In this document: positions 1-51,464 of the stretch, piece by piece
Numbering within the stretch: the first letter of the stretch is position 1
Layout: each line of letters opens with the position of its first letter
Assembly: GCA_028821995.1 (NCBI GenBank)
Contig: JAPKEQ010000002.1
Coordinates: 1-51,464, forward strand
Direction of reading: 5' to 3'
Length of the DNA: 51,464 bases
Source: Alphaproteobacteria bacterium
GTDB lineage: Bacteria > Pseudomonadota > Alphaproteobacteria > UBA2136 > JAPKEQ01
The notes under the pieces: model-generated
Seen by the model: only the letters and a program-made list of their open reading frames with translations
Databases searched by the model: none
Told to the model about the DNA's origin: nothing
Translations under genes and position numbers: made by a program

Positions 1-3
1 ACC

Positions 4-603
4 ATGTTTAAGCTGAACCAAAAAGGTGCCATGTTTGGCCTTGATGCAAGAGTTGCCCTTGCCATTATGGGTGCCATATCAATCATTGCTGGTTACTACA
101 GCATAAGCCGCATTGGCACTGCAAGAACAGCCGGACTTGTTAAGGAGCTTTCAAATTATGAAGAAGCCTTTCTGGGTTACCAGTCAGACATGGGCACATT
201 TTTGCTATTCACGCTAAATGGCGCCAGCAATGGCGTGCGCGACCTAGAAGTCCTATGGGATCAATCAGAAGTTCTTGCAGGCCTTAGAAAACGCTGGAGC
301 GGTCCTTATTATAAGTATAAATCATACACGCGTGACCATTCTGATTACGGTGAATTTTCTATTACCTATGGACAAGCTGATGCAAACCTATCTACGTGTA
401 CAAGTTCATCATCTTGCTATGCATGGCTTACACTTTCAGATGTCCCTCTTGAAACATGGATGGAAATCAATGAAGCTGTAGATGAGGCTTTTGGCTCTGA
501 TGCTGAAGCTTCTGCTGATGAAGAAGGAAAAGTCAGAGCTGATAGCCTTGGATCTGACCCTGTCACCCTCTATTACCGCGTACTTGAACGCCCTACAAAC
601 TAA
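4..603 (+). CDS. pilin/pseudopilin-like protein, paralog 1 (hypothetical)
   Basis: 199-aa ORF. The N-terminus MFKLNQKGAMFGLDARVALAIMGAISIIAGYY has a short basic leader, a Gly, then about 20 hydrophobic residues. Later blocks are RWSGPYY and C-x5-C followed by YAWLTL. It is clearly paralogous to the next two ORFs. Confidence 0.6.
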   Translation: MFKLNQKGAMFGLDARVALAIMGAISIIAGYYSISRIGTARTAGLVKELSNYEEAFLGYQSDMGTFLLFTLNGASNGVRDLEVLWDQSEVLAGLRKRWSGPYYKYKSYTRDHSDYGEFSITYGQADANLSTCTSSSSCYAWLTLSDVPLETWMEINEAVDEAFGSDAEASADEEGKVRADSLGSDPVTLYYRVLERPTN

Positions 604-619
604 TAACTGGAGCCTCCAC

Positions 620-1273
620 ATGATAAGACCTTTCCGCCCTCGCTTAACTCAAAAAGGCGCTATGTTTGGTCTTGATGCACGCCTTACTCTTATTATATTT
701 ACTTCTCTTAGCACCATTGCCGGCGCAAGTATCTTTTTTAACAAAACGAATACTCAGGCCTCAGTTATGGTTTCAGAACTTAAAGCCATACATACAGCTA
801 TAAAAAGAATGCAGGAAGATTTTGAGAATGACTTATACTCATCTCTTGATACGCCTAATTCTACCAATGCTACTTACATCCTGTTTGATGATACTGAAGT
901 TGATGCCGCCTTTCAAAGAGATTGGCACGGCCCTTACCTCGATGAGTTTATTCAACCTGGCACGCGCATTTACACAAGCCAAAATAATATTGCTGGCACA
1001 ACCCTCGTCAGCATCATGAAGCATGCCAAACAAGACGATATTGATAGCTCTGTGACGTGTAGCAACGCTGCCCCTTGCCATTACTGGATCAGAATTGAAA
1101 ATATTCCCATTAAACTTGCAGAAGCTGTTAACGCTAAAATTGATGGTACAAACGAAGTTGTACCTGACGAAGAAGGCCGCCTTCAGTGGATTGAAACATC
1201 TGCGGACATCACTAATATCTGGTACCTCACAGAACGCGCGCTAGATAACACAAACCCTTCTCTTGGTGAATAA
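620..1273 (+). CDS. pilin/pseudopilin-like protein, paralog 2 (hypothetical)
   Basis: The track ORF is 482..1273, but its first 46 codons overlap paralog 1. The internal ATG at 620 is preceded by GGAG (609-612) and gives MIRPFRPRLTQKGAMFGLDARLTLIIF..., matching the leaders of paralogs 1 and 3. It also carries DWHGPYL and C-x5-C followed by HYWIRI. Confidence 0.6.
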   Translation: MIRPFRPRLTQKGAMFGLDARLTLIIFTSLSTIAGASIFFNKTNTQASVMVSELKAIHTAIKRMQEDFENDLYSSLDTPNSTNATYILFDDTEVDAAFQRDWHGPYLDEFIQPGTRIYTSQNNIAGTTLVSIMKHAKQDDIDSSVTCSNAAPCHYWIRIENIPIKLAEAVNAKIDGTNEVVPDEEGRLQWIETSADITNIWYLTERALDNTNPSLGE

Positions 1274-1289
1274 GGAAAGACCTGAAAAC

Positions 1290-1889
1290 ATGATTTTAAA
1301 AAAACTACGTTCTCAAAAAGGTGCTGTCTTTGGGCTTGATGCTCGTATTGCACTCTCTATTCTGAGTGTTATTTCTGTTATGGCTGGCGGGTATTACTTC
1401 GCTAACTATTTCACAACAAGAGCCAAAGCCTTAAGCGAAGAATTTCGCCAATATGGCCTTGCGATTGATGGCTATCAATATGACATGAGAGAAGACCTTG
1501 TAGAGACAATTACGACCCCTAATGGCACAAATGAAATTACAGCTCTCTTTGATGATAGCGTCATTAAAGGGGCTTACCAAGGGCGCTGGAACGGTCCTTA
1601 TCTCGACCACGATGAACCTGCCGTACTTCAAAATGCATCCACAAGCACAATGACACTTATAAAAGCAGCCTCAGACAGTAGTGCTGCCACATGTACAGTC
1701 ATTACATCCTGCAATTACTGGATTAGACTCCAGCCCTTCCCGGAAACTTCTGTAATTCATTTAGATGAAATTCTTGATGGCGGCGCCGAAACAACACCAG
1801 AAGATGAAGGGGTCATTCGCTGGAATAACCACGCTGATCCTGGCATGGTTGACCTGTGGTACTCTGCTAGCCAAGCCTTTGCTCTGTAA
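1290..1889 (+). CDS. pilin/pseudopilin-like protein, paralog 3 (hypothetical)
   Basis: The track ORF 1263..1889 begins at a TTG. The ATG at 1290, with AAGGA upstream, gives MILKKLRSQKGAVFGLDARIALSILSVISVMAGGYYF. It also carries RWNGPYL and C-x5-C followed by NYWIRL. Confidence 0.6.
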   Translation: MILKKLRSQKGAVFGLDARIALSILSVISVMAGGYYFANYFTTRAKALSEEFRQYGLAIDGYQYDMREDLVETITTPNGTNEITALFDDSVIKGAYQGRWNGPYLDHDEPAVLQNASTSTMTLIKAASDSSAATCTVITSCNYWIRLQPFPETSVIHLDEILDGGAETTPEDEGVIRWNNHADPGMVDLWYSASQAFAL

Positions 1890-1996
1890 TGCAAACCTTT
1901 ACCAACTGTAAGAGCAAATAGATAACACACCCACAAGAGGGAGAGCGAGACGGCGATTCTGTGGATTATGCAAAAGGGCGCAGGCCACACATTCAA

Positions 1997-2016
1997 AAGC
2001 GAGCCTGAGCTCGCTT
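1997..2016 (-). terminator. weak hairpin downstream of nusB
   Basis: aagcgagc-ctga-gctcgctt forms a perfect 8-bp stem. On the minus strand it is followed only by TTTTG, so the U-tract is short. Confidence 0.3.
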
Positions 2017-2053
2017 CCTTAAAAAATATTCTGGATGGTTGGTTAAAAGAGTT

Positions 2054-2716
2054 TTAAGCCTTTTCTTCAGATTTTTCCTTATCCTCAGATACTTCCACAG
2101 CTTCTTTGGGTGCTTCTTCAGCTTCAGGCTCAACCACTGCAGTAGCCTCTACAGGCACCTCTTCAGCTTTTGCTTCGCCCTCAAACTCTTCTGGACGAAT
2201 TTTACGAGCTGCTGTGTTAATTACCGCAGCAATAAACTTATGCTCATCTTCTTCCACGTAGCTTGCAGCAATCGTCACGTACTGCTCTAGAATTGCCTTA
2301 ACAGGCGTTGCGGCCTGCACAGAAAGTTCAGCCATAGCACAAACCAAAATAGCTTTTTGCACGCTACCAATGCGCTCCATACTCCAGCCTTCAGTTAAGT
2401 GGGCCCTCACAAGAGCAGTATAACGCTCAAGGTTGGTGTTCACTTCACTAAAAATAAGACTAAAGAGCTTCTTATCAGCATTTTGCTTTTTAATGCGGTA
2501 ATTTACAAACTCGCGTAAAACTTCTGAAGAGCTTTTCTCCATAAGGAAAACTTGAAACATTGCCTGAATAGCACAAAGGCGCGCCTCTGTACGTGTATCC
2601 TTCGTAAGAGGTGTATAGATTGGCGGAAAAGCATCCTCAATCTTTTTTGTGCTCTCTTCTCCATGCACACTTTCTTCAAGTGCTGCGATAACAGGATCTA
2701 GTGTTTCATGACTCAT
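2054..2716 (-). CDS. nusB: transcription antitermination factor NusB, with N-terminal extension and acidic C-terminal tail
   Basis: 220 aa. The core ARLCAIQAMFQVFLME...AILVCAMAEL is NusB-like. It lies directly after nrdR with an 11-nt overlap. About 50 C-terminal residues are E/A/P/K-rich. Confidence 0.7.
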   Translation of the reverse strand: MSHETLDPVIAALEESVHGEESTKKIEDAFPPIYTPLTKDTRTEARLCAIQAMFQVFLMEKSSSEVLREFVNYRIKKQNADKKLFSLIFSEVNTNLERYTALVRAHLTEGWSMERIGSVQKAILVCAMAELSVQAATPVKAILEQYVTIAASYVEEDEHKFIAAVINTAARKIRPEEFEGEAKAEEVPVEATAVVEPEAEEAPKEAVEVSEDKEKSEEKA

Positions 2717-3152
2717 TTAACATAATCTTTCTAAAATCTTGCTCATTATTGAACGAGTTATAAACAGAGGCATAACGCACAAAGCCAACAAAGTCCAACT
2801 CTTTTAGCTTTGGAAGCACCGCATCGCCAATATCGCGGGATGTCACCTCACTTTTACCCTCTTCAATAAAGTCTTGCTCAATCTCCCCAACAAGGCGGTA
2901 AACCTGTTCCCTATCAACAGGGCGCTTTCTCAGTGCCATCATAAGGCTATGTACAAGCTTATCTCTATCAAATAGCTCTCGGCGGTCATCGCGTTTCACA
3001 ACAATCACCTGCTGTACCTCAAAACGCTCAAATGTCGTAAAGCGACGATTACAGTCATTGCACTCCCGACGGCGACGAATAACTTTTCCGTCTTCAGAAG
3101 GTCTTGAATCCTTAACCTGCGTATCTTCGCTTCCGCAAAATGGACACTTCAT
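2706..3152 (-). CDS. nrdR: transcriptional repressor NrdR
   Basis: MKCPFCGSEDTQVKDSRPSEDGKVIRRRRECNDCNRRFTTFERFE is the zinc ribbon, followed by an ATP-cone. 148 aa. Confidence 0.95.
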   Translation of the reverse strand: MKCPFCGSEDTQVKDSRPSEDGKVIRRRRECNDCNRRFTTFERFEVQQVIVVKRDDRRELFDRDKLVHSLMMALRKRPVDREQVYRLVGEIEQDFIEEGKSEVTSRDIGDAVLPKLKELDFVGFVRYASVYNSFNNEQDFRKIMLNES

Positions 3153-3181
3153 AACATTTATTCCGTTCTTATTCTTAAGAT

Positions 3182-4450
3182 CTATTTACGCTCGTAGATT
3201 GGAAATCTATCACATAGCTCTTTCACTTCAAAACGTATACGGCTTTCAAGCTCTTTATCACCGTCCTCGTGTTGCTTTAATCCCCTAAGCACATCACCAA
3301 TCCAACGGCCAATCATCTCAAATTCTTTTTCCTTAAAACCGCGCGTTGTACCGGCAGGAGATCCAAGGCGAATACCACTGGTTACAAACGGGCTTTCCGT
3401 ATCAAAAGGGATTGAATTTTTATTACAAGTGAGCCCAGCACGCTCAAGCGCTGCTTCTGCTGCTTTACCAGTTAGGCCCATGGGGCGTAAATCAACAAGA
3501 ATAAGGTGTGTATCTGTTCCGCCTGTTACAATGCGCACCCCCTCTTCTTCCAAAGTTTTTGCCATAACTTTAGCATTAGCAACAACCTGTTTACCGTAAA
3601 CTTTAAAGCTTGGCTCCAAGGCTTCTTTAAATGCAACAGCCTTCGCTGAAATCACATGCATCAAAGGCCCACCCTGCAGCCCAGGAAATACCGCACTATT
3701 AATTTTCTTTGCTATATCTTCATCATTTGTAAGCACAATACCACCGCGCGGACCGCGCAGCGTTTTATGCGTTGTAGATGTAACAACATCTGCATATGGG
3801 AAAGGACTTGGATGTTCTCCTGCCGCCACAAGGCCTGCAAAGTGGGCCATATCCACCATAAGTATCGCGCCAACTTTATCGCAAACATCTCTAAAGCGCT
3901 TAAAGTCTATTGTACGAGAATAAGCACTTCCGCCTGCGATGATGATTTTGGGTTGAAACTCAACTGCCATTTTTTCAAGTTCGTCATAATCAATAATCTC
4001 ATCTTCGCCAAGGCCGTAACTATGAGCCTCAAACCATTTCCCAGATTGGTTAACTTTAGAACCATGCGTTAAGTGACCGCCATGATCAAGGCGCATACCA
4101 AGAAAACAGTCTCCAGGCTTCATAATGGCGCTAAATACGGCCTGATTAGCTTGGGAGCCACTATGAGGCTGCACATTGGCATACTTACAGCCAAACAACT
4201 GTGTAATACGCTCAATAGCAAGCTTCTCAGCTACGTCTACATATTCGCACCCACCGTAGTAGCGCTTATCTGGGTAGCCTTCTGCATACTTATTGGTCAT
4301 CACGCCGCCCTGTGCTTGCATAACAGCAAGAGAGGTCATGTTCTCTGAAGCAATAAGCTCAATTTGAGAGTGTTGGCGCTCATACTCATCTTCAATAGCG
4401 CTAAAAATATCTGGATCAACTGTGCTTAAAGGACTTGTGTATAAATTCAT
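3182..4450 (-). CDS. glyA: serine hydroxymethyltransferase
   Basis: 422 aa. Contains IELIASEN, the [15 protein letters not shown]-lysine motif, and VTSGIRLG. Confidence 0.97.
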
Positions 4451-4453
4451 GGC

Positions 4454-4936
4454 TTATTTCTCTCCCGTTGGTGCGTCTAACTGCTCAAGTCGAGGGATAT
4501 GTCTCCCCCCTTCAAATGGTGTATTTAAAACAATATCTAATAGCGCGCAGGCTTGCTCTACCGTAAGAACACGAGACCCCATACAAATAATATTTGCGTG
4601 ACTATGAAGCGCTGCCATTTCTGCTGTAAAGGCATCATGTATTAAAGTGGCACGAATCCCTTTATGACGGTTAGCACGCATACTAATACCAAGGCCAGTA
4701 CCGCAACAAGCAATGCCAAGCACATGAGTACTTGCATGCACATGGCTTACAACAGCATCAGCAGCCTCAGAATAAGTAAATGCTGTTTCAGCTTTTAATA
4801 TAGTGGCTTCATACCCAGTAGATTTTAAATACTCTGAAATCTCCTGAATAAAATCAGCAGCAGCGTGATCACTGGCAAGAATAATTTTTTTCGTCAAAAT
4901 AGTAAGAGCCTTTGGCTGTTTATTGTTATTGGGCAC
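4454..4936 (-). CDS. rpiB: ribose 5-phosphate isomerase B
   Basis: 160 aa. Contains ILASDHAA and CCGTGLGISMRANRHKGIRA. The gap to glyA is 3 nt. Confidence 0.9.
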   Translation of the reverse strand: MPNNNKQPKALTILTKKIILASDHAAADFIQEISEYLKSTGYEATILKAETAFTYSEAADAVVSHVHASTHVLGIACCGTGLGISMRANRHKGIRATLIHDAFTAEMAALHSHANIICMGSRVLTVEQACALLDIVLNTPFEGGRHIPRLEQLDAPTGEK

Positions 4937-4999
4937 TATTAAAACATATTTTTCATAAAAAAGAGAGCCAAAAGGCTCTCCTAAAGTATGTTTTAAGCT

Positions 5000-5932
5000 C
5001 TAAACGTATGTTTGCACATGCGCCACTTCAATTGAGCTTTCAGAAGCTTCCGAGGCATCATCTCCACCTGGAAGAATAACGTCAACTTCTGCCGCCTCTA
5101 AAGGCACATCTTCAGGCACAAGATCTTCCTGCGCCAGACTTCCAGCGACTTGTTGTACCGAAGCATCCTCTCCCCCCCCTTGGCCTGGAAGAGCAATTTC
5201 TGCCGTCTCTCCATCTCCTGGTAAGGCAAACTCTAAAGATTCAATATCAGCTTGCCCTGGCAGAGGAATTTCCTCACCCGCCCCTTCACCCGGAAGCGCT
5301 AAAGTAGCTTCAGATGATGATTGCCCTGGAAGGCTCACTTCTACAGAAGCTTGTGGTTCCACTGGGCGAGAGGCCTGAGCAGGAGCTTGTGGAGCTTCAC
5401 GCTGCTGGCTTACTTGAATATCTACATTATCACGCACATTCACACCATCTCGAGGCTGTGCCTGCACAGCTTCTTGCACAGAGACATTCCTGCTCTGCTG
5501 AATGACTGATTCAATATTTTGCTGCACGCGCTCCACCGTTCTGTTTTGTGGCGGCTGCTGCTCTGCGACCTTTTGCGCACGCTCAAACTGCTTAACAGCC
5601 TGATCAACAGGTGTAGGTTTAAATGAAACTTTTGATGTTTGCTCCATGTAACTTGCAACCTGTTGCACGCTAGAAAGAACGTTTTTACGTGTTGTCTCTG
5701 CTGCTTTTACAGTATCGAAAGTTGCGAGCTGGCGAATAAGTCCTGTTTTTTCTGTAGGGGATAAACGACGAGATTTAGCAATATTCATAAGCACACTTCC
5801 ACTATCACTTGGAATCGTGCGTAAACTAAAACCGTTTTTGGCAGAAGCATTTTCAACAGGCTGATTGGCCTGTTTTTGTGTGTTGTTGGCATTTGCGCTT
5901 ACAACACTTGAATTTCGTGTTACATCAAGCAT
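5000..5932 (-). CDS. acidic, Q-rich repeat protein (hypothetical)
   Basis: The track ORF is 5000..6016. The ATG at 5932 is preceded by AGGAAG and is the likelier start (MLDVTRNSS...). There is no signal peptide. The C-terminal third carries six LPG-centred acidic repeats. Confidence 0.6.
   Translation of the reverse strand: MLDVTRNSSVVSANANNTQKQANQPVENASAKNGFSLRTIPSDSGSVLMNIAKSRRLSPTEKTGLIRQLATFDTVKAAETTRKNVLSSVQQVASYMEQTSKVSFKPTPVDQAVKQFERAQKVAEQQPPQNRTVERVQQNIESVIQQSRNVSVQEAVQAQPRDGVNVRDNVDIQVSQQREAPQAPAQASRPVEPQASVEVSLPGQSSSEATLALPGEGAGEEIPLPGQADIESLEFALPGDGETAEIALPGQGGGEDASVQQVAGSLAQEDLVPEDVPLEAAEVDVILPGGDDASEASESSIEVAHVQTYV
5060..5335 (-). repeat. in-frame degenerate coding repeats (x-LPG-[QEDG]-acidic), six copies
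   Basis: Peptide repeats are SLPGQSSSE, ALPGEGAGEE, PLPGQADIES, ALPGDGETAE, ALPGQGGGED and ILPGGDDASE. On the plus strand they show as recurring cctggaag/cctggcag/cctggtaag. Confidence 0.6.
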
Positions 5933-6139
5933 GTTTTCGTCTTCCTGACTTCTCTTTTCCCCATCGAGCCTACTTAGCTCTCCTATTATTATGGTATGCA
6001 ATACAAACATTGTCAATATTTCCTGACAGGTATTTCTTTTTTATTACAACACCTTTCCCCAAGAGATGTACTTTTTTCTCGTGTAACAGGCCAAAATCCG
6101 CTAAAATAGAAAAAACAAAAACAAAACAAAGCTTTAAAA

Positions 6140-6670
6140 ATGCACCGTAGAGATTTCTATAGTTCACTTGCAAAAGTCAGCACTGATGTATTGAAAAACA
6201 ACACTTATTTTGGTGATATGGATGGTGTTTCTTATACCTTTGTTCCTGCTACAAAAGCGGATGCACCGACACTTATCGTAGTAAACATCAATTTACACAC
6301 ACCTATCTACACAGAGCACTTTAACCTTATTTTCCTTAAAAACTGGCCAAGTGTAGGTCATAACTTCTGGACAAAGGTATTTGCAAGGCATGACCTTATT
6401 TCTGAAGCGCACCTTTTAAGCTGGACAGTGCCATCACGTTTGCCATCATTTGTTAAAAAAACTATTCAGGTCAGCCGCGACGCACGCAAGCTCAGTAGCC
6501 GCGTAGACCGCCCTATTCTTATGATGCAGGACGGCGGAAACATGGGTGTTTCAACCCTTCCTGCGCCAGACATCCTGCCAGAAGGCAGCGATATTTTTGT
6601 AGGATTCATTAATGGACTTAACAAATCAGACAGTCCAGCCTATGCAAGAATGCAACAATTCCTAAACTAA
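6140..6670 (+). CDS. hypothetical protein
   Basis: 176-aa ORF, divergent from the repeat protein and followed by a strong terminator. I recognise no motif. The start is uncertain because there is no clear SD. Confidence 0.5.
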   Translation: MHRRDFYSSLAKVSTDVLKNNTYFGDMDGVSYTFVPATKADAPTLIVVNINLHTPIYTEHFNLIFLKNWPSVGHNFWTKVFARHDLISEAHLLSWTVPSRLPSFVKKTIQVSRDARKLSSRVDRPILMMQDGGNMGVSTLPAPDILPEGSDIFVGFINGLNKSDSPAYARMQQFLN

Positions 6671-6685
6671 AGAATTGATAATATT

Positions 6686-6714
6686 AAAAAAAGGAGGCGC
6701 CCGCCTCCTTTTTT
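6686..6714. terminator. bidirectional intrinsic terminator
   Basis: aaaaaaa-ggaggcg-cc-cgcctcc-tttttt lies between the convergent 6140..6670 ORF (+) and murA (-). Confidence 0.85.
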
Positions 6715-6730
6715 ATAACTTCAGTAAATA

Positions 6731-8062
6731 CTAAGCGCTCTTTTGCATAAGAGTTGACTCAACAGCCTTCACACCAATTGCTTCAAGGCGTTCCTTAACA
6801 GGGCCGTAACCACGCTCAAGCATATCAATGTTCGTGAGTGTTGTATCACCCTCTGCAACAGCTGCTGCAATCACATAAGCAAGGCCTGCACGCAGGTCTG
6901 GAATTTCCAGCAAGTCTTCTGTCGCTTTCAAGTTGACCTTACCCTTAATTAGGGCGCTATGCGGGTAATCATGGTTTTCAAAACGGCAAGGCTTACCAAG
7001 GCAGTGGGTTGTAAGCTGAACATCAGCCCCAAGCCCTTTAAGGGCTTCTGTATAACCAAAACGGCTTTCGTATACCGTTTCGTGGATCACGCTAATGCCT
7101 TCCGCCTGTGTCAGCATCACAGCAAATGGCTGCTGCCAATCTGTTGAGAATCCAGGAAAGACATCCGTCTCCAAAGTAATAGAAGTAAGTGGGCGCTCGC
7201 GGTAAAACTTAATCGTATCTTGTCCAATCAAATCAAAGCCTCCGCCGACCTTTCTAAAGTAAGATAGGAAGTTACTCATAGTATTCGCGCGAATCCCATG
7301 TACGGTAATTTCACCATCAGCTGCGCAAGCAAGCGCTGCCCAAGACCCCACCTCAATACGGTCTCCAAGAATAGGCATTTGCGTGCCCGTAAGTTTTTCA
7401 ACACCTTCCACCCGAATCTCACGGCCTTCTTCCATAAAGATGATTGCGCCCATTGCACGAAGCATTGTAACAAGCTCTACAATTTCAGGCTCAATAGCGG
7501 CATTAGAAATAACACTTGTACCTTCAGCAAGCACACTGAGGAATAGCGCTGTTTCAGTTGCGCCCACACTTGGGTAAGGCAGCTTTACATGCGCCCCTTC
7601 AAGGCGGCCATCAGACTTTGCATGGTAGCCCGTTTCATCTTGCCAAACTGTTGCGCCAAACTTGCGAGCCGCTTCTAGGTGGTAATCTACATTACGGTTA
7701 CCAATTTTACAGCCACCAAGTACAGGAATATGCGCCTCGCCAAACTTATGTAAAAGTGTTGGTAGAAGAAGAATAGGAATACGGTTATTACGTGAATCAG
7801 GCATTGTGAGTGTTGAAGACGTCATGCCAGCAGGATCAAATGTCATAGTATCTGTGTGCGGGCTGCAATCTACCCCTGCCCCAACAAGAAGCGCGCGCGT
7901 AATATCAACGTCGCCAATAGGAGGTACATTTGTAAGGGTACTTGGGGATGTTCCAAGCGTTGTTGCCACCATAGCTTTTGTTGCAAAGTTTTTTGCGCCC
8001 AGGCATGTAAGCTCGCCCTTAATTGGCTGTCCGCCTGTAATTGTCAAAGTACGCTCTGTCAT
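6731..8062 (-). CDS. murA: UDP-N-acetylglucosamine 1-carboxyvinyltransferase
   Basis: 443 aa. Contains ITGGQPIKGELTCLGAKN, the active-site context LGGCKIGNRNVDYH with Cys retained, and DLRAGLAYVIAA. Confidence 0.9.
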   Translation of the reverse strand: MTERTLTITGGQPIKGELTCLGAKNFATKAMVATTLGTSPSTLTNVPPIGDVDITRALLVGAGVDCSPHTDTMTFDPAGMTSSTLTMPDSRNNRIPILLLPTLLHKFGEAHIPVLGGCKIGNRNVDYHLEAARKFGATVWQDETGYHAKSDGRLEGAHVKLPYPSVGATETALFLSVLAEGTSVISNAAIEPEIVELVTMLRAMGAIIFMEEGREIRVEGVEKLTGTQMPILGDRIEVGSWAALACAADGEITVHGIRANTMSNFLSYFRKVGGGFDLIGQDTIKFYRERPLTSITLETDVFPGFSTDWQQPFAVMLTQAEGISVIHETVYESRFGYTEALKGLGADVQLTTHCLGKPCRFENHDYPHSALIKGKVNLKATEDLLEIPDLRAGLAYVIAAAVAEGDTTLTNIDMLERGYGPVKERLEAIGVKAVESTLMQKSA

Positions 8063-8156
8063 AAGACTTCCCCCTCATTTTCACGTTTAAGGAGGCCAAT
8101 ATGCCACAAAAAAGACCGCTTTACACGGCCTTTTTCAGGTATGTTTGGTAATTAAA

Positions 8157-8363
8157 TTAACATTCAAGCTCTTTTAACCTGTACTCCATCTGGTCTGCAA
8201 GTCTCAACTTCATAATTTTAAGATGCTTCAATTGACTTGTATCTGCTGATGGAACATGCCTCATATACTCAATTTTTTCATCAAGGTCCCTATGTTCTTG
8301 TACGAGACGTCTATACTGATAATCTTCATTACTACCTAGATGAACTGCATGTTTATGACTCAT
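8157..8363 (-). CDS. DUF465-like small protein (YdcH family)
   Basis: 68 aa. The pattern HRDLDEKIEYM...LKHLKIMKLRLADQME resembles DUF465 proteins. Confidence 0.6.
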   Translation of the reverse strand: MSHKHAVHLGSNEDYQYRRLVQEHRDLDEKIEYMRHVPSADTSQLKHLKIMKLRLADQMEYRLKELEC

Positions 8364-8563
8364 GGCATACTCCTTATTTACTTATTTAGCATTTGGCAAC
8401 TTGCGTAAAAACCAGAACAGTTTTCGACGCTCGTATTTATTTTATGGAATGTACCTCAACCTATATCATTGTCTCCCGCTGACATTTATTGCTTTTAATA
8501 CGTCTCTTAAAAATTTATGCTAGTATCTATCGGCCTTACAGAGAAAAAAATAAGAGCATTTTT

Positions 8564-9976
8564 ATGAATACTATTTCTGACGCTATCAGCCACCTGAAAG
8601 ACAATAACATTCAGTTTGTTGATTTCCAATTTACAGACCTCCATGGCATAACGCGCCATATCAGCTATCATATAGATAATATTTCTGAGAAAACGTTTAC
8701 AAAAGGCGTTGGCTTTGATGGCTCATCTCTAGAAGGCTGGTGCGATATCAATAAGAGCGACATGGTGCTTATGCCAGACCTCAGCACCCTTTATATATCT
8801 CCCTTTACGGCACATAAAACTGCCATAGTCACTTGTAATGTTTCTGACCCGGCAACAGGCGATTCTTATAACCGCTGCCCGCGCAGTATTGCAGAGCGCG
8901 CAGAAGAAGCTCTCACAAAATCAGGTATAGCTGAAAAAGCTCTCTTTGGCCCAGAACTAGAATTCTTCCTCTTTAATGAAATGAACTACAGCACAGCCCC
9001 TGAGCATACGTTTTATAAAATAACATCAGATAAAGCACCATGGAGCGCTGCGGATAAATCCTCCGTCCCATCTGGCGGACATACACCAGATGTAAAAAGC
9101 GCTTACTTTATTAGCGGCCCTGAAGATAAACTGCAAAACGTACGTAGCGAAATGGTTATGAAGCTTAAAGCTTGCGGCCTAAGCCCTACCCTTCACCATG
9201 CAGAGGTGGCTTCTGGCGGACAGTGCGAAGTGGGCATGGAAGGCTCTACTCTTAAAACTATTGCAGACCACGTACAAACCTTTAAAGCAGCAATTCACCA
9301 AGTGGCGGGTGTTTATGGCCTTACCGCCACCTTCATGCCAAAGCCTCTTTCTGGTGATAACGGCAGCGGTATGCATGTGCACCAATCTCTATGGAAAGGA
9401 AAGACGCCTCTCTTTGCAGGAGGCGATTATGACGGACTCAGCGAAATGGCGCTCTACTACATTGGCGGCATTATGAAGCACGCTCGCGCGCTCAATGCTT
9501 TCACCAACCCTTCAACAAATAGCTACAAACGTCTTGTTCCAGGGTACGAGGCTCCTGTCATGCTTACCTATGCCGCCCGTAACCGTAGTGCGTCTATTCG
9601 TATTCCAGCGGCAAATGAGCCTAAAGCCAAACGCATAGAAACACGCTTCCCTGACCCTATGGCAAACCCCTACCTGTGCTTTAGCGCACTCCTTATGGCT
9701 GGCCTAGACGGGATCGCGAACAAAATTCACCCCGGAGATGCCAGAGAAGAAGATTTATATGAACTCTCTCCAAGTAAAGCAAAGCGCATTCCTCAGGTTT
9801 GCGGCTCCCTTAGAGAATCCCTTGACGCTCTTAATAAGGATAGAGGTTTCCTTAAAGAGCATGGCGTGTTTGATGATGATATGATTGATAGCTACATGAA
9901 TATTAAAATGGCTGAGGTCGAGGCCCTAGAGCACACCCCTCACCCGATTGAGTTTAAAATGTATTACTCAAGGTAA
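8564..9976 (+). CDS. glnA: glutamine synthetase type I
   Basis: The track ORF starts at 8489. The ATG at 8564 gives MNTISDAISHLKDNNIQFVDFQFTDLHG, a typical GS N-terminus. It contains GSGMHVHQSLW and NPSTNSYKRLVPGYEAP, plus the adenylylation-loop context EEDLYEL. Confidence 0.93.
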   Translation: MNTISDAISHLKDNNIQFVDFQFTDLHGITRHISYHIDNISEKTFTKGVGFDGSSLEGWCDINKSDMVLMPDLSTLYISPFTAHKTAIVTCNVSDPATGDSYNRCPRSIAERAEEALTKSGIAEKALFGPELEFFLFNEMNYSTAPEHTFYKITSDKAPWSAADKSSVPSGGHTPDVKSAYFISGPEDKLQNVRSEMVMKLKACGLSPTLHHAEVASGGQCEVGMEGSTLKTIADHVQTFKAAIHQVAGVYGLTATFMPKPLSGDNGSGMHVHQSLWKGKTPLFAGGDYDGLSEMALYYIGGIMKHARALNAFTNPSTNSYKRLVPGYEAPVMLTYAARNRSASIRIPAANEPKAKRIETRFPDPMANPYLCFSALLMAGLDGIANKIHPGDAREEDLYELSPSKAKRIPQVCGSLRESLDALNKDRGFLKEHGVFDDDMIDSYMNIKMAEVEALEHTPHPIEFKMYYSR

Positions 9977-9977
9977 T

Positions 9978-10006
9978 AAAAAACCCCGCAAGCTGCGGGG
10001 TTTTTT
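9978..10006. terminator. bidirectional intrinsic terminator
   Basis: aaaaaa-ccccgc-aagct-gcgggg-tttttt lies between glnA (+) and pgsA (-). Confidence 0.9.
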
Positions 10007-10012
10007 AATCGA

Positions 10013-10585
10013 TTATTTAGCCTCATAGGCTGCACGTGCATTTTGATACTGCAAGTGATAGTCCCAAAGGGTGTAAAGCGTCATGCCGACTGCGACAAGC
10101 AAAGTCACCCAAAATAGAAACGAGACACCAAGCCAAACCAAAGAAGTAAACCAACATCCAACAGATATCATCTGAACAGTGGTTTTACCCTTTGCAATAT
10201 GACTTGAAGGCAAAGGGGGAAGTTCTTTTGAACGCAGCCAGGCGCGCATTGAGTACACGGCGTAGTCTCGTGCAAAGAAAATAGCTGCAGCAATAGCAAC
10301 CCAGAAACTTCCAGCAAGGCTTTCTGTATAAAAACCGATGTAAAGGCTTGCAAAGATAAGCAGAGCAAGCACAAGGACCTTATCAGCTTCTTGGTCTACC
10401 TTTTGGCCAAACGGACTTGTAACCTTCCACTTGCGGGCAAGGTAGCCGTCAAGCCAATCAGTTATTGCAGCAGCTCCGTACAAAACAAGTGCATAAAAAG
10501 GGTACCCTGCAAGCGTCACCGCTATAATAGGGATCCATGCAAACATTCTGAACAGAGACAGGGCGTTTGGGATATAAGCTTTCAT
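10013..10585 (-). CDS. pgsA: CDP-alcohol phosphatidyltransferase, probably CDP-diacylglycerol--glycerol-3-phosphate 3-phosphatidyltransferase
   Basis: DWLDGYLARKWKVTSPFGQKVDQEADK matches the D-x2-DG-x2-AR-x8-G-x3-D-x3-D signature. The protein is multi-TM. The start is moved to the ATG at 10585, which is preceded by GGAGAG. Confidence 0.85.
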   Translation of the reverse strand: MKAYIPNALSLFRMFAWIPIIAVTLAGYPFYALVLYGAAAITDWLDGYLARKWKVTSPFGQKVDQEADKVLVLALLIFASLYIGFYTESLAGSFWVAIAAAIFFARDYAVYSMRAWLRSKELPPLPSSHIAKGKTTVQMISVGCWFTSLVWLGVSFLFWVTLLVAVGMTLYTLWDYHLQYQNARAAYEAK

Positions 10586-10759
10586 GCCATACTCTCCAAT
10601 TAAAAAGATAAAGTTATATGTATATACTCCTCTTAGCACAAACTACACCACCTGCGCCACATAAATCTCGTATACAAAACTTGCATCCTTACATGCACAT
10701 ATGCTATTTAATACTCCCATAACAATCTAGCATGCCTTTTTTTTCACAGGAGATTCCTC

Positions 10760-11008
10760 ATGGCAGCATCTGTAGCTACACTTCGTAAGTGGCTCAAGAC
10801 AGCAAAAGAACAACAAGCAACTCATCTGATTGTTGTTCGAGATATATTTGATCAAGAAGATCACCCTGTCTTTGTCCTCAAAGAAGAAGACCCTCATCAA
10901 GCCTTTAAAGAAGCTGATTCCCCTCGCATGAAACGCGTTAAACATGTCTTTAATGTTTCTATGGATTGGGATGAGCAGCTCAAACTTGGAACATGCCAGC
11001 AATTCTAA
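10760..11008 (+). CDS. hypothetical small protein
   Basis: 82 aa. An AGGAGA SD lies 7 nt upstream and an intrinsic terminator follows. It is preferred over the overlapping minus-strand ORF 10727..11002. Confidence 0.55.
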   Translation: MAASVATLRKWLKTAKEQQATHLIVVRDIFDQEDHPVFVLKEEDPHQAFKEADSPRMKRVKHVFNVSMDWDEQLKLGTCQQF

Positions 11009-11021
11009 TCGAAAAAACTTT

Positions 11022-11048
11022 GAAAAGCCCCATTTTACGGGGCTTTTC
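11022..11048 (+). terminator. intrinsic terminator
   Basis: gaaaa-gcccc-attttac-ggggc-tttt. Confidence 0.8.
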
Positions 11049-11088
11049 TGCTTGCAAAGCCTTATAAATCCTCGTATATTCTATACCC

Positions 11089-11475
11089 ATGAATGATTTA
11101 AAACACCCAGATAATTTAGTCCTCAAGCAGTTTGTTATGCCTGATGAACTTAACTATAACGGTACGCTTTTTGGCGGACAGCTCCTCTCTTGGATTGACC
11201 AAGCGGGCGCAGTTGTAGCCATCAGCCGCTCTCGCAGCAAGGTCGCTCTGCTCAAAATGAATGAAGTGCTTTTTAAAAAGCCAATCATGCCGAGTGACAG
11301 CGTAACGATTTACGGTAAAGTCACAACAGTTGGCCGTACATCTATGGAAGTAACCATGGAGATCTGGCGCACAAATATTTTTGATGAGAACGAAGAGATT
11401 CTAGCAGCAACAGCAAGTGGAACTTACGTTGCAATTGATGAAAACCTTAAACCACAACGCGTGGATCGTAAATAA
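11089..11475 (+). CDS. acyl-CoA thioesterase (hotdog fold, YciA-like)
   Basis: 128 aa. Contains PDELNYNGTLFGGQLLSWIDQAGAVVA. The stop overlaps the parE start. Confidence 0.8.
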   Translation: MNDLKHPDNLVLKQFVMPDELNYNGTLFGGQLLSWIDQAGAVVAISRSRSKVALLKMNEVLFKKPIMPSDSVTIYGKVTTVGRTSMEVTMEIWRTNIFDENEEILAATASGTYVAIDENLKPQRVDRK

Positions 11476-13418
11476 TGGCAGATGCGGCAATGACAGAGCA
11501 CCAAAATTATACAGCAGCAGATATTGAAGTCCTTGAAGGGTTAGAACCGGTACGTAAACGTCCGGGAATGTATATTGGCGGTAGCGATGTAAATGCTATG
11601 CACCATCTCATTGCTGAAGTTCTTGATAACAGTGTCGATGAAGCCGTTGCTGGTTATGCTGATAAAATTTGGGTCACTCTTGAAAAAGAAAATAAACTTA
11701 TTATTCGTGATAACGGCCGTGGTATTCCAACAGACCCGCACCCAAAGTACAAAAATAAATCCGCCCTAGAAGTCATCCTTACAACCCTCCACTCTGGTGG
11801 TAAGTTCTCTAACAAAGCTTACAGTACATCTGGTGGACTTCATGGGGTTGGTATTAGTGTGGTCAACGCTTTGTCTTCTCTTGTAGAAGTAGAAGTTGCC
11901 CGCGATGGCCAGCTTTATAAACAAAACTACAGCCGCGGCTTGCCAACAGGCCCACTTGAGCATGCTGGCGAAATTCGTAACCGTAAAGGTACGCAAGTTG
12001 GCTTTATTCCAGATACAGAAATTTTTGATGACGCTGTCTTTAGCGCTAGCCGTATTCGTAAAATGGTACGTGCCAAAGCCTTCCTTACGCGCACAGTTAC
12101 AATTATTTGGTGCGATGCCACTGGCGAAGAAAGACAAGAAGAGAAATTTAACTACCCGAATGGCCTTACAGACTTTCTAACAGAGCAAATTGCTGAAAAG
12201 CCCTGCTACACAGAATCTCCTTTTGCTGGCACCATCGCCATTACTGAAGATAACAAAGAAATTGGCCGTGTAGAGTGGGCCATGGCTTGGCCGCTTGGTA
12301 GCGAAACATCCCTCACGTCTTACGCCAACACCATTCCAACCGCGCAAGGTGGAACACATGAAACGGGTATGCGCGCAGCGCTTACTAAATCTCTGCGCTC
12401 ATATGCAGAACTTCGTGGTAAAAAAGGTGAAAAAATTACAGCTGATGACATCATGTCAGGCTCGCAAATCCTACTTAGTATCTTTATTCCAGATATTCAG
12501 TTCCAAGGACAAACAAAAGACAAGCTAACAACGCCATCTGCAGCGCGCATGGTGGAAAACGCACTTAAAGACCAAGTTGACCTTTGGCTCAGCGGAGACC
12601 TCACAAGTGCAGACTCACTCCTTGAGCGCATTATGGAGCGCGCGGAAGACCGTCTGCGCCGTAAAAAAGAGCAGGAAGTTAAGCGTAAAACTGCTGTCAG
12701 CCGTAAAATTCGCCTACCAGGCAAACTTTCAGACTGCTCTTCAAACTCTAATATCGACACAGAGATTTTTATTGTTGAGGGAGACAGTGCCGGCGGAACA
12801 GCTAAGCAAGCACGCGACCGTCATACACAAGCAATCCTTCCTATTCGTGGTAAAATTTTGAACGTTGCCAGCGCCACAAAAGAAAAAGTAATGGCCAACA
12901 GCGAAGTGAGAGACCTTACACAGGCTCTTGGTTGCGGCAGGGGCAAAGATTTTACGCTTAAACATCTCCGCTATGAGCGCGTTGTTATCATGACTGATGC
13001 CGATGTGGATGGCGCACACATTGCCACCCTTCTCATGACATTTTTCTACCAAGAAATGCCAGAGCTAATTTTAAACGGACACCTTTACCTTGCCTTGCCT
13101 CCTCTTTATAAGATGAGCTACGGCGGTACCTCTGTGTTTGCACTTGATGACGCTGAACGTGAGCGCCACATGAAAACAACGTTTAAAGGTAAAAAGAATG
13201 TTGAAGTTAACCGCTTTAAGGGTTTGGGTGAGATGCCTGCGTCTCAGCTTAAAATAACCACAATGAATAAAGACAACCGTAGACTTCTACAGGTTTCTAT
13301 TGATTCACTAGCTGATAGCGACCTAACAGTCAGACGTCTTATGGGCAAATCTCCCGAAGAGCGCCTTAACTTTATTAAAGAAGAAAGTAACGGCGTTAAA
13401 GCTGATCTTGACCTATAA
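11475..13418 (+). CDS. parE: DNA topoisomerase IV subunit B
   Basis: 647 aa, which is ParE length rather than GyrB. Contains LEGLEPVRKRPGMYIG, the HLIAEVLDNSVDEA GHKL ATPase motif, the EGDSAGG Toprim motif, and PLYK. Confidence 0.88.
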   Translation: MADAAMTEHQNYTAADIEVLEGLEPVRKRPGMYIGGSDVNAMHHLIAEVLDNSVDEAVAGYADKIWVTLEKENKLIIRDNGRGIPTDPHPKYKNKSALEVILTTLHSGGKFSNKAYSTSGGLHGVGISVVNALSSLVEVEVARDGQLYKQNYSRGLPTGPLEHAGEIRNRKGTQVGFIPDTEIFDDAVFSASRIRKMVRAKAFLTRTVTIIWCDATGEERQEEKFNYPNGLTDFLTEQIAEKPCYTESPFAGTIAITEDNKEIGRVEWAMAWPLGSETSLTSYANTIPTAQGGTHETGMRAALTKSLRSYAELRGKKGEKITADDIMSGSQILLSIFIPDIQFQGQTKDKLTTPSAARMVENALKDQVDLWLSGDLTSADSLLERIMERAEDRLRRKKEQEVKRKTAVSRKIRLPGKLSDCSSNSNIDTEIFIVEGDSAGGTAKQARDRHTQAILPIRGKILNVASATKEKVMANSEVRDLTQALGCGRGKDFTLKHLRYERVVIMTDADVDGAHIATLLMTFFYQEMPELILNGHLYLALPPLYKMSYGGTSVFALDDAERERHMKTTFKGKKNVEVNRFKGLGEMPASQLKITTMNKDNRRLLQVSIDSLADSDLTVRRLMGKSPEERLNFIKEESNGVKADLDL

Positions 13419-13437
13419 AACACAAGGCCTTCTATTT

Positions 13438-13467
13438 AAAAGCTTCCTTTACATAAGGGAGCTTTTT
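13438..13467 (+). terminator. intrinsic terminator after parE
   Basis: agcttcctt-tacat-aagggagct forms a 9-bp stem with one G-U pair, followed by TTTTT. Confidence 0.75.
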
Positions 13468-13568
13468 ATTTTGGTCTTCTTTGCTGTTAGTCACTTATAA
13501 TGACAGTTAAACTTTTATAAAGCTCTATAAGGCATTGAGATAAGTTAACAACTGGGGTGGTCATAACG

Positions 13569-14264
13569 ATGAAACATTATATTTTTATAGCTTTAGCTAT
13601 ATTAGGAGCCTCTACTATATGCTCCATATCAGAAGCACAATCAAGACAAGGCGCTGCAACGTCAAGGCAGGTCATGGCTCTTAAAAGTGCTTTAGATAGC
13701 TTTGCAACGTCAGTTCAAGCCGAACTTACGCTGCTAAGAAATAAACTTCAAGACTGCGGAAGTGTTGTTCATGGAACCGTTGACTCAAACGGATCATGCC
13801 CTGCAGGTTATACAGGTCAGGCCGCAAGGCAGTGTATTTCAGGAACATGGGTTCCTATTTTTCAAGAACTTCTCTCATGTGACAAAACATATACATGGGT
13901 GAACCTTATTAACCGTACAGAAACAAATGATAATGCTTGTGCCCGCATCGGCATGAAAGCCATTACAGAGCCAGGTTATGCAACCTGCGCCTCTGGCGAA
14001 AATAGATTCACAGAAGGAACTGACCACGAAGCGATCTCTTACCGTTATGGCGCATGGGGTCCAACAAGACCATCTATTGGCCCTAATATTAGTGCAAACC
14101 GTCAAGGTCACATGTGCTATCACAACACTCAACATAGAGATGGCGATGGATCAGATATTGCTGTAGCTGCGCTTTGTGAAGCCCTGGATCCAGGCGATCC
14201 GGCACCAAACCCACAACCTGTGGATCCATATGTACCACCAGCACCGCCACAAAATGAAAGATAG
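13569..14264 (+). CDS. secreted Cys-rich protein with Pro-rich C-terminal tail (hypothetical)
   Basis: The ATG at 13569 follows GGGGTGG. MKHYIFIALAILGASTICSISEAQ is a signal-peptide-like N-terminus. The mature part contains about 11 Cys and ends DPGDPAPNPQPVDPYVPPAPPQNER. Confidence 0.65.
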   Translation: MKHYIFIALAILGASTICSISEAQSRQGAATSRQVMALKSALDSFATSVQAELTLLRNKLQDCGSVVHGTVDSNGSCPAGYTGQAARQCISGTWVPIFQELLSCDKTYTWVNLINRTETNDNACARIGMKAITEPGYATCASGENRFTEGTDHEAISYRYGAWGPTRPSIGPNISANRQGHMCYHNTQHRDGDGSDIAVAALCEALDPGDPAPNPQPVDPYVPPAPPQNER

Positions 14265-14293
14265 AAAAAAGCCCCTAATATAGGGGCTTTTTT
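14265..14293. terminator. bidirectional intrinsic terminator
   Basis: aaaaaa-gcccct-aatat-aggggc-tttttt. The stop codon of the minus-strand 502-aa ORF lies inside the T/A tail. Confidence 0.85.
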
Positions 14294-15800
14294 ATAATGC
14301 CTTGCAATGAATGACTTGTTTTTGCCAAGCCAAATCAAAGAGGGATTTAATCATGACATTTTTTTCAGTGCTATCCAAATGATTAAACGCGTACCTTTCC
14401 GGCAGGGATGAAAATGTGCCGAGCGGGATAAATGTCATAAGAGGCTGCTGCGCAAAATGGTCCTTATAGTAAACCTTGTAATCTTCACTCAAGAAGGCAA
14501 GCTCTGTATGCAAGAGATAAGATATATGCTCCAGTGTATCTTTTTGGATACCATCAAGAGATCTATTAAGTTCTAGACACCATTCCACTTGGCGAGAATG
14601 CACATTAAAACCAACCATGTACTCCCTTACATAGAAACCGTAACTTTCTAAAGCTTGGTTAAGCCTATAAAGGGCCAGGTTGGTTGTATTTTCTGTCAAA
14701 AATGGTACTTTTTGATCCAAATTTTCCGCTGAGCGCTTAAATTCAAACAGGGCTTTCCCTTTATCCTTCAAGGCGAATATTTGCTGTGAGTTATATTGCA
14801 CAAGGCCTGACATTGAGTTTAAAAGAATCAGATAACTTTGCCCCTCCTCTAGGTCCTCGTAGCGTAAAATTTCTGAACGCCTTGCCGGCGACTTTGCGTT
14901 TTTAAGTGTTGATTCTTCAATGAAGCCATAATGGTAGCCAATAGAATCAGAAAGAGCAATTTCCCCGCCATGAGTCAGAGAATCTTCACCTTCTAGCATA
15001 CCTGTCTCATGTGTAAACATTGATGTTCTGATCACATCCTGCCCCTCAAAAAACTCCGCAAGAACTTTGCGATAAGGAAGACTCTCATCATAACAGTAAC
15101 ATATAACTTTTACGTTAGGGCAAAGGTCCTTAATCGTCACAGCACGGCCAAGCCTTTGGCTTAATAGCATAGCCATATCACTTAAAGTACGCGGAGATAC
15201 CAGAAGCAACTCAACGCTATCCTTAACAAGATTAAGGCAATCCAGGAACGCATGCAGTTTTTGGTAATGGCTTTTTCCAACTTCTTCAATTGAGGAAAAA
15301 GGTGGCTCAATACGCTTACTAAAACCTGAAGATAAGCTCTGGTGAAGTAAGGAGCTCAGTGTTGAGACTTTAAGTCCATACCTATGAGAAACAGCTTCAT
15401 GGTCAAATACATGAAAAACCTTCCCCTTAAGCCCATAACGCTTTTGGATATGTTGAATATTTTTTAAAAACGCACGCTGAATACTTTTAAAATGCGCGCG
15501 AGATAATGGTACAACACCATCTTCAAATTTTGCAAGATACTGAACTCTATCACCACTAATGCTATTCCTCATAGAGAAGACAGATTCATAATCAGGTGTC
15601 CAATCAGAAAGCTGCGCGCAGTAATCTACAAAGATACGAGGTTCAAAAATTGGAACCTCTGATGAGAAAATTTGCCATAGAATATCATCGTCTCCCTCTA
15701 AATAAAGGTGCGAAATACCAAGCCTTTCAAATAAAAGGCTTTTTGAGCCATTTTTCAAAAGGTCCTTTAAAGTTTTATCTTGGTGACGACTAAAGTTCAT
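14292..15800 (-). CDS. hypothetical protein, possibly a divergent GH3-like (acyl-adenylate superfamily) protein
   Basis: 502 aa. The length and block order resemble bacterial GH3-family proteins (EVPIFEPRIFVDY; YEDLEEGQSYLILLNSMSGLVQYNS; FYVREYMVGFNVHSRQVEWCLEL; LSEDYKVYYKD). I could not find a Ser/Thr/Gly-rich AMP-binding loop. Confidence 0.4.
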   Translation of the reverse strand: MNFSRHQDKTLKDLLKNGSKSLLFERLGISHLYLEGDDDILWQIFSSEVPIFEPRIFVDYCAQLSDWTPDYESVFSMRNSISGDRVQYLAKFEDGVVPLSRAHFKSIQRAFLKNIQHIQKRYGLKGKVFHVFDHEAVSHRYGLKVSTLSSLLHQSLSSGFSKRIEPPFSSIEEVGKSHYQKLHAFLDCLNLVKDSVELLLVSPRTLSDMAMLLSQRLGRAVTIKDLCPNVKVICYCYDESLPYRKVLAEFFEGQDVIRTSMFTHETGMLEGEDSLTHGGEIALSDSIGYHYGFIEESTLKNAKSPARRSEILRYEDLEEGQSYLILLNSMSGLVQYNSQQIFALKDKGKALFEFKRSAENLDQKVPFLTENTTNLALYRLNQALESYGFYVREYMVGFNVHSRQVEWCLELNRSLDGIQKDTLEHISYLLHTELAFLSEDYKVYYKDHFAQQPLMTFIPLGTFSSLPERYAFNHLDSTEKNVMIKSLFDLAWQKQVIHCKAL

Positions 15801-15803
15801 GTA

Positions 15804-16118
15804 TTAACTTTCTGGAAGCCTTACTATAATTTTCTCAGCATCAGGAGATACTTTAAGCTGGCAAGCAAGCCTTGAGTTATCTTCAAGGTTAAATGCTGTA
15901 TCAAGCATATCTTCTTCTTCTGCTGTTGGCGCTTCAAATCCTTCTCCGCCTTCTTCCACGTAAACGTGACATGTACAACATACGCAGTTACCGCCGCAGT
16001 CTCCAAACCCGTAACGCACGTCCATTTCGAGCGTGTATGCACCTTTTAGTAGGCGCTCCCCTGGGTTTAGGCTTACCTTTTCATCACCTTCTGGGGTTTT
16101 GAAAATTACTTCCGTCAT
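15804..16118 (-). CDS. fdx: 2Fe-2S ferredoxin (adrenodoxin type)
   Basis: 104 aa. Contains GDCGGNCVCCTCHVYV and a later LACQ, giving the four Cys ligands. Confidence 0.88.
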   Translation of the reverse strand: MTEVIFKTPEGDEKVSLNPGERLLKGAYTLEMDVRYGFGDCGGNCVCCTCHVYVEEGGEGFEAPTAEEEDMLDTAFNLEDNSRLACQLKVSPDAEKIIVRLPES

Positions 16119-16197
16119 ATTTTACACTCCTTGGCATCATTTTATAAATTCGCTATGGTGTATATCATAAACTGTAACAAAAAAAAGTAACATTGAC

Positions 16198-16383
16198 ATG
16201 CATCCTTTTGCTTACCTTATGATTGCGACCTTCTGCTGTGCCCTAATTGCTCTACTTATGGGTATAGGAAGCATGGGAACAAAAAACTCTGAAATTGGCA
16301 ATAGACTTATGATTGCACGTATCGGGTTTTGTGGGCTTTTGCTTATTGAGATGCTTATTTATGCCATTTTTATTAAAGGCTAA
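16198..16383 (+). CDS. twin-transmembrane-helix small protein (HIG1-domain-like)
   Basis: 61 aa with two hydrophobic helices joined by GTKNSEIGNRLMIARIG. This resembles the SNxLMRxRV linker of alphaproteobacterial HIG1-like proteins. Confidence 0.55.
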   Translation: MHPFAYLMIATFCCALIALLMGIGSMGTKNSEIGNRLMIARIGFCGLLLIEMLIYAIFIKG

Positions 16384-17489
16384 TCATCTGCACTTAACCT
16401 TGTAGACTTTAACCATCCCTTACGATAAAAGTAAAAAAGAAGAGACAGTCCAACAGCTGCCATAATACCTAGAAGTATTGGGTATCCGTACTCATAATTA
16501 AGCTCTGGCAAGTTATAAGGGCTTGCGCGATCAAAGTTCATGCCGTAAATACCTGCAAGAAATCCAAGCGGCATAAAGATTGTCGACACAAGTGTTAAAA
16601 GCTTCATAATTTCATTCATACGATGCGACACAACGTTCATATACATATCAATAAGCGAACCGGCGCGCTCACGCAGACTCTCCAAAATATCATTGAGGCG
16701 TATCAGGTGGTCACTGCAGTCTCGCAAGTAAACAACGGTCTCTTTACTAAAAAAGCTCGCATGGTCCCTAATTGCTGCATTTACACTGTCTCTTTGTGGC
16801 CCAACAATACGTTTAAGCGTTAAAAGCTCGCGCTTTGTTTCATGAACCCTCCTAAGAAGATTCTCGTTAGGATCCTTAAGAACCAGATCTTCTAGCTTAT
16901 CAATGTCATCACTTATATCGTCAAAAAGTGGAAAATAACTATCAACAAGCGCGTCAACGAGCGCGTAAAGCAAATAGTCTGACCCTCTGGTTCGCAGGCG
17001 ACCATCTTTCTTTTCAAGGCGTTTACGAATCATGCCAAACACATCTTCAACTTGCTCTTGGAATGTAATAACCACCCCTTTTTGGTAATATAGAGCAATT
17101 TGCTCCAGCATAATGCTATCACCTTGTTTATGCGGCAGGCGCAGGTAAAAAATAATATGATCTGTAAACTCTTCAACTTTGGGGCGCTGCCCTCTGTTTA
17201 CAATATCTTCAATTCCTAATGGGTGAATGCCAGCATGTTCTGCAATTTTTTCAATACGCTTTAAATCCGATGAACCAACAACATTAAGCCAAACTTTTTT
17301 ATCTTGCTTGAGCGCTGTTTGAATATCTTTATCCTGCGGGTCCTTTGTATGAAGAAGTTCCATTTCATCATAGACATACATATCTACATGCAGAGGAGCT
17401 GCCTCTTTTTTGTCCACAGGAACCCCAGGAGAGGTGCCTGGCGCATGACGTTTACGGTTATAAATATTGAAATTTGCAAGGACAGACAA
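16380..17489 (-). CDS. corA: magnesium/cobalt transporter CorA
   Basis: 369 aa. The C-terminus has two TM helices with the GIYGMNF signature. Confidence 0.9.
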   Translation of the reverse strand: MSVLANFNIYNRKRHAPGTSPGVPVDKKEAAPLHVDMYVYDEMELLHTKDPQDKDIQTALKQDKKVWLNVVGSSDLKRIEKIAEHAGIHPLGIEDIVNRGQRPKVEEFTDHIIFYLRLPHKQGDSIMLEQIALYYQKGVVITFQEQVEDVFGMIRKRLEKKDGRLRTRGSDYLLYALVDALVDSYFPLFDDISDDIDKLEDLVLKDPNENLLRRVHETKRELLTLKRIVGPQRDSVNAAIRDHASFFSKETVVYLRDCSDHLIRLNDILESLRERAGSLIDMYMNVVSHRMNEIMKLLTLVSTIFMPLGFLAGIYGMNFDRASPYNLPELNYEYGYPILLGIMAAVGLSLLFYFYRKGWLKSTRLSADD

Positions 17490-17492
17490 TGG

Positions 17493-18023
17493 TTACGCTC
17501 CCTTCTTAATTTTTTCTACAAGAGATGTTGTTGAGAACCCATCCACAAGCGGTATTGCATAAGCTTCCCCGCCATTTTCCATAACTTCCTTAGCGCCAAC
17601 AATGGTATCAATTGTATAATCGCTAGCCTTTGTAATCACATTAGGCATAAGAGCCTTCACCACATCAATAGGTGTTTCTTCGCTAAAAAACGTGACATAA
17701 TCTACACTGCGCAGCCCCGCTAACATAAATGCACGATTCATTTCGCTTACATATGGGCGTTCAGGGCCTTTTGTCCTAAAAAACGGTGAATCATCTGTGT
17801 TAATGGCAACAATTTGCACATCACCTAGCGATCGACTCTTATCTAAATACGCCACATGCCCTTTATGCAAAATATCAAAACAGCCATTTGTAAAAACAAC
17901 TTTTTTTCCTGATGCCTTTTCAGCATTTACCTTTGCTTTAAGTGCCTGCAAATCTTTAAAAATTCGATTCTTAGTTTCCATAGATATATTATCCCTTTTC
18001 CATACAGTTAAGAACTCTATCAT
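17493..18023 (-). CDS. D-beta-D-heptose 1-phosphate adenylyltransferase (RfaE domain II-like cytidylyltransferase)
   Basis: Contains KVVFTNGCFDILHKGHVAYL and VAINTDDS. An alternative start at ATG 17981 (METKNR...) with AAGGGA upstream is equally plausible. Confidence 0.82.
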   Translation of the reverse strand: MIEFLTVWKRDNISMETKNRIFKDLQALKAKVNAEKASGKKVVFTNGCFDILHKGHVAYLDKSRSLGDVQIVAINTDDSPFFRTKGPERPYVSEMNRAFMLAGLRSVDYVTFFSEETPIDVVKALMPNVITKASDYTIDTIVGAKEVMENGGEAYAIPLVDGFSTTSLVEKIKKGA

Positions 18024-18052
18024 AAGATTTCAATTTTTTCGTAAAAAACCTC

Positions 18053-18081
18053 TTGCATCGCGCCTCAAGTTAGCGTAAAAA
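18053..18081 (+). promoter_or_regulatory. candidate sigma-70 promoter for tRNA-Gly
   Basis: TTGCAT (18053-58), a 17-nt spacer, then TAAAAA (18076-81), placed 14 nt before the mature tRNA 5' end. Pattern match only. Confidence 0.3.
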
Positions 18082-18095
18082 CATTGCTGTTCCGA

Positions 18096-18170
18096 GCGGG
18101 AATAGCTCAGTGGTAGAGCACAACCTTGCCAAGGTTGGGGTCGAGGGTTCGAATCCCTTTTCCCGCTCCA
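18096..18170 (+). tRNA. tRNA-Gly (anticodon GCC)
   Basis: GCGGGAATAGCTCAGTGGTAGAGCACAACCTTGCCAAGGTTGGGGTCGAGGGTTCGAATCCCTTTTCCCGCTCCA folds as a cloverleaf. The acceptor stem is GCGGGAA/TTCCCGC, the anticodon stem is CAACC/GGTTG, and the loop is TTGCCAA. The CCA end is encoded. Confidence 0.95.
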
Positions 18171-18173
18171 AAT

Positions 18174-18201
18174 AAAACACCTCCCATTGGGGAGGTTTTT
18201 T
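18174..18201 (+). terminator. intrinsic terminator after tRNA-Gly
   Basis: cctccc-attg-gggagg-tttttt. Confidence 0.85.
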
Positions 18202-18300
18202 ATTTGTGAGCCTCAGAAACCTTAAAACTTCTTCAGTATGTTTTCTTTAAGAGATTTTTTAACATTTTCTTTTTTATAGACATCCCCTTTCTAAGGGCTG

Positions 18301-19935
18301 ATGATACTCACCATGCTAAATCATTTAAAAAATCATATTCAGGCTCACTGCATTCATAATGCAGAAGATAAACCTTTGCGCTCTTCCAGCAGCGCTTCTC
18401 TGAACTGGCTTATGGATTTGCGTCCTGTATTTCTATCTCCAGAATGGTTAAATATCATCACAGATACTTTTTGGCAGCATTATAAATCAGATGAACCTCT
18501 CCAGATTGGCGGCATGGAAGTTGCCTCCATCCCTCTTATTACAGCGCTCATTATTGATGGTCACAAAAGAGGTAAAAATGTTTCTGGGTTTATTATTCGT
18601 AAACAGCGCAAAACCACAGGCCTTGGACAGCGCATAGAAGGCAACATTCAACAAAATGTTAAAACCATCTTAGTGGATGATCTTATTAATAGCGGCGCAA
18701 GCCTTGAACAATGTAGACTTGCACTGCTTCAAGAGAATATAACATTTACAGATGTCTTTACTGTTGTAGACTTTGAAGAGAACAGTGGCATTGCATGGAA
18801 AGCACAACATGGCATTGCGCTTTATAGCCTGTTTAAGAAAAAGGATTTTACCCTGCCTGCCTCAAAAGAGGCCCCACCTTTTACACGTGGGTATGGCATT
18901 ACATGGCGTTTTTATCAAAAAGGAGCATTCCCCTTTCATATTGTTCCCAAATCAACTCCTTTGTACCATAACGGCAGAATTTACATGGGCACAGACGATG
19001 GAATTATGCATGCTATTCATGGTCAAACAGGTGAACGCATTTGGCAATTTGATACTAAAAACAGTGCTAAACATAAGGGTATATGGTCCTCGCCTGCCAT
19101 TCATAACGGAAAACTATATTTTGGCGCTTATAATGGTAACGTTTACTGTCTAGATGCTAAAACAGGCCAAAAAATTTGGCATAACCCAGCCTGTGAATGG
19201 ATTGGATCTTCTCCTCTTATTGTCCCTCAGCATAACGCACTATATCTTGGATTAGAATATGAGCGCAGCCGCGCCAAAGGCAGTAATGCAGCTTTTAACC
19301 TAGATAACGGCAATAGGCTTTGGGAAACACCTCAGAAAAAGTATCAGCATGGATCAGCCGCTTATGACCATGTCCATGACACAGTCATTTTTGGCAACGC
19401 AAACCATGATGTTTCTGCTTATAACGCTAAAACGGGCGCTCTTATTTGGCAGCATAAAACAGAAAGATCCATAAAATATCCACCAGCAATAGATACCAAT
19501 CTCGGCATCGTGGCCGCCACATCATTTGATGGAAATATTTATATTTTAAACAGCAAAACGGGTGAACGCCTTGCAGCAATTCAAACAGATGATATTTGCT
19601 ATAGCACCCCCCTGCTCACCCACGGTAAGCTATTTGTTGGCTCTGGTGATAAACATATGTACGTGATTGATCTTAGAACATTCAAAGTTATTCTTAAACA
19701 TAACCACAATGCGCGCGTCTTTTCATCTCCTCGCCTTATTGATGATTATGTGGTGTACGGAGACGCCTCTGGTAAGCTTTACCATATGCACCCTGAAAGC
19801 TTAGAGTTCCATGCAACAACGCACCTTGCTGATGCGATTACAAACGCAGCAGCCCACACGCCCGATGGCAGCCGTCTTTACGTAAGCACACATATGAATG
19901 AACTATTTGCGCTAGATAAAATCAATCTTTCATAG
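18301..19935 (+). CDS. phosphoribosyltransferase domain fused to a PQQ-like beta-propeller repeat domain
   Basis: 544 aa. The N-terminal approx 190 aa are PyrE-like (GGMEVASIPLITA...RKQRKTTGLGQRIEG...ILVDDLINSGASL). The C-terminal approx 350 aa carry at least 6 repeats of the type NGKLYFGAYNGNVYCLDAKTGQKIW. There is no signal peptide. Confidence 0.75.
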   Translation: MILTMLNHLKNHIQAHCIHNAEDKPLRSSSSASLNWLMDLRPVFLSPEWLNIITDTFWQHYKSDEPLQIGGMEVASIPLITALIIDGHKRGKNVSGFIIRKQRKTTGLGQRIEGNIQQNVKTILVDDLINSGASLEQCRLALLQENITFTDVFTVVDFEENSGIAWKAQHGIALYSLFKKKDFTLPASKEAPPFTRGYGITWRFYQKGAFPFHIVPKSTPLYHNGRIYMGTDDGIMHAIHGQTGERIWQFDTKNSAKHKGIWSSPAIHNGKLYFGAYNGNVYCLDAKTGQKIWHNPACEWIGSSPLIVPQHNALYLGLEYERSRAKGSNAAFNLDNGNRLWETPQKKYQHGSAAYDHVHDTVIFGNANHDVSAYNAKTGALIWQHKTERSIKYPPAIDTNLGIVAATSFDGNIYILNSKTGERLAAIQTDDICYSTPLLTHGKLFVGSGDKHMYVIDLRTFKVILKHNHNARVFSSPRLIDDYVVYGDASGKLYHMHPESLEFHATTHLADAITNAAAHTPDGSRLYVSTHMNELFALDKINLS

Positions 19936-19968
19936 GCTTATCTTATTAAAAGCATACAATAAGCATAC

Positions 19969-19996
19969 AAAAAAAGCAGCCTTACGGCTGCTTTTT
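19969..19996. terminator. bidirectional intrinsic terminator
   Basis: aaaaaaa-gcagcc-ttac-ggctgc-ttttt lies between the PRT-propeller gene (+) and tRNA-Glu (-). Confidence 0.85.
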
Positions 19997-20005
19997 CTAA
20001 ATAAT

Positions 20006-20081
20006 TGGTATCCCCAAGGGGAGTCGAACCCCTGTTTCCACCGTGAAAGGGTGGCGTCCTAGGCCTCTAGACGATGGGGAC
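20006..20081 (-). tRNA. tRNA-Glu (anticodon UUC)
   Basis: The reverse complement is GTCCCCATCGTCTAGAGGCCTAGGACGCCACCCTTTCACGGTGGAAACAGGGGTTCGACTCCCCTTGGGGATACCA. The anticodon loop is CTTTCAC. It closely resembles the E. coli tRNA-Glu sequence as I recall it. Confidence 0.93.
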
Positions 20082-20189
20082 ACTCGGACAGCGCTTGTTA
20101 TACCTAATTCCCCCCCCTCGCGCAACCCCTTTTTTTATGAAAAAAACAAAAAAATGACATTTTCCTTAAAAAAGGGCATGATGCCCCAC

Positions 20190-21164
20190 ATGAAAACAGC
20201 GCACACGATTACAGTCAATGAAGAAACTCTTGGTAAGAGATTAGATAAGATATTGTCTGAAGCTCTGCCAGATATGAGCCGAAGCTTTATTCAAAAGCTT
20301 ATCAAAGAAGGACACGCATCCTTTAAAGGAACAGCCCTTACTCAGCCTTCAGCCAAAGTTAAAGACATGGGGGATCTCATCCTCTCTATTCCCGAAGCCA
20401 CGCCTCTAGACGTTATTTCTGAAGATATTCCTCTGGAAATTCTTTTTGAGGACGATCAAATGCTTATGCTCAACAAACCAGCTGGTATTAGTGTCCACCC
20501 TTCAGACTCAGAACCTTCAGGAACGCTTGTAAATGCTCTTCTCTATCATTGCAAAGGCCTTTCAGGTATTGGCGGCGTAGAACGCCCTGGTATCGTTCAT
20601 AGGCTCGATAAAGGCACAAGCGGAACTTTGGTTATCGCAAAAAGCGATATTGCACACCACAGCCTCAGCAAGCAATTTGCTAACCGTACAACAGAGCGCT
20701 TTTACCTTGCCCTTTGCTACGGCAATGTTCCTAACAAACAGGGCACAATAGAAACATTGATTGGCAGACACCCAGGAAACCGTAAAAAAATGGCGGTTCT
20801 GCAAAGCGGTGGTAAAACAGCTATTAGTACATATACAAAACTTGCAACTTCAGAGTGCGGCACATTTTCTCTACTCAAATTTAAGCTTCATACAGGTCGT
20901 ACACATCAAATTCGCGTTCATGCCCATCATATTGGTCATCCTATCGTTGGAGACCCTGTTTACGGCAGCCCTAAAAGCCTTAAAGGCACGCATGAAGAAG
21001 TCAAAAATCTTGTCAAGTCCCTAGACCATCAAATGCTTCATGCAGCGTATTTAGGTGTTTTTCATCCTATAACGTTTGAAAAAATAATTACAAAAAGTCC
21101 TGTCCCTGAGGACTATTCAGCTTTACTTGAGGCAATTTCAATAACGCAACCCACTGATTTTTAA
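20190..21164 (+). CDS. rluD: 23S rRNA pseudouridine synthase, RluD family
   Basis: The track ORF begins at 20043, inside the antisense tRNA-Glu. The ATG at 20190 gives MKTAHTITVNEETLGKRLDKILSE, the start of an S4 domain. It contains the catalytic motif GIVHRLDKGTSG and later HTGRTHQIRVH. Confidence 0.88.
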   Translation: MKTAHTITVNEETLGKRLDKILSEALPDMSRSFIQKLIKEGHASFKGTALTQPSAKVKDMGDLILSIPEATPLDVISEDIPLEILFEDDQMLMLNKPAGISVHPSDSEPSGTLVNALLYHCKGLSGIGGVERPGIVHRLDKGTSGTLVIAKSDIAHHSLSKQFANRTTERFYLALCYGNVPNKQGTIETLIGRHPGNRKKMAVLQSGGKTAISTYTKLATSECGTFSLLKFKLHTGRTHQIRVHAHHIGHPIVGDPVYGSPKSLKGTHEEVKNLVKSLDHQMLHAAYLGVFHPITFEKIITKSPVPEDYSALLEAISITQPTDF

Positions 21165-21301
21165 GAGTTCAAGGCTTACTGTCAGATTTTTCGTCATTTT
21201 CTTTTATAGCCCCCCTATAAGGTTTTAAGGCGCAAAACAAAAACAATCACAAAAAAACAAGCGCTGGGTGATTAACAGGGAAACTGGGGGGACCATTAAA
21301 A

Positions 21302-22168
21302 ATGGCCGTAAACTTTCAAGATAGCAGAGCAGTATTGCAAGACTACCTAAAATCTATTCAAGATTTTGGTACTCTCGAATTTGAAGAAGAACAAGCGCTC
21401 GCCAAAAAATGGCGTGACGAAGGCAGCCGCGCATCAGCAGAAAGACTGATAAACGCACACCTGCGCCTGGTTGTAAAAGTAGCCATTGGTTTTAAAGGGT
21501 ATGGCCTTCCGATGACAGAAGTCATTCAGGAAGGGAATATTGGCCTTATGCAAGCCGTTGCTCGCTTCGATCCAGATAAAGGGTTTAGACTTTCAACATA
21601 TGCAATGTGGTGGATTCGCGCAGCGATTCAGGAGTATGTGCTCCAGAACTGGTCGCTTGTAAAAATTGGTACCACAGCCGCACAAAAGAAACTTTTCTTT
21701 AACGTACGTAAACTACGTAACCGTTTGCAAGAATCTACAGCTGAAAACCTGTCGGAAGATATGGTGAGCTTCATTGCAAATGAACTTGGCGTAAAGGAAA
21801 AAGAAGTTGTTTCTATGGACCAACGCATGATGGCCAACGACCAAAGCCTAAACGGTACCGTAAATGATGATAGCGGAAGCGAATGGGTGGACTGGCTTGA
21901 AGAGGACCGTCCAAATGCTGAGCAGACTTACAGCGTTCAGGAAGAGTCTAGACATCGCCGTAAGATGCTTCTAGGTGCGATTGAAGTTCTAGACGAGCGC
22001 GAAAAAGAGATTTTCATCTCTCGTCGCCTGACAGAGTCTGAAATTACACCAACGCTCGAAGATCTTAGCGGAAGGTTTGGCATCTCGCGTGAACGTGTTC
22101 GTCAGCTTGAGCAACGTGCTTTCCAAAAGGTTCAAAAGCACATGCATGAGCAGCTTGCCGTGGCTTAG
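21302..22168 (+). CDS. rpoH: RNA polymerase sigma-32 factor
   Basis: 288 aa. Contains EGNIGLMQAVARFDPDKGFRLSTYAMWWIRAAIQEY, the RpoH-box-like AAQKKLFFNVRKL, and region 4 ISRERVRQLEQRA. Confidence 0.92.
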   Translation: MAVNFQDSRAVLQDYLKSIQDFGTLEFEEEQALAKKWRDEGSRASAERLINAHLRLVVKVAIGFKGYGLPMTEVIQEGNIGLMQAVARFDPDKGFRLSTYAMWWIRAAIQEYVLQNWSLVKIGTTAAQKKLFFNVRKLRNRLQESTAENLSEDMVSFIANELGVKEKEVVSMDQRMMANDQSLNGTVNDDSGSEWVDWLEEDRPNAEQTYSVQEESRHRRKMLLGAIEVLDEREKEIFISRRLTESEITPTLEDLSGRFGISRERVRQLEQRAFQKVQKHMHEQLAVA

Positions 22169-22193
22169 TCCCCCACTGCATTCTTTTATTACC

Positions 22194-22224
22194 AAACAAA
22201 ACCCTCAAGTGAGGGTTTTGTTAT
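22194..22224 (+). terminator. intrinsic terminator after rpoH
   Basis: aaccctc-aagt-gagggtt followed by TTGTT. A second hairpin without a U-tract (agaaagcac...gtgctttct, 22242-22269) sits next to the stop of the convergent gene. Confidence 0.7.
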
Positions 22225-22273
22225 TTCTGACGACCCACAGCAGAAAGCACCCCGTTCGGAGTGCTTTCTTGTA

Positions 22274-22786
22274 TTATCGATTTTTGTTCAAATTTTTCAC
22301 ACTAAATTTTTGCAAAGCATCTGTATGCTTTGCAGCCTCATACAGTGCAAGGCTCACATTTAGCATGTCTTCAAGCGAATCCACCAAATATACATTAGGA
22401 AGATTTTGTGCCAACAAGTGCTGCTTCACGAGAGCCCTTGCTCGCAGAGATTCTTTTGCTGGGATGGCATCAGCCATAAGTGTGTCATCAAGTTCCTGAT
22501 CAATCAGAACAACAATATCCCGGCGATCATCAAGTTTCATGGCGCTCATAACAGAAAAGCCAATTTCGCTAAGCGAGCCGCTGGCATACGTTTCACTGGT
22601 GATCGGAAACAAAATAATTTGATCTTTTGCCAAATGCTCTGCTTCAATTTCAGCCAAAGACGGATCCCAGTCTTCAACTTGAGGGTTGAAGTACTCAACT
22701 CCCATTTTTTCATATTTTGCCATGAATGGATCACGCCACGTGCTACCGCCGCAGGTGCCAAACAGGCCAACACAAAGTTTTGTCAT
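22274..22786 (-). CDS. nucleoside 2-deoxyribosyltransferase-like protein (paralog A)
   Basis: 170 aa. Contains VGLFGTCGGSTWRDPF...YFNPQV and ILFPITSETYASGSLSEIGFS. This is a Rossmann-like N-terminus followed by a conserved Glu-x-Gly block, as in the NDT-like superfamily. Confidence 0.55.
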   Translation of the reverse strand: MTKLCVGLFGTCGGSTWRDPFMAKYEKMGVEYFNPQVEDWDPSLAEIEAEHLAKDQIILFPITSETYASGSLSEIGFSVMSAMKLDDRRDIVVLIDQELDDTLMADAIPAKESLRARALVKQHLLAQNLPNVYLVDSLEDMLNVSLALYEAAKHTDALQKFSVKNLNKNR

Positions 22787-22882
22787 AAAAGCCTCATAGA
22801 ATCATGAAAGGAAAGAAAGAGTGATTTCTCTCTCTTTATAGGGATAGTTCATTGAAAAATCAACAACCCTTCTCATAGAAAT

Positions 22883-24637
22883 TTATTTCTTAAATAACTC
22901 AACGACCTGCTCAACGAGCGTTTCTCCGAGGGATTCAGGGTCCGCAATGGTCGCGGCATTTTCATAATAACGCCCTACATCATGCCCAATGCCTATGGCA
23001 CACAGATCAATGATACCGCCGCGCTCAATATCGTGAATCACCTCGCGCAGGTGACGATCAAGGTAGCCCGTGCCATTATGGCGGTCAGTGGCATAGTCTA
23101 CAGGCGCCCCATCTGAAATCACCATCAAAATTTTACGATCTTCTGGCCTTTTCATAAGCCGTGAATGCGCCCAGAGCAGCGCCTCACCATCAATATTTTC
23201 TTTTAAAATATCATGCGCGAGCATCCCTGCAAACCTTGTACTATGGCGCCTCACCGGCTGATCAGCCTTTTTATACACCACATGCAAAATATCATTCAGG
23301 CGCCCCGGATGGTCAGGCTTACCATCGGAAACCCAATCAAGGCGGCACTGCCCGCCTTTCCATCCTTGCGTTGTATAGCCAAGCACTTCAACTTTTACGC
23401 CGCACTGCTCCAGCGTTGTCGCAATAATATCTGCTGAAATGGCAGCCATCTCAATAGGACGCCCGCGCATAGAGCCAGAATTATCTACAAGAAGGGTTAC
23501 AGATGTATTGGTATAAGGCTCAATATAAGGGTGCTGAAATACATGTTCCCCCCTACCTGCAATAAAACTAGAAAGCTTACGTCCATCAAGGTAGCCTTGG
23601 TCTTTATCAAAAACCCACCCTGTTTTGGCTGGTGCAAGCAGATGCTTTTTTAATTGAATACTAAGCCGTCTTACAAGATGCTTATGGCTTTCTAAAAGCG
23701 CGCCGTAACGCTCTAATAGATGATTCATCTCCCCTTTTGTTACAAGAGCAGCAATATCTAAAACCTTATCATAACGCTGACTAAATACAGTATAAGGCAA
23801 GCCTGTACTTTGCTCTATCTGCGGCCTGCCAGAAAGAGCCTCTGGCTCGTCCTGCTTTTTAGAATCAATCGTATCTGCAAGAGAAGCTGTATCTTCCCCC
23901 TTAGAATCATCCATTTTATCCTCTTCAGCAGTAGATTCCTCTTTATCAGAAGGCATTTGCATCATATCTGAGGTATCTTTTGTCCCATCATCATCATGAT
24001 CCGGCGTTTCATCCATATGAATATTAAGGATATCCAATAGATCAGCGTAAGCTTTCTGGCGCGAAGTCGGGTTTTCCAACTGCTCCACAGCATTTTTTAG
24101 CCATTTTTTTAGAGGCTTATCAAATAGCTCTTCAGTATCTTTCAAAAAAATTTTCTGGGAGCGGAGCAGCTTTTCACCCATTTGCTCCCTCAACGCGAGA
24201 GAGAGGGCAAAAACTTTTATAAACAAACCGTCAGCAAAGTCGCCGCTATAATAGGCCACCTCCTCTTTTGCCATAGTTTTTAGATATTCATGTGTGCCCT
24301 GAAACTCTATGCGCCCTTTATGCTCTGTGCGTGCAGTTTCTAAAATGGAAATCACCCGGGCTGGTGTTTCCCTCGTATGGCCTAGCCACCAAAGGAAAGA
24401 TTTAGCGCCGCCATCACCCACATAACGGTGTAAAAAAGCCAGCCTATCTGCCTGTGCACGATACATATCAGCGCGTTTTTTACTGAGTTTTTCTGGTAGC
24501 TCTGGAAGTGTAATTTCATTTGTCTCAACATGGCTTTTCTCTCCAAAAGAAACGACCAAATCTGAGCGTCCTGTCAGCGCACGCGTGGTATGCTGAAGAG
24601 CACGTCTAAAAGTTTCCTTGTCTTGCAACTTAGTCAA
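22883..24637 (-). CDS. cobT: CobT-like von Willebrand factor A protein (cobaltochelatase CobT family)
   Basis: The maximal ORF reaches 24676 but would overlap cobS by 47 nt. TTG codons at 24637 or 24628, abutting the cobS stop, are likelier starts. There is a long acidic insert (DETPDHDDDGTKD...EEDKMDDSKGED). The C-terminal VWA domain has the MIDAS motif LLVDNSGSM. Confidence 0.85.
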   Translation of the reverse strand: MTKLQDKETFRRALQHTTRALTGRSDLVVSFGEKSHVETNEITLPELPEKLSKKRADMYRAQADRLAFLHRYVGDGGAKSFLWWLGHTRETPARVISILETARTEHKGRIEFQGTHEYLKTMAKEEVAYYSGDFADGLFIKVFALSLALREQMGEKLLRSQKIFLKDTEELFDKPLKKWLKNAVEQLENPTSRQKAYADLLDILNIHMDETPDHDDDGTKDTSDMMQMPSDKEESTAEEDKMDDSKGEDTASLADTIDSKKQDEPEALSGRPQIEQSTGLPYTVFSQRYDKVLDIAALVTKGEMNHLLERYGALLESHKHLVRRLSIQLKKHLLAPAKTGWVFDKDQGYLDGRKLSSFIAGRGEHVFQHPYIEPYTNTSVTLLVDNSGSMRGRPIEMAAISADIIATTLEQCGVKVEVLGYTTQGWKGGQCRLDWVSDGKPDHPGRLNDILHVVYKKADQPVRRHSTRFAGMLAHDILKENIDGEALLWAHSRLMKRPEDRKILMVISDGAPVDYATDRHNGTGYLDRHLREVIHDIERGGIIDLCAIGIGHDVGRYYENAATIADPESLGETLVEQVVELFKK

Positions 24638-25571
24638 GGAGCTGAATATCCCCAAGTACACGATCATAATACTCATCTAGCGTGGCCATATCTTCTACGT
24701 CTGCACGGTTCACAAAACTGAGTTTATAAGCCTCATAAACATCACCAAGGATATCAGAATTTTTTGCCCAAGAGATGACTGTACGCGGCGACATAACTGT
24801 TGAGATATCTCCTGCTGAGAAGCCTGTTCTTGTAAGAGATGCCACCTGAACCATACGAGAAATCAAGTCTGTTTGGTTATGAAATCTCGGCACATGGGAA
24901 AGTACAATCTTTACTTCAATTTCACTCTCTAAATAATTGAGATGGCTTACAATTGACCATCTATCCATCTGTGCTTGGTTAAGCGTATGCGTACCGTGGT
25001 ACAGCCCAGTCCCGTCTCCGAGACCCACAGTATTAGATGTGCCCATAAGGCGAAAAGCATTATGAGGATGAAGTACTTTATTTTGATCGGGAAGCGCGAG
25101 CGCACCGTCCTGCTCAAGTAGTCTTTGGATGATAAACATGACTTCTGGACGTCCTGCATCATACTCATCTAAAACAAGAAGCATGGGGCGCTGAGTTGCC
25201 CAAGGCAGAATACCCTCTTTAAAGGTTGTAACCTGCTTACCGTCTTCAAGCACAATGGCATCACGGCCAATAAGGTCAAGGCGAGAAAGGTGCCCATCGA
25301 GATTAAGACGATAACAAGGCCAGTTCAGGCGCGCAGCAACTTGCTCAATGTGAGTTGATTTACCTGTGCCATGATACCCCTGAATAAGTACGCGAAGGTT
25401 ATGAGAAAGACCTGCGAGAATCACGCGCGTCGTGGCAGGGTCAAAATAGTAATCCTCTTGCACCTCTGGCACAAACTCATCCCTATCAACAAAACCTTGT
25501 ACATCGAAATCAACATCAAACCCAAAAAGCGCTTTGGTATCTACATTTTTCATAGCCGCTGAACTGCTCAT
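24630..25571 (-). CDS. cobS: CobS-like AAA+ (MoxR-type) ATPase
   Basis: Walker A is GYHGTGKST and Walker B is LLVLDEYD, and the sequence includes GTSNTVGLGD. The start is set to the ATG at 25571, which is preceded by AAGAGGA. The track ORF starts at 25601. Confidence 0.88.
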   Translation of the reverse strand: MSSSAAMKNVDTKALFGFDVDFDVQGFVDRDEFVPEVQEDYYFDPATTRVILAGLSHNLRVLIQGYHGTGKSTHIEQVAARLNWPCYRLNLDGHLSRLDLIGRDAIVLEDGKQVTTFKEGILPWATQRPMLLVLDEYDAGRPEVMFIIQRLLEQDGALALPDQNKVLHPHNAFRLMGTSNTVGLGDGTGLYHGTHTLNQAQMDRWSIVSHLNYLESEIEVKIVLSHVPRFHNQTDLISRMVQVASLTRTGFSAGDISTVMSPRTVISWAKNSDILGDVYEAYKLSFVNRADVEDMATLDEYYDRVLGDIQLLD

Positions 25572-25666
25572 ATAAATCCTCTTTCCATATTCGAGTTTCA
25601 TTATGACAACTTTTTATGTATTTGTGCAAAAAAGCCGCCCCAAGGGACGACTTTTTGCATTCGATT

Positions 25667-26179
25667 TTACTGACGCTGACGCGCCTTGCCCCAGACTTTG
25701 GCCTGTTTCACAGGCATTGATGCTTTGGAGGGCAAGTCATGCACTTTCCGCATTACGGCACCATGAAAAAGACGAAGCCGGAAAGATAGACCTGTATCAA
25801 ACTCCCGCATCACACCTTGAAGATATGGCGCATCCATACCAACTTGCAGGGCAAATGCATCTTCACTGAATTGCACTTTTTCAAGTTGGCGGTAAGAGTC
25901 ATCAAGCTTTTCACCAATCACCTCAGCAAGTCGTTCAATAAAACACTTACCATGCTGCGCTTGCATTACTTTTTCAAAGTAATCAAGGGTGACAATCTCA
26001 GGAAAGCCTGAAGCCTCCATCAAATCGCTCACAGTACGGATATTTTTTGCCACATTGCCCCATGGGGCACAGTACTGATAAAGCAGAGCCGCATTGGCCA
26101 CAGCCGCATTAAAGGCTTTTTCAGCTTTGGGGTCAGGAAAGTGAAAATCCCCAGAAATAATTGTATATCCAGTCGGCAT
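25667..26179 (-). CDS. hypothetical protein (170 aa)
   Basis: A strong SD (AAGGAGG) lies 7 nt before the ATG. The gene is co-directional with cobS, 95 nt upstream of the cobS start assigned here. I recognise no motif. Confidence 0.6.
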   Translation of the reverse strand: MPTGYTIISGDFHFPDPKAEKAFNAAVANAALLYQYCAPWGNVAKNIRTVSDLMEASGFPEIVTLDYFEKVMQAQHGKCFIERLAEVIGEKLDDSYRQLEKVQFSEDAFALQVGMDAPYLQGVMREFDTGLSFRLRLFHGAVMRKVHDLPSKASMPVKQAKVWGKARQRQ

Positions 26180-26260
26180 AAGAGCCTCCTTTAGAAAAGT
26201 AAAAAGATGGGTTTGATATACCTGTTATAGGTCGTTCCCCTCTACTTTCAAGCCCCGCAG

Positions 26261-26291
26261 AAAAAAGACCGCCTATATAGGCGATCTTTTT
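26261..26291 (-). terminator. palindromic terminator-like hairpin
   Basis: aaaaa-agaccgcctata/tataggcgatct-tttt, with one mismatch in the stem. Confidence 0.6.
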
Positions 26292-26379
26292 AATCTTAAA
26301 TTTTGCTAAATTGCTACGAAAATCACTTTTCAGGAAATATTTTAATTCGCTTAGCAGCGCCGAAAATGGGTTTATGGCC

Positions 26380-26430
26380 AAAAAATAAGAGCGTCATGTA
26401 TTTTATCATACATGACGCTCTTATTTTTTT
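26380..26430 (-). terminator. long perfect hairpin terminator after the aldehyde dehydrogenase gene
   Basis: The 17-bp perfect stem is aataagagcgtcatgta / tacatgacgctcttatt, with an 8-nt loop ttttatca. It is flanked by A- and T-runs and lies 36 nt downstream of the stop at 26466. Confidence 0.85.
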
Positions 26431-26465
26431 GTTATGGGCACATTTACAGGCCCTGATAAGTAGAA

Positions 26466-28013
26466 TTAAATGAATTCTACGCCTTGGGCTAGGGGCAGTT
26501 CTGCACCCCAGTTTAGCGTACAAGTCTGACGACGCATATAAGCTTTCCAAGCATCAGAGCCTGATTCACGTCCGCCGCCTGTTTCTTTCTCACCGCCAAA
26601 GGCACCGCCAATTTCAGCGCCTGATGTACCAATATTTACATTTGCAATGCCACAGTCTGATCCTTTATGAGAAAGGAACCATTCAGCTTTTTGCATGCTG
26701 TTTGTAAAGATTGCGCTTGATAAGCCTTGCGGTACATCATTTTGAATGTGCACAGCTTCTTTAACATCTTTAATTGGTGTGATGTATAGAATTGGCGCAA
26801 AGACTTCTTCTTTCATCATTGGAATTGGCTTTTGGCAAAGCACGATGGCAGGCTTAACAAAGAACCCTTTACCTTCAAGAACATCGCCGCCGCAAATGAC
26901 CTTACCGCCCTGCTCTTTAATTTTAGTAAGCGCATTTTGCATATGATCTACTGAGATACGGTCAATGAGGGGACCCATGAGCGTGTCTTTATCCAAAGGA
27001 TCACCAATATTAATGCTGCCGTAAACTTTAACAAGCTTTTCAACCAGTTCATTTTCAACAGATTCATGCACGAGCACGCGGCGCGTTGTTGTGCAGCGCT
27101 GGCCAGCTGTTCCAACAGCGCCAAAAGCAACGGCACGAAGTGCCATATCCATATCAGCGTCATCCATCACGATCAGCGCGTTGTTACCACCCAGCTCAAG
27201 GATAGATTTACCAAAACGCTCAGCAACTACCTGTGCCACGCTGCGGCCCATACGCGTTGAACCTGTTGCACTTATAAGCTTGAAGCGCTTATCAGCTGCC
27301 ATTTTTTCACCAAGTTTGCTATCTGGGCTAATAATCATGCCCATAACGCCTGGATGGCCTGCTTCTTCAAATACTTTCTGTGCAATTTTCATCATCGCGA
27401 TAGAAATAAGAGGTGTTTTTTCAGATGGCTTCCAAACCATTGTGTTTCCGCAAACAGATGCAACAGCTGCATTCCAAGTAAATACAGCACATGGGAAATT
27501 AAAGGCTGTAATAATACCAATCATACCAAGTGGATGCCACTGCTCATACATGCGGTGCTCAGGGCGCTCCGAGTGCATTGTCTTACCGTACATTTGACGA
27601 GAAAGACCCACTGCAAACTCGCAGATATCAATCGCCTCTTGTACTTCGCCAAGACCTTCTGAGTAAATTTTACCCATTTCAAGAGAGATCAGCTTTCCAA
27701 GGGCATCTTTATGTTCACGAAGTGCATCGCCAAACTTACGAATCACATCGCCGCGAAGCGGTGCTGGCGTCATGCGCCATGTTTCAAATGCTGTTTCAGA
27801 ATCACGTACGATGTTTTCGTAATCATCTTCAGTGGCACACAGAACCTCAGCAAGGCCAGTACCTGTAGATGGATTAATAGATGTAAGCTTTGCGCCAGCT
27901 GGATGTTTATTCCAGTCTTTTCCAAGCGCACCAGAAAGGACTCCAGTCAGGCCTAATTCAGAAAAAATTTCTTCTACTTCAGATCGTTCGATAATAGATG
28001 CAGTATTTGCCAT
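26466..28013 (-). CDS. aldehyde dehydrogenase, ALDH7 (alpha-aminoadipic semialdehyde / piperideine-6-carboxylate dehydrogenase)-like
   Basis: 515 aa. ELGGNNALIVMDDADMDMALRAVAFGAVGTAGQRCTTTRRVLVHES closely parallels the ALDH7/antiquitin active-site region as I recall it. It also contains MVWKPSEKTPL. Confidence 0.85.
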   Translation of the reverse strand: MANTASIIERSEVEEIFSELGLTGVLSGALGKDWNKHPAGAKLTSINPSTGTGLAEVLCATEDDYENIVRDSETAFETWRMTPAPLRGDVIRKFGDALREHKDALGKLISLEMGKIYSEGLGEVQEAIDICEFAVGLSRQMYGKTMHSERPEHRMYEQWHPLGMIGIITAFNFPCAVFTWNAAVASVCGNTMVWKPSEKTPLISIAMMKIAQKVFEEAGHPGVMGMIISPDSKLGEKMAADKRFKLISATGSTRMGRSVAQVVAERFGKSILELGGNNALIVMDDADMDMALRAVAFGAVGTAGQRCTTTRRVLVHESVENELVEKLVKVYGSINIGDPLDKDTLMGPLIDRISVDHMQNALTKIKEQGGKVICGGDVLEGKGFFVKPAIVLCQKPIPMMKEEVFAPILYITPIKDVKEAVHIQNDVPQGLSSAIFTNSMQKAEWFLSHKGSDCGIANVNIGTSGAEIGGAFGGEKETGGGRESGSDAWKAYMRRQTCTLNWGAELPLAQGVEFI

Positions 28014-28113
28014 GCGGGTCTCTCTCCTTATTCTTTTTTAGTAAACTTGCTTAAGCGCTCTTAAAGCAGTAGCATGCTGGCACAAAGATACAGGATCCCA
28101 CAAGGAATAAATC

Positions 28114-28602
28114 ATGAAAAAAAGCATTCTACTCAAAACACGCACTCTCACTATTGCTGGAATCGCGCTCTCTGCGTGTAGTAGCCTTCAGTATCCTGAA
28201 AATCTCCCTGTTACGCCTCAGGCTTCATATGGTATTTGGTCTGTAGATGATTGTAAGATTAACGCGAAGCGCGCGGATATCACTTTAAGCTCTAACGCGA
28301 GACTCAGCGCTGAAACATATCGCGTAAAAATTAAATCTGATGTTCCACTTAAAGGCATTCCACTTGTTCGCCATACAGCCCAGTCGCGTTACGTGCCAGC
28401 TGTAGAAGGCGCAAACAGCACCTTTAGCTTTGACGTACCATTCCACCCTGCTTTGGTTTCAAAAATGAATAGAGACAACAGCTTCCTTGTTGTAACATAT
28501 CGCCCAGAAGGTGAAGGTTCTACTAAAAAGCAGGCTTATTTTGCAACGCACCAACTTGCTGATGCGCTCACAGATTTAAGCCTTAGCCCTTGCGTGAAAT
28601 AA
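28114..28602 (+). CDS. lipoprotein (hypothetical)
   Basis: 162 aa. MKKSILLKTRTLTIAGIALSAC contains a lipobox (LSAC). Confidence 0.65.
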   Translation: MKKSILLKTRTLTIAGIALSACSSLQYPENLPVTPQASYGIWSVDDCKINAKRADITLSSNARLSAETYRVKIKSDVPLKGIPLVRHTAQSRYVPAVEGANSTFSFDVPFHPALVSKMNRDNSFLVVTYRPEGEGSTKKQAYFATHQLADALTDLSLSPCVK

Positions 28603-28984
28603 GGGCAAACATTCCGCCCCACACCACAATATAAGTGAGAATCAGGCAAAGCTCAGTTTTTTGCAAAAGCGCCGTACTATTAAAAAGTGAAAAAAAGCGT
28701 ACATTCAGCCAGTTATGAATCATAAAAATGTGCAATAGCGCTGCAAAAATTGCGCATAACATAAACTGTATCGTGCGCCCATATTTGGGAGGAAGTAAAA
28801 GACCTAACCCACAAACACCACCCCAAAACATTGGGCCATAAAAATTATCAATATTAAGGTCTCTTAAAAGAAAGCCCCAGCCAGAAAGAATTTTACCAAG
28901 GATCCAAAACACAAAAACAGTAAGCGCGCTAGAAACGGCTCCTGTCCCGTAAAGAAAACAAGAACGCATATAAAGATTCATCAT
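28583..28984 (-). CDS. small integral membrane protein (hypothetical, about 4 TM)
   Basis: 133 aa and very hydrophobic. It starts 5 nt after the stop of the upstream NDT-like gene. Confidence 0.55.
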   Translation of the reverse strand: MMNLYMRSCFLYGTGAVSSALTVFVFWILGKILSGWGFLLRDLNIDNFYGPMFWGGVCGLGLLLPPKYGRTIQFMLCAIFAALLHIFMIHNWLNVRFFSLFNSTALLQKTELCLILTYIVVWGGMFALISRKG

Positions 28985-28989
28985 AGGAG

Positions 28990-29451
28990 TTAAGCCTTCA
29001 GCTTGTGTTCTTCAACAAGGCTTGTCAGCCTTGCCATAAGCCCTTCAACGCTTGTAGAAAGAACCATGCCACTAAAAGCACTCAAATGCTCAAGGCCCAA
29101 AAAGCCTTCAGCTGCACCCATAAGTGTTGAACACCCTTTACCAAGTGCATAGCCAATTTCTACGCGAGACGCTTGGTTTGCAAGCCCTTCTCCAAGCCAA
29201 AAAACGCTCACATCAGCACGGTCAATTGCTTGACGTTCCCAGCCGACCTGGTTGGCATGGCTTACAGGATCCATATCAGGATCAGCAAAGCTATCTCTCT
29301 TTGGTGTAATAAAAATAATTTCTTCTGAAGAAAAACGACGGTAAAAATCAAGGCGCCAATCGCGACCTCGACAATTCCCTCCTAAAAAAACACGCAGGCG
29401 TCTATCGCCAGCGGGTAAATTTTCATCTGCTGATACTAGTGTGTATGTCAT
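28990..29451 (-). CDS. nucleoside 2-deoxyribosyltransferase-like protein (paralog B)
   Basis: 153 aa. Contains RVFLGGNCRGRDWRLDF...IFITPKR and DVSVFWLGEGLANQASRVEIGYALGKG. Confidence 0.55.
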   Translation of the reverse strand: MTYTLVSADENLPAGDRRLRVFLGGNCRGRDWRLDFYRRFSSEEIIFITPKRDSFADPDMDPVSHANQVGWERQAIDRADVSVFWLGEGLANQASRVEIGYALGKGCSTLMGAAEGFLGLEHLSAFSGMVLSTSVEGLMARLTSLVEEHKLKA

Positions 29452-29573
29452 ACCTTTTATTATGAAGGCTTACGCAAGAAAACACCATACACTTCCCCCC
29501 TCTTTTTTCTTTCTTTATTCTTTTTAAAGAAGAAGCGTTGCAGAGATGTCAAATTCGGGGCATGATATGCGTC

Positions 29574-30656
29574 ATGGATAATAAAAATTTAAAAACACCC
29601 CTATATGAACACCATATAAAAAGTGGCGCCAAAATGGTGAGTTTTTCTGGTTATGACATGCCTATCCAGTATGAAGGCATCAAAGCAGAGCACCTTCATA
29701 CGCGTGCGTCTTGTGGCGTGTTTGATGTCTCACATATGGGGCAATTTCTTATTAAAGGAAAACGCGCAGCAGAAGAGCTTGGCAAATTAACGCCATATAA
29801 TTTCAGCAAACTTCCTGTTCATAAATGCCGTTATACTGTTTTTTGTACCCCTGAAGGTGGTATCATTGATGATCTTATCGTCACAAAGCTTGCTGATGAT
29901 GCATTTTACCTTGTTGTAAATGGCGCCACACTTGAAGGTGACCGTGAATGGCTATGGAAAAACTTACCCAATGACGTTACTCTTGAAGATATGACAGAAT
30001 TTGGGCTCATTGCCGTCCAAGGGCCTAAAGCTGAAGAAGCTATGCATCTCATCTTTGATGAAATTGAATTTTCAATTTTAAAAAAAATGAATTACGTAGA
30101 CGCTGTATTTGAAGGCCACCCATGCCGAGTTACCCGTACGGGATATACAGGCGAAGATGGCTTTGAAATCAGCATTGCGAATGATATGATTCCTGCCCTA
30201 TGGGAAGACCTTATGGCAAAACCAGACGTTAAACCAATTGGACTTGGTGCACGCGACAGCCTTCGCCTAGAAGTTGGATTTCCTCTTTACGGACACGACA
30301 TGGATCATAACACAACCCCCTTTGAAGCCTCTCTTGGCTGGATTGTTGACAAAACACACGACGGCTACATAGGCTGCGAGCTTATTGAAGGACAAAGGAA
30401 TCAAGGTATTCCAAGAAAACGTGTTGGCCTAACAATTTTGGATAAGGGCATTGCGCGTGAAGGCGCAGTTATCTTTTCTGAAAATGGTGAAGAAATTGGC
30501 AAAGTAACAAGTGGTGGATTCTCTCCAACACTAGACCGTGCAGTTGCAATGGGTTACGTTTCCACGTCTTCCAGCAGTACTGATACGCCTGTACTTATTG
30601 ATGTAAGAGGACGCAAGCTCAAAGCTAAAGTTTCCCCACTTAACCACTTAAAATAA
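29574..30656 (+). CDS. gcvT: glycine cleavage system aminomethyltransferase T
   Basis: The ATG at 29574 gives MDNKNLKTPLYEHHIKSGAKMVSFSGYDMP. It also contains VSHMGQF and TGYTGEDGFEI. Confidence 0.93.
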   Translation: MDNKNLKTPLYEHHIKSGAKMVSFSGYDMPIQYEGIKAEHLHTRASCGVFDVSHMGQFLIKGKRAAEELGKLTPYNFSKLPVHKCRYTVFCTPEGGIIDDLIVTKLADDAFYLVVNGATLEGDREWLWKNLPNDVTLEDMTEFGLIAVQGPKAEEAMHLIFDEIEFSILKKMNYVDAVFEGHPCRVTRTGYTGEDGFEISIANDMIPALWEDLMAKPDVKPIGLGARDSLRLEVGFPLYGHDMDHNTTPFEASLGWIVDKTHDGYIGCELIEGQRNQGIPRKRVGLTILDKGIAREGAVIFSENGEEIGKVTSGGFSPTLDRAVAMGYVSTSSSSTDTPVLIDVRGRKLKAKVSPLNHLK

Positions 30657-30696
30657 ACCCTTTTAAACCACATTTAATTTAATAAGGAGTCAACAA

Positions 30697-31083
30697 ATGG
30701 ATATTCCATCACATTTGAAATACACAGCTGAACATGAATGGCTAGAGATCGAAGGCAATATTGTAACAATTGGTATTACAGATTTTGCGCAGAGCTCTCT
30801 TGGCGATGTTGTTTTTGTAGAACTACCAGAAGAAGGCGCTGAAGTTTCTAAAGGCGACCACTTTGCGGTTGTTGAATCAGTAAAAGCGGCCTCTGAAGTC
30901 TACACGCCTATCAGCGGTAAAGTTGTTGAAATCAACACAGATCTCGTAGACGCTCCAGACATGGTCAACTCAAACCCATTTGGCGATGCTTGGTTTGTAA
31001 AAATCCAAATGAGTGATACTGAAGAACTTGAAGACGCACTCGATGCAAGCGCTTATGAAGCGTACGTTGAAGGCATCCAGTAA
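30697..31083 (+). CDS. gcvH: glycine cleavage system H protein
   Basis: 128 aa. Contains LKYTAEHEWL and the lipoyl-lysine context VVESVKAASEVYTPISG. An AAGGAG SD is present. Confidence 0.95.
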   Translation: MDIPSHLKYTAEHEWLEIEGNIVTIGITDFAQSSLGDVVFVELPEEGAEVSKGDHFAVVESVKAASEVYTPISGKVVEINTDLVDAPDMVNSNPFGDAWFVKIQMSDTEELEDALDASAYEAYVEGIQ

Positions 31084-31110
31084 CAAACAATATATAAGGG
31101 ATAATCATAC

Positions 31111-32436
31111 GTGAGATACCTACCCCATACAGATGAAAGCAGAAAGGATATGCTGCGTGCTATTGGTGCTCAGCATATTGATGAACTTTATACACATGTT
31201 CCCAAAGAGACTCTTATGTCAGAGCCTCTTTCCTCGCTGCCATCCCACATGGGGGAAATGCAGGTTGAGTCACATATTAAAGCTCTTGCAGAGAAAAATA
31301 CGCCAACATCAAAGATGCCATCTTTTCTTGGCGGTGGATGCTACCATCACCACATTCCTGCAAGTGTAGACCACTTGATTCAACGCGGCGAGTTCCTCAC
31401 AACGTATACGCCATACCAGCCAGAAGTCTCTCAAGGGACGCTTACATACGTTTATGAATTTCAAAACTACATTGCACGCCTAACAGGTATGGATATAGCC
31501 AATGCCTCTATGTATGATGGTGCCACAGCAGATACTGAGGCAGCTCTCATGGCAAAGCGCCTCACAAAACGCAATAATGTGATTATATACCCATGCGTTC
31601 ACCCTGACTATATTGATGTACTTAAGAGCTACTCAACTCATAGCAATGGCACGGTTGAGCTTGGCACAGAGCCAGACGAAAACACAGCCTGCGTTATTAT
31701 CCAATCACCAAACTATTACGGCCTGGTTTTTGACCTTAAAGAGCTCCGCGAGAAATGCGATGCTGTTGGCGCTAAACTTGTTGTTGCAGTCAATGAAATC
31801 GTTTCTCTTGGCCTGCTCCCAGCACCAGAAATGGCTGATATTGTTGCCGGCGAAGCGCAAAGTATTGGCGTTCCAATGAGCTTTGGCGGACCTCACCTTG
31901 GTTTTTTTGCCTGCAAAAAAGAATATATGAGACAAATGCCAGGCAGGCTTTGCGGTAAAACTGTGGATGCTGACGGCAAAGAAGGCTTTGTGCTCACGCT
32001 CAACACACGCGAGCAACATATTCGCCGCGATAAGGCCACGTCAAACATTTGCACAAACCAAGGCCTTTGCGCACTTGCGTTTACAATTCACCTTGGCCTC
32101 CTTGGTGAAACAGGCTTCAAAACACTCGCCCAGCTCAATCATACACAGGCCTGCAAACTGGCAGATACCCTGGAGAGCATTGAAGGGGTAACCCTTAAAA
32201 CAGAAACCTTCTTTAATGAAGTGACGGCCTCTTTCCCAATTTCAACAGAGCTTCTAAGCACTGAGCTTTCTAAGCGTAGTATCATTGGCGGAATTCCTGT
32301 TGGGGAAACAAAGCATAGCATGGTGTTCTGTGCAACCGAACTTACAAGCGATGAAGATATTAGCAAACTTAACAATGCCATTGAACATATCTTAAAAGAA
32401 CAAGAGTCAAATGGAGGGCTTTCTCATGCCGTTTGA
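31111..32436 (+). CDS. gcvPA: glycine dehydrogenase (decarboxylating) subunit 1
   Basis: 441 aa with a GTG start. Contains MRYLPHTDE..., FLGGGCYHHHIP and YTPYQPEVSQGTL. Confidence 0.92.
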   Translation: MRYLPHTDESRKDMLRAIGAQHIDELYTHVPKETLMSEPLSSLPSHMGEMQVESHIKALAEKNTPTSKMPSFLGGGCYHHHIPASVDHLIQRGEFLTTYTPYQPEVSQGTLTYVYEFQNYIARLTGMDIANASMYDGATADTEAALMAKRLTKRNNVIIYPCVHPDYIDVLKSYSTHSNGTVELGTEPDENTACVIIQSPNYYGLVFDLKELREKCDAVGAKLVVAVNEIVSLGLLPAPEMADIVAGEAQSIGVPMSFGGPHLGFFACKKEYMRQMPGRLCGKTVDADGKEGFVLTLNTREQHIRRDKATSNICTNQGLCALAFTIHLGLLGETGFKTLAQLNHTQACKLADTLESIEGVTLKTETFFNEVTASFPISTELLSTELSKRSIIGGIPVGETKHSMVFCATELTSDEDISKLNNAIEHILKEQESNGGLSHAV

Positions 32437-33871
32437 AACTGACCTTTTGATTCATCAAAGCGTAAAAGGCCGTTGTGGCGTTGACCTTCCTACCCCAGAG
32501 GTGCGCAACCGCACAGGACAAAACCTGCGCGAAAGTATTGGCTTGCCAGAAGTAAGCGAACCACAAGTTATGCGCCACTACACACGCCTTTCTCATCAAA
32601 ATTACAGCATCGATGAAAACTTTTATCCACTCGGTTCATGCACAATGAAGCATAACCCAAGGCTTAACGAAAAACTTGCCCGCCTTGAAGGCTTTGCACA
32701 CTTGCACCCCCTTCAGAGCGAGGAACATTCTCAAGGGGCACTGGAAGTTATTTATCAACTTACAGACTGGCTGAAAAAACTTTCTGGCATGCCAGGGCTT
32801 ACACTTGACCCTGCGGCAGGCGCCCACGGAGAACTTACTGGCATGATGATGGTGCGCAAAGCCCACGAAGCCAAAGGCAACCCGCGTAAAATTGTTTTGG
32901 TTCCTGATAGTGCACATGGCACAAACCCTGCCACTGCCGCCACATGCAAATACACAATCGTAACCATTAAAACTGGCGATGATGGCATGGTTGATATGGA
33001 TGCTTTTAATGCAGCAGTCAAAGAACATGGCGAAGATATTGCCGCTTTCATGCTAACCAACCCCAGCACTTGCGGCCTATTTGAACCAAATGTAAAAGTG
33101 ATCGCAGATACGCTCCATGACATTGGTGCATATTTTTACTGCGACGGCGCTAACTTTAACGCCATCGTAGGCAAAGTACTACCAGGCGACCTTGGTATTG
33201 ATGTGATGCAGATTAACCTGCATAAAACATTTTCAACGCCCCATGGCGGCGGCGGACCGGGATCTGGCCCTGTTATGGTGAGTGAAGCCCTTGTTCCTTA
33301 TCTCCCTATTCCTTACGTAGAAAAGAAAAAGGACGGCACATTTGCTCTTGTTAAAGAGAATGAGACATCTATTGGGCGCATCAAAGGCTTCCATGGCCAG
33401 TTTGGCATGATGATTCGCGCCCTTGCCTACATGATGAGTCACGGCGCAGACGGCCTACAAAAAGTTGCGGAAGATGCCGTACTAAACGCTAACTATATTC
33501 TACACAACCTCAAAGATGATTTTCATGTACCGTACCCTGGCCCATGCATGCATGAGTGTCTACTCACTCATAAAAAGCAAAAAGAGCACGGCGTGACGAC
33601 CATGAACATTGCCAAAGCACTTCTTGATGCTGGCTACCATCCTATGACGGTTTACTTCCCGCTTGTGGTGGATGGCGCGATGCTGATTGAGCCTACGGAA
33701 ACGGAATCTCGCGAAACAATGGATGGCTTTATTGCAGCCATGAAAACTATTGCGAAGCGCGCGCAGGACGGCGACGCGACTGCGTTCCACGCCCAGCCGC
33801 AAACAACCTTCCGTAAACGCCTTGATGAAACACAGGCTGCACGCAAGCCAGTTCTTGTAGAAGATAAATAA
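32426..33871 (+). CDS. gcvPB: glycine dehydrogenase (decarboxylating) subunit 2
   Basis: The ATG at 32426 is preceded by GGAGGG and overlaps the end of gcvPA. It contains the PLP-lysine context NLHKTFSTPHGGGGPG. Confidence 0.92.
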   Translation: MPFETDLLIHQSVKGRCGVDLPTPEVRNRTGQNLRESIGLPEVSEPQVMRHYTRLSHQNYSIDENFYPLGSCTMKHNPRLNEKLARLEGFAHLHPLQSEEHSQGALEVIYQLTDWLKKLSGMPGLTLDPAAGAHGELTGMMMVRKAHEAKGNPRKIVLVPDSAHGTNPATAATCKYTIVTIKTGDDGMVDMDAFNAAVKEHGEDIAAFMLTNPSTCGLFEPNVKVIADTLHDIGAYFYCDGANFNAIVGKVLPGDLGIDVMQINLHKTFSTPHGGGGPGSGPVMVSEALVPYLPIPYVEKKKDGTFALVKENETSIGRIKGFHGQFGMMIRALAYMMSHGADGLQKVAEDAVLNANYILHNLKDDFHVPYPGPCMHECLLTHKKQKEHGVTTMNIAKALLDAGYHPMTVYFPLVVDGAMLIEPTETESRETMDGFIAAMKTIAKRAQDGDATAFHAQPQTTFRKRLDETQAARKPVLVEDK

Positions 33872-33874
33872 AAG

Positions 33875-33907
33875 CAAAAAAGGCGGGGAAAAATCCCCGC
33901 CTTTTTA
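33875..33907. terminator. bidirectional intrinsic terminator
   Basis: aaaaa-aggcgggga-aaaa-tccccgcct-tttt lies between gcvPB (+) and the FG-GAP lipoprotein gene (-). Confidence 0.9.
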
Positions 33908-33912
33908 TTCGC

Positions 33913-35013
33913 TTATTCAGATGTCGCACAATCCTGATACAGTACCAGCATGACAGCAACGTTGTCCTGTTCTGTGATTTTCACCACATCAGCACACCCA
34001 TCAAAATCCACATCCATGGTATCGACCTTCTTGGCTTTAGCAAGCAGATCAACTTTTGGAAGGGCATTTTCAGAGCGTTTATAGGCCTCATATACGCCGT
34101 CACCTGAAAGGATGTAACGGGTTTTCATGACCTTGCCGCTGGCATAATACAGAACCATATCGCCGATGCCGTCACCGTTATAGTCTTCGGTATCAAAGTT
34201 GCGGATACTCATACCAGAGGTAAAGCCTTCCATGTAAACCTGCTCGTAAGCAAGCTGTCCTTGATCTGCCATATCAGCGCGCAGGCCAACGATGCCATTG
34301 GATGGGTTTTCCTGAGTATAAATGATGCGAACATCAATATCATACCCACTGTCCCAAGCCAAAATCACGTCATCAGTGCCATTGCCGTCCATGTCAGCCC
34401 AGTCCATTTTGAGCACATCATAGATGGACTCTTCATACGGATAGAATACACCTGTTGCCTGATGCATCATCACCGTCATAAAGACATCAAAGTCCTGAAA
34501 ATCATTGGCATTAGATGCCGCCGAAGTGCTCAGGTCATGTGCTGTAAACGTCATATCACCGTTATTGACGGCAATTGCAACGTCAAGCGTGTCATCGCCC
34601 CATTTTTCATTATACTGGGTGAAAACAATATCGGCATAACCGTCACCGTTTGTGTCAGCAGTATCCAGCTTGATAGCCGAAGAGAACCAGGAAAACGTAA
34701 TGGGTAGATTCACCCGTACAGGCGTTTCTTCAAAACCAAGGCGGCCGTCCATGTTCTTGCCAAAGAATACATCCATTTGATAGTCCTGGCCAAACCAGGC
34801 TTCATCATTGACCTGAACCATATCTTCAAAGCCATCGCCGTTAAAGTCAGCAAAGCCGCGTTTTTTGGAGTTACGCAGGCGTTCAGGGCCCATGGGCAGA
34901 ATTTCTGCCATTTGATTGCGAGGCTCATAAGCCTCTTTGTAACCTGCCTCATAGTCAGTGTTGCAGGCAGAAAGGGTCAAGGGCAAAGCGCCCAAGAGAA
35001 GAAATTTACGCAT
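33913..35013 (-). CDS. FG-GAP/VCBS-repeat lipoprotein
   Basis: The ATG at 35013 follows GGAGG. MRKFLLLGALPLTLSAC contains a lipobox. Five Ca-binding-type loops are present: DFNGDGFEDMV, DTNGDGYADIV, DMDGNGTDDVI, DYNGDGIGDMV and DVDFDGCADVV. Confidence 0.8.
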   Translation of the reverse strand: MRKFLLLGALPLTLSACNTDYEAGYKEAYEPRNQMAEILPMGPERLRNSKKRGFADFNGDGFEDMVQVNDEAWFGQDYQMDVFFGKNMDGRLGFEETPVRVNLPITFSWFSSAIKLDTADTNGDGYADIVFTQYNEKWGDDTLDVAIAVNNGDMTFTAHDLSTSAASNANDFQDFDVFMTVMMHQATGVFYPYEESIYDVLKMDWADMDGNGTDDVILAWDSGYDIDVRIIYTQENPSNGIVGLRADMADQGQLAYEQVYMEGFTSGMSIRNFDTEDYNGDGIGDMVLYYASGKVMKTRYILSGDGVYEAYKRSENALPKVDLLAKAKKVDTMDVDFDGCADVVKITEQDNVAVMLVLYQDCATSE

Positions 35014-35106
35014 AAGAACCTCCATGCGAAAGAAAAGAGAAAGAAGTTACATTCGTAACTCTTATATGGGGGTAAACAAGGTGATTTTCAAGGCTTTAAA
35101 AGAAAA

Positions 35107-35340
35107 TTAACCAACTTTTTCAACTTCAAAGAACTGATGGAAGGCTTTGGGTAGCTGAACAACATTATCCGCTTCAAGGCCGTTCACTGATGCTTCAATT
35201 TGATGCTGCGCCTGAAGCTGTGACGGGCGCACAGATTCTTCGCTCTGCGGAAAACGTTTATGCATAGACGTAGACATACGCTCAATAAGGTCGCTCATTG
35301 TTGCTTTTTCAGCAGATGTCATCTTACGAGGCTTGCGCAT
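35107..35340 (-). CDS. hypothetical small protein (77 aa)
   Basis: Track ORF with a basic N-terminus MRKPRKMTSAEK. Its start overlaps the end of an upstream 53-codon ORF. Confidence 0.45.
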   Translation of the reverse strand: MRKPRKMTSAEKATMSDLIERMSTSMHKRFPQSEESVRPSQLQAQHQIEASVNGLEADNVVQLPKAFHQFFEVEKVG

Positions 35341-35485
35341 ATTTTTCTTCTAGCTCCGTTTCACTTACAACAAGATAGTCCCAAACAATATCAGGCCAAT
35401 CATCCATAGCCACTTCGCCTTCTATATCAGAAAGCTTAGAATCTGGCTCTTCAATAGCCATGAGCTCAAGGATCGTATCTTGCAT
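35324..35485 (-). CDS. candidate small acidic protein (53 aa, below the ORF-track cutoff)
   Basis: Hand translation gives MQDTILELMAIEEPDSKLSDIEGEVAMDDWPDIVWDYLVVSETELEEKYAQAS. It overlaps the next ORF by 17 nt. The SD is weak. Confidence 0.3.
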   Translation of the reverse strand: MQDTILELMAIEEPDSKLSDIEGEVAMDDWPDIVWDYLVVSETELEEKYAQAS

Positions 35486-35517
35486 ATTTCTTGTTCTTAT
35501 TTTTATTAAAGGTACAT

Positions 35518-35544
35518 AAAAAAAGGCGCTATTTCTAGCGCCTT
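35518..35544 (-). terminator. intrinsic terminator after rsmI
   Basis: On the minus strand: aaggcgct-agaaat-agcgcctt followed by TTTTTTT. Confidence 0.8.
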
Positions 35545-35588
35545 AAAGGTATATGCCTGTTTGAAGCTGACCCTATGTGCTCACAAGG

Positions 35589-36416
35589 TCACGATTTTAA
35601 AGTTTCAATTTTTTTATAAAGCTCCGCACCGCTCAGGGGCGTTTTTTCCTTAAGCATATCGCGAATTTTTTTCACCTTATGGCCATCACCAAGAAGAGAA
35701 AGAATTTCTGATTCTAGCCCTTCATCTGTAAGAAGGTGGCTTCCTTCTACTGCGCCATCAATCACCACAACAAATTCGCCAAGCACTTCTTTGCGATTCT
35801 CTAAAGATGCCTTCACCTCACTGAGCGCGCCTGTTAAATGCTCCTCATAAGTTTTGGTAAGCTCGCGCCCTACAAAGCAATTTCTGTCCCCAAGAAGGCG
35901 CTCAACATCTGCAAGCGTTTCTAAAATGCGGTGCGGCGCCTCGTAGATCACAAGGCTAAATGGCAGCTCTTTTACAGTCCCTACAAGCGTTTCTCTTGCC
36001 TTATTTTGACGAGGCAAAAATCCAAGGAAGGTAAAACGATCAGAAGAAAGCCCCGAAAGCGCGACACCCATTGTCAGCGCAGATGTGCCACCGGAGGCTT
36101 TCACATCAATACCCGCCGCACGCGCAGCACGTACAAGCAAAAACCCAGGGTCGCTAATACATGGCATGCCCGCATCGCTCACATAAGCAACGGTTTTGCC
36201 TTCCATGAGAAGATTTACAATCCCCTTTACGGATGAATGCTCATTATGTGCCCCGTGAGAAAGCAGCTTATCAGGCGTAATATCATGAATACCAAAAAGA
36301 CGAAGCGCTTTGCGTGTATCTTCTGCTGCAATCACATCCGCGGACTTTAAAATGTCTACAGCGTGGGGCGTCATGTCCCCTTCTCTGCCAATAGGTACGC
36401 CAACAAGCCAAAGCAT
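35589..36416 (-). CDS. rsmI: 16S rRNA (cytidine1402-2'-O)-methyltransferase
   Basis: The track ORF reaches 36482. The ATG at 36416 (MLWLVGVPIGREGDMTPHAVDILKSADVIAAEDTR) overlaps the upstream stop as TAATG. The fold is tetrapyrrole-methylase type and includes SDAGMPCISDPG. Confidence 0.88.
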   Translation of the reverse strand: MLWLVGVPIGREGDMTPHAVDILKSADVIAAEDTRKALRLFGIHDITPDKLLSHGAHNEHSSVKGIVNLLMEGKTVAYVSDAGMPCISDPGFLLVRAARAAGIDVKASGGTSALTMGVALSGLSSDRFTFLGFLPRQNKARETLVGTVKELPFSLVIYEAPHRILETLADVERLLGDRNCFVGRELTKTYEEHLTGALSEVKASLENRKEVLGEFVVVIDGAVEGSHLLTDEGLESEILSLLGDGHKVKKIRDMLKEKTPLSGAELYKKIETLKS

Positions 36417-37075
36417 TACAGTACCTCTACCTTCCAGTAAACTGTTGCGCGGCCGCTGCCTTTTGTAAGACGAGACGCCCAAGTACTGGCCACATCTACT
36501 TTTTCGCCAGAGGCAAAAAATTGATGCTCATGCCATTTAAAGCCGGCCTTTTCCCATAAAGGTTTTACATGGCTTTCAAGTGTTTCGGCTGTAATCTCTG
36601 GCAAGTGATTGGTGCGAAGTGTTTCACTATCTTGCAAAGCAAAAAGGTTAACGTAAACATCACCAATCGCTTTGTCTTTTAGGCATTTTTTAATACCGTT
36701 TAAAAAATCTTCATCTGCAAGAACAGTGACGTCAAGCAGGCTTCCCCATGGAAAATTAATGCTAAAAGTATCAGCAACTGGCTGGGTAAAATCTTCTGGC
36801 AGATCAAGCGCATTTGCGCACACAAAGCGCACATTAGACGCGCCGCCCTTAGCAGGTTTTTTAGCAGCTTTTGTAGCGCCAACAGCAAGGCTGTCCCGGT
36901 CTGCATCAAGGCCAATGACAAGCTCATTTTCTATTTTTCGGGCACGACGAAGAGCAAACATGCCGTCCCCTGTTCCAAAGTCAATATGAACTTTAGGGTG
37001 CGACTTGCACAATGAGAGAAAGTCGTCTGATGAAATATTCAGACGACTTTTCTTGCTTTCAATGATTTCAACCAA
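36416..37075 (-). CDS. class I SAM-dependent methyltransferase resembling the KamB/NpmA 16S rRNA (adenine1408-N1)-methyltransferase family
   Basis: 219 aa. The blocks VHIDFGTGDG, VIGLDAD, KAAKKPAKGGASNV, FSINFPWGSLL and STWASRL line up in order with the KamB and NpmA sequences as I recall them. Confidence 0.6.
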   Translation of the reverse strand: MVEIIESKKSRLNISSDDFLSLCKSHPKVHIDFGTGDGMFALRRARKIENELVIGLDADRDSLAVGATKAAKKPAKGGASNVRFVCANALDLPEDFTQPVADTFSINFPWGSLLDVTVLADEDFLNGIKKCLKDKAIGDVYVNLFALQDSETLRTNHLPEITAETLESHVKPLWEKAGFKWHEHQFFASGEKVDVASTWASRLTKGSGRATVYWKVEVL

Positions 37076-37086
37076 TGAAGTAACCC

Positions 37087-38472
37087 TTAGCTATGCAGCG
37101 CGCGGCCATCCACAGCAAGGGCTGCTTCTTTTGTCGCTTCGCTCATTGTTGGGTGGGCATGCACGCTACGAGCAATATCTTCAGCTGATGCACTAAATTC
37201 CATTGCAACAGCGGCTTCCGCAATCATTTCAGATGCGTTTTTACCAATAATATGCACGCCAAGCACTCTGTCTGTTTCTTTATCAGCAATAATTTTTACA
37301 AATCCGTCCGCTGCGCCCATAGCAAGTGCGCGCCCATTGGCCTGAAAAGGAAACTTACCGACATTAACAGCACGGCCACCTTCTTTCGCTTCTTCTTCTG
37401 TTTTACCAACGCCAGCAATTTCAGGTTCAGTGTAAACAACCCAAGGAATGCAATCGTAGTTCACATGTCCAGCAATACCAGCAATACGCTCTACGCAAGC
37501 AACGCCTTCTTCTTCGCCTTTATGGGCAAGCATAGGGCCTTTAACACAGTCTCCAATAGCGTAAACGCCTTTAACATTTGTTTGACCGTGATGACCTGTT
37601 TCAATCACGCCACGCTCGTCGTAAGCAACACCAGCTTTATCTAGTGTTAAACTTTCTGTAAAGGCACGACGGCCAACAGCTACAAGCACCTTATCAGCAT
37701 CTAGAATTTCTTCTTTACCGCCAATATCAATTTTAACTTTGGCTTTAGCGCCTTTTACATCAACGCTTACAACTTTAGCGCCAAGCTTAAATTTAAGACC
37801 TTGCTTCTTGAAGAGTTTCTCAGATTCTTTACCAAGATCTTTATCCATCACAGCAACAGGACGTTCTGCAATATCTACAAGCGTAACATCACAACCAAGG
37901 CGTCCCCATACAGAGCCCATTTCAAGACCAATAACACCGGCGCCAATCACAACCATTTTGGCTGGCACTTTATCGAGCGCAAGAGCATCTGTGCTATCAA
38001 TCACTACCTTGTGGTCATATTTTGCAAAAGGCAGTTCAATAGGCGTAGAGCCTGCTGCTAGAAGAATATGTTCAGCTTTAAGTGTAGCCTTGCCATCTAT
38101 AGCAACAACACCCTCACCCTCAAGAGAGCCAAAACCATTAATCACATCAACCTTGTTCTTCTTCATAAGAAAAGCAACACCGCCCGTAAGCTTGCCTACA
38201 ACCTCATCTTTGCGCGCAATCATCTTCTTGATGTCAATTTTAACGCCCGATGCGCTAATACCGTGACCTGCAAGCTCATGCTTAGCATCATGATATTTCT
38301 CAGATGAGTTAAGAAGTGCCTTTGAAGGGATACAGCCCACGTTTAAACATGTACCACCCAATGTTTTATCTTTTTCAATAATGGCTGTTTTAAAACCAAG
38401 CTGGCCAGCGCGGATAGCCGCAACATAGCCCGCAGGGCCAGAACCGATAACAACAAGATCATATTGTTTCAT
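37087..38472 (-). CDS. lpdA: dihydrolipoyl dehydrogenase (E3)
   Basis: 461 aa. Contains GSGPAGYVAAIRA, the redox disulfide GGTCLNVGCIPSK, and HAHPTMSE. Confidence 0.95.
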   Translation of the reverse strand: MKQYDLVVIGSGPAGYVAAIRAGQLGFKTAIIEKDKTLGGTCLNVGCIPSKALLNSSEKYHDAKHELAGHGISASGVKIDIKKMIARKDEVVGKLTGGVAFLMKKNKVDVINGFGSLEGEGVVAIDGKATLKAEHILLAAGSTPIELPFAKYDHKVVIDSTDALALDKVPAKMVVIGAGVIGLEMGSVWGRLGCDVTLVDIAERPVAVMDKDLGKESEKLFKKQGLKFKLGAKVVSVDVKGAKAKVKIDIGGKEEILDADKVLVAVGRRAFTESLTLDKAGVAYDERGVIETGHHGQTNVKGVYAIGDCVKGPMLAHKGEEEGVACVERIAGIAGHVNYDCIPWVVYTEPEIAGVGKTEEEAKEGGRAVNVGKFPFQANGRALAMGAADGFVKIIADKETDRVLGVHIIGKNASEMIAEAAVAMEFSASAEDIARSVHAHPTMSEATKEAALAVDGRALHS

Positions 38473-38497
38473 TATTTTTTCCTATTATTTATAAATT

Positions 38498-38884
38498 TTA
38501 AAAAATCAGCGCCAGTGCAAAAGCAAACATTGGAATAAATGTAGCAAACATTGCAACTTGGCGAAAACGTATTGTTTTATACTTTTCTTCAAATATAACA
38601 ATGCTATAAGCATGACCAACACGACCTAGAATAAATATTCCAGCCAGCATCGTAAACCAGTGCTCTGCAAGCTCTCCCTGAAGCTCTACAAGAGCCATAA
38701 GAACAAGAACAAGGGGCGTATACTCAGCAAAATTTCCATGTGCGCGAACTGTTCTTCGAATCAATCCTTCAGGCACATCAAGAGTCTGCCCCTCTTTCAT
38801 GCGGTACTTGATCACAAGGATAGAAAGTACCGTATAAAGAAGAGCAAGCAGACCTGCAGTAAGGGATGTAATCTCTAAGTTCAT
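38498..38884 (-). CDS. MAPEG-family membrane protein
   Basis: 128 aa with about 4 TM helices. RAHGNFAEYTPLVLVL matches the MAPEG N-x2-E-x3-P-type signature. Confidence 0.65.
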   Translation of the reverse strand: MNLEITSLTAGLLALLYTVLSILVIKYRMKEGQTLDVPEGLIRRTVRAHGNFAEYTPLVLVLMALVELQGELAEHWFTMLAGIFILGRVGHAYSIVIFEEKYKTIRFRQVAMFATFIPMFAFALALIF

Positions 38885-38887
38885 ATA

Positions 38888-40096
38888 TTAAACTCCAATG
38901 AGAAGACGGCCAGGATCTTCAAGTACTTCTTTAATATGCTTCACAAAGCTGACGGCTTCACGGCCATCAACAATACGGTGATCATATGTCATCGCAAGGT
39001 ACATCATTGGGCGGATTTCAACTTTGCCATCAACGGCTACAGGTCGCTGCTGAATAGAGTGCATACCCAAAATACCAACTTGTGGGTAGTTCAGAATCGG
39101 CATGCTCATCATCGAGCCAAACACGCCGCCATTTGTAATGGTGAATGTACCGCCAGCCATATCATCAGGCATAAGCTTCCCATCGCGCGCTTTTGCGCCA
39201 AAACCTGCAATAGATTTTTCAATCTCAGCAAAGCTCATTTGATCCGCGTCACGAATAACAGGTACAACAAGGCCGCGCTCTGTGCTCACAGCAATACCCA
39301 TGTTGTAGTAGTTTTTGTAAACAATTTCGTCGCCATCAATTTCAGCGTTAAGTGCAGGCCAAGCTTTAAGAGCATCAATCGCCGCTTTAGTAAAGAAGCT
39401 CATAAAGCCGAGCTTAATATCGTTCTTCTTCACAAATTGATCTTGGTAAGACTTACGAAGTTCCATAACCTTTGTTAAATCAACTTCATTGTAAGTTGTA
39501 AGCATAGCTGCTGTGTTTTGAGACGTTTTAAGGCGCCCCGCAATCACCTGACGAAGCTTGCTCATCTTCACACGCTCTTCACGCTCAGCAGTATTTTGCT
39601 TCGCTACAGGAGCCGGCGTTGAGGCTGGAGCTTTAACAGCGCCGCCTTTCATAAATTTTTGTACATCTTCTTTGGTAAGGCGGCCCCCTTTGCCTGTACC
39701 GGCAATATCAGCAGCATTAAGGCTGTTTTCTTCTACCATGCGGCGCACAGCAGGAGAAAGGTCATCTGGTAAGGATACAGCAGCGGTTGCAGGTGCTGCA
39801 GTTTTTGGCGCTTCTGCAGGAGCCTCTTCCGCAGCAGCAGGTGTTGCGCCACCTTCAGCACTCTCATCAATTTCGCCCATGCTATCACCAGGAGAGACGG
39901 TATCACCCTCACCCGTCATAATTTTCATCAACTTACCAGCTTGAGGCGCATTCACCTCAAGGTTTACTTTATCTGTTTCAAGCTCAGCAATAAGCTCATC
40001 TTGCTGAACAAACTCACCTTCAGCTTTAAGCCATTTTGCGACGGTTGCCTCGCTGATGCTTTCGCCCATAGTTGGGGCTTCAATTTTTACAGTCAT
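38888..40096 (-). CDS. sucB: 2-oxoglutarate dehydrogenase E2, dihydrolipoyllysine-residue succinyltransferase
   Basis: 402 aa. It has a lipoyl domain ([11 protein letters not shown]), an Ala/Pro linker, and the catalytic motif [11 protein letters not shown]. Confidence 0.95.
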
Positions 40097-40124
40097 TGGA
40101 ATTGTTCCTTATTATTTTGTAAAA

Positions 40125-42848
40125 CTAGTTTTTAAATACTTGGTTTAAAATGTCTTGCTGTTGTGCTGCATGCACTTTACTAGAGCCGACCGCCGGACTA
40201 GAAGAAGCAACGCGTCCAGCATAGCTTAGCTTACCACCTGTCAGCGGAGCAAGGTGTTCTAGCATGTACCACCAAGAACCTTGGTTCTTTGGTTCTTCTT
40301 GTGCCCAAACAACGTCAGCATTTTTATACGCTTTCAGCTGTTCTTTAATGTCCTTGTCAGCAAATGGGTAAAGCTCTTCTACGCGCACAATTGCCACATC
40401 TTTACGCTTTAGCTTTTCGCGTTCAGCTGCAAGGTCGTAGTAAACTTTACCTGTGCAAAGCACCAGACGTTTTACATCTTTTGCTTTTACAGTGTCATCG
40501 CCAATCACCTTGCGGAACTCGCCTTTAGTCAGCTCTGATACAGGAGAAACAGCCGCAGGGTTACGAAGCAAGCTCTTTGGCGTCATAATCACAAGCGGTT
40601 TACGCACGGTGCGGTGCATTTGACGACGCAGCACATGGAAAATTTGCGCTGGCGTTGAAAGATTACAAACGCTCCAGTTATTCTGAGCGCTCATCTGCAG
40701 GAAACGTTCCATACGTGCACTTGAGTGCTCAGGTCCTTGACCTTCAAAACCATGAGGTAGAAGAAGTACAAGTCCGCTGTAACGGCGCCACTTTGTTTCA
40801 CTTGAGCTGACAAACTGATCAATCATCATTTGCGCGCCGTTTACGAAATCACCAAACTGCGCTTCCCAAATGGTTAACGTTTTTGGATCAGCAAGAGAGT
40901 AACCAAATTCAAAGCCCATCACAGCAAGTTCGCTAAGCGCACTGTTAATAGCATTAAACTGAGAGCCGTCTTTGCTCATCGCCTGCATAGATTTATGGTA
41001 CTCACCTGTTTTTTGATCAAACACGTAAGCATGACGGTGAGTAAATGTACCACGACGCACATCTTGTCCAGTCAAACGAACACTATAACCTTCATTGAGA
41101 AGCGAGCCATAAGCCGCAACTTCTGCCGTTCCCCAATCTAGATTATCTTTACCAAGCATCATTTGCTCACGGCGATCGAGCAATTTACCAATTTTACTAT
41201 TGACGCTAAAACCTTTAGGGAGTGCAGTAAATGTATTTGCGATACTTTTTGTCATCGCAGTAGAAATTGATGTTTTGGGTTCTTTAGATACTTCACTTTG
41301 GAATTTCTGCCAAACATCGCTACCAAACATTTCAGGCTTCACTTTTGCGCCTTTTTGGTTAGCTTCTTCATAGGCAGCATCAAGTTGAGATTTATAATCC
41401 TGCTCAATCATTGCGAGGTCGCCCTCATCAATGGCCTGTGTTTCAAGAAGTTTTGCACGGTAAATCTCGTAAGGAGATTTATGCGCTTTAATTGCCGTAT
41501 ACATCACAGGATTTGTGAACATCGGGTCATCGCCCTCGTTGTGTCCAAACTTACGGTAGCACACAAGATCTACAAAAACATCCTTACCAAAGGTATTACG
41601 GTAAGCCGTTGCAAGCTCCATGACAAAGTTACACGCCTCGACGTCGTCGCCATTCACGTGGAAGATAGGCACTTGCAGCATGCGCGCAACATCTGTGCAG
41701 TACTGGCCGCTAAATGTTTCATGCTTACTGGCTGTAAAACCAATTTGGTTGTTAATAATAATATGCATGGTTCCGCCATTGGTGAAACCTTCAAGGTTTG
41801 CAAGGTTAAGCGTTTCAGCCACAATACCTTGCCCTGCAAAAGCACTATCTCCGTGAATCGTTACAGGCATAACGCGTTTTTGACCTTCAGCACCAATTTT
41901 ATCTTGTTTAGCGCGCGCGCTTCCGCACACAACAGGGTTTACCTGCTCAAGGTGAGATGGATTGTTATGAAGAGACACATGAATATCGTGTCCGCTACGT
42001 GTTTTCACATCATAAGATTTACCCATATGGTACTTCACATCACCCATGGCAAAATCATCTTCCATCACAAGCTTTTCGTTAAAAGCAGCCATAATTTCAG
42101 CAAGTGGCTTATCAAGCGTATTGGCAAGAACGTTCAAACGTCCACGGTGCGCCATGCCCATAATCACTTCAGACACGCCAGAATCACCAGCTACATCCAT
42201 CATTGTATCAAGCATAGGAATAAGCGCTTCCCCGCCCTCTACAGAAAAGCGTTTCATACCCACAAATTTAGTATGAAGGAATTTTTCAAACTGACTGGAA
42301 ACAACAAGCCCGCGAAACATACGCTGCTTTTGCTCTTTGGAATAGCTTGGCATGTTGTGCGTTTTTTCCATACGCTCAGCAAGCCATTTACGCTCTTCGC
42401 GTTCAGATGTTAGCGCGTACTGAACACCAATACGGTTACAGTAAGTTGTTTTAAGTGCCTCAACAAGGTCACGAAGTTTACCTTCACCAGAAGACAAAAG
42501 ACCGTCACTATCAACAGTTTGATTCAAATCTGCATCTGTCAGGTTAAATGCGGCAAGGCTAAGGTCTGCACCAAGCTCAGGCGCATCAGAAAGAGGATCT
42601 AAATGTGCGTATTTATGACCATGATTACGGTACGCGTTAATCATACGTGACACACGGTTTTGGAGTGAGCCTTCAACCTTACTGGTAGCGCCTGGCATTT
42701 TTTTAGATATAATATCTTGGCCAGTTTTAACGCTTTCAAAGAAAGTGCGCCACTCATGTGAAACTGAATTTGGGTCTTGTTGAAATTGCTCGAAAATAGA
42801 TTCTACATAGTCCGAATTGGACGCATACATAGTGCTGAAACGATCCAC
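40125..42848 (-). CDS. sucA: 2-oxoglutarate dehydrogenase E1 component
   Basis: 907 aa. Contains HRGRLNVL, the ThDP motif HGDSAFAGQG, and LLLPHGFEGQGPEHSS. Confidence 0.96.
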   Translation of the reverse strand: MDRFSTMYASNSDYVESIFEQFQQDPNSVSHEWRTFFESVKTGQDIISKKMPGATSKVEGSLQNRVSRMINAYRNHGHKYAHLDPLSDAPELGADLSLAAFNLTDADLNQTVDSDGLLSSGEGKLRDLVEALKTTYCNRIGVQYALTSEREERKWLAERMEKTHNMPSYSKEQKQRMFRGLVVSSQFEKFLHTKFVGMKRFSVEGGEALIPMLDTMMDVAGDSGVSEVIMGMAHRGRLNVLANTLDKPLAEIMAAFNEKLVMEDDFAMGDVKYHMGKSYDVKTRSGHDIHVSLHNNPSHLEQVNPVVCGSARAKQDKIGAEGQKRVMPVTIHGDSAFAGQGIVAETLNLANLEGFTNGGTMHIIINNQIGFTASKHETFSGQYCTDVARMLQVPIFHVNGDDVEACNFVMELATAYRNTFGKDVFVDLVCYRKFGHNEGDDPMFTNPVMYTAIKAHKSPYEIYRAKLLETQAIDEGDLAMIEQDYKSQLDAAYEEANQKGAKVKPEMFGSDVWQKFQSEVSKEPKTSISTAMTKSIANTFTALPKGFSVNSKIGKLLDRREQMMLGKDNLDWGTAEVAAYGSLLNEGYSVRLTGQDVRRGTFTHRHAYVFDQKTGEYHKSMQAMSKDGSQFNAINSALSELAVMGFEFGYSLADPKTLTIWEAQFGDFVNGAQMMIDQFVSSSETKWRRYSGLVLLLPHGFEGQGPEHSSARMERFLQMSAQNNWSVCNLSTPAQIFHVLRRQMHRTVRKPLVIMTPKSLLRNPAAVSPVSELTKGEFRKVIGDDTVKAKDVKRLVLCTGKVYYDLAAEREKLKRKDVAIVRVEELYPFADKDIKEQLKAYKNADVVWAQEEPKNQGSWWYMLEHLAPLTGGKLSYAGRVASSSPAVGSSKVHAAQQQDILNQVFKN

Positions 42849-42937
42849 AGCGCATGCCTTTATTTTTTGTTATTTTTTAGACAGAGCCTATTCTAACAGG
42901 CAGCGAGGCGTTAAACAAGTTTAAGGACAGAGGAATA

Positions 42938-43894
42938 TCAAGATTTAACAGCAAGGCTTTGCAGGAAAGCATCAACCCCGTCTAAAACAGCCTGCTTTTC
43001 CGTTTGCGGGTTCTCTACGATAAGGTCAGCAGGGTACTGGCCTCTTAGCCATGTACGCTGACGTTTTGCATAGCGCCGCATTTGCTGAGACACCTTTTCC
43101 ATGAGCTCTTCCCAAGGAAGCACCCCTTCAAAGTAGTTATAAAAATCAGGTGCACCAATGCTGGTCATAGCCGGAAGATTCAGCGGATATTTTTTATCAT
43201 ACAATGTACGCATTTCAGCCTCAACACCATCATCAACCATAATATCAAACCTAAGGTTAATACGATCAATAAGGCGCTGGCGTTCAGGGTTCAAGGCCAC
43301 ATAAAAAGGTTTACATTCAAGCGCACCCTCTTTAGGAAGCTTTTGCCAATACGCAATACTCTTTCCAGAGGTTAAAAACACAGAAAGAGCGCGTACAATT
43401 TTTTGCTTATCTTCTGGCTCAATGTTTTCTGCCGCTAAAGGGTCTTTATTCTGCAACTCTGCATAAAGGTTTGCACTATCGCGCAGCATGAGCCGTTCAA
43501 CCAGCCCTTCTTCCGCAGCAGGAATTGGCGAGAGCCCCTCCAAAAGTGATTGAATATAAAACCCCGTCCCTCCAAGAAGTACAGGCACTTTTCCTCGCGC
43601 CCAAACATCTTCACAAACATTTTTTGCCATACCTGCATATTTAATGGCATCACATTTTTCACTAACATCCAAAACTTCATACAAATGATGCGGTGCACCT
43701 GCCTGCTCCTCATCCGTGGGCATAGCTGTAATGATTGGCATTTCTCTGTAAAGCTGACGGCTATCAACATTCACCACTTCACCGCCAATATGGTTCGCAA
43801 GATCAACTCCTAATGAGGTTTTACCAGAAGCTGTTGGTCCAAAAAGAACAACAAGGGGGCGTATGCCCCCTTGTGTAATGTGAGTGTTTATCAC
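42938..43894 (-). CDS. miaA: tRNA dimethylallyltransferase
   Basis: 318 aa. Contains the P-loop GPTASGKTS, plus DSRQLYREMPIITA and GGTGFY. Confidence 0.92.
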   Translation of the reverse strand: MINTHITQGGIRPLVVLFGPTASGKTSLGVDLANHIGGEVVNVDSRQLYREMPIITAMPTDEEQAGAPHHLYEVLDVSEKCDAIKYAGMAKNVCEDVWARGKVPVLLGGTGFYIQSLLEGLSPIPAAEEGLVERLMLRDSANLYAELQNKDPLAAENIEPEDKQKIVRALSVFLTSGKSIAYWQKLPKEGALECKPFYVALNPERQRLIDRINLRFDIMVDDGVEAEMRTLYDKKYPLNLPAMTSIGAPDFYNYFEGVLPWEELMEKVSQQMRRYAKRQRTWLRGQYPADLIVENPQTEKQAVLDGVDAFLQSLAVKS

Positions 43895-45297
43895 TCGCTC
43901 TCTTCCTTTACCTTAAGGGCAAGAAACAGATTATTGCCACCTCTACGAACAAGAACCAGAGCTGTTGCATCTGCATTTTTAATGGCTTTTGTTACATCGG
44001 CGACAGCATTCACATTTTGGTTTGCTACCTTAACCAAAACATCACCGCGGCGAATACCAGATTGCGCAGCAAGGCTTGTTCTTTCAACTTCAATAACAGC
44101 AACACCTTTTTGGTCCTTATCAAGAGAGAGCTGTTCTCTCAGTTTTGAATTTAGAGGTTTTAATTTCATACCAAGAAGATCATCAGCCTCTTCCTTTTCA
44201 GAAATATTCTCTTCACTCGCCTCTTCTTCAAGCTCTTCAATCGTCACGTTAAGCGTTTTATTTTTCTCACCGCGGCGCACAAGAACTTTAACGCTCTTAC
44301 CAATAGCTGTTTCTGCAACTTGCTTAGGCAGGTCATTCATTTTTTCAACACTGACACCGTCAAATGATAAAATCACATCACCAGATTTAAGGCCGCCTTT
44401 AGCAGCAGGGCTTTCAGGCATCACCTCAGCAACAAGCGCCCCTTTTGGATTATCAAGTTCTAACGCATCAGCAAGCTCTGTTGTAACAGTTTGAATTTGC
44501 ACGCCAAGCCAGCCGCGAATCGGACGGCCATGCTCTTTAATCTGATCCGCAATAAGCTGAACAGTATTAATTGGAACTGCAAAACCGATACCCTGATAGC
44601 CACCTGTACGCGTGAGAATTGCTGTATTAATCCCCACAACCTGACCATCACTATTAAACAGAGGGCCACCAGAATTACCTGGGTTAATTGCTGCATCTGT
44701 TTGAATAAAGTCATCGTATGGGCCTTGATTAATATTACGGCCGGTTGCACTGACAATACCTGCAGTCACACTACTAGAAAGACCAAACGGGCTTCCAATC
44801 GCAAGCACCCAGTCGCCCACACGCATTTTTTCACTATCGCCAAGCGGCGCAACAGGAAGCTCTTTACCTTCTGCATCAATTTTAAGAAGCGCTATATCAT
44901 TTTTAGGGTCAGAGCCGATAAGCTCTGCCTTAAACTCACGAGAGTAACCATCAACTTTTACAAGAATATCATCCGCACCCTTTACCACATGGTAATTAGT
45001 AAAAATCAGGCCGTCTTTTTCAACAATAACACCAGAACCTAAAGAGCTTTGCGGGCGGCGCTGCTTAGGCATACCGTCCATCATGCCGCCAAAGAAATGC
45101 TCAAATGGCGTTCCCTTTAACTCAGGTGGAATCTGAGGGAGATTTTTTGCAAGCGCAGGCTTAGGAGCCGTTTTTGTTGAGATATTAACAACAGTGTTTT
45201 GATATTTTTCAATAAGTGGTGCAAAGCTCTTTGGCATTGCATGCACAGAATTACTTGCCACAACTAAAGAAAGGGCAATCGCTACTTGCTTTATCAT
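43891..45297 (-). CDS. degP: periplasmic serine endoprotease DegP/DegQ (HtrA family, two PDZ domains)
   Basis: 468 aa with a signal peptide. Contains TDAAINPGNSGGPLF. It overlaps miaA by 4 nt. Confidence 0.92.
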   Translation of the reverse strand: MIKQVAIALSLVVASNSVHAMPKSFAPLIEKYQNTVVNISTKTAPKPALAKNLPQIPPELKGTPFEHFFGGMMDGMPKQRRPQSSLGSGVIVEKDGLIFTNYHVVKGADDILVKVDGYSREFKAELIGSDPKNDIALLKIDAEGKELPVAPLGDSEKMRVGDWVLAIGSPFGLSSSVTAGIVSATGRNINQGPYDDFIQTDAAINPGNSGGPLFNSDGQVVGINTAILTRTGGYQGIGFAVPINTVQLIADQIKEHGRPIRGWLGVQIQTVTTELADALELDNPKGALVAEVMPESPAAKGGLKSGDVILSFDGVSVEKMNDLPKQVAETAIGKSVKVLVRRGEKNKTLNVTIEELEEEASEENISEKEEADDLLGMKLKPLNSKLREQLSLDKDQKGVAVIEVERTSLAAQSGIRRGDVLVKVANQNVNAVADVTKAIKNADATALVLVRRGGNNLFLALKVKEESE

Positions 45298-45323
45298 AGT
45301 ACGTATTTCCTATTTATTTACTT

Positions 45324-46178
45324 TTATTTACTAAACTGTTTAAAGAAGCTCATATCACTATCAAGAACCATATACGTCTTATCTCCGCTTAGTCCTTCAC
45401 GGTAAGCATCGAGAGAACGCATAAAGCTGTAAAATTCAGGGTCCTTATTAAAGGCTGCTCCCGTAATTTTAATAGAAAGAGCATCTCCTTCACCACGCAA
45501 TTTTTCACTGTCACGCTTAGCTTCGGCAAGAAGAATCGTACGTTGTTTGTTCGCATCAGCACGAATTTTTTGTGCTTCTTCTTCACCTTGCGCACGAATT
45601 TCTTTAGATTCCTTCTCACGTTCAGCGCGCATACGCTGGTAAATCGCACGAGAGTTTTCTTCAGGAAGATCAGAGCGTTTAATACGCACATCCACAATTT
45701 CTACGCCAAGAGGCTCAGCCTGAACGCGCGCATTTTCTAAAATGCTTCGCATAAGTTTCGCGCGGTCACCTGATACAATCTCAACAAGCTCCTCACGGCC
45801 AAGGTAAGAACGCATTGCAGAGTTTACAATAATGTTAATACGCTCAAGCGCTGCGCTTTCGTTGCGAACAGCTTCGTAGAACTTACGCGCATTCACAATT
45901 TGCCAACGCGTAAAGCTATCAACAAGAAGGCGTTTCTTATCTTTAGTTACGTACTCTGTTGGCGTCGCATCTGTTTCAAGGATACGCTTATCAAACATGA
46001 CAATATTTTGAATAAAAGGCACTTTAAGCTTAAGCCCCGGCTCACTAATAAGGCGATCCACCTTACCAAGAGTTAGCACCATCGCTTGATTTGTTTCTTT
46101 TACAATAAACAGGCTGTTCATTCCAATAACGACAGCAATCGCAAGGCCAATTAGACCAATTGTTTGAATAGGTTTCAT
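45324..46178 (-). CDS. hflC: protease modulator HflC
   Basis: 284 aa with an N-terminal TM helix and an SPFH/band-7 domain. It follows hflK immediately. Confidence 0.9.
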   Translation of the reverse strand: MKPIQTIGLIGLAIAVVIGMNSLFIVKETNQAMVLTLGKVDRLISEPGLKLKVPFIQNIVMFDKRILETDATPTEYVTKDKKRLLVDSFTRWQIVNARKFYEAVRNESAALERINIIVNSAMRSYLGREELVEIVSGDRAKLMRSILENARVQAEPLGVEIVDVRIKRSDLPEENSRAIYQRMRAEREKESKEIRAQGEEEAQKIRADANKQRTILLAEAKRDSEKLRGEGDALSIKITGAAFNKDPEFYSFMRSLDAYREGLSGDKTYMVLDSDMSFFKQFSK

Positions 46179-47338
46179 TAGCGGCGCCCTCCTTCTTTCA
46201 TGCGATCCAGTGGCAGGTATGGCAGAACGTTACCGCTTGCCCCTCCAGTAATCACAACTTTTTGAGTATCTTTCATAACCTCTTGCATTGTTTCAAGGTA
46301 CAAACGTTCTTTCGTCACTTCTTTAGCACCACGGTACTCTATAAGCTGCGCGTTAAAACGTGCGGCGTCACCTTCTGCTTCAGAAACACGGGCGCTTTTG
46401 TAACCTTCAGCTTCTTGCAAAATTTGAGCAGCTTCACCACGCGCACGCGGAAGAATATCATTTGCATAACCAATGGCTTCGTTTTGCGTACGCTCTTTAT
46501 CAGCACGCGCTGCCTGCACATCTCTAAATGCCTCAATAACAGACTTTGGAGGATTGACTTGCTGGAGTTCAATACCAGAAATAAGCACACCCATTTCATA
46601 TGAATCTGCAACAGACTGAATCAATTCGCGCACTTCCTCTTGAATCATCGCACGGCTCTCTGTAAGAGCTGCATCAATTGGATGCTTACCAATGACTTCA
46701 CGCATTGCGCTTTCTGCAATATTTTTTAGCGCGCTGTCAGGGTTTGATACTTTAAACAAATAGTTTTCCGGAATGCCTATACGCCAACGCACAGTAAAGT
46801 TTAGATCAACAATATTCTCATCACCTGTTAGCATAAGAGATTCTGGCGGCACATCAACTTCTTGACCATCCTTAAGCGTATGAAGCGTTCTCTGCCCAAA
46901 AGCTTGCCCGCTATACACCTTTCTTCTAAAGCCAACTTCAACAATATTCTCAGTTGTCACCTTAGGCTTAATTACAGTTTCAATTGGGTACGGTAGGTGA
47001 TAGTTAGGCCCAGGCTCAGTTACTGTTTTCACATATTCCCCAAAACGCAGAACAACGCCATTTTCATCAGGCTGAACAATATAAATACCGCTCGCTAGCC
47101 AAACAAAACCAAGTCCAGCCAGAACAAGGCCAAAAATTTTTCCGCTGTTAGGTTCACCAGGACCGCCGCGTCCGCCCATCATGTTTTTCATACGGTTTTG
47201 AGCCTCACGCAACACATCATCAATGTCAGGCCCTCCAGGACGGTACCCGCCGCCAGATGGGCGCTTACTACCACCTTTTGGTGAATCTCCCCATGGGTTC
47301 TCACGTTTACTCATCATTATGGAACTCAAAATAGACAT
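46178..47338 (-). CDS. hflK: protease modulator HflK
   Basis: 386 aa. It has a Gly/Pro-rich N-terminus (NPWGDSPKGG...), a TM helix, and an SPFH domain. AAGGA lies upstream of the ATG. Confidence 0.9.
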   Translation of the reverse strand: MSILSSIMMSKRENPWGDSPKGGSKRPSGGGYRPGGPDIDDVLREAQNRMKNMMGGRGGPGEPNSGKIFGLVLAGLGFVWLASGIYIVQPDENGVVLRFGEYVKTVTEPGPNYHLPYPIETVIKPKVTTENIVEVGFRRKVYSGQAFGQRTLHTLKDGQEVDVPPESLMLTGDENIVDLNFTVRWRIGIPENYLFKVSNPDSALKNIAESAMREVIGKHPIDAALTESRAMIQEEVRELIQSVADSYEMGVLISGIELQQVNPPKSVIEAFRDVQAARADKERTQNEAIGYANDILPRARGEAAQILQEAEGYKSARVSEAEGDAARFNAQLIEYRGAKEVTKERLYLETMQEVMKDTQKVVITGGASGNVLPYLPLDRMKEGGRR

Positions 47339-47409
47339 ATTTTTTCCTTGTTCTTTTTCTTAATTATTTAAGATTCAACTATTATGACTGACTTATAGTC
47401 AGGGTCAAG

Positions 47410-48225
47410 TTATCCGGCTTCTTCAAATACGATTTTAACAGGTCCGCTCGACGTCTCATTAGAGGCATTCAAGTATGACCATACCTTTTCAGCAAGTTCG
47501 CTATAGGCTTTTGCACTTGCACTATCTGGTGCATAAATATTAACGGGCTTACCTTCGTCTGTAAGTTCGCGAAGTTTTGGTTCTAGCGGCACTTCGCACA
47601 ACAAAGGCACACCCAGCTTATCAGCTGTTTTCTTTGCACCATCTTTACTAAAAATATGGCTTTCATGATTACAGTTTGGGCAGCAAAATACACTCATATT
47701 CTCAACAATACCCATCACAGGGATATCCACCTTATTAAGCATATTCAGACCCTTAACCGCATCAATTAAAGCAATATCTTGAGGTGTTGAAACAATAACT
47801 GCACCATCCACAGATGCTTGTTGCGCAATAGAAAGTTGAATATCACCCGTCCCTGGAGGCATGTCCAAAATAAGCACGTCAAGCGGTGCCCATTTCACTT
47901 GGCGAAGCATCTGCACGAGAGCTGATTGCACCATAGGCCCGCGCCATACCATTGGCTCATCCTCTTCCACAAGAAAACCCATAGACATGATTTTTATACC
48001 GTGGCTAAGTACAGGTTCAATGTTTTCACCATCACTCTCTGGCTTTGAATCTTTTACACCAAGCATACGCGGTTGAGATGGGCCATACACATCAGCATCA
48101 AGAATACCAACCTTTTGCCCCTGCAAGTTTAGGGCAACAGCTAGGTTCATTGCTGTTGTAGACTTACCAACACCGCCCTTGCCAGACGCCACTGCAATAA
48201 TATATTTTACGCCATCAATTTTCAT
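47410..48225 (-). CDS. apbC: Mrp/ApbC-family iron-sulfur cluster carrier ATPase
   Basis: 271 aa. Contains the deviant Walker A ASGKGGVGKST and the CPNC motif (FCCPNCNHESHIF). Confidence 0.9.
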   Translation of the reverse strand: MKIDGVKYIIAVASGKGGVGKSTTAMNLAVALNLQGQKVGILDADVYGPSQPRMLGVKDSKPESDGENIEPVLSHGIKIMSMGFLVEEDEPMVWRGPMVQSALVQMLRQVKWAPLDVLILDMPPGTGDIQLSIAQQASVDGAVIVSTPQDIALIDAVKGLNMLNKVDIPVMGIVENMSVFCCPNCNHESHIFSKDGAKKTADKLGVPLLCEVPLEPKLRELTDEGKPVNIYAPDSASAKAYSELAEKVWSYLNASNETSSGPVKIVFEEAG

Positions 48226-48325
48226 GGAGATTCACTTTTCTTTTTATAGGTCCCTTATTTTTACGACAGAGACGAACAAAGTGCAAGATAAACAGGACTG
48301 TTTTTGATCTATTTTTAAGAGTCAT

Positions 48326-48356
48326 AAAAAAACCTCCCTGCTTGGGAGGTCTTTTT
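48326..48356 (-). terminator. intrinsic terminator (palindromic, usable in both directions)
   Basis: aaaaaaa-cctccc-tgctt-gggagg-tcttttt lies 13 nt downstream of the stop at 48369. Confidence 0.85.
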
Positions 48357-48368
48357 ATAATGCTGAGT

Positions 48369-49466
48369 TTAAGCTGCGTAAGACATACGCTCTTCTTCCT
48401 CATATGAAGCGTAGTAAGAGCCATTTTTTGTCATAAAGAATTTATCCAATGGAATATCCTCCTGCTTCAAGAAACCACTTGAAGGCAAATCACCATTACT
48501 TACCATTTCAATTACGGCGCAAAGGCTTGCAGCTGTTGTCCAGCTAATGGCGCGGTACATGTTATCCCCTACACGCTCAGGCTCGTAGCAACGTACAAAT
48601 TCTTCACGTGTAAGCTTGCCATTTTTCTCACCTTCTACAGCGGCGTGCACAAGCACAAAATCTTCATTTACAGGAGGTTTTGCATGCACAAGAATATCGC
48701 CAGCTTCTTCGCGGCGGTCTTTCATATGAAGTTCTTCAAAGAAGAAACGCATAAGGCTGCAATGCCCAGGGTAACGCATTGTTTTGTAGTTCAGTGTATC
48801 TACTTTACCGGCATATGTTTCACACATAGTGCCAAGGCCGCCAGATGTTGTGAAGGCTTCAAGTTTAAGACCGTCAATAAGAATTGTTTCAAGGCCTTCC
48901 ATAGGAGGAACCATTTTACGTTCACTGTTATGAATCACCTCGCAGTCATTTAGGTATTCATTAACAACACCCTCTGCTGACCAGTTAAAAGCGTACCCCA
49001 TCTTACCGCGCGGATGCTGTGGAAGCGCACCTACACGAAGCTCAATAGAGCGAAGATTATCAAATGTTTTTGCAAGGCTAGAACCGACAATACCGATAAA
49101 TCCTGGCGCAAGTCCGCACTGCGGTGCCATAAGGCAATTTGCCGTTTTGCTCATTTCAATCACAGCGTTTGTTGTTGGAACATCCTCTGTGAGGTCAAAA
49201 TAGTGGGTATTTTTTTCAGCGCAAATAGATGCAACTTCGATATTAAAATTGTAAGGCAGGCAAGAAACGACTGCATCAAAAGTATCAATAAGTTTAGAAA
49301 GCTCAGCTTTGTTTGTCACATCGCCAACAAGAGTTTTAAATTCAAGATTACGGCTCACCGCATCCATTCCTGTTACGTCAAAGCCGCTCTCATGGAGAAG
49401 TGTCCCTACCAAATTACCAACTTTACCAAGACCTAAAACCAACGTAGATTTAATTTTCTGGCTCAT
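48369..49466 (-). CDS. saccharopine dehydrogenase-family oxidoreductase (possibly lysine 6-dehydrogenase-like)
   Basis: 365 aa. The N-terminal Rossmann motif is VLGLGKVGNLVG. CGLAPGF and the overall length are typical of the short saccharopine-DH/LysDH family. Confidence 0.7.
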   Translation of the reverse strand: MSQKIKSTLVLGLGKVGNLVGTLLHESGFDVTGMDAVSRNLEFKTLVGDVTNKAELSKLIDTFDAVVSCLPYNFNIEVASICAEKNTHYFDLTEDVPTTNAVIEMSKTANCLMAPQCGLAPGFIGIVGSSLAKTFDNLRSIELRVGALPQHPRGKMGYAFNWSAEGVVNEYLNDCEVIHNSERKMVPPMEGLETILIDGLKLEAFTTSGGLGTMCETYAGKVDTLNYKTMRYPGHCSLMRFFFEELHMKDRREEAGDILVHAKPPVNEDFVLVHAAVEGEKNGKLTREEFVRCYEPERVGDNMYRAISWTTAASLCAVIEMVSNGDLPSSGFLKQEDIPLDKFFMTKNGSYYASYEEEERMSYAA

Positions 49467-49586
49467 GCGAGAGCTCCTCCTTATTTAATTGTTCCATATT
49501 TATAACCTTAACTAGACGCGGGCGCAATAACAGGATACAAAGAACGCATAAATATCTTCCTTTCCGCTTACATTAAGGATATCTAC

Positions 49587-49889
49587 ATGTTCCAATTTCC
49601 TTTGGTTCTTCTCGCTGTTTCTTGTGCGGTTAGCTTTACTGCTTTTGGTTTTTGGACACGTGGATTGCGGGCCAAAAACAGACAAAAGCTTGAAAACGGC
49701 CGCAAGGATTTTCATATGGATGAAGAGCATTTTGCAGGAGGCAAACCCAGCCCGCACAATTTAGAAGAACGCCCCAAAAGTAAGGCGGAAATTTTCTATA
49801 TTATACACGTCTCGGCGCGCATGGTCTTTATGTTCACCGTTCCATTTGTGTTTATCGCGCTGGCTTTACTCTATATAGAGAGTACCTAA
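49587..49889 (+). CDS. hypothetical membrane protein (two terminal TM helices)
   Basis: 100 aa, followed 5 nt later by a strong terminator. It is preferred over the overlapping minus-strand ORF 49512..49757. Confidence 0.5.
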   Translation: MFQFPLVLLAVSCAVSFTAFGFWTRGLRAKNRQKLENGRKDFHMDEEHFAGGKPSPHNLEERPKSKAEIFYIIHVSARMVFMFTVPFVFIALALLYIEST

Positions 49890-49893
49890 ATCG

Positions 49894-49924
49894 AAAAAAG
49901 CTCCCGTTCATTCGGGAGCTTTTT
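49894..49924. terminator. bidirectional intrinsic terminator
   Basis: aaaaa-agctcccg-ttcatt-cgggagct-tttt lies between the 100-aa ORF (+) and folA (-). Confidence 0.88.
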
Positions 49925-49925
49925 C

Positions 49926-50408
49926 TTATTTTGAGTAGGTAATATATTTAAATGCAGGATGTTCTTCGCTAGAAGGTATGCACTCCTCATCTAATATTTT
50001 CCACTGTGTAAAATCAACCTCTGGGAAAAATGTATCAGCTTCCGGAGCATCATCCACCTCTGTAAGCATCAGCTTTGTTGCATAAGGCAGGGCCATTTTA
50101 TAAACCTCACCTCCTCCGCCAACCATAATCTCAGCATATCTTGCACTTTCACAAGCCGCCAAAGCTTCCTCCAAAGAAGAAACAACAACAGCGCCCTTTG
50201 CCTTATAAGAAACATCTCTTGAAACTACAATCATAAACCGCCCAGGAAGCGCGCCATGAGTCTCAAATGTTTTACGACCAAGAATGTAAGCTTTACCTGA
50301 TGTTAAAGATTTAAAACGAGGCAGATCCCCTGGCAAATGCCAGAGGAGCTTCTCATCTTTACTAATTCCGCGATTTTTTGCAACCGCTGCAATAAGCGTG
50401 ATTTCCAT
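49926..50408 (-). CDS. folA: dihydrofolate reductase
   Basis: 160 aa. Contains ITLIAAVAKNRGI, LPWHLPGDL-like (LLWHLPGDLPRF), and GRKTFE. The start overlaps the thyA stop (TAATG). Confidence 0.92.
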   Translation of the reverse strand: MEITLIAAVAKNRGISKDEKLLWHLPGDLPRFKSLTSGKAYILGRKTFETHGALPGRFMIVVSRDVSYKAKGAVVVSSLEEALAACESARYAEIMVGGGGEVYKMALPYATKLMLTEVDDAPEADTFFPEVDFTQWKILDEECIPSSEEHPAFKYITYSK

Positions 50409-51202
50409 TATACGGCGATAGGCGCAGCAATACGTTCATGAGATTGGTAATTCTCAAGAACAATATCATCAAAGGTAAAATCAAAGAGGTTCTTCACATC
50501 CTTATTTAACTTAAGCTCAGGAAGTGGAAACTCTTTTCTCAGCAGTTGAGTATTCACCTGCTCCACGTGGTTTTTATAAATGTGCACATCACCAAAGGTA
50601 TGAATAAACTCTCCAACCTCAAGGCCTGTCGCCTGCGCGACCATATGCGTAAGAAGTGCGTATGATGCAATGTTAAATGGCACACCAAGAAATACATCTG
50701 CGCTACGTTGATAAAGCTGGCAACTCAGCTTACCATTTGCCACGTAAAACTGAAATAGGCAGTGGCACGGCGGCAGCGCCATGTTATCAACTTCAGCCAC
50801 GTTCCAAGCAGATACAATCAAACGGCGTGAATCGGGGTTATTTTTAATTTGGTCAATGAGGCCAGTAATTTGGTCAACGTGCGTTCCATTTGGTGTTGGC
50901 CAGTTGCGCCACTGAGAGCCATAAACTGGGCCAAGGTCGCCGTTTTCATCTGCCCATTCATTCCAAATCTTTACACCATTGTCTGTAAGATACTTAATGT
51001 TAGTCTCTCCTTTAAGAAACCAAATTAGCTCATGCACAATCGCTTTAAAATGAACTTTTTTTGTCGTGAGAAGCGGAAAGCCCTCATTAAGATCAAAGCG
51101 CATCTGATGGCCGAACAAACTATATGTGCCCGTCCCTGTGCGATCTTCCTTTAAAGTGCCTTCTGTTTTAATTTTTTCAAGCAAATCATGATATTGCTTC
51201 AT
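50408..51202 (-). CDS. thyA: thymidylate synthase (ThyA)
   Basis: 264 aa. Contains [15 protein letters not shown], the active-site context [12 protein letters not shown], and [16 protein letters not shown]. Confidence 0.97.
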
Positions 51203-51407
51203 AATGGAGTCTCCCCATTCTTTTTATTAATTTGACAAGATTAAGCACATTCATCTAAAGCATTTGCGCGCAAGCACGAGTCCCCCGAACTTACATACCG
51301 CAGATTTATGCACCTACTTTTTTATGATACCAAAGGCTTCTTTTACACGCTATTATTATCTGGATTTTAACCAGCGCAAATCGCATGACGCATCATACCA
51401 CCATGCA

Positions 51408-51430
51408 GAAAAAGCAGCCCTAAGCTGCTT
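51408..51430 (-). terminator. intrinsic terminator for a minus-strand gene that runs off the right edge
   Basis: On the minus strand: aagcagc-ttagg-gctgctt then TTTTC. The last 36 nt of the window are open on the minus strand and end in TAA at 51429-51431 (..PQKKANPFMNK*). This could be the C-terminus of a truncated gene. Confidence 0.5.
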
Positions 51431-51464
51431 ACTTATTCATAAATGGATTTGCTTTTTTCTGTGG

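Follow-up and report, generated by a model that had tools for sequence, protein, structure and literature searches.

The GspG/PulG pseudopilins of type II secretion systems (T2SS) carry the junction G-F-T-L-[IL]-E with a glutamate at position 5 (Glu5), and standard detectors are built on this G-F-T-L-I-E/N_methyl motif. Type IVb pilins often begin with M, L or V, and Flp pilins are cleaved at G↓A (the arrow marks the cleaved bond). Archaeal class III proteins (archaellins, pilins and the bindosome, processed by PibD/FlaK) have [KR]-G↓A junctions and lack a strict Glu5, and their peptidases do not act as methyltransferases. The DUF1559-type families of Planctomycetes and Verrucomicrobia keep the canonical GFTL[IV]E N_methyl motif in front of unrelated C-terminal domains.

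The first genes of a 51,464-nucleotide stretch of alphaproteobacterial contig JAPKEQ010000002.1 (the window) probably encode prepilin or pseudopilin precursor subunits of a divergent type IV filament system. Their family, large and unnamed, looks like a variant of the type IV pilus/type II secretion filament, because in close relatives a fitting peptidase and assembly motor are encoded elsewhere in the genome. All three lie on the forward strand: ORF1 (4..603, 199 aa), ORF2 (620..1273, 217 aa, with a GGAG ribosome-binding site at 609-612) and ORF3 (1290..1889, 199 aa, with its ATG at 1290), each prepilin-like. The coordinates and 16-nt gaps given in an earlier, sequence-only reading were reproduced exactly, and the proposed paralogy was confirmed, with 29–33% identity to ORF1 and 39 invariant columns across the three proteins, a likeness much greater than chance would produce. 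That reading had regarded the array as cut by the window edge; ORF1 is in fact complete, because its ATG at position 4 matches the start called in its orthologues. The gene array is complete at three, and the edge cuts off the upstream bamE instead. Each ORF has position-specific orthologues in other assemblies, those of ORF2 (217–220 aa) being called from the same start. A TTG at 1263 was rejected as the start of ORF3, P0001 being identical to the 199-aa product from the ATG at 1290. With dN/dS values of 0.07 for ORF1 (against L007, the sister-MAG locus), 0.19 for ORF2 and 0.17 for ORF3, these are real genes under purifying selection. The shared blocks QKGA[MV]FGLDAR, L[WF]D[QD][ST], [RD]WxGPY[YL], C-x5-C followed by x[AY]W[LI][TR][LI], and [DE][DE]EGx[VLI][RQ] are present in ORF1–3 as described earlier. 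The helix-proximal block is present too, but its pattern is [LF]-x2-[YI]-x6-[YM]-x2-D, with a spacing of x6 instead of x5 and, in ORF3, F for L.

The leader/mature junction motif was located on the forward strand at 19..51 in ORF1 (QKGAMFGLDAR; G8, A9, D14, R16), and from the three-protein alignment and the family motif logo at 650..682 in ORF2 (QKGAMFGLDAR) and 1314..1346 in ORF3 (QKGAVFGLDAR). A family profile search (E ≤ 1e-3) returned 1,427 representative clusters at 50% identity, all of them from uncultured Alphaproteobacteria-related MAGs. In the logo of 241 unique family sequences, the motif [QK]-[KR]-G-A-[ML]-F-G-L-D-A-R is nearly invariant (G 98%, A 100%, M/L 94%), the Asp and Arg being allowed or fixed by the search pattern; in an independent 64-sequence alignment, D14 and R16 are invariant columns. 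The leader measures 4–78 aa (median 12), has K/R before the Gly in 79% of the 241 sequences, and is followed after the motif by a hydrophobic segment of about 20 residues, IALAIFGxLSVI[AS]G. ORF1–3 fit this pattern of short basic leader, Gly and hydrophobic segment, and by its sequence the leader appears to behave like a class III signal. WxGPY, C-x5-C, D160 and G175 are common C-terminal features across the 64-sequence alignment.

The absence of the canonical G↓[FM]-T-L-[IL]-E motif, noted from the letters alone, was borne out, its place being taken by G-A-[ML]-F-G-L-D-A-R. The Asp lies six residues past the Gly, as had been stated, but is not directly followed by Arg, the order being D-A-R. 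If the putative A24 site is G↓A, this invariant Asp stands at +6, and if it is A↓M, at +5; the latter register comes from an HMM alignment that matched a type IVa pilin helix without gaps, for which the residue numbering of the PDB chain was inferred. When the window proteins were searched against Pfam and NCBIfam, no model matched beyond noise. PF07963 (N_methyl) and TIGR02532 were unmatched by them even at E ≤ 10 and were absent across 64 family members. Detectors based on the canonical motif miss the family entirely, although it spans at least 1,400 clusters and a single genome can hold dozens of copies; the UBA12223 loci examined contain at least 47 ORFs with the motif, and MarineProteo1_Bin2 at least 29. 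A literature search on the motif, on pili of the lineage and on a link between bamE and pilins found nothing relevant.

As in GspG/PulG, the leader of the family is basic and ends in [QK]-[KR]-G, the N-terminal helix is hydrophobic, hhalign places an acidic residue on Glu5, and the W-x-G-P-Y block sits where GspG has DPWG-x-Y. Unlike in GspG, the junction is longer by one residue and shows Asp in place of Glu, with an invariant Arg two positions on; the proteins measure 190–220 aa and carry a C-x5-C pair, whereas E. coli GspG has 145 aa. In profile searches, T2SSG (PF08334) was reached at E ≤ 0.01 by only 3 of 64 family members, two of which, P0093 (24.4) and P0084 (21.9), lie just above the Pfam gathering score of 21. 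The window proteins matched neither PF08334 nor TIGR01710 in the Pfam and NCBIfam scans. Alignment of the family profile with the single E. coli GspG sequence (hhalign, probability only 5%) placed QKGAMF-G-LD on QRGFTL---LE, with the motif Gly on G-1 and the Asp on Glu5 via a one-residue gap. BLASTP of P0093 against E. coli GspG returned nothing. A long pilin with the same leader, encoded in the operon described below, aligns with the E. coli GspG core DPWG..Y...GP..GT.D at E = 0.005. Searches of the family profile against PDB sequences gave nothing significant, with pilin N-terminal helices at E ~0.3; the best match, Cry6Aa (E = 0.013), was judged spurious. A link to the mitochondrial T2SS (miT2SS) was rejected as unsupported because the GspG proteins of that system retain the canonical Glu+5 (PMC8134430).

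The pilin topology, a long N-terminal helix on a β-sheet, is confidently predicted. In the full-length AF2 model of ORF1 (pLDDT 91.3, pTM 0.81), a 54-residue N-terminal helix (10–63) is followed by a four-stranded sheet (116–123, 139–147, 177–179, 187–195), so that structure prediction returned the long helix and sheet expected of a pilin. A model of the globular domain truncated of its helix (pLDDT 93.2) was made since the long helix might mask likeness of the headgroup in Foldseek. Foldseek returned no significant match with either model, whether to GspG, PilA, ComGC or any other structure. The top PDB ranks in both runs were type IVb pilins (9iuf, 1q5f, 3fhu, 3hrv), none of them significant (E 0.14–1.7, probability ≤0.6, TM 0.33–0.43). 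These ranks are one likeness to the type IVb class (TcpA of V. cholerae, PilS of S. Typhi and ETEC CofA/LngA-type pilins); others are a comparable size (~150–210 aa for the matched structures), an extra helix between β-strands in the ORF1 model and a Met/Leu plausible as residue +1. In contrast to type IVb pilins, there is no canonical Glu5 context, and the short C-x5-C pair differs from their large D-region disulfide.

The window aligns to L007 from position 9998 onwards at 93% DNA identity, and this base, the first past the bamE stop codon, corresponds to window position 1. L007 9995–10003 reads taa-acc-atg, i.e., the bamE stop, a 3-nt spacer (window 1..3, forward strand, bamE itself being outside the window) and the ORF1 start. 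In L007 the final part of bamE contains a GGAG site, and a promoter-like site precedes the gene. The order bamE to ORF1 orthologue, determined from the best match of the first gene after bamE, is kept in ~17 divergent MAGs, and members of the ORF1 orthogroup are always directly 3′ of bamE. The gap ranges from short overlaps to ~200 nt, with a few nt in the closest relatives of the window and several others. Genes to the right of the pair vary among these MAGs, and the three paralogs are conserved side by side. This arrangement marks bamE-ORF1-ORF2-ORF3 as a putative operon cut by the window edge.

No secretin, ATPase, platform or peptidase gene occurs in the rest of the window, in agreement with the sequence-only reading, which had placed any such machinery upstream of position 1. 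That placement was rejected, since bamE and housekeeping genes occupy the 10 kb left of this point in close relatives. Machinery was seen in assemblies of close relatives and not in the window's own: an ATPase, a platform and an A24 peptidase were found, at a separate locus and not to the left. One example (L031) lies in the same MAG as L007 on a different contig, the two being joined by the binning. Its gene order is family member, T2SSE, T2SSF, three genes matching no known family, a minor pilin-like gene, a 302-aa family member and Peptidase_A24. The ATPase matches T2SSE at 9e-68 and PilB at 3.5e-73, with a full-length PilB/GspE alignment, whereas its match to TadA reaches only 1.3e-3. A single protein forms the platform, and T2SSF matches it in two stretches (T2SSF 2e-14, GspF 1.8e-26); the peptidase matches Peptidase_A24 at 1e-11. 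Five further loci (L042, L059, L087, L088, L090) share this order, and another two have it in part, so that family members sit in such an operon in at least seven loci besides L031. Of the two incomplete ones, L045 came without a called A24 gene, and L077 is limited to ATPase, platform and first accessory gene. In four cases, bamE-linked copies and the operon occur in the same genome (L007/L031, L026/L042, L032/L045, L023/L059). The occurrence of this leader class in operons with ATPase, platform and peptidase genes is the strongest evidence for the filament reading.

The partner genes resemble those of the T2SS in their GspE-like ATPase, GspF-like platform and A24 peptidase. Unlike a T2SS, the operon lacks a GspD secretin and recognisable GspC/L/M and GspH-K, and ORF1–3 are tandem paralogs attached to bamE. 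The search for a secretin, in the operon and within ±10 kb, was negative, and GspC/L/M and PilM-Q were not recognisable in the operon or within 10 kb of it. The profiles of the 386-, 165- and ~270-aa operon proteins were unmatched in PDB, Pfam and NCBIfam. From type IVb systems the operon differs in its accessory gene set and in the PilB/GspE- and GspF-like character of its ATPase and platform. The operon peptidases keep both catalytic Asp motifs, align to E. coli GspO at 1e-8 and form a distinct clade of ~203-aa proteins in which PF01478 is the sole domain; a gap in the scores sets this clade apart from PilD-type enzymes. The lack of the methyltransferase-associated N-terminal domain (PF06750) sets them apart from the T2SS and recalls TadV/CpaA, and the Gly-Ala junction of the family recalls the Flp site. 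The Tad/Flp comparison ends there: the window proteins have 199–217 aa, whereas Flp pilins have ~50–80 aa and carry G↓xxxxEY, and the operon encodes a PilB/GspE-type ATPase and a single GspF-like platform in place of the TadB/TadC pair. A stand-alone PF06750-like gene (L038) was rejected as a general partner of the short peptidase, being present in only one locus.

The proposed filament would be built as follows. The N-terminal hydrophobic helix would insert each protein in the inner membrane, and the dedicated short A24 aspartic peptidase may cut at the invariant G-A-[ML] junction and so release the basic leader, which varies among the proteins. A cut after Gly would leave the Asp at +6; a cut after Ala would make Met residue +1 and bring the Asp to +5, in ungapped register with classical pilins. 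In either case the Asp could take the role of the canonical Glu5. The PilB/GspE-like ATPase and the GspF-like platform would extract processed subunits from the membrane, and these may polymerise into a pilus or a periplasmic endopilus. ORF1–3, probably co-transcribed with bamE, would use machinery from the separate locus, which would also supply the three novel accessory proteins, the minor pilin-like protein and the long GspG-like pilin. The output could be adhesion, secretion or another function. The earlier description of ORF1–3 as pilin- or pseudopilin-like proteins with a non-canonical class-III-type leader agrees with the AF2 fold, the distant members that pass T2SSG and the leader shared with operon pilins, but the structural kinship in Foldseek is not significant. 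Of the two alternatives offered then, a divergent prepilin class with a different peptidase specificity is the better supported, the same leader heading pilin genes in operons with T2SSE, T2SSF and a short A24 peptidase.

Among the observations against this filament reading is that ORF1–3 are unlinked to the machinery and adjoin bamE instead. They might be pilin-shaped proteins that are not polymerised, anchored in the inner membrane and facing the periplasm, cleaved or not, which act with BamE in outer-membrane or envelope biogenesis. We consider this improbable. The pairing of bamE with ORF1 orthologues in ~17 divergent MAGs while genes further right vary would fit it, as would the facts that the bamE-linked genes never adjoin machinery, that no secretin was found at the operon loci and that no solved pilin resembles the headgroup significantly in structure. 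However, GA[ML]FGLDAR varies no more among the bamE-linked proteins than among the operon pilins, which is hard to explain for a mere anchor, and its Asp is aligned with Glu5, a residue critical for assembly. The operon and its dedicated peptidase are also present in genomes that have bamE-linked copies, and the bamE synteny could be plain inherited gene order.

The class III signal and its machinery might also serve to secrete a variety of C-terminal domains or to show them on the cell surface, in the manner of the archaeal bindosome (Bas) or of Planctomycetes proteins with a pilin signal, with ORF1–3 as cargo or tip proteins and no homopolymeric filament. Many paralogs per genome under one shared signal are a likeness to archaeal class III proteins, and dozens of paralogs per genome with a conserved pilin-type N-terminus a likeness to DUF1559-type families. 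The massive expansion with constant N-termini and variable C-terminal parts, and the retention of three non-redundant paralogs side by side, point the same way, as does a weak match of the 165-aa accessory protein to bindosome BasF (1.3e-4), which is far below the cut-off and not significant by the BasF family's own threshold. Against this, the C-terminal domains are homologous family-wide (WxGPY, C-x5-C, D160, G175) and are not unrelated cargo, and a length of ~190–220 aa with a full predicted pilin topology fits structural subunits. The hosts are bacterial, with an ATPase and platform of bacterial PilB/GspE and GspF type, unlike archaeal systems, and the motif itself differs from that of DUF1559-type families. 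Such a display role appears decidedly improbable. That ORF1–3 are ordinary Sec-exported or lipid-anchored periplasmic proteins with a coincidentally pilin-like N-terminus, as the unmatched canonical prepilin models might suggest, is very hard to credit: inspection of the sequence found neither a lipobox nor an A-x-A signal peptidase I site past the hydrophobic stretch, which in the model makes up the first half of an unbroken 54-residue helix; the leader ends in Q-K-G, as prepilin leaders do; and the motif is shared with genes inside the ATPase/platform/A24 operons.

The family offers a natural class III signal variant, which has one residue more, Asp in place of Glu and a fixed Arg, and which comes with a short A24 peptidase of its own. 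Both the specificity of prepilin peptidases and what residue 5 does can therefore be tested directly. Its host lineages are uncultured and are used in debates on alphaproteobacterial and mitochondrial origins. With unrecognisable accessory proteins and no evident secretin, the system may therefore show another way of connecting a type IV filament with the Gram-negative envelope, and the conserved bamE linkage provides a concrete hypothesis for testing. A bolder proposal, which we hold to be rather unlikely, is an unrecognised class of bacterial type IV filament in MAG-only lineages at or near the alphaproteobacterial base, with its own signal motif (G-A-M-F-G-L-D-A-R), a non-methylating A24 peptidase, three accessory proteins without detectable homologues, no secretin and an ancient ORF1 orthogroup functionally coupled to BamE. 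If this were true, one example might be a periplasmic endopilus that cooperates with the outer-membrane assembly machinery BAM, or relies on it, in place of a classical secretin channel.

As for the accessory proteins, the 386-aa protein has one mid-protein transmembrane helix in the L031 copy and none in the L042 orthologue at the same threshold, and the 165-aa protein has an N-terminal transmembrane helix. The topology of these two proteins fits PilM/N/O/P or GspC/L/M loosely.

The three tandem prepilin-like genes at the left end of the window, ORF1 (4-603, product 199 aa), ORF2 (620-1273, 217 aa, preceded by a GGAG site) and ORF3 (1290-1889, 199 aa), probably encode subunits of a divergent type IV filament system that would be processed and assembled by machinery encoded in an operon at a separate locus. 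The genes were re-found on the same strand with 16-nt gaps, and full-length alignment of the products (29–33% identity, 39 invariant columns) upheld the view that they are paralogs. Every sequence block listed in the sequence-only reading was recovered, with two corrections: the helix-proximal pattern has a spacing of x6, not x5, and in the leader junction an Ala separates the Asp from the Arg (D-A-R). The whole of ORF1 lies within the window, and the array is therefore not cut by the window edge as had been supposed. Since dN/dS against the orthologues in the closest relative (bamE-linked locus L007, 93% DNA identity to the window) was 0.07 for ORF1, 0.19 for ORF2, and 0.17 for ORF3 (glyA for comparison, 0.014), ORF1–3 are real genes under purifying selection. 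Searches of Pfam and NCBIfam returned no model match for any of the three even at E ≤ 10, prepilin N_methyl models included.

The remainder of the 51 kb was confirmed to be free of components of type II, type IV or Tad systems (no secretin, ATPase, platform or peptidase genes); its content is housekeeping, including nusB, nrdR, glyA, rpiB, aroA, glnA, gyrB, corA, an rpoH-like sigma factor, cobST, glycine cleavage genes, sucAB-lpd, miaA, degP, hflKC, folA, and thyA. Any machinery had hence been placed upstream of position 1, and the left flank was followed on the contigs of two ORF1 orthologues, P0003 (94%, near-identical; 149 kb) and P0009 (68%; 1.26 Mb). Immediately upstream of the orthologue, both contigs carry bamE (PF04355, 2e-13) on the same strand, with a lipobox, a 3-nt gap from its stop to the ATG, and a GGAG site within its 3' end; left of bamE and divergent are genes for a ubiquinol-cytochrome c chaperone, yceD, rpmF, fabH, HU, MerR, accBC, and RNase E. 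As the flank in relatives thus consists of bamE and then housekeeping genes, not secretion or pilus genes, the machinery is absent upstream of position 1. After clustering of all ORFs of the fetched loci, bamE adjoined family genes in 22 loci, and the first gene 3' of bamE was specifically the ORF1 orthologue in about 17 distinct MAGs (126–157 bits to ORF1 versus ~70–90 bits to ORF2 or ORF3), followed by one or two ORF2/3-like genes and then by genes differing among MAGs. A reading that builds on BamE, in which ORF1–3 would be non-polymerising, pilin-shaped periplasmic proteins acting with it, is considered unlikely.

A three-sequence profile of ORF1–3 matched 146 proteins in a word-indexed database, and a 64-sequence family alignment (A2) served as query for an exhaustive HMM search, in which 1,427 cluster representatives (50% identity level) passed E ≤ 1e-3, 500 of them also E ≤ 1e-30; members are named "hypothetical protein" at NCBI and, for a few, "pseudopilin PulG" at JGI. 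Among 241 unique family sequences, the leader spanned 4–78 residues (median 12), and the junction [SNT]-Q-[KR]-G-A-[ML]-F-G-L-D-A-R was nearly invariant (G 98%, A 100%; the search pattern fixed F and R in advance and permitted three residues, Asp among them, at the Asp position), followed by I-A-L-A-I-F-[GAS]-x-L-S-V-[IV]-[AS]-G. In the independent 64-sequence alignment, G8, A9, F11, G12, D14, and R16 were invariant columns, and W98, G100-P101-Y102, C132, C138, D160, and G175 were conserved in the globular part. Because the leader is variable and the junction after it invariant, the N-terminus is predicted to behave as a class III (prepilin) signal. Display of such class III-signal proteins in a bindosome-like manner is rated somewhat below the BamE reading, and ORF1–3 are very improbable as ordinary Sec substrates.

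Two cleavage registers are possible at the junction. A cut after the 98%-conserved Gly would leave Gly at −1 and Lys/Arg at −2, as is canonical, with Ala at +1 and Asp at +6; a cut after the 100%-conserved Ala would give Met/Leu at +1 and Asp at +5 and put the helix glycine (IALAIF-G) at the position of type IVa pilin Gly14. The latter register appears in an ungapped HMM alignment to the helix of a type IVa pilin, a PDB chain for which the residue numbering is presumed. In the P. aeruginosa prepilin, Ala is the only substitution known to be tolerated at −1. Many family members of expanded genomes carry a "double leader", in which the ORF opens with a degenerate motif copy (KGAMFGLE[GA]R[VA]L[RK]K...) and the genuine ...GAMFGLDARIALAIFG lies 35–45 residues downstream (L038 5864-8052, L049 557-1276, L036 3977-4723, L084 1512-2234; also P0104 and P0114); two matched stretches were present in ~12 of the top 150 representatives of the search with the 64-sequence alignment. 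Such ORFs may have a long leader in which the recognition site is duplicated.

For ORF1–3 as filament subunits, the machinery whose existence had been in question was found in relatives, though elsewhere than beside the window genes. On L031, a second contig of the MAG containing L007, all operon genes run in one direction and encode, in order, a cytochrome c, a 198-aa family member, a 565-aa T2SSE ATPase (PF00437 9e-68, MshEN domain; aligned full-length to PilB at 3.5e-73 and GspE at 5.6e-70, far below equivalog cut-offs), a 364-aa T2SSF platform protein (GspF 1.8e-26), three accessory proteins for which homologues could not be detected (386, 165, and 381 aa), a 252-aa pilin-like protein with the leader ...QKG-G-FSPFMFG and a D-x-WG-x-x-[FY] block, a 302-aa family member or long pilin (leader ...QTGAVFGMDAR; DPWGNNW block), a 203-aa Peptidase_A24 (1e-11), and a J-domain protein. 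Gene order and sizes recur in L042 (UBA6503), L059 (OFTM141), L087, L088, and L090, the last from the assembly series that also gave the 68% relative L004; L045 (RI_95) holds the run up to and including the long pilin with the A24 gene not called, and L077 (MarineProteo1_Bin2) only the ATPase, platform and first accessory genes. The pilin genes of these operons share the family leader, and Q-[KR]-G-[GAN]-[FV] in the minor pilin-like protein is compatible with both cleavage registers. The bamE-linked set and the operon occur together in several MAGs (L007/L031, L026/L042, L032/L045, L023/L059), the two loci being joined by MAG binning; the machinery was thus located in close relatives of the source genome and not in the assembly of the window. 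The operon is regularly flanked on both sides by genes for J-domain proteins (L031 14036-14581 and 3807-4604; L042, L059, L087, L088, L090), with a divergent TerB+DnaJ gene upstream and a Zn-finger-like + J-domain gene (~180–200 aa) directly 3' of A24, an uncommon arrangement in pilus or T2SS operons. The cytochrome c gene (PF00034, 2.6e-9; L031 4685-5260) is the immediate upstream neighbour of the machinery-type short pilin at 13 loci, and the pairing persists without an adjacent ATPase operon, e.g., in L030, L056, L060, L073, and L081.

Three aligned A24 enzymes kept both catalytic aspartate motifs (...A-[LV]-D-[LV]... then N-I-Y-x-x-P-L, and G-x-G-D-[VI]-K), and the alignment of the operon enzymes to E. 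coli GspO spans GFGDVKLLAALGAW / GYGDFKLLAAAGAW (E=1e-8). The relatives of these enzymes group tightly in one clade (~20 clusters), all ~203 aa with PF01478 only, parted by a 109-to-68-bit score gap from PilD-type enzymes, which add PF06750. N-methylation by PilD is associated with its Cys-motif N-terminal region; given the PF01478-only architecture, we infer that the operon enzyme cleaves without methylating, as do TadV or archaeal PibD. A stand-alone 116-aa gene (L038 4182-4532, UBA12223; GSFLGCCFYRLP...CPNC...CRHC), which shortly precedes an array of four pilin genes, encodes only the Cys-motif domain of a PilD-type peptidase, without A24; no such gene was found in the other fetched loci or the window.

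The AF2 model of ORF1 (pLDDT 91.3, pTM 0.81) has a single helix (10–63), an αβ-loop that contains two short helices, and a sheet of four strands interrupted by a further helix; residues 36–199 modelled separately gave equal confidence. Type IVb pilins ranked first in Foldseek against the PDB both times (9iuf, 1q5f, 3fhu; then 3hrv, 1q5f, 3fhu), yet no match was significant for either model (E 0.14–1.7, TM 0.33–0.43). The predicted topology is therefore pilin-like, helix on sheet as anticipated, with a headgroup lacking a close solved relative. Two distant family members passed the Pfam T2SSG gathering score (3/64 reached E ≤ 0.01), hhalign of the family profile to E. coli GspG (E=0.007, probability 5%) laid Q-K-G-A-M-F-(G)-L-D over Q-R-G-F-T-L-(-)-L-E, and the long operon pilin with its family leader matched the GspG core (LPADPWGNDY...SAGPDGEMGTEDDI) at E=0.005. 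These signals, weak singly, are coherent when taken together with the operon context.

Judged by its components, the system falls within the type IV filament superfamily, nearest the T2SS/T4P branch. The dedicated A24 peptidase would process ORF1–3, and the operon ATPase and platform would assemble them. As neither a secretin (searched within ±10 kb of the operon) nor a recognisable alignment complex was found, the product could be a surface pilus or a periplasmic endopilus. It departs from known type IV filament systems in that its signal motif is distinct and missed by standard pilin detectors, its peptidases form a separate clade, its accessory proteins are unrecognisable, its paralogs are greatly expanded in number, and one subunit orthogroup shows conserved linkage to bamE. 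The literature searched contained no mention of the junction motif, the filament system or the bamE–pilin linkage.

A scan of GTDB species representatives yielded 143 relatives, all from uncultured MAGs that bear the labels Alphaproteobacteria, Proteobacteria, "Magnetococcales" or MarineProteo1, some few of these labels looking wrong; the closest (94% to ORF1) is L007, "uncultured Magnetococcales bacterium SRR12480076_binner123". The lineage MarineProteo1, represented by MAGs only, is sister to core Alphaproteobacteria in published complex I protein trees (PMC10411912). Counted in fetched loci, genomes usually carry 3–5 family copies, but the number of motif-bearing ORFs rises to at least 47 for UBA12223 and at least 29 for MarineProteo1_Bin2, both with tandem arrays of 2–4 family genes. 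Some family-carrying MAGs (L009, L016, L008, L020) were deposited as "Pseudomonas fluorescens", "Blastochloris viridis" or "Pseudomonadaceae bacterium"; these are probably taxonomic mislabels, since gene content and synteny fit alphaproteobacteria-like MAGs.

Elsewhere in the window, 36416-37075 (−) encodes an NpmA-like 16S rRNA (adenine1408-N1) methyltransferase (PF24675, E=1.4e-50), here in an environmental small-genome bacterium; NpmA-type methyltransferases are known for aminoglycoside resistance. A 370-aa protein (33913-35025, −) with FG-GAP repeat and TcdB-toxin mid/N-region matches may be surface or adhesin-like. Two ORFs of 338 aa (5000-6016, −; acidic, low-complexity, with repeated "LPG" segments) and 176 aa (6140-6670, +) matched no Pfam family and are kept in relatives L001 and L004. 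The sole Rfam matches in the window were tRNA genes at 18096-18167 (+) and 20009-20081 (−).

Follow-up and report, generated by a model that had tools for sequence, protein, structure and literature searches.

An NpmA-family methyltransferase gene paired with rsmI in uncultured Pseudomonadota

Gene order and expression signals at the locus

The window, by which we mean the whole stretch of 51,464 nucleotides analyzed here, carries on its minus strand a 219-residue open reading frame (36416..37075) that starts with TTG and is assigned by Pfam to the NpmA family of class I S-adenosylmethionine (SAM) methyltransferases. The TTG start is also kept in the three closest relatives of the gene, found at loci L001, L002 and L092. 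Upstream lies a co-directional array of sucA, sucB, a MAPEG gene and lpdA (37087..42848, minus strand). Pfam identifies sucB (38888-40096), MAPEG (38498-38884) and lpdA (37087-38472, with its stop codon at 37087-37089) in the window itself, whilst sucA (40125-42848) is assigned through Pfam in the syntenic locus L002; the order of the four genes is the same in L002 and L092. Downstream lies rsmI (35589..36416, minus strand), encoding the 275-residue 16S rRNA (cytidine1402-2'-O)-methyltransferase. Its product scores 206.9 bits against the TIGR00096 equivalog model (cut-off 167.9) over model positions 1-270 of 275, and its PDB matches, 5hw4 and 9pzg, are both RsmI. An earlier sequence-only reading of this DNA had proposed both the upstream array and the identity of the downstream gene, and the domain searches bear it out on each.

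The methyltransferase gene is closely packed between its neighbors. Measured from the lpdA stop to the TTG start, the spacer (GGGTTACTTCA, 37076..37086, minus strand) is 11 nt long, as had been claimed, and, read on from the lpdA stop, it gives TAAGGG, which weakly resembles a Shine-Dalgarno element. No terminator-like site was found on this strand in the interval between lpdA and the methyltransferase gene, and a consensus scan for an internal promoter between the two genes gave 8 sites, fewer than the 11.9 in shuffled sequences, and hence no evidence of one. At the other end of the gene a TAATG junction (36414..36418, minus strand) joins it to rsmI. The one-base overlap described by the earlier reading is indeed there, with the methyltransferase stop TAA (36418-36416) sharing a base with the rsmI ATG (36416-36414). 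A Shine-Dalgarno-like GAGG (36424..36427, minus strand) is located 7 nt 5' of this ATG and within the 3' end of the methyltransferase gene. A terminator-like hairpin comprising a 9-bp stem and a following T run (35523..35544, minus strand) is found 45 nt past the rsmI stop and probably marks the end of the operon. A 13-bp hairpin (37018..37051, minus strand; z = -3.0) falls within codons 9-20 of the methyltransferase message and is kept, with compensatory pair changes, in L001, L002 and L092.

The base composition of the methyltransferase gene (44.2% GC) is close to that of the window (43.8%). No transposase or integrase gene was found within about 8 kb, in agreement with the earlier reading that a mobile-element context is absent, and no biosynthetic-cluster context was seen around the gene. 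An rRNA scan of the window gave no rRNA genes, and only two tRNAs are present. Among public genomes, the nearest one carries the label Magnetococcales.

Relationship to the m1A1408 methyltransferases

The protein matches the Pfam NpmA model (PF24675) over residues 9-214 with E = 1.4e-50; its score is 172 bits, where the gathering cut-off is 60. A sequence search of the PDB returned ten significant matches (E 6e-30 to 5e-16), all of them m1A1408 methyltransferases and comprising the named enzymes NpmB1, Kmr, NpmA, CacKam, KamB and UncKam, followed by two weak and unrelated matches at E >= 0.013. Judged from these Pfam and PDB E-values, the similarity to the m1A1408 enzymes is far beyond chance. 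An AlphaFold2 (AF2) model of the protein (pLDDT 87.9) has the fold typical of the family, namely a class I SAM domain to which a beta-hairpin at the N terminus and extended linkers beta5/6 and beta6/7 are added. When this model was compared with the PDB using Foldseek, the top 19 matches were all m1A1408 methyltransferases (TM 0.73-0.88) and the next fold reached at most 0.66.

Identity to the characterized enzymes is about 26-30%. The best NCBIfam matches are the four A1408 methyltransferase models, which together with the PF24675 score upholds the family assignment made in the sequence-only reading. Nevertheless, all of these named-gene models (NCBIfam/AMRFinder) score below their cut-offs: NpmB with 105.3 bits against 460, KamB with 102.9 against 350 (model NF000363, aligned over residues 9-209), WarA with 82.8 against 305, and NpmA with 81 against 470. 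Scores so far below the named-gene cut-offs indicate that the methyltransferase is a new and divergent family member, and not an allele of NpmA, NpmB, KamB or WarA.

Five motif blocks had been quoted for this protein, and all five are present and in the order given; the NpmA motifs given alongside them agree with the PDB alignment. SAM motif I, VHIDFGTGDG (36962..36991, minus strand, residues 29-38), contains D32, equivalent to NpmA D30, and is followed by the VIGLDAD block (residues 53-59) with D57 (NpmA D55). The SAM-binding set is present as D32, G34, G36 and G38 of the motif I DxGxGxG pattern together with D57. The basic beta2/3 linker, KAAKKPAKGGASNVRF (36824..36871, minus strand, residues 69-84), would by homology to NpmA form the 30S docking surface; it keeps the KKPAKGG loop, with K69, K72 and K73 matching NpmA K67, K70 and K71. 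Motif IV, FSINFPWGSLL (36734..36766, minus strand, residues 104-114), supplies P109 and W110 (NpmA P106 and W107), and the beta6/7 linker block ASTWASRL (36467..36490, minus strand, residues 196-203) supplies S197, W199 and R202 (NpmA S195, W197 and R200). Six residues beyond this block, R209 aligns with NpmA R207.

Mutagenesis and structural work on NpmA gives these positions their functional meaning. D30, W107 and W197 are essential, with D30A abolishing resistance and W107A abolishing activity (PMC3061052), the beta2/3 linker has a role in docking to the 30S subunit, and R207 stabilizes the flipped A1408 (PMC4705659). The earlier reading had singled out the two tryptophans that stack on A1408 as a conservation check, and both are present here as W110 and W199. 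Among the family sequences the W107 position is tryptophan in 127 of 127 and the W197 position in 125 of 127.

Other positions have changed. NpmA K66 is replaced by T68, the SAM adenine contact E88 is replaced by L90, a leucine shared with most of the clade, and E146, R153, K199 and R205 in the beta5/6 and beta6/7 regions are replaced by D, N, S and S, respectively. The E88A, K199A and R205A variants of NpmA are fully active in vivo (PMC3061052). In the AF2 model residues 198-207, the part of the beta6/7 linker that carries W199, have pLDDT values below 50, in keeping with Kmr and CacKam, in which this linker is flexible.

Association with rsmI and selection on the pair

Across the loci collected, rsmI lies directly downstream of the methyltransferase gene in 13 distinct cases (the window, L001, L002, L092/93, L003-L007, L010, L011, L015 and L094/95), in which the methyltransferases are 36-97% identical and the intergenic distances range from -11 to +6 nt. 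In the 12 loci for which the stop-to-start spacing was measured it runs from -8 to +6 nt, in L094 it is -11 nt, and the TAATG junction is identical in L001, L002 and L092. The genes upstream of the pair vary and include lpdA, aroA, a hydrolase gene and an SSF transporter gene, and the rsmI-paired methyltransferases form one clade in a neighbor-joining (NJ) tree. The overlap, the internal Shine-Dalgarno-like GAGG and the retention of this arrangement in relatives indicate that the two genes probably form a translationally coupled pair. A literature search found no paper on an NpmA-family/rsmI operon, and what is new is this genomic context, a methyltransferase-rsmI pairing that recurs in many uncultured bacteria. 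A contig scan with the single sequence returned one locus, because its peptide patterns reach close relatives only, and it is uninformative on absence elsewhere.

Purifying selection on the methyltransferase gene is strong: its dN/dS is 0.034 relative to L001 (dS 0.35) and 0.03-0.06 overall, values as low as those of lpdA and below those of rsmI. Divergence levels of the methyltransferase and of RsmI are comparable; once close pairs are left out the Pearson coefficient is 0.51 and the Spearman correlation is not significant, a moderate correlation that is consistent with co-inheritance without proving it. In the related lineage represented by L091 the gene order is sucAB-lpdA-X-rsmI, where X is an unrelated 197-residue gene occupying the methyltransferase slot, and some relatives can therefore do without the methyltransferase. 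That X might be a degenerate methyltransferase was ruled out (BLASTP E = 9.9, no Pfam match).

The RsmI of the window differs from E. coli RsmI (YraL; 5HW4, 9PZG) in its N-terminal motif, which is GVPIGR instead of PTPIGN. It has Val at the position of Thr19 and Arg at that of Asn23, both of which line the E. coli RsmI pocket for A1408/C1407. Val stands at the Thr19 site in all RsmI proteins whose genes immediately follow that of the methyltransferase; Ala occurs there in L009 and Met in L024. We considered whether this pocket co-varies with the methyltransferase, but the link is not clean: Val19 is also found in RsmI proteins without an NpmA-like neighbor (L090, on a Frankiales contig, and L091), and the canonical Thr19 occurs beside family members in L022, L048 and L078. 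For this reason we read Val19 as a trait of the lineage, and co-variation with the methyltransferase as only a weak lead. In E. coli, NpmA leaves the methylation of C1402 by RsmI and RsmH unblocked and prevents m5C1407 from being formed (PMC3923132).

Linkage of this kind extends to other parts of the family. Among 80 unselected metagenome loci of other family members, 18 have rsmI or DUF371 as a neighbor, and the RsmI/DUF371 linkage recurs on several branches. DUF371 is found in three forms: encoded by a stand-alone gene immediately 3' of family members, as part of an RsmI fusion, and as part of a fusion with an RsgA-like protein. No DUF371 was found in the window, and a literature search for DUF371 gave prefix matches only (for example DUF3715).

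Proposed role and comparison with known enzymes

We consider it likely that the open reading frame encodes a functional, vertically inherited and constitutively co-expressed 16S rRNA m1A1408 methyltransferase that carries out a housekeeping-style modification of the decoding center, with intrinsic aminoglycoside resistance as an incidental effect. We infer the m1A1408 product, the dependence on the 30S subunit and the resistance phenotype from homology to the characterized enzymes. By that homology the basic beta2/3 linker would dock the methyltransferase onto the assembled 30S subunit, the flipped-out A1408 of helix 44 would be held between W110 and W199 with R209 gripping the phosphate, and N1 would be methylated to give m1A1408. 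The sequence places the gene at the tail of the sucAB-MAPEG-lpdA transcription unit, where it would be translationally coupled to rsmI, whose product forms Cm1402. Given this shared transcription unit and coupling, the two decoding-center methyltransferases, which are predicted to use overlapping 30S surfaces, would be produced together. The gene would then belong to the vertically inherited core of an uncultured Pseudomonadota lineage and not be a recently acquired resistance cassette, and its constitutive modification of native rRNA would leave the bacterium intrinsically insensitive to aminoglycosides of the kanamycin, neomycin and apramycin types. The pattern characteristic of m1A1408 is high MICs for kanamycin, apramycin and neomycin and a smaller effect on gentamicin. 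The sequence-only reading had left the choice between a housekeeping-style methylation and a latent resistance determinant; that guess is strengthened by the pairing with rsmI in 13 distinct loci and the dN/dS of about 0.03.

It is possible, though in our estimation unlikely, that the chemistry is the same but the gene is retained mainly for intrinsic resistance to environmental aminoglycosides, with its placement next to rsmI serving only to secure expression during ribosome biogenesis. Every characterized family member confers aminoglycoside resistance (PMC4705659, PMC12406665), chromosomal intrinsic members are known from non-clinical bacteria (Kmr, CacKam, UncKam and WarA), and the absence of the gene from the same slot in L091 is as expected of an accessory trait. 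These points are set against retention of the gene with rsmI across 36% to 97% identity at such low dN/dS, the absence of mobile or biosynthetic-cluster context, and the recurrent RsmI/DUF371 linkage on several branches, which points to a role in ribosome biogenesis and not to episodic resistance. Housekeeping and resistance functions are not mutually exclusive.

We regard as improbable an altered specificity, in which the enzyme would act on another helix 44 or decoding-center nucleotide, on a pre-30S intermediate or on another RNA, and would not give the classical resistance pattern. The low identity to characterized enzymes, the Leu at the E88 position, the loss of E146 and R153 in the beta5/6 region, and the Val for Thr19 (here with Arg for Asn23) in the A1408/C1407 pocket of the coupled RsmI would all be compatible with such a change. 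However, the conservation of both stacking tryptophans, nearly invariant across the family, of the R207 equivalent and of the KKPxKGG docking loop is difficult to reconcile with it, the family has no known member that acts on a different target, and the RsmI Val19 also occurs where there is no neighboring methyltransferase. A catalytically dead protein acting as an assembly factor or RsmI partner, as might be suggested by the tight rsmI coupling, the loss of E88 and the report that Kmr does not bind SAM alone (PMC4705659), is scarcely credible given the intact motif I, D32, D57 and catalytic-site tryptophans, the strong purifying selection, and the full activity of NpmA E88A (PMC3061052).

To our knowledge, N1-methylation of A1408 has been described solely as a mark of aminoglycoside resistance, from antibiotic producers and from a few acquired genes. 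Returning to the housekeeping interpretation, the locus would belong to a deep, vertically inherited clade of a resistance-enzyme family that is hard-wired to rsmI, with other branches recurrently linked to rsmI/DUF371, a pattern that suggests that the resistance genes originated in a housekeeping modification of the decoding center. Such genes would constitute an environmental reservoir that AMR-gene callers miss at allele cut-offs. They would also offer a natural setting in which to study the order in which two A1408-grabbing enzymes act on the same 30S surface during ribosome maturation, and a first functional lead for DUF371. More speculatively, and with considerable doubt on our part, native constitutive m1A1408 may be present in a lineage of uncultured marine or aquatic Pseudomonadota, and the NpmA/Kam family may at its root be a ribosome-biogenesis module tied to RsmI and DUF371. 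If so, DUF371 would be an unrecognized helix 44 or decoding-center factor, the resistance genes seen in the clinic would have escaped from a housekeeping pool, and the coupled RsmI proteins, with Val for Thr19 in their A1408 pocket, could have adapted to methylated A1408.

Amongst the known enzymes, NpmA (E. coli ARS3; 3MTE, 3P2E, 4OX9) resembles the window protein in its PF24675 domain, its similar length and its structural match to the AF2 model (TM 0.88), but the two are only about 29% identical, at 81 bits against the 470 cut-off. NpmA is moreover an acquired gene on mobile DNA, whereas the window gene is chromosomal, has the GC content of its host and is coupled to rsmI. KamB of Streptoalloteichus tenebrarius (3MQ2; 102.9 bits, TM 0.86) is the self-resistance gene of an aminoglycoside producer, in contrast to the window gene, which has no producer context. 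NpmB1 (7EHF) is comparably similar (105.3 bits, TM 0.82), and the 82.8 bits scored with WarA of Nocardia wallacei reflect family-level homology. Kmr of Sorangium cellulosum (4RWZ), CacKam (4X1O) and UncKam (7JLZ) are, like the window protein, chromosomal or environmental members from non-clinical bacteria, for which we found no report of rsmI coupling in the library searched. A flexible beta6/7 linker is common to Kmr, CacKam and, by prediction, the window protein. In the NJ tree Kmr falls within the sister group of the window's clade, which forms a separate branch.

The methyltransferase-rsmI operon

The methyltransferase gene (36416..37075, minus strand; 219 aa, TTG start) lies at the tail of a co-directional sucA-sucB-MAPEG-lpdA array with intergenic gaps of 3-28 nt. 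The preceding lpdA gene (37087-38472, minus) ends 11 nt upstream, with no terminator-like site found on that strand in the interval, and the methyltransferase stop overlaps the rsmI start in the sequence TAATG (36414-36418, minus). The gap, the overlap and the tail position had all been proposed in the sequence-only reading and are each borne out by the coordinates. The downstream gene (35589-36416, minus; 275 aa) is indeed rsmI, with a TIGR00096 score of 206.9 against a cut-off of 167.9. A GAGG is found 7 nt ahead of its ATG and a terminator-like hairpin at its 3' side (35544-35523, minus). The three closest relatives share both the TTG start of the methyltransferase and the TAAGG(G/A)G ahead of it.

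When 1.84 billion cluster representatives were searched exhaustively with HMMER, 661 relatives were found at E <= 1e-3 and just 8 at E <= 1e-30, which places the window protein in a small, distinct clade. Neighbor-joining trees, the phylogeny that the sequence-only reading had suggested, set this clade apart from NpmA, NpmB1 and Kmr. Among public genomes the nearest, at 97% identity, is a MAG that carries the label 'uncultured Magnetococcales bacterium'; TARA and other metagenomes supplied further relatives.

Conserved coupling to rsmI is our main new result. In every clade member with a readable downstream flank, rsmI is directly downstream on the same strand. Across the coupled loci (the window and relatives' loci L001, L002, L092/93, L003, L004, L005, L006, L007, L010, L011, L015 and L094/95) the methyltransferases are between 97% and 36% identical to that of the window, and the distance from methyltransferase stop to rsmI start spans -11 to +6 nt. 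Upstream, the neighbour can be lpdA, aroA, an alpha/beta-hydrolase or an SSF transporter, whilst rsmI is constant downstream, and thus the pair is the conserved unit. The downstream block, comprising rsmI, small ORFs, gcv genes and a nucleoside deoxyribosyltransferase-like gene, is also frequently retained. We found no description of a conserved, translationally coupled methyltransferase-rsmI operon in the searched literature.

L091 is a 1.35-Mb metagenome contig with the syntenic order sucA-sucB-lpdA-X-rsmI; where the window has the methyltransferase, it carries an unrelated 197-aa ORF (3385-3978) without a Pfam match, a sign that the gene at this conserved position was replaced or lost. The MAPEG-family membrane protein gene of the window (38498-38884, minus), between sucB and lpdA and 3 nt after sucB, is an unusual passenger inside the 2-oxoglutarate dehydrogenase operon; the sucB-MAPEG-lpdA arrangement is kept in L002 and L092 and absent from L091. 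Downstream of the operon, 33913-35025 (minus) encodes a predicted lipoprotein of 370 aa whose calcium-binding repeats are FG-GAP/VCBS-like; L002 and L092 do not conserve this slot and carry just small ORFs there.

The methyltransferase gene contains a perfect 13-bp hairpin (AAAAGUCGUCUGA...UCAGACGACUUUC; 37018-37051, codons 9-20) in a region with a local fold z of -3.0. Compensatory pair changes (U-A to A-U, A-U to G-C) preserve it in L001, L002 and L092 despite the altered peptide, and it is missing from more distant clade members. This hairpin may be an element for mRNA stability, processing or translation control.

RsmI and DUF371 as genomic partners

Pairing of the methyltransferase with RsmI is mechanistically sensible, since NpmA and RsmI both need the assembled 30S subunit and have similar rRNA docking surfaces. 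Further reasons are that RsmI begins the unwinding of helix 44 with A1408 sequestered in a T19/P20/D92 pocket (PMC13037946), and that NpmA is compatible with C1402 methylation, which it does not prevent in E. coli, where it blocks RsmF at C1407 (PMC3923132). The coupled RsmI proteins have Val in place of Thr19 (E. coli numbering), and the window RsmI (V7, R11) and those of its close relatives also have Arg for Asn23. About 46 RsmI clusters (P0155-P0202) form a clade with GVPIG in place of the near-universal (A/G/P)TPIG, which corresponds to Thr19 to Val within the A1408-sequestering pocket of E. coli RsmI. Val19 and a neighbouring methyltransferase do not always go together: L090 and L091 have Val without an NpmA-like neighbour, and L022, L048 and L078 have Thr19 beside family members. 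We treat the correlation as a lead only.

Linkage extends beyond the clade. Among 80 metagenome loci picked by family similarity alone (28-45% identity) and scanned with custom RsmI and DUF371 HMMs, rsmI adjoins the family gene in 8 (downstream, upstream or divergent) and a DUF371 (PF04027) gene does so in 10 more, mostly directly downstream; the DUF371 assignment was confirmed by Pfam in L008 and in five of these 10. The 18/80 linked loci are a lower bound because many contigs are too short for neighbours to be visible, and by chance a single-copy gene would be expected as the neighbour in far fewer than one locus.

DUF371 occurs as a stand-alone gene directly downstream of family genes (L013, 4179-4601; also L014, L017, L018, L026, L030, L032 and L053), fused to the RsmI N-terminus beside family members (L004, 7650-8915; L009, 2551-3831; L024), and fused to a protein whose C-terminus is an RsgA-like zinc finger (L008, 3391-4434). 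In the high-GC loci L022 (4076-5404), L063 (890-2185) and L082 (1368-2534), all on the minus strand, it is joined to a degenerate RsmI-like domain, a C-terminal region of ~250 aa with RsmI-like strings, an HTH-like tail and no TP_methylase HMM match. These fusion genes are convergent to the NpmA-family gene, and in L022 a canonical rsmI lies upstream as well. The window itself has no DUF371. Structures of this uncharacterised domain have been solved (3CBN, 7Y7N), and its associations suggest a role as a 30S decoding-centre or helix 44 factor. The RsmI/DUF371-linked loci fall on several branches of a neighbor-joining tree without support values, with Kmr and NpmA nested among them, and from this spread the tie of the family to helix 44 biogenesis factors looks old and recurrent. 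We found no description of this wider linkage in the searched literature.

Together, the coupled operon and the broader RsmI/DUF371 association favour a housekeeping origin or role for m1A1408 methylation and, with the strong purifying selection described below, support the original proposal of a housekeeping-style or latent resistance enzyme. The same chemistry might instead be kept mainly for intrinsic resistance, which is compatible with this explanation and would suit the presence of another gene in the methyltransferase slot of the related L091 lineage; we consider it possible but somewhat doubtful.

Family membership, predicted fold and constraint

The assignment to the NpmA/KamB family holds by every search. 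The protein belongs to PF24675 (NpmA; 172 bits against a gathering score of 60), and its best four NCBIfam matches are the A1408 methyltransferase models NpmB, KamB, WarA and NpmA, at 81-105 bits with cut-offs of 305-470. Falling far under all four cut-offs, it belongs to the family without being an allele of a named resistance gene. All 10 significant matches in a PDB sequence search (E 6e-30 to 5e-16) are m1A1408 methyltransferases, the remaining two being weak and unrelated (E >= 0.013). An AlphaFold2 model built from a 14-sequence clade alignment (mean pLDDT 87.9, pTM 0.87) has NpmA, NpmB1, KamB, Kmr, CacKam and UncKam as its top 19 Foldseek matches (TM 0.73-0.88), followed after a gap by TrmB-like and small-molecule methyltransferases (TM at most 0.66).

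The five sequence blocks from which the family had been recognised are all present in order (aa 29-38, 53-59, 69-84, 104-114 and 196-203). In an alignment with 126 family sequences, NpmA residues D30, G32, G34, D55, K67, K70 and K71 are kept as D32, G34, G36, D57, K69, K72 and K73, and P106, W107, S195, W197, R200 and R207 as P109, W110, S197, W199, R202 and R209; both tryptophans that stack on A1408 are thus retained (W110 and W199). In NpmA, alanine at D30, W107 or W197 abolishes resistance (PMC3061052), R207 holds the phosphate of the flipped A1408, and the basic beta2/3 linker is the 30S-docking element (PMC4705659). Other NpmA residues are replaced (E88 to L90, K66 to T, E146 to D, R153 to N, K199 to S and R205 to S), but the changes at E88, K199 and R205 do not disqualify the protein, since NpmA with alanine at any of these retains full in vivo activity (PMC3061052). 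Low model confidence in the predicted beta6/7 linker (residues 198-207) fits the reported disorder or remodelling of this linker in Kmr and CacKam (PMC4705659). An altered target specificity might be read from the low identity, the substitution at E88 and the beta5/6 linker changes; this is difficult to reconcile with the invariant tryptophan pair and R207, and we consider it improbable.

The methyltransferase has a dN/dS of 0.034 against L001 (dS 0.35) and of 0.03-0.06 for more distant pairs, where dS is saturated, values as low as for lpdA and below those for rsmI. Between the window and L092 identity is 87% for the methyltransferase and 75% for RsmI. The GC content of the gene (44.2%) is close to that of the window (43.8%) and, as had been noted from the sequence, there is no mobile-element context, with no such genes found within about 8 kb. 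These features are evidence against recent acquisition. A non-catalytic partnership with RsmI is unlikely because the SAM motifs are intact under strong constraint. On the favoured housekeeping explanation, the enzyme would be co-translated with RsmI, dock on the mature or late 30S subunit, and methylate N1 of an A1408 flipped between W110 and W199; aminoglycoside insensitivity would follow.

Kmr, CacKam, UncKam and WarA are already-known chromosomal Kam-family enzymes outside producers and pathogens, and the window enzyme is thus a divergent addition to a known family. Another Kam homologue would not, as such, surprise a specialist; the novelty lies in the conserved rsmI coupling, the connection with DUF371 and the very strong purifying selection.
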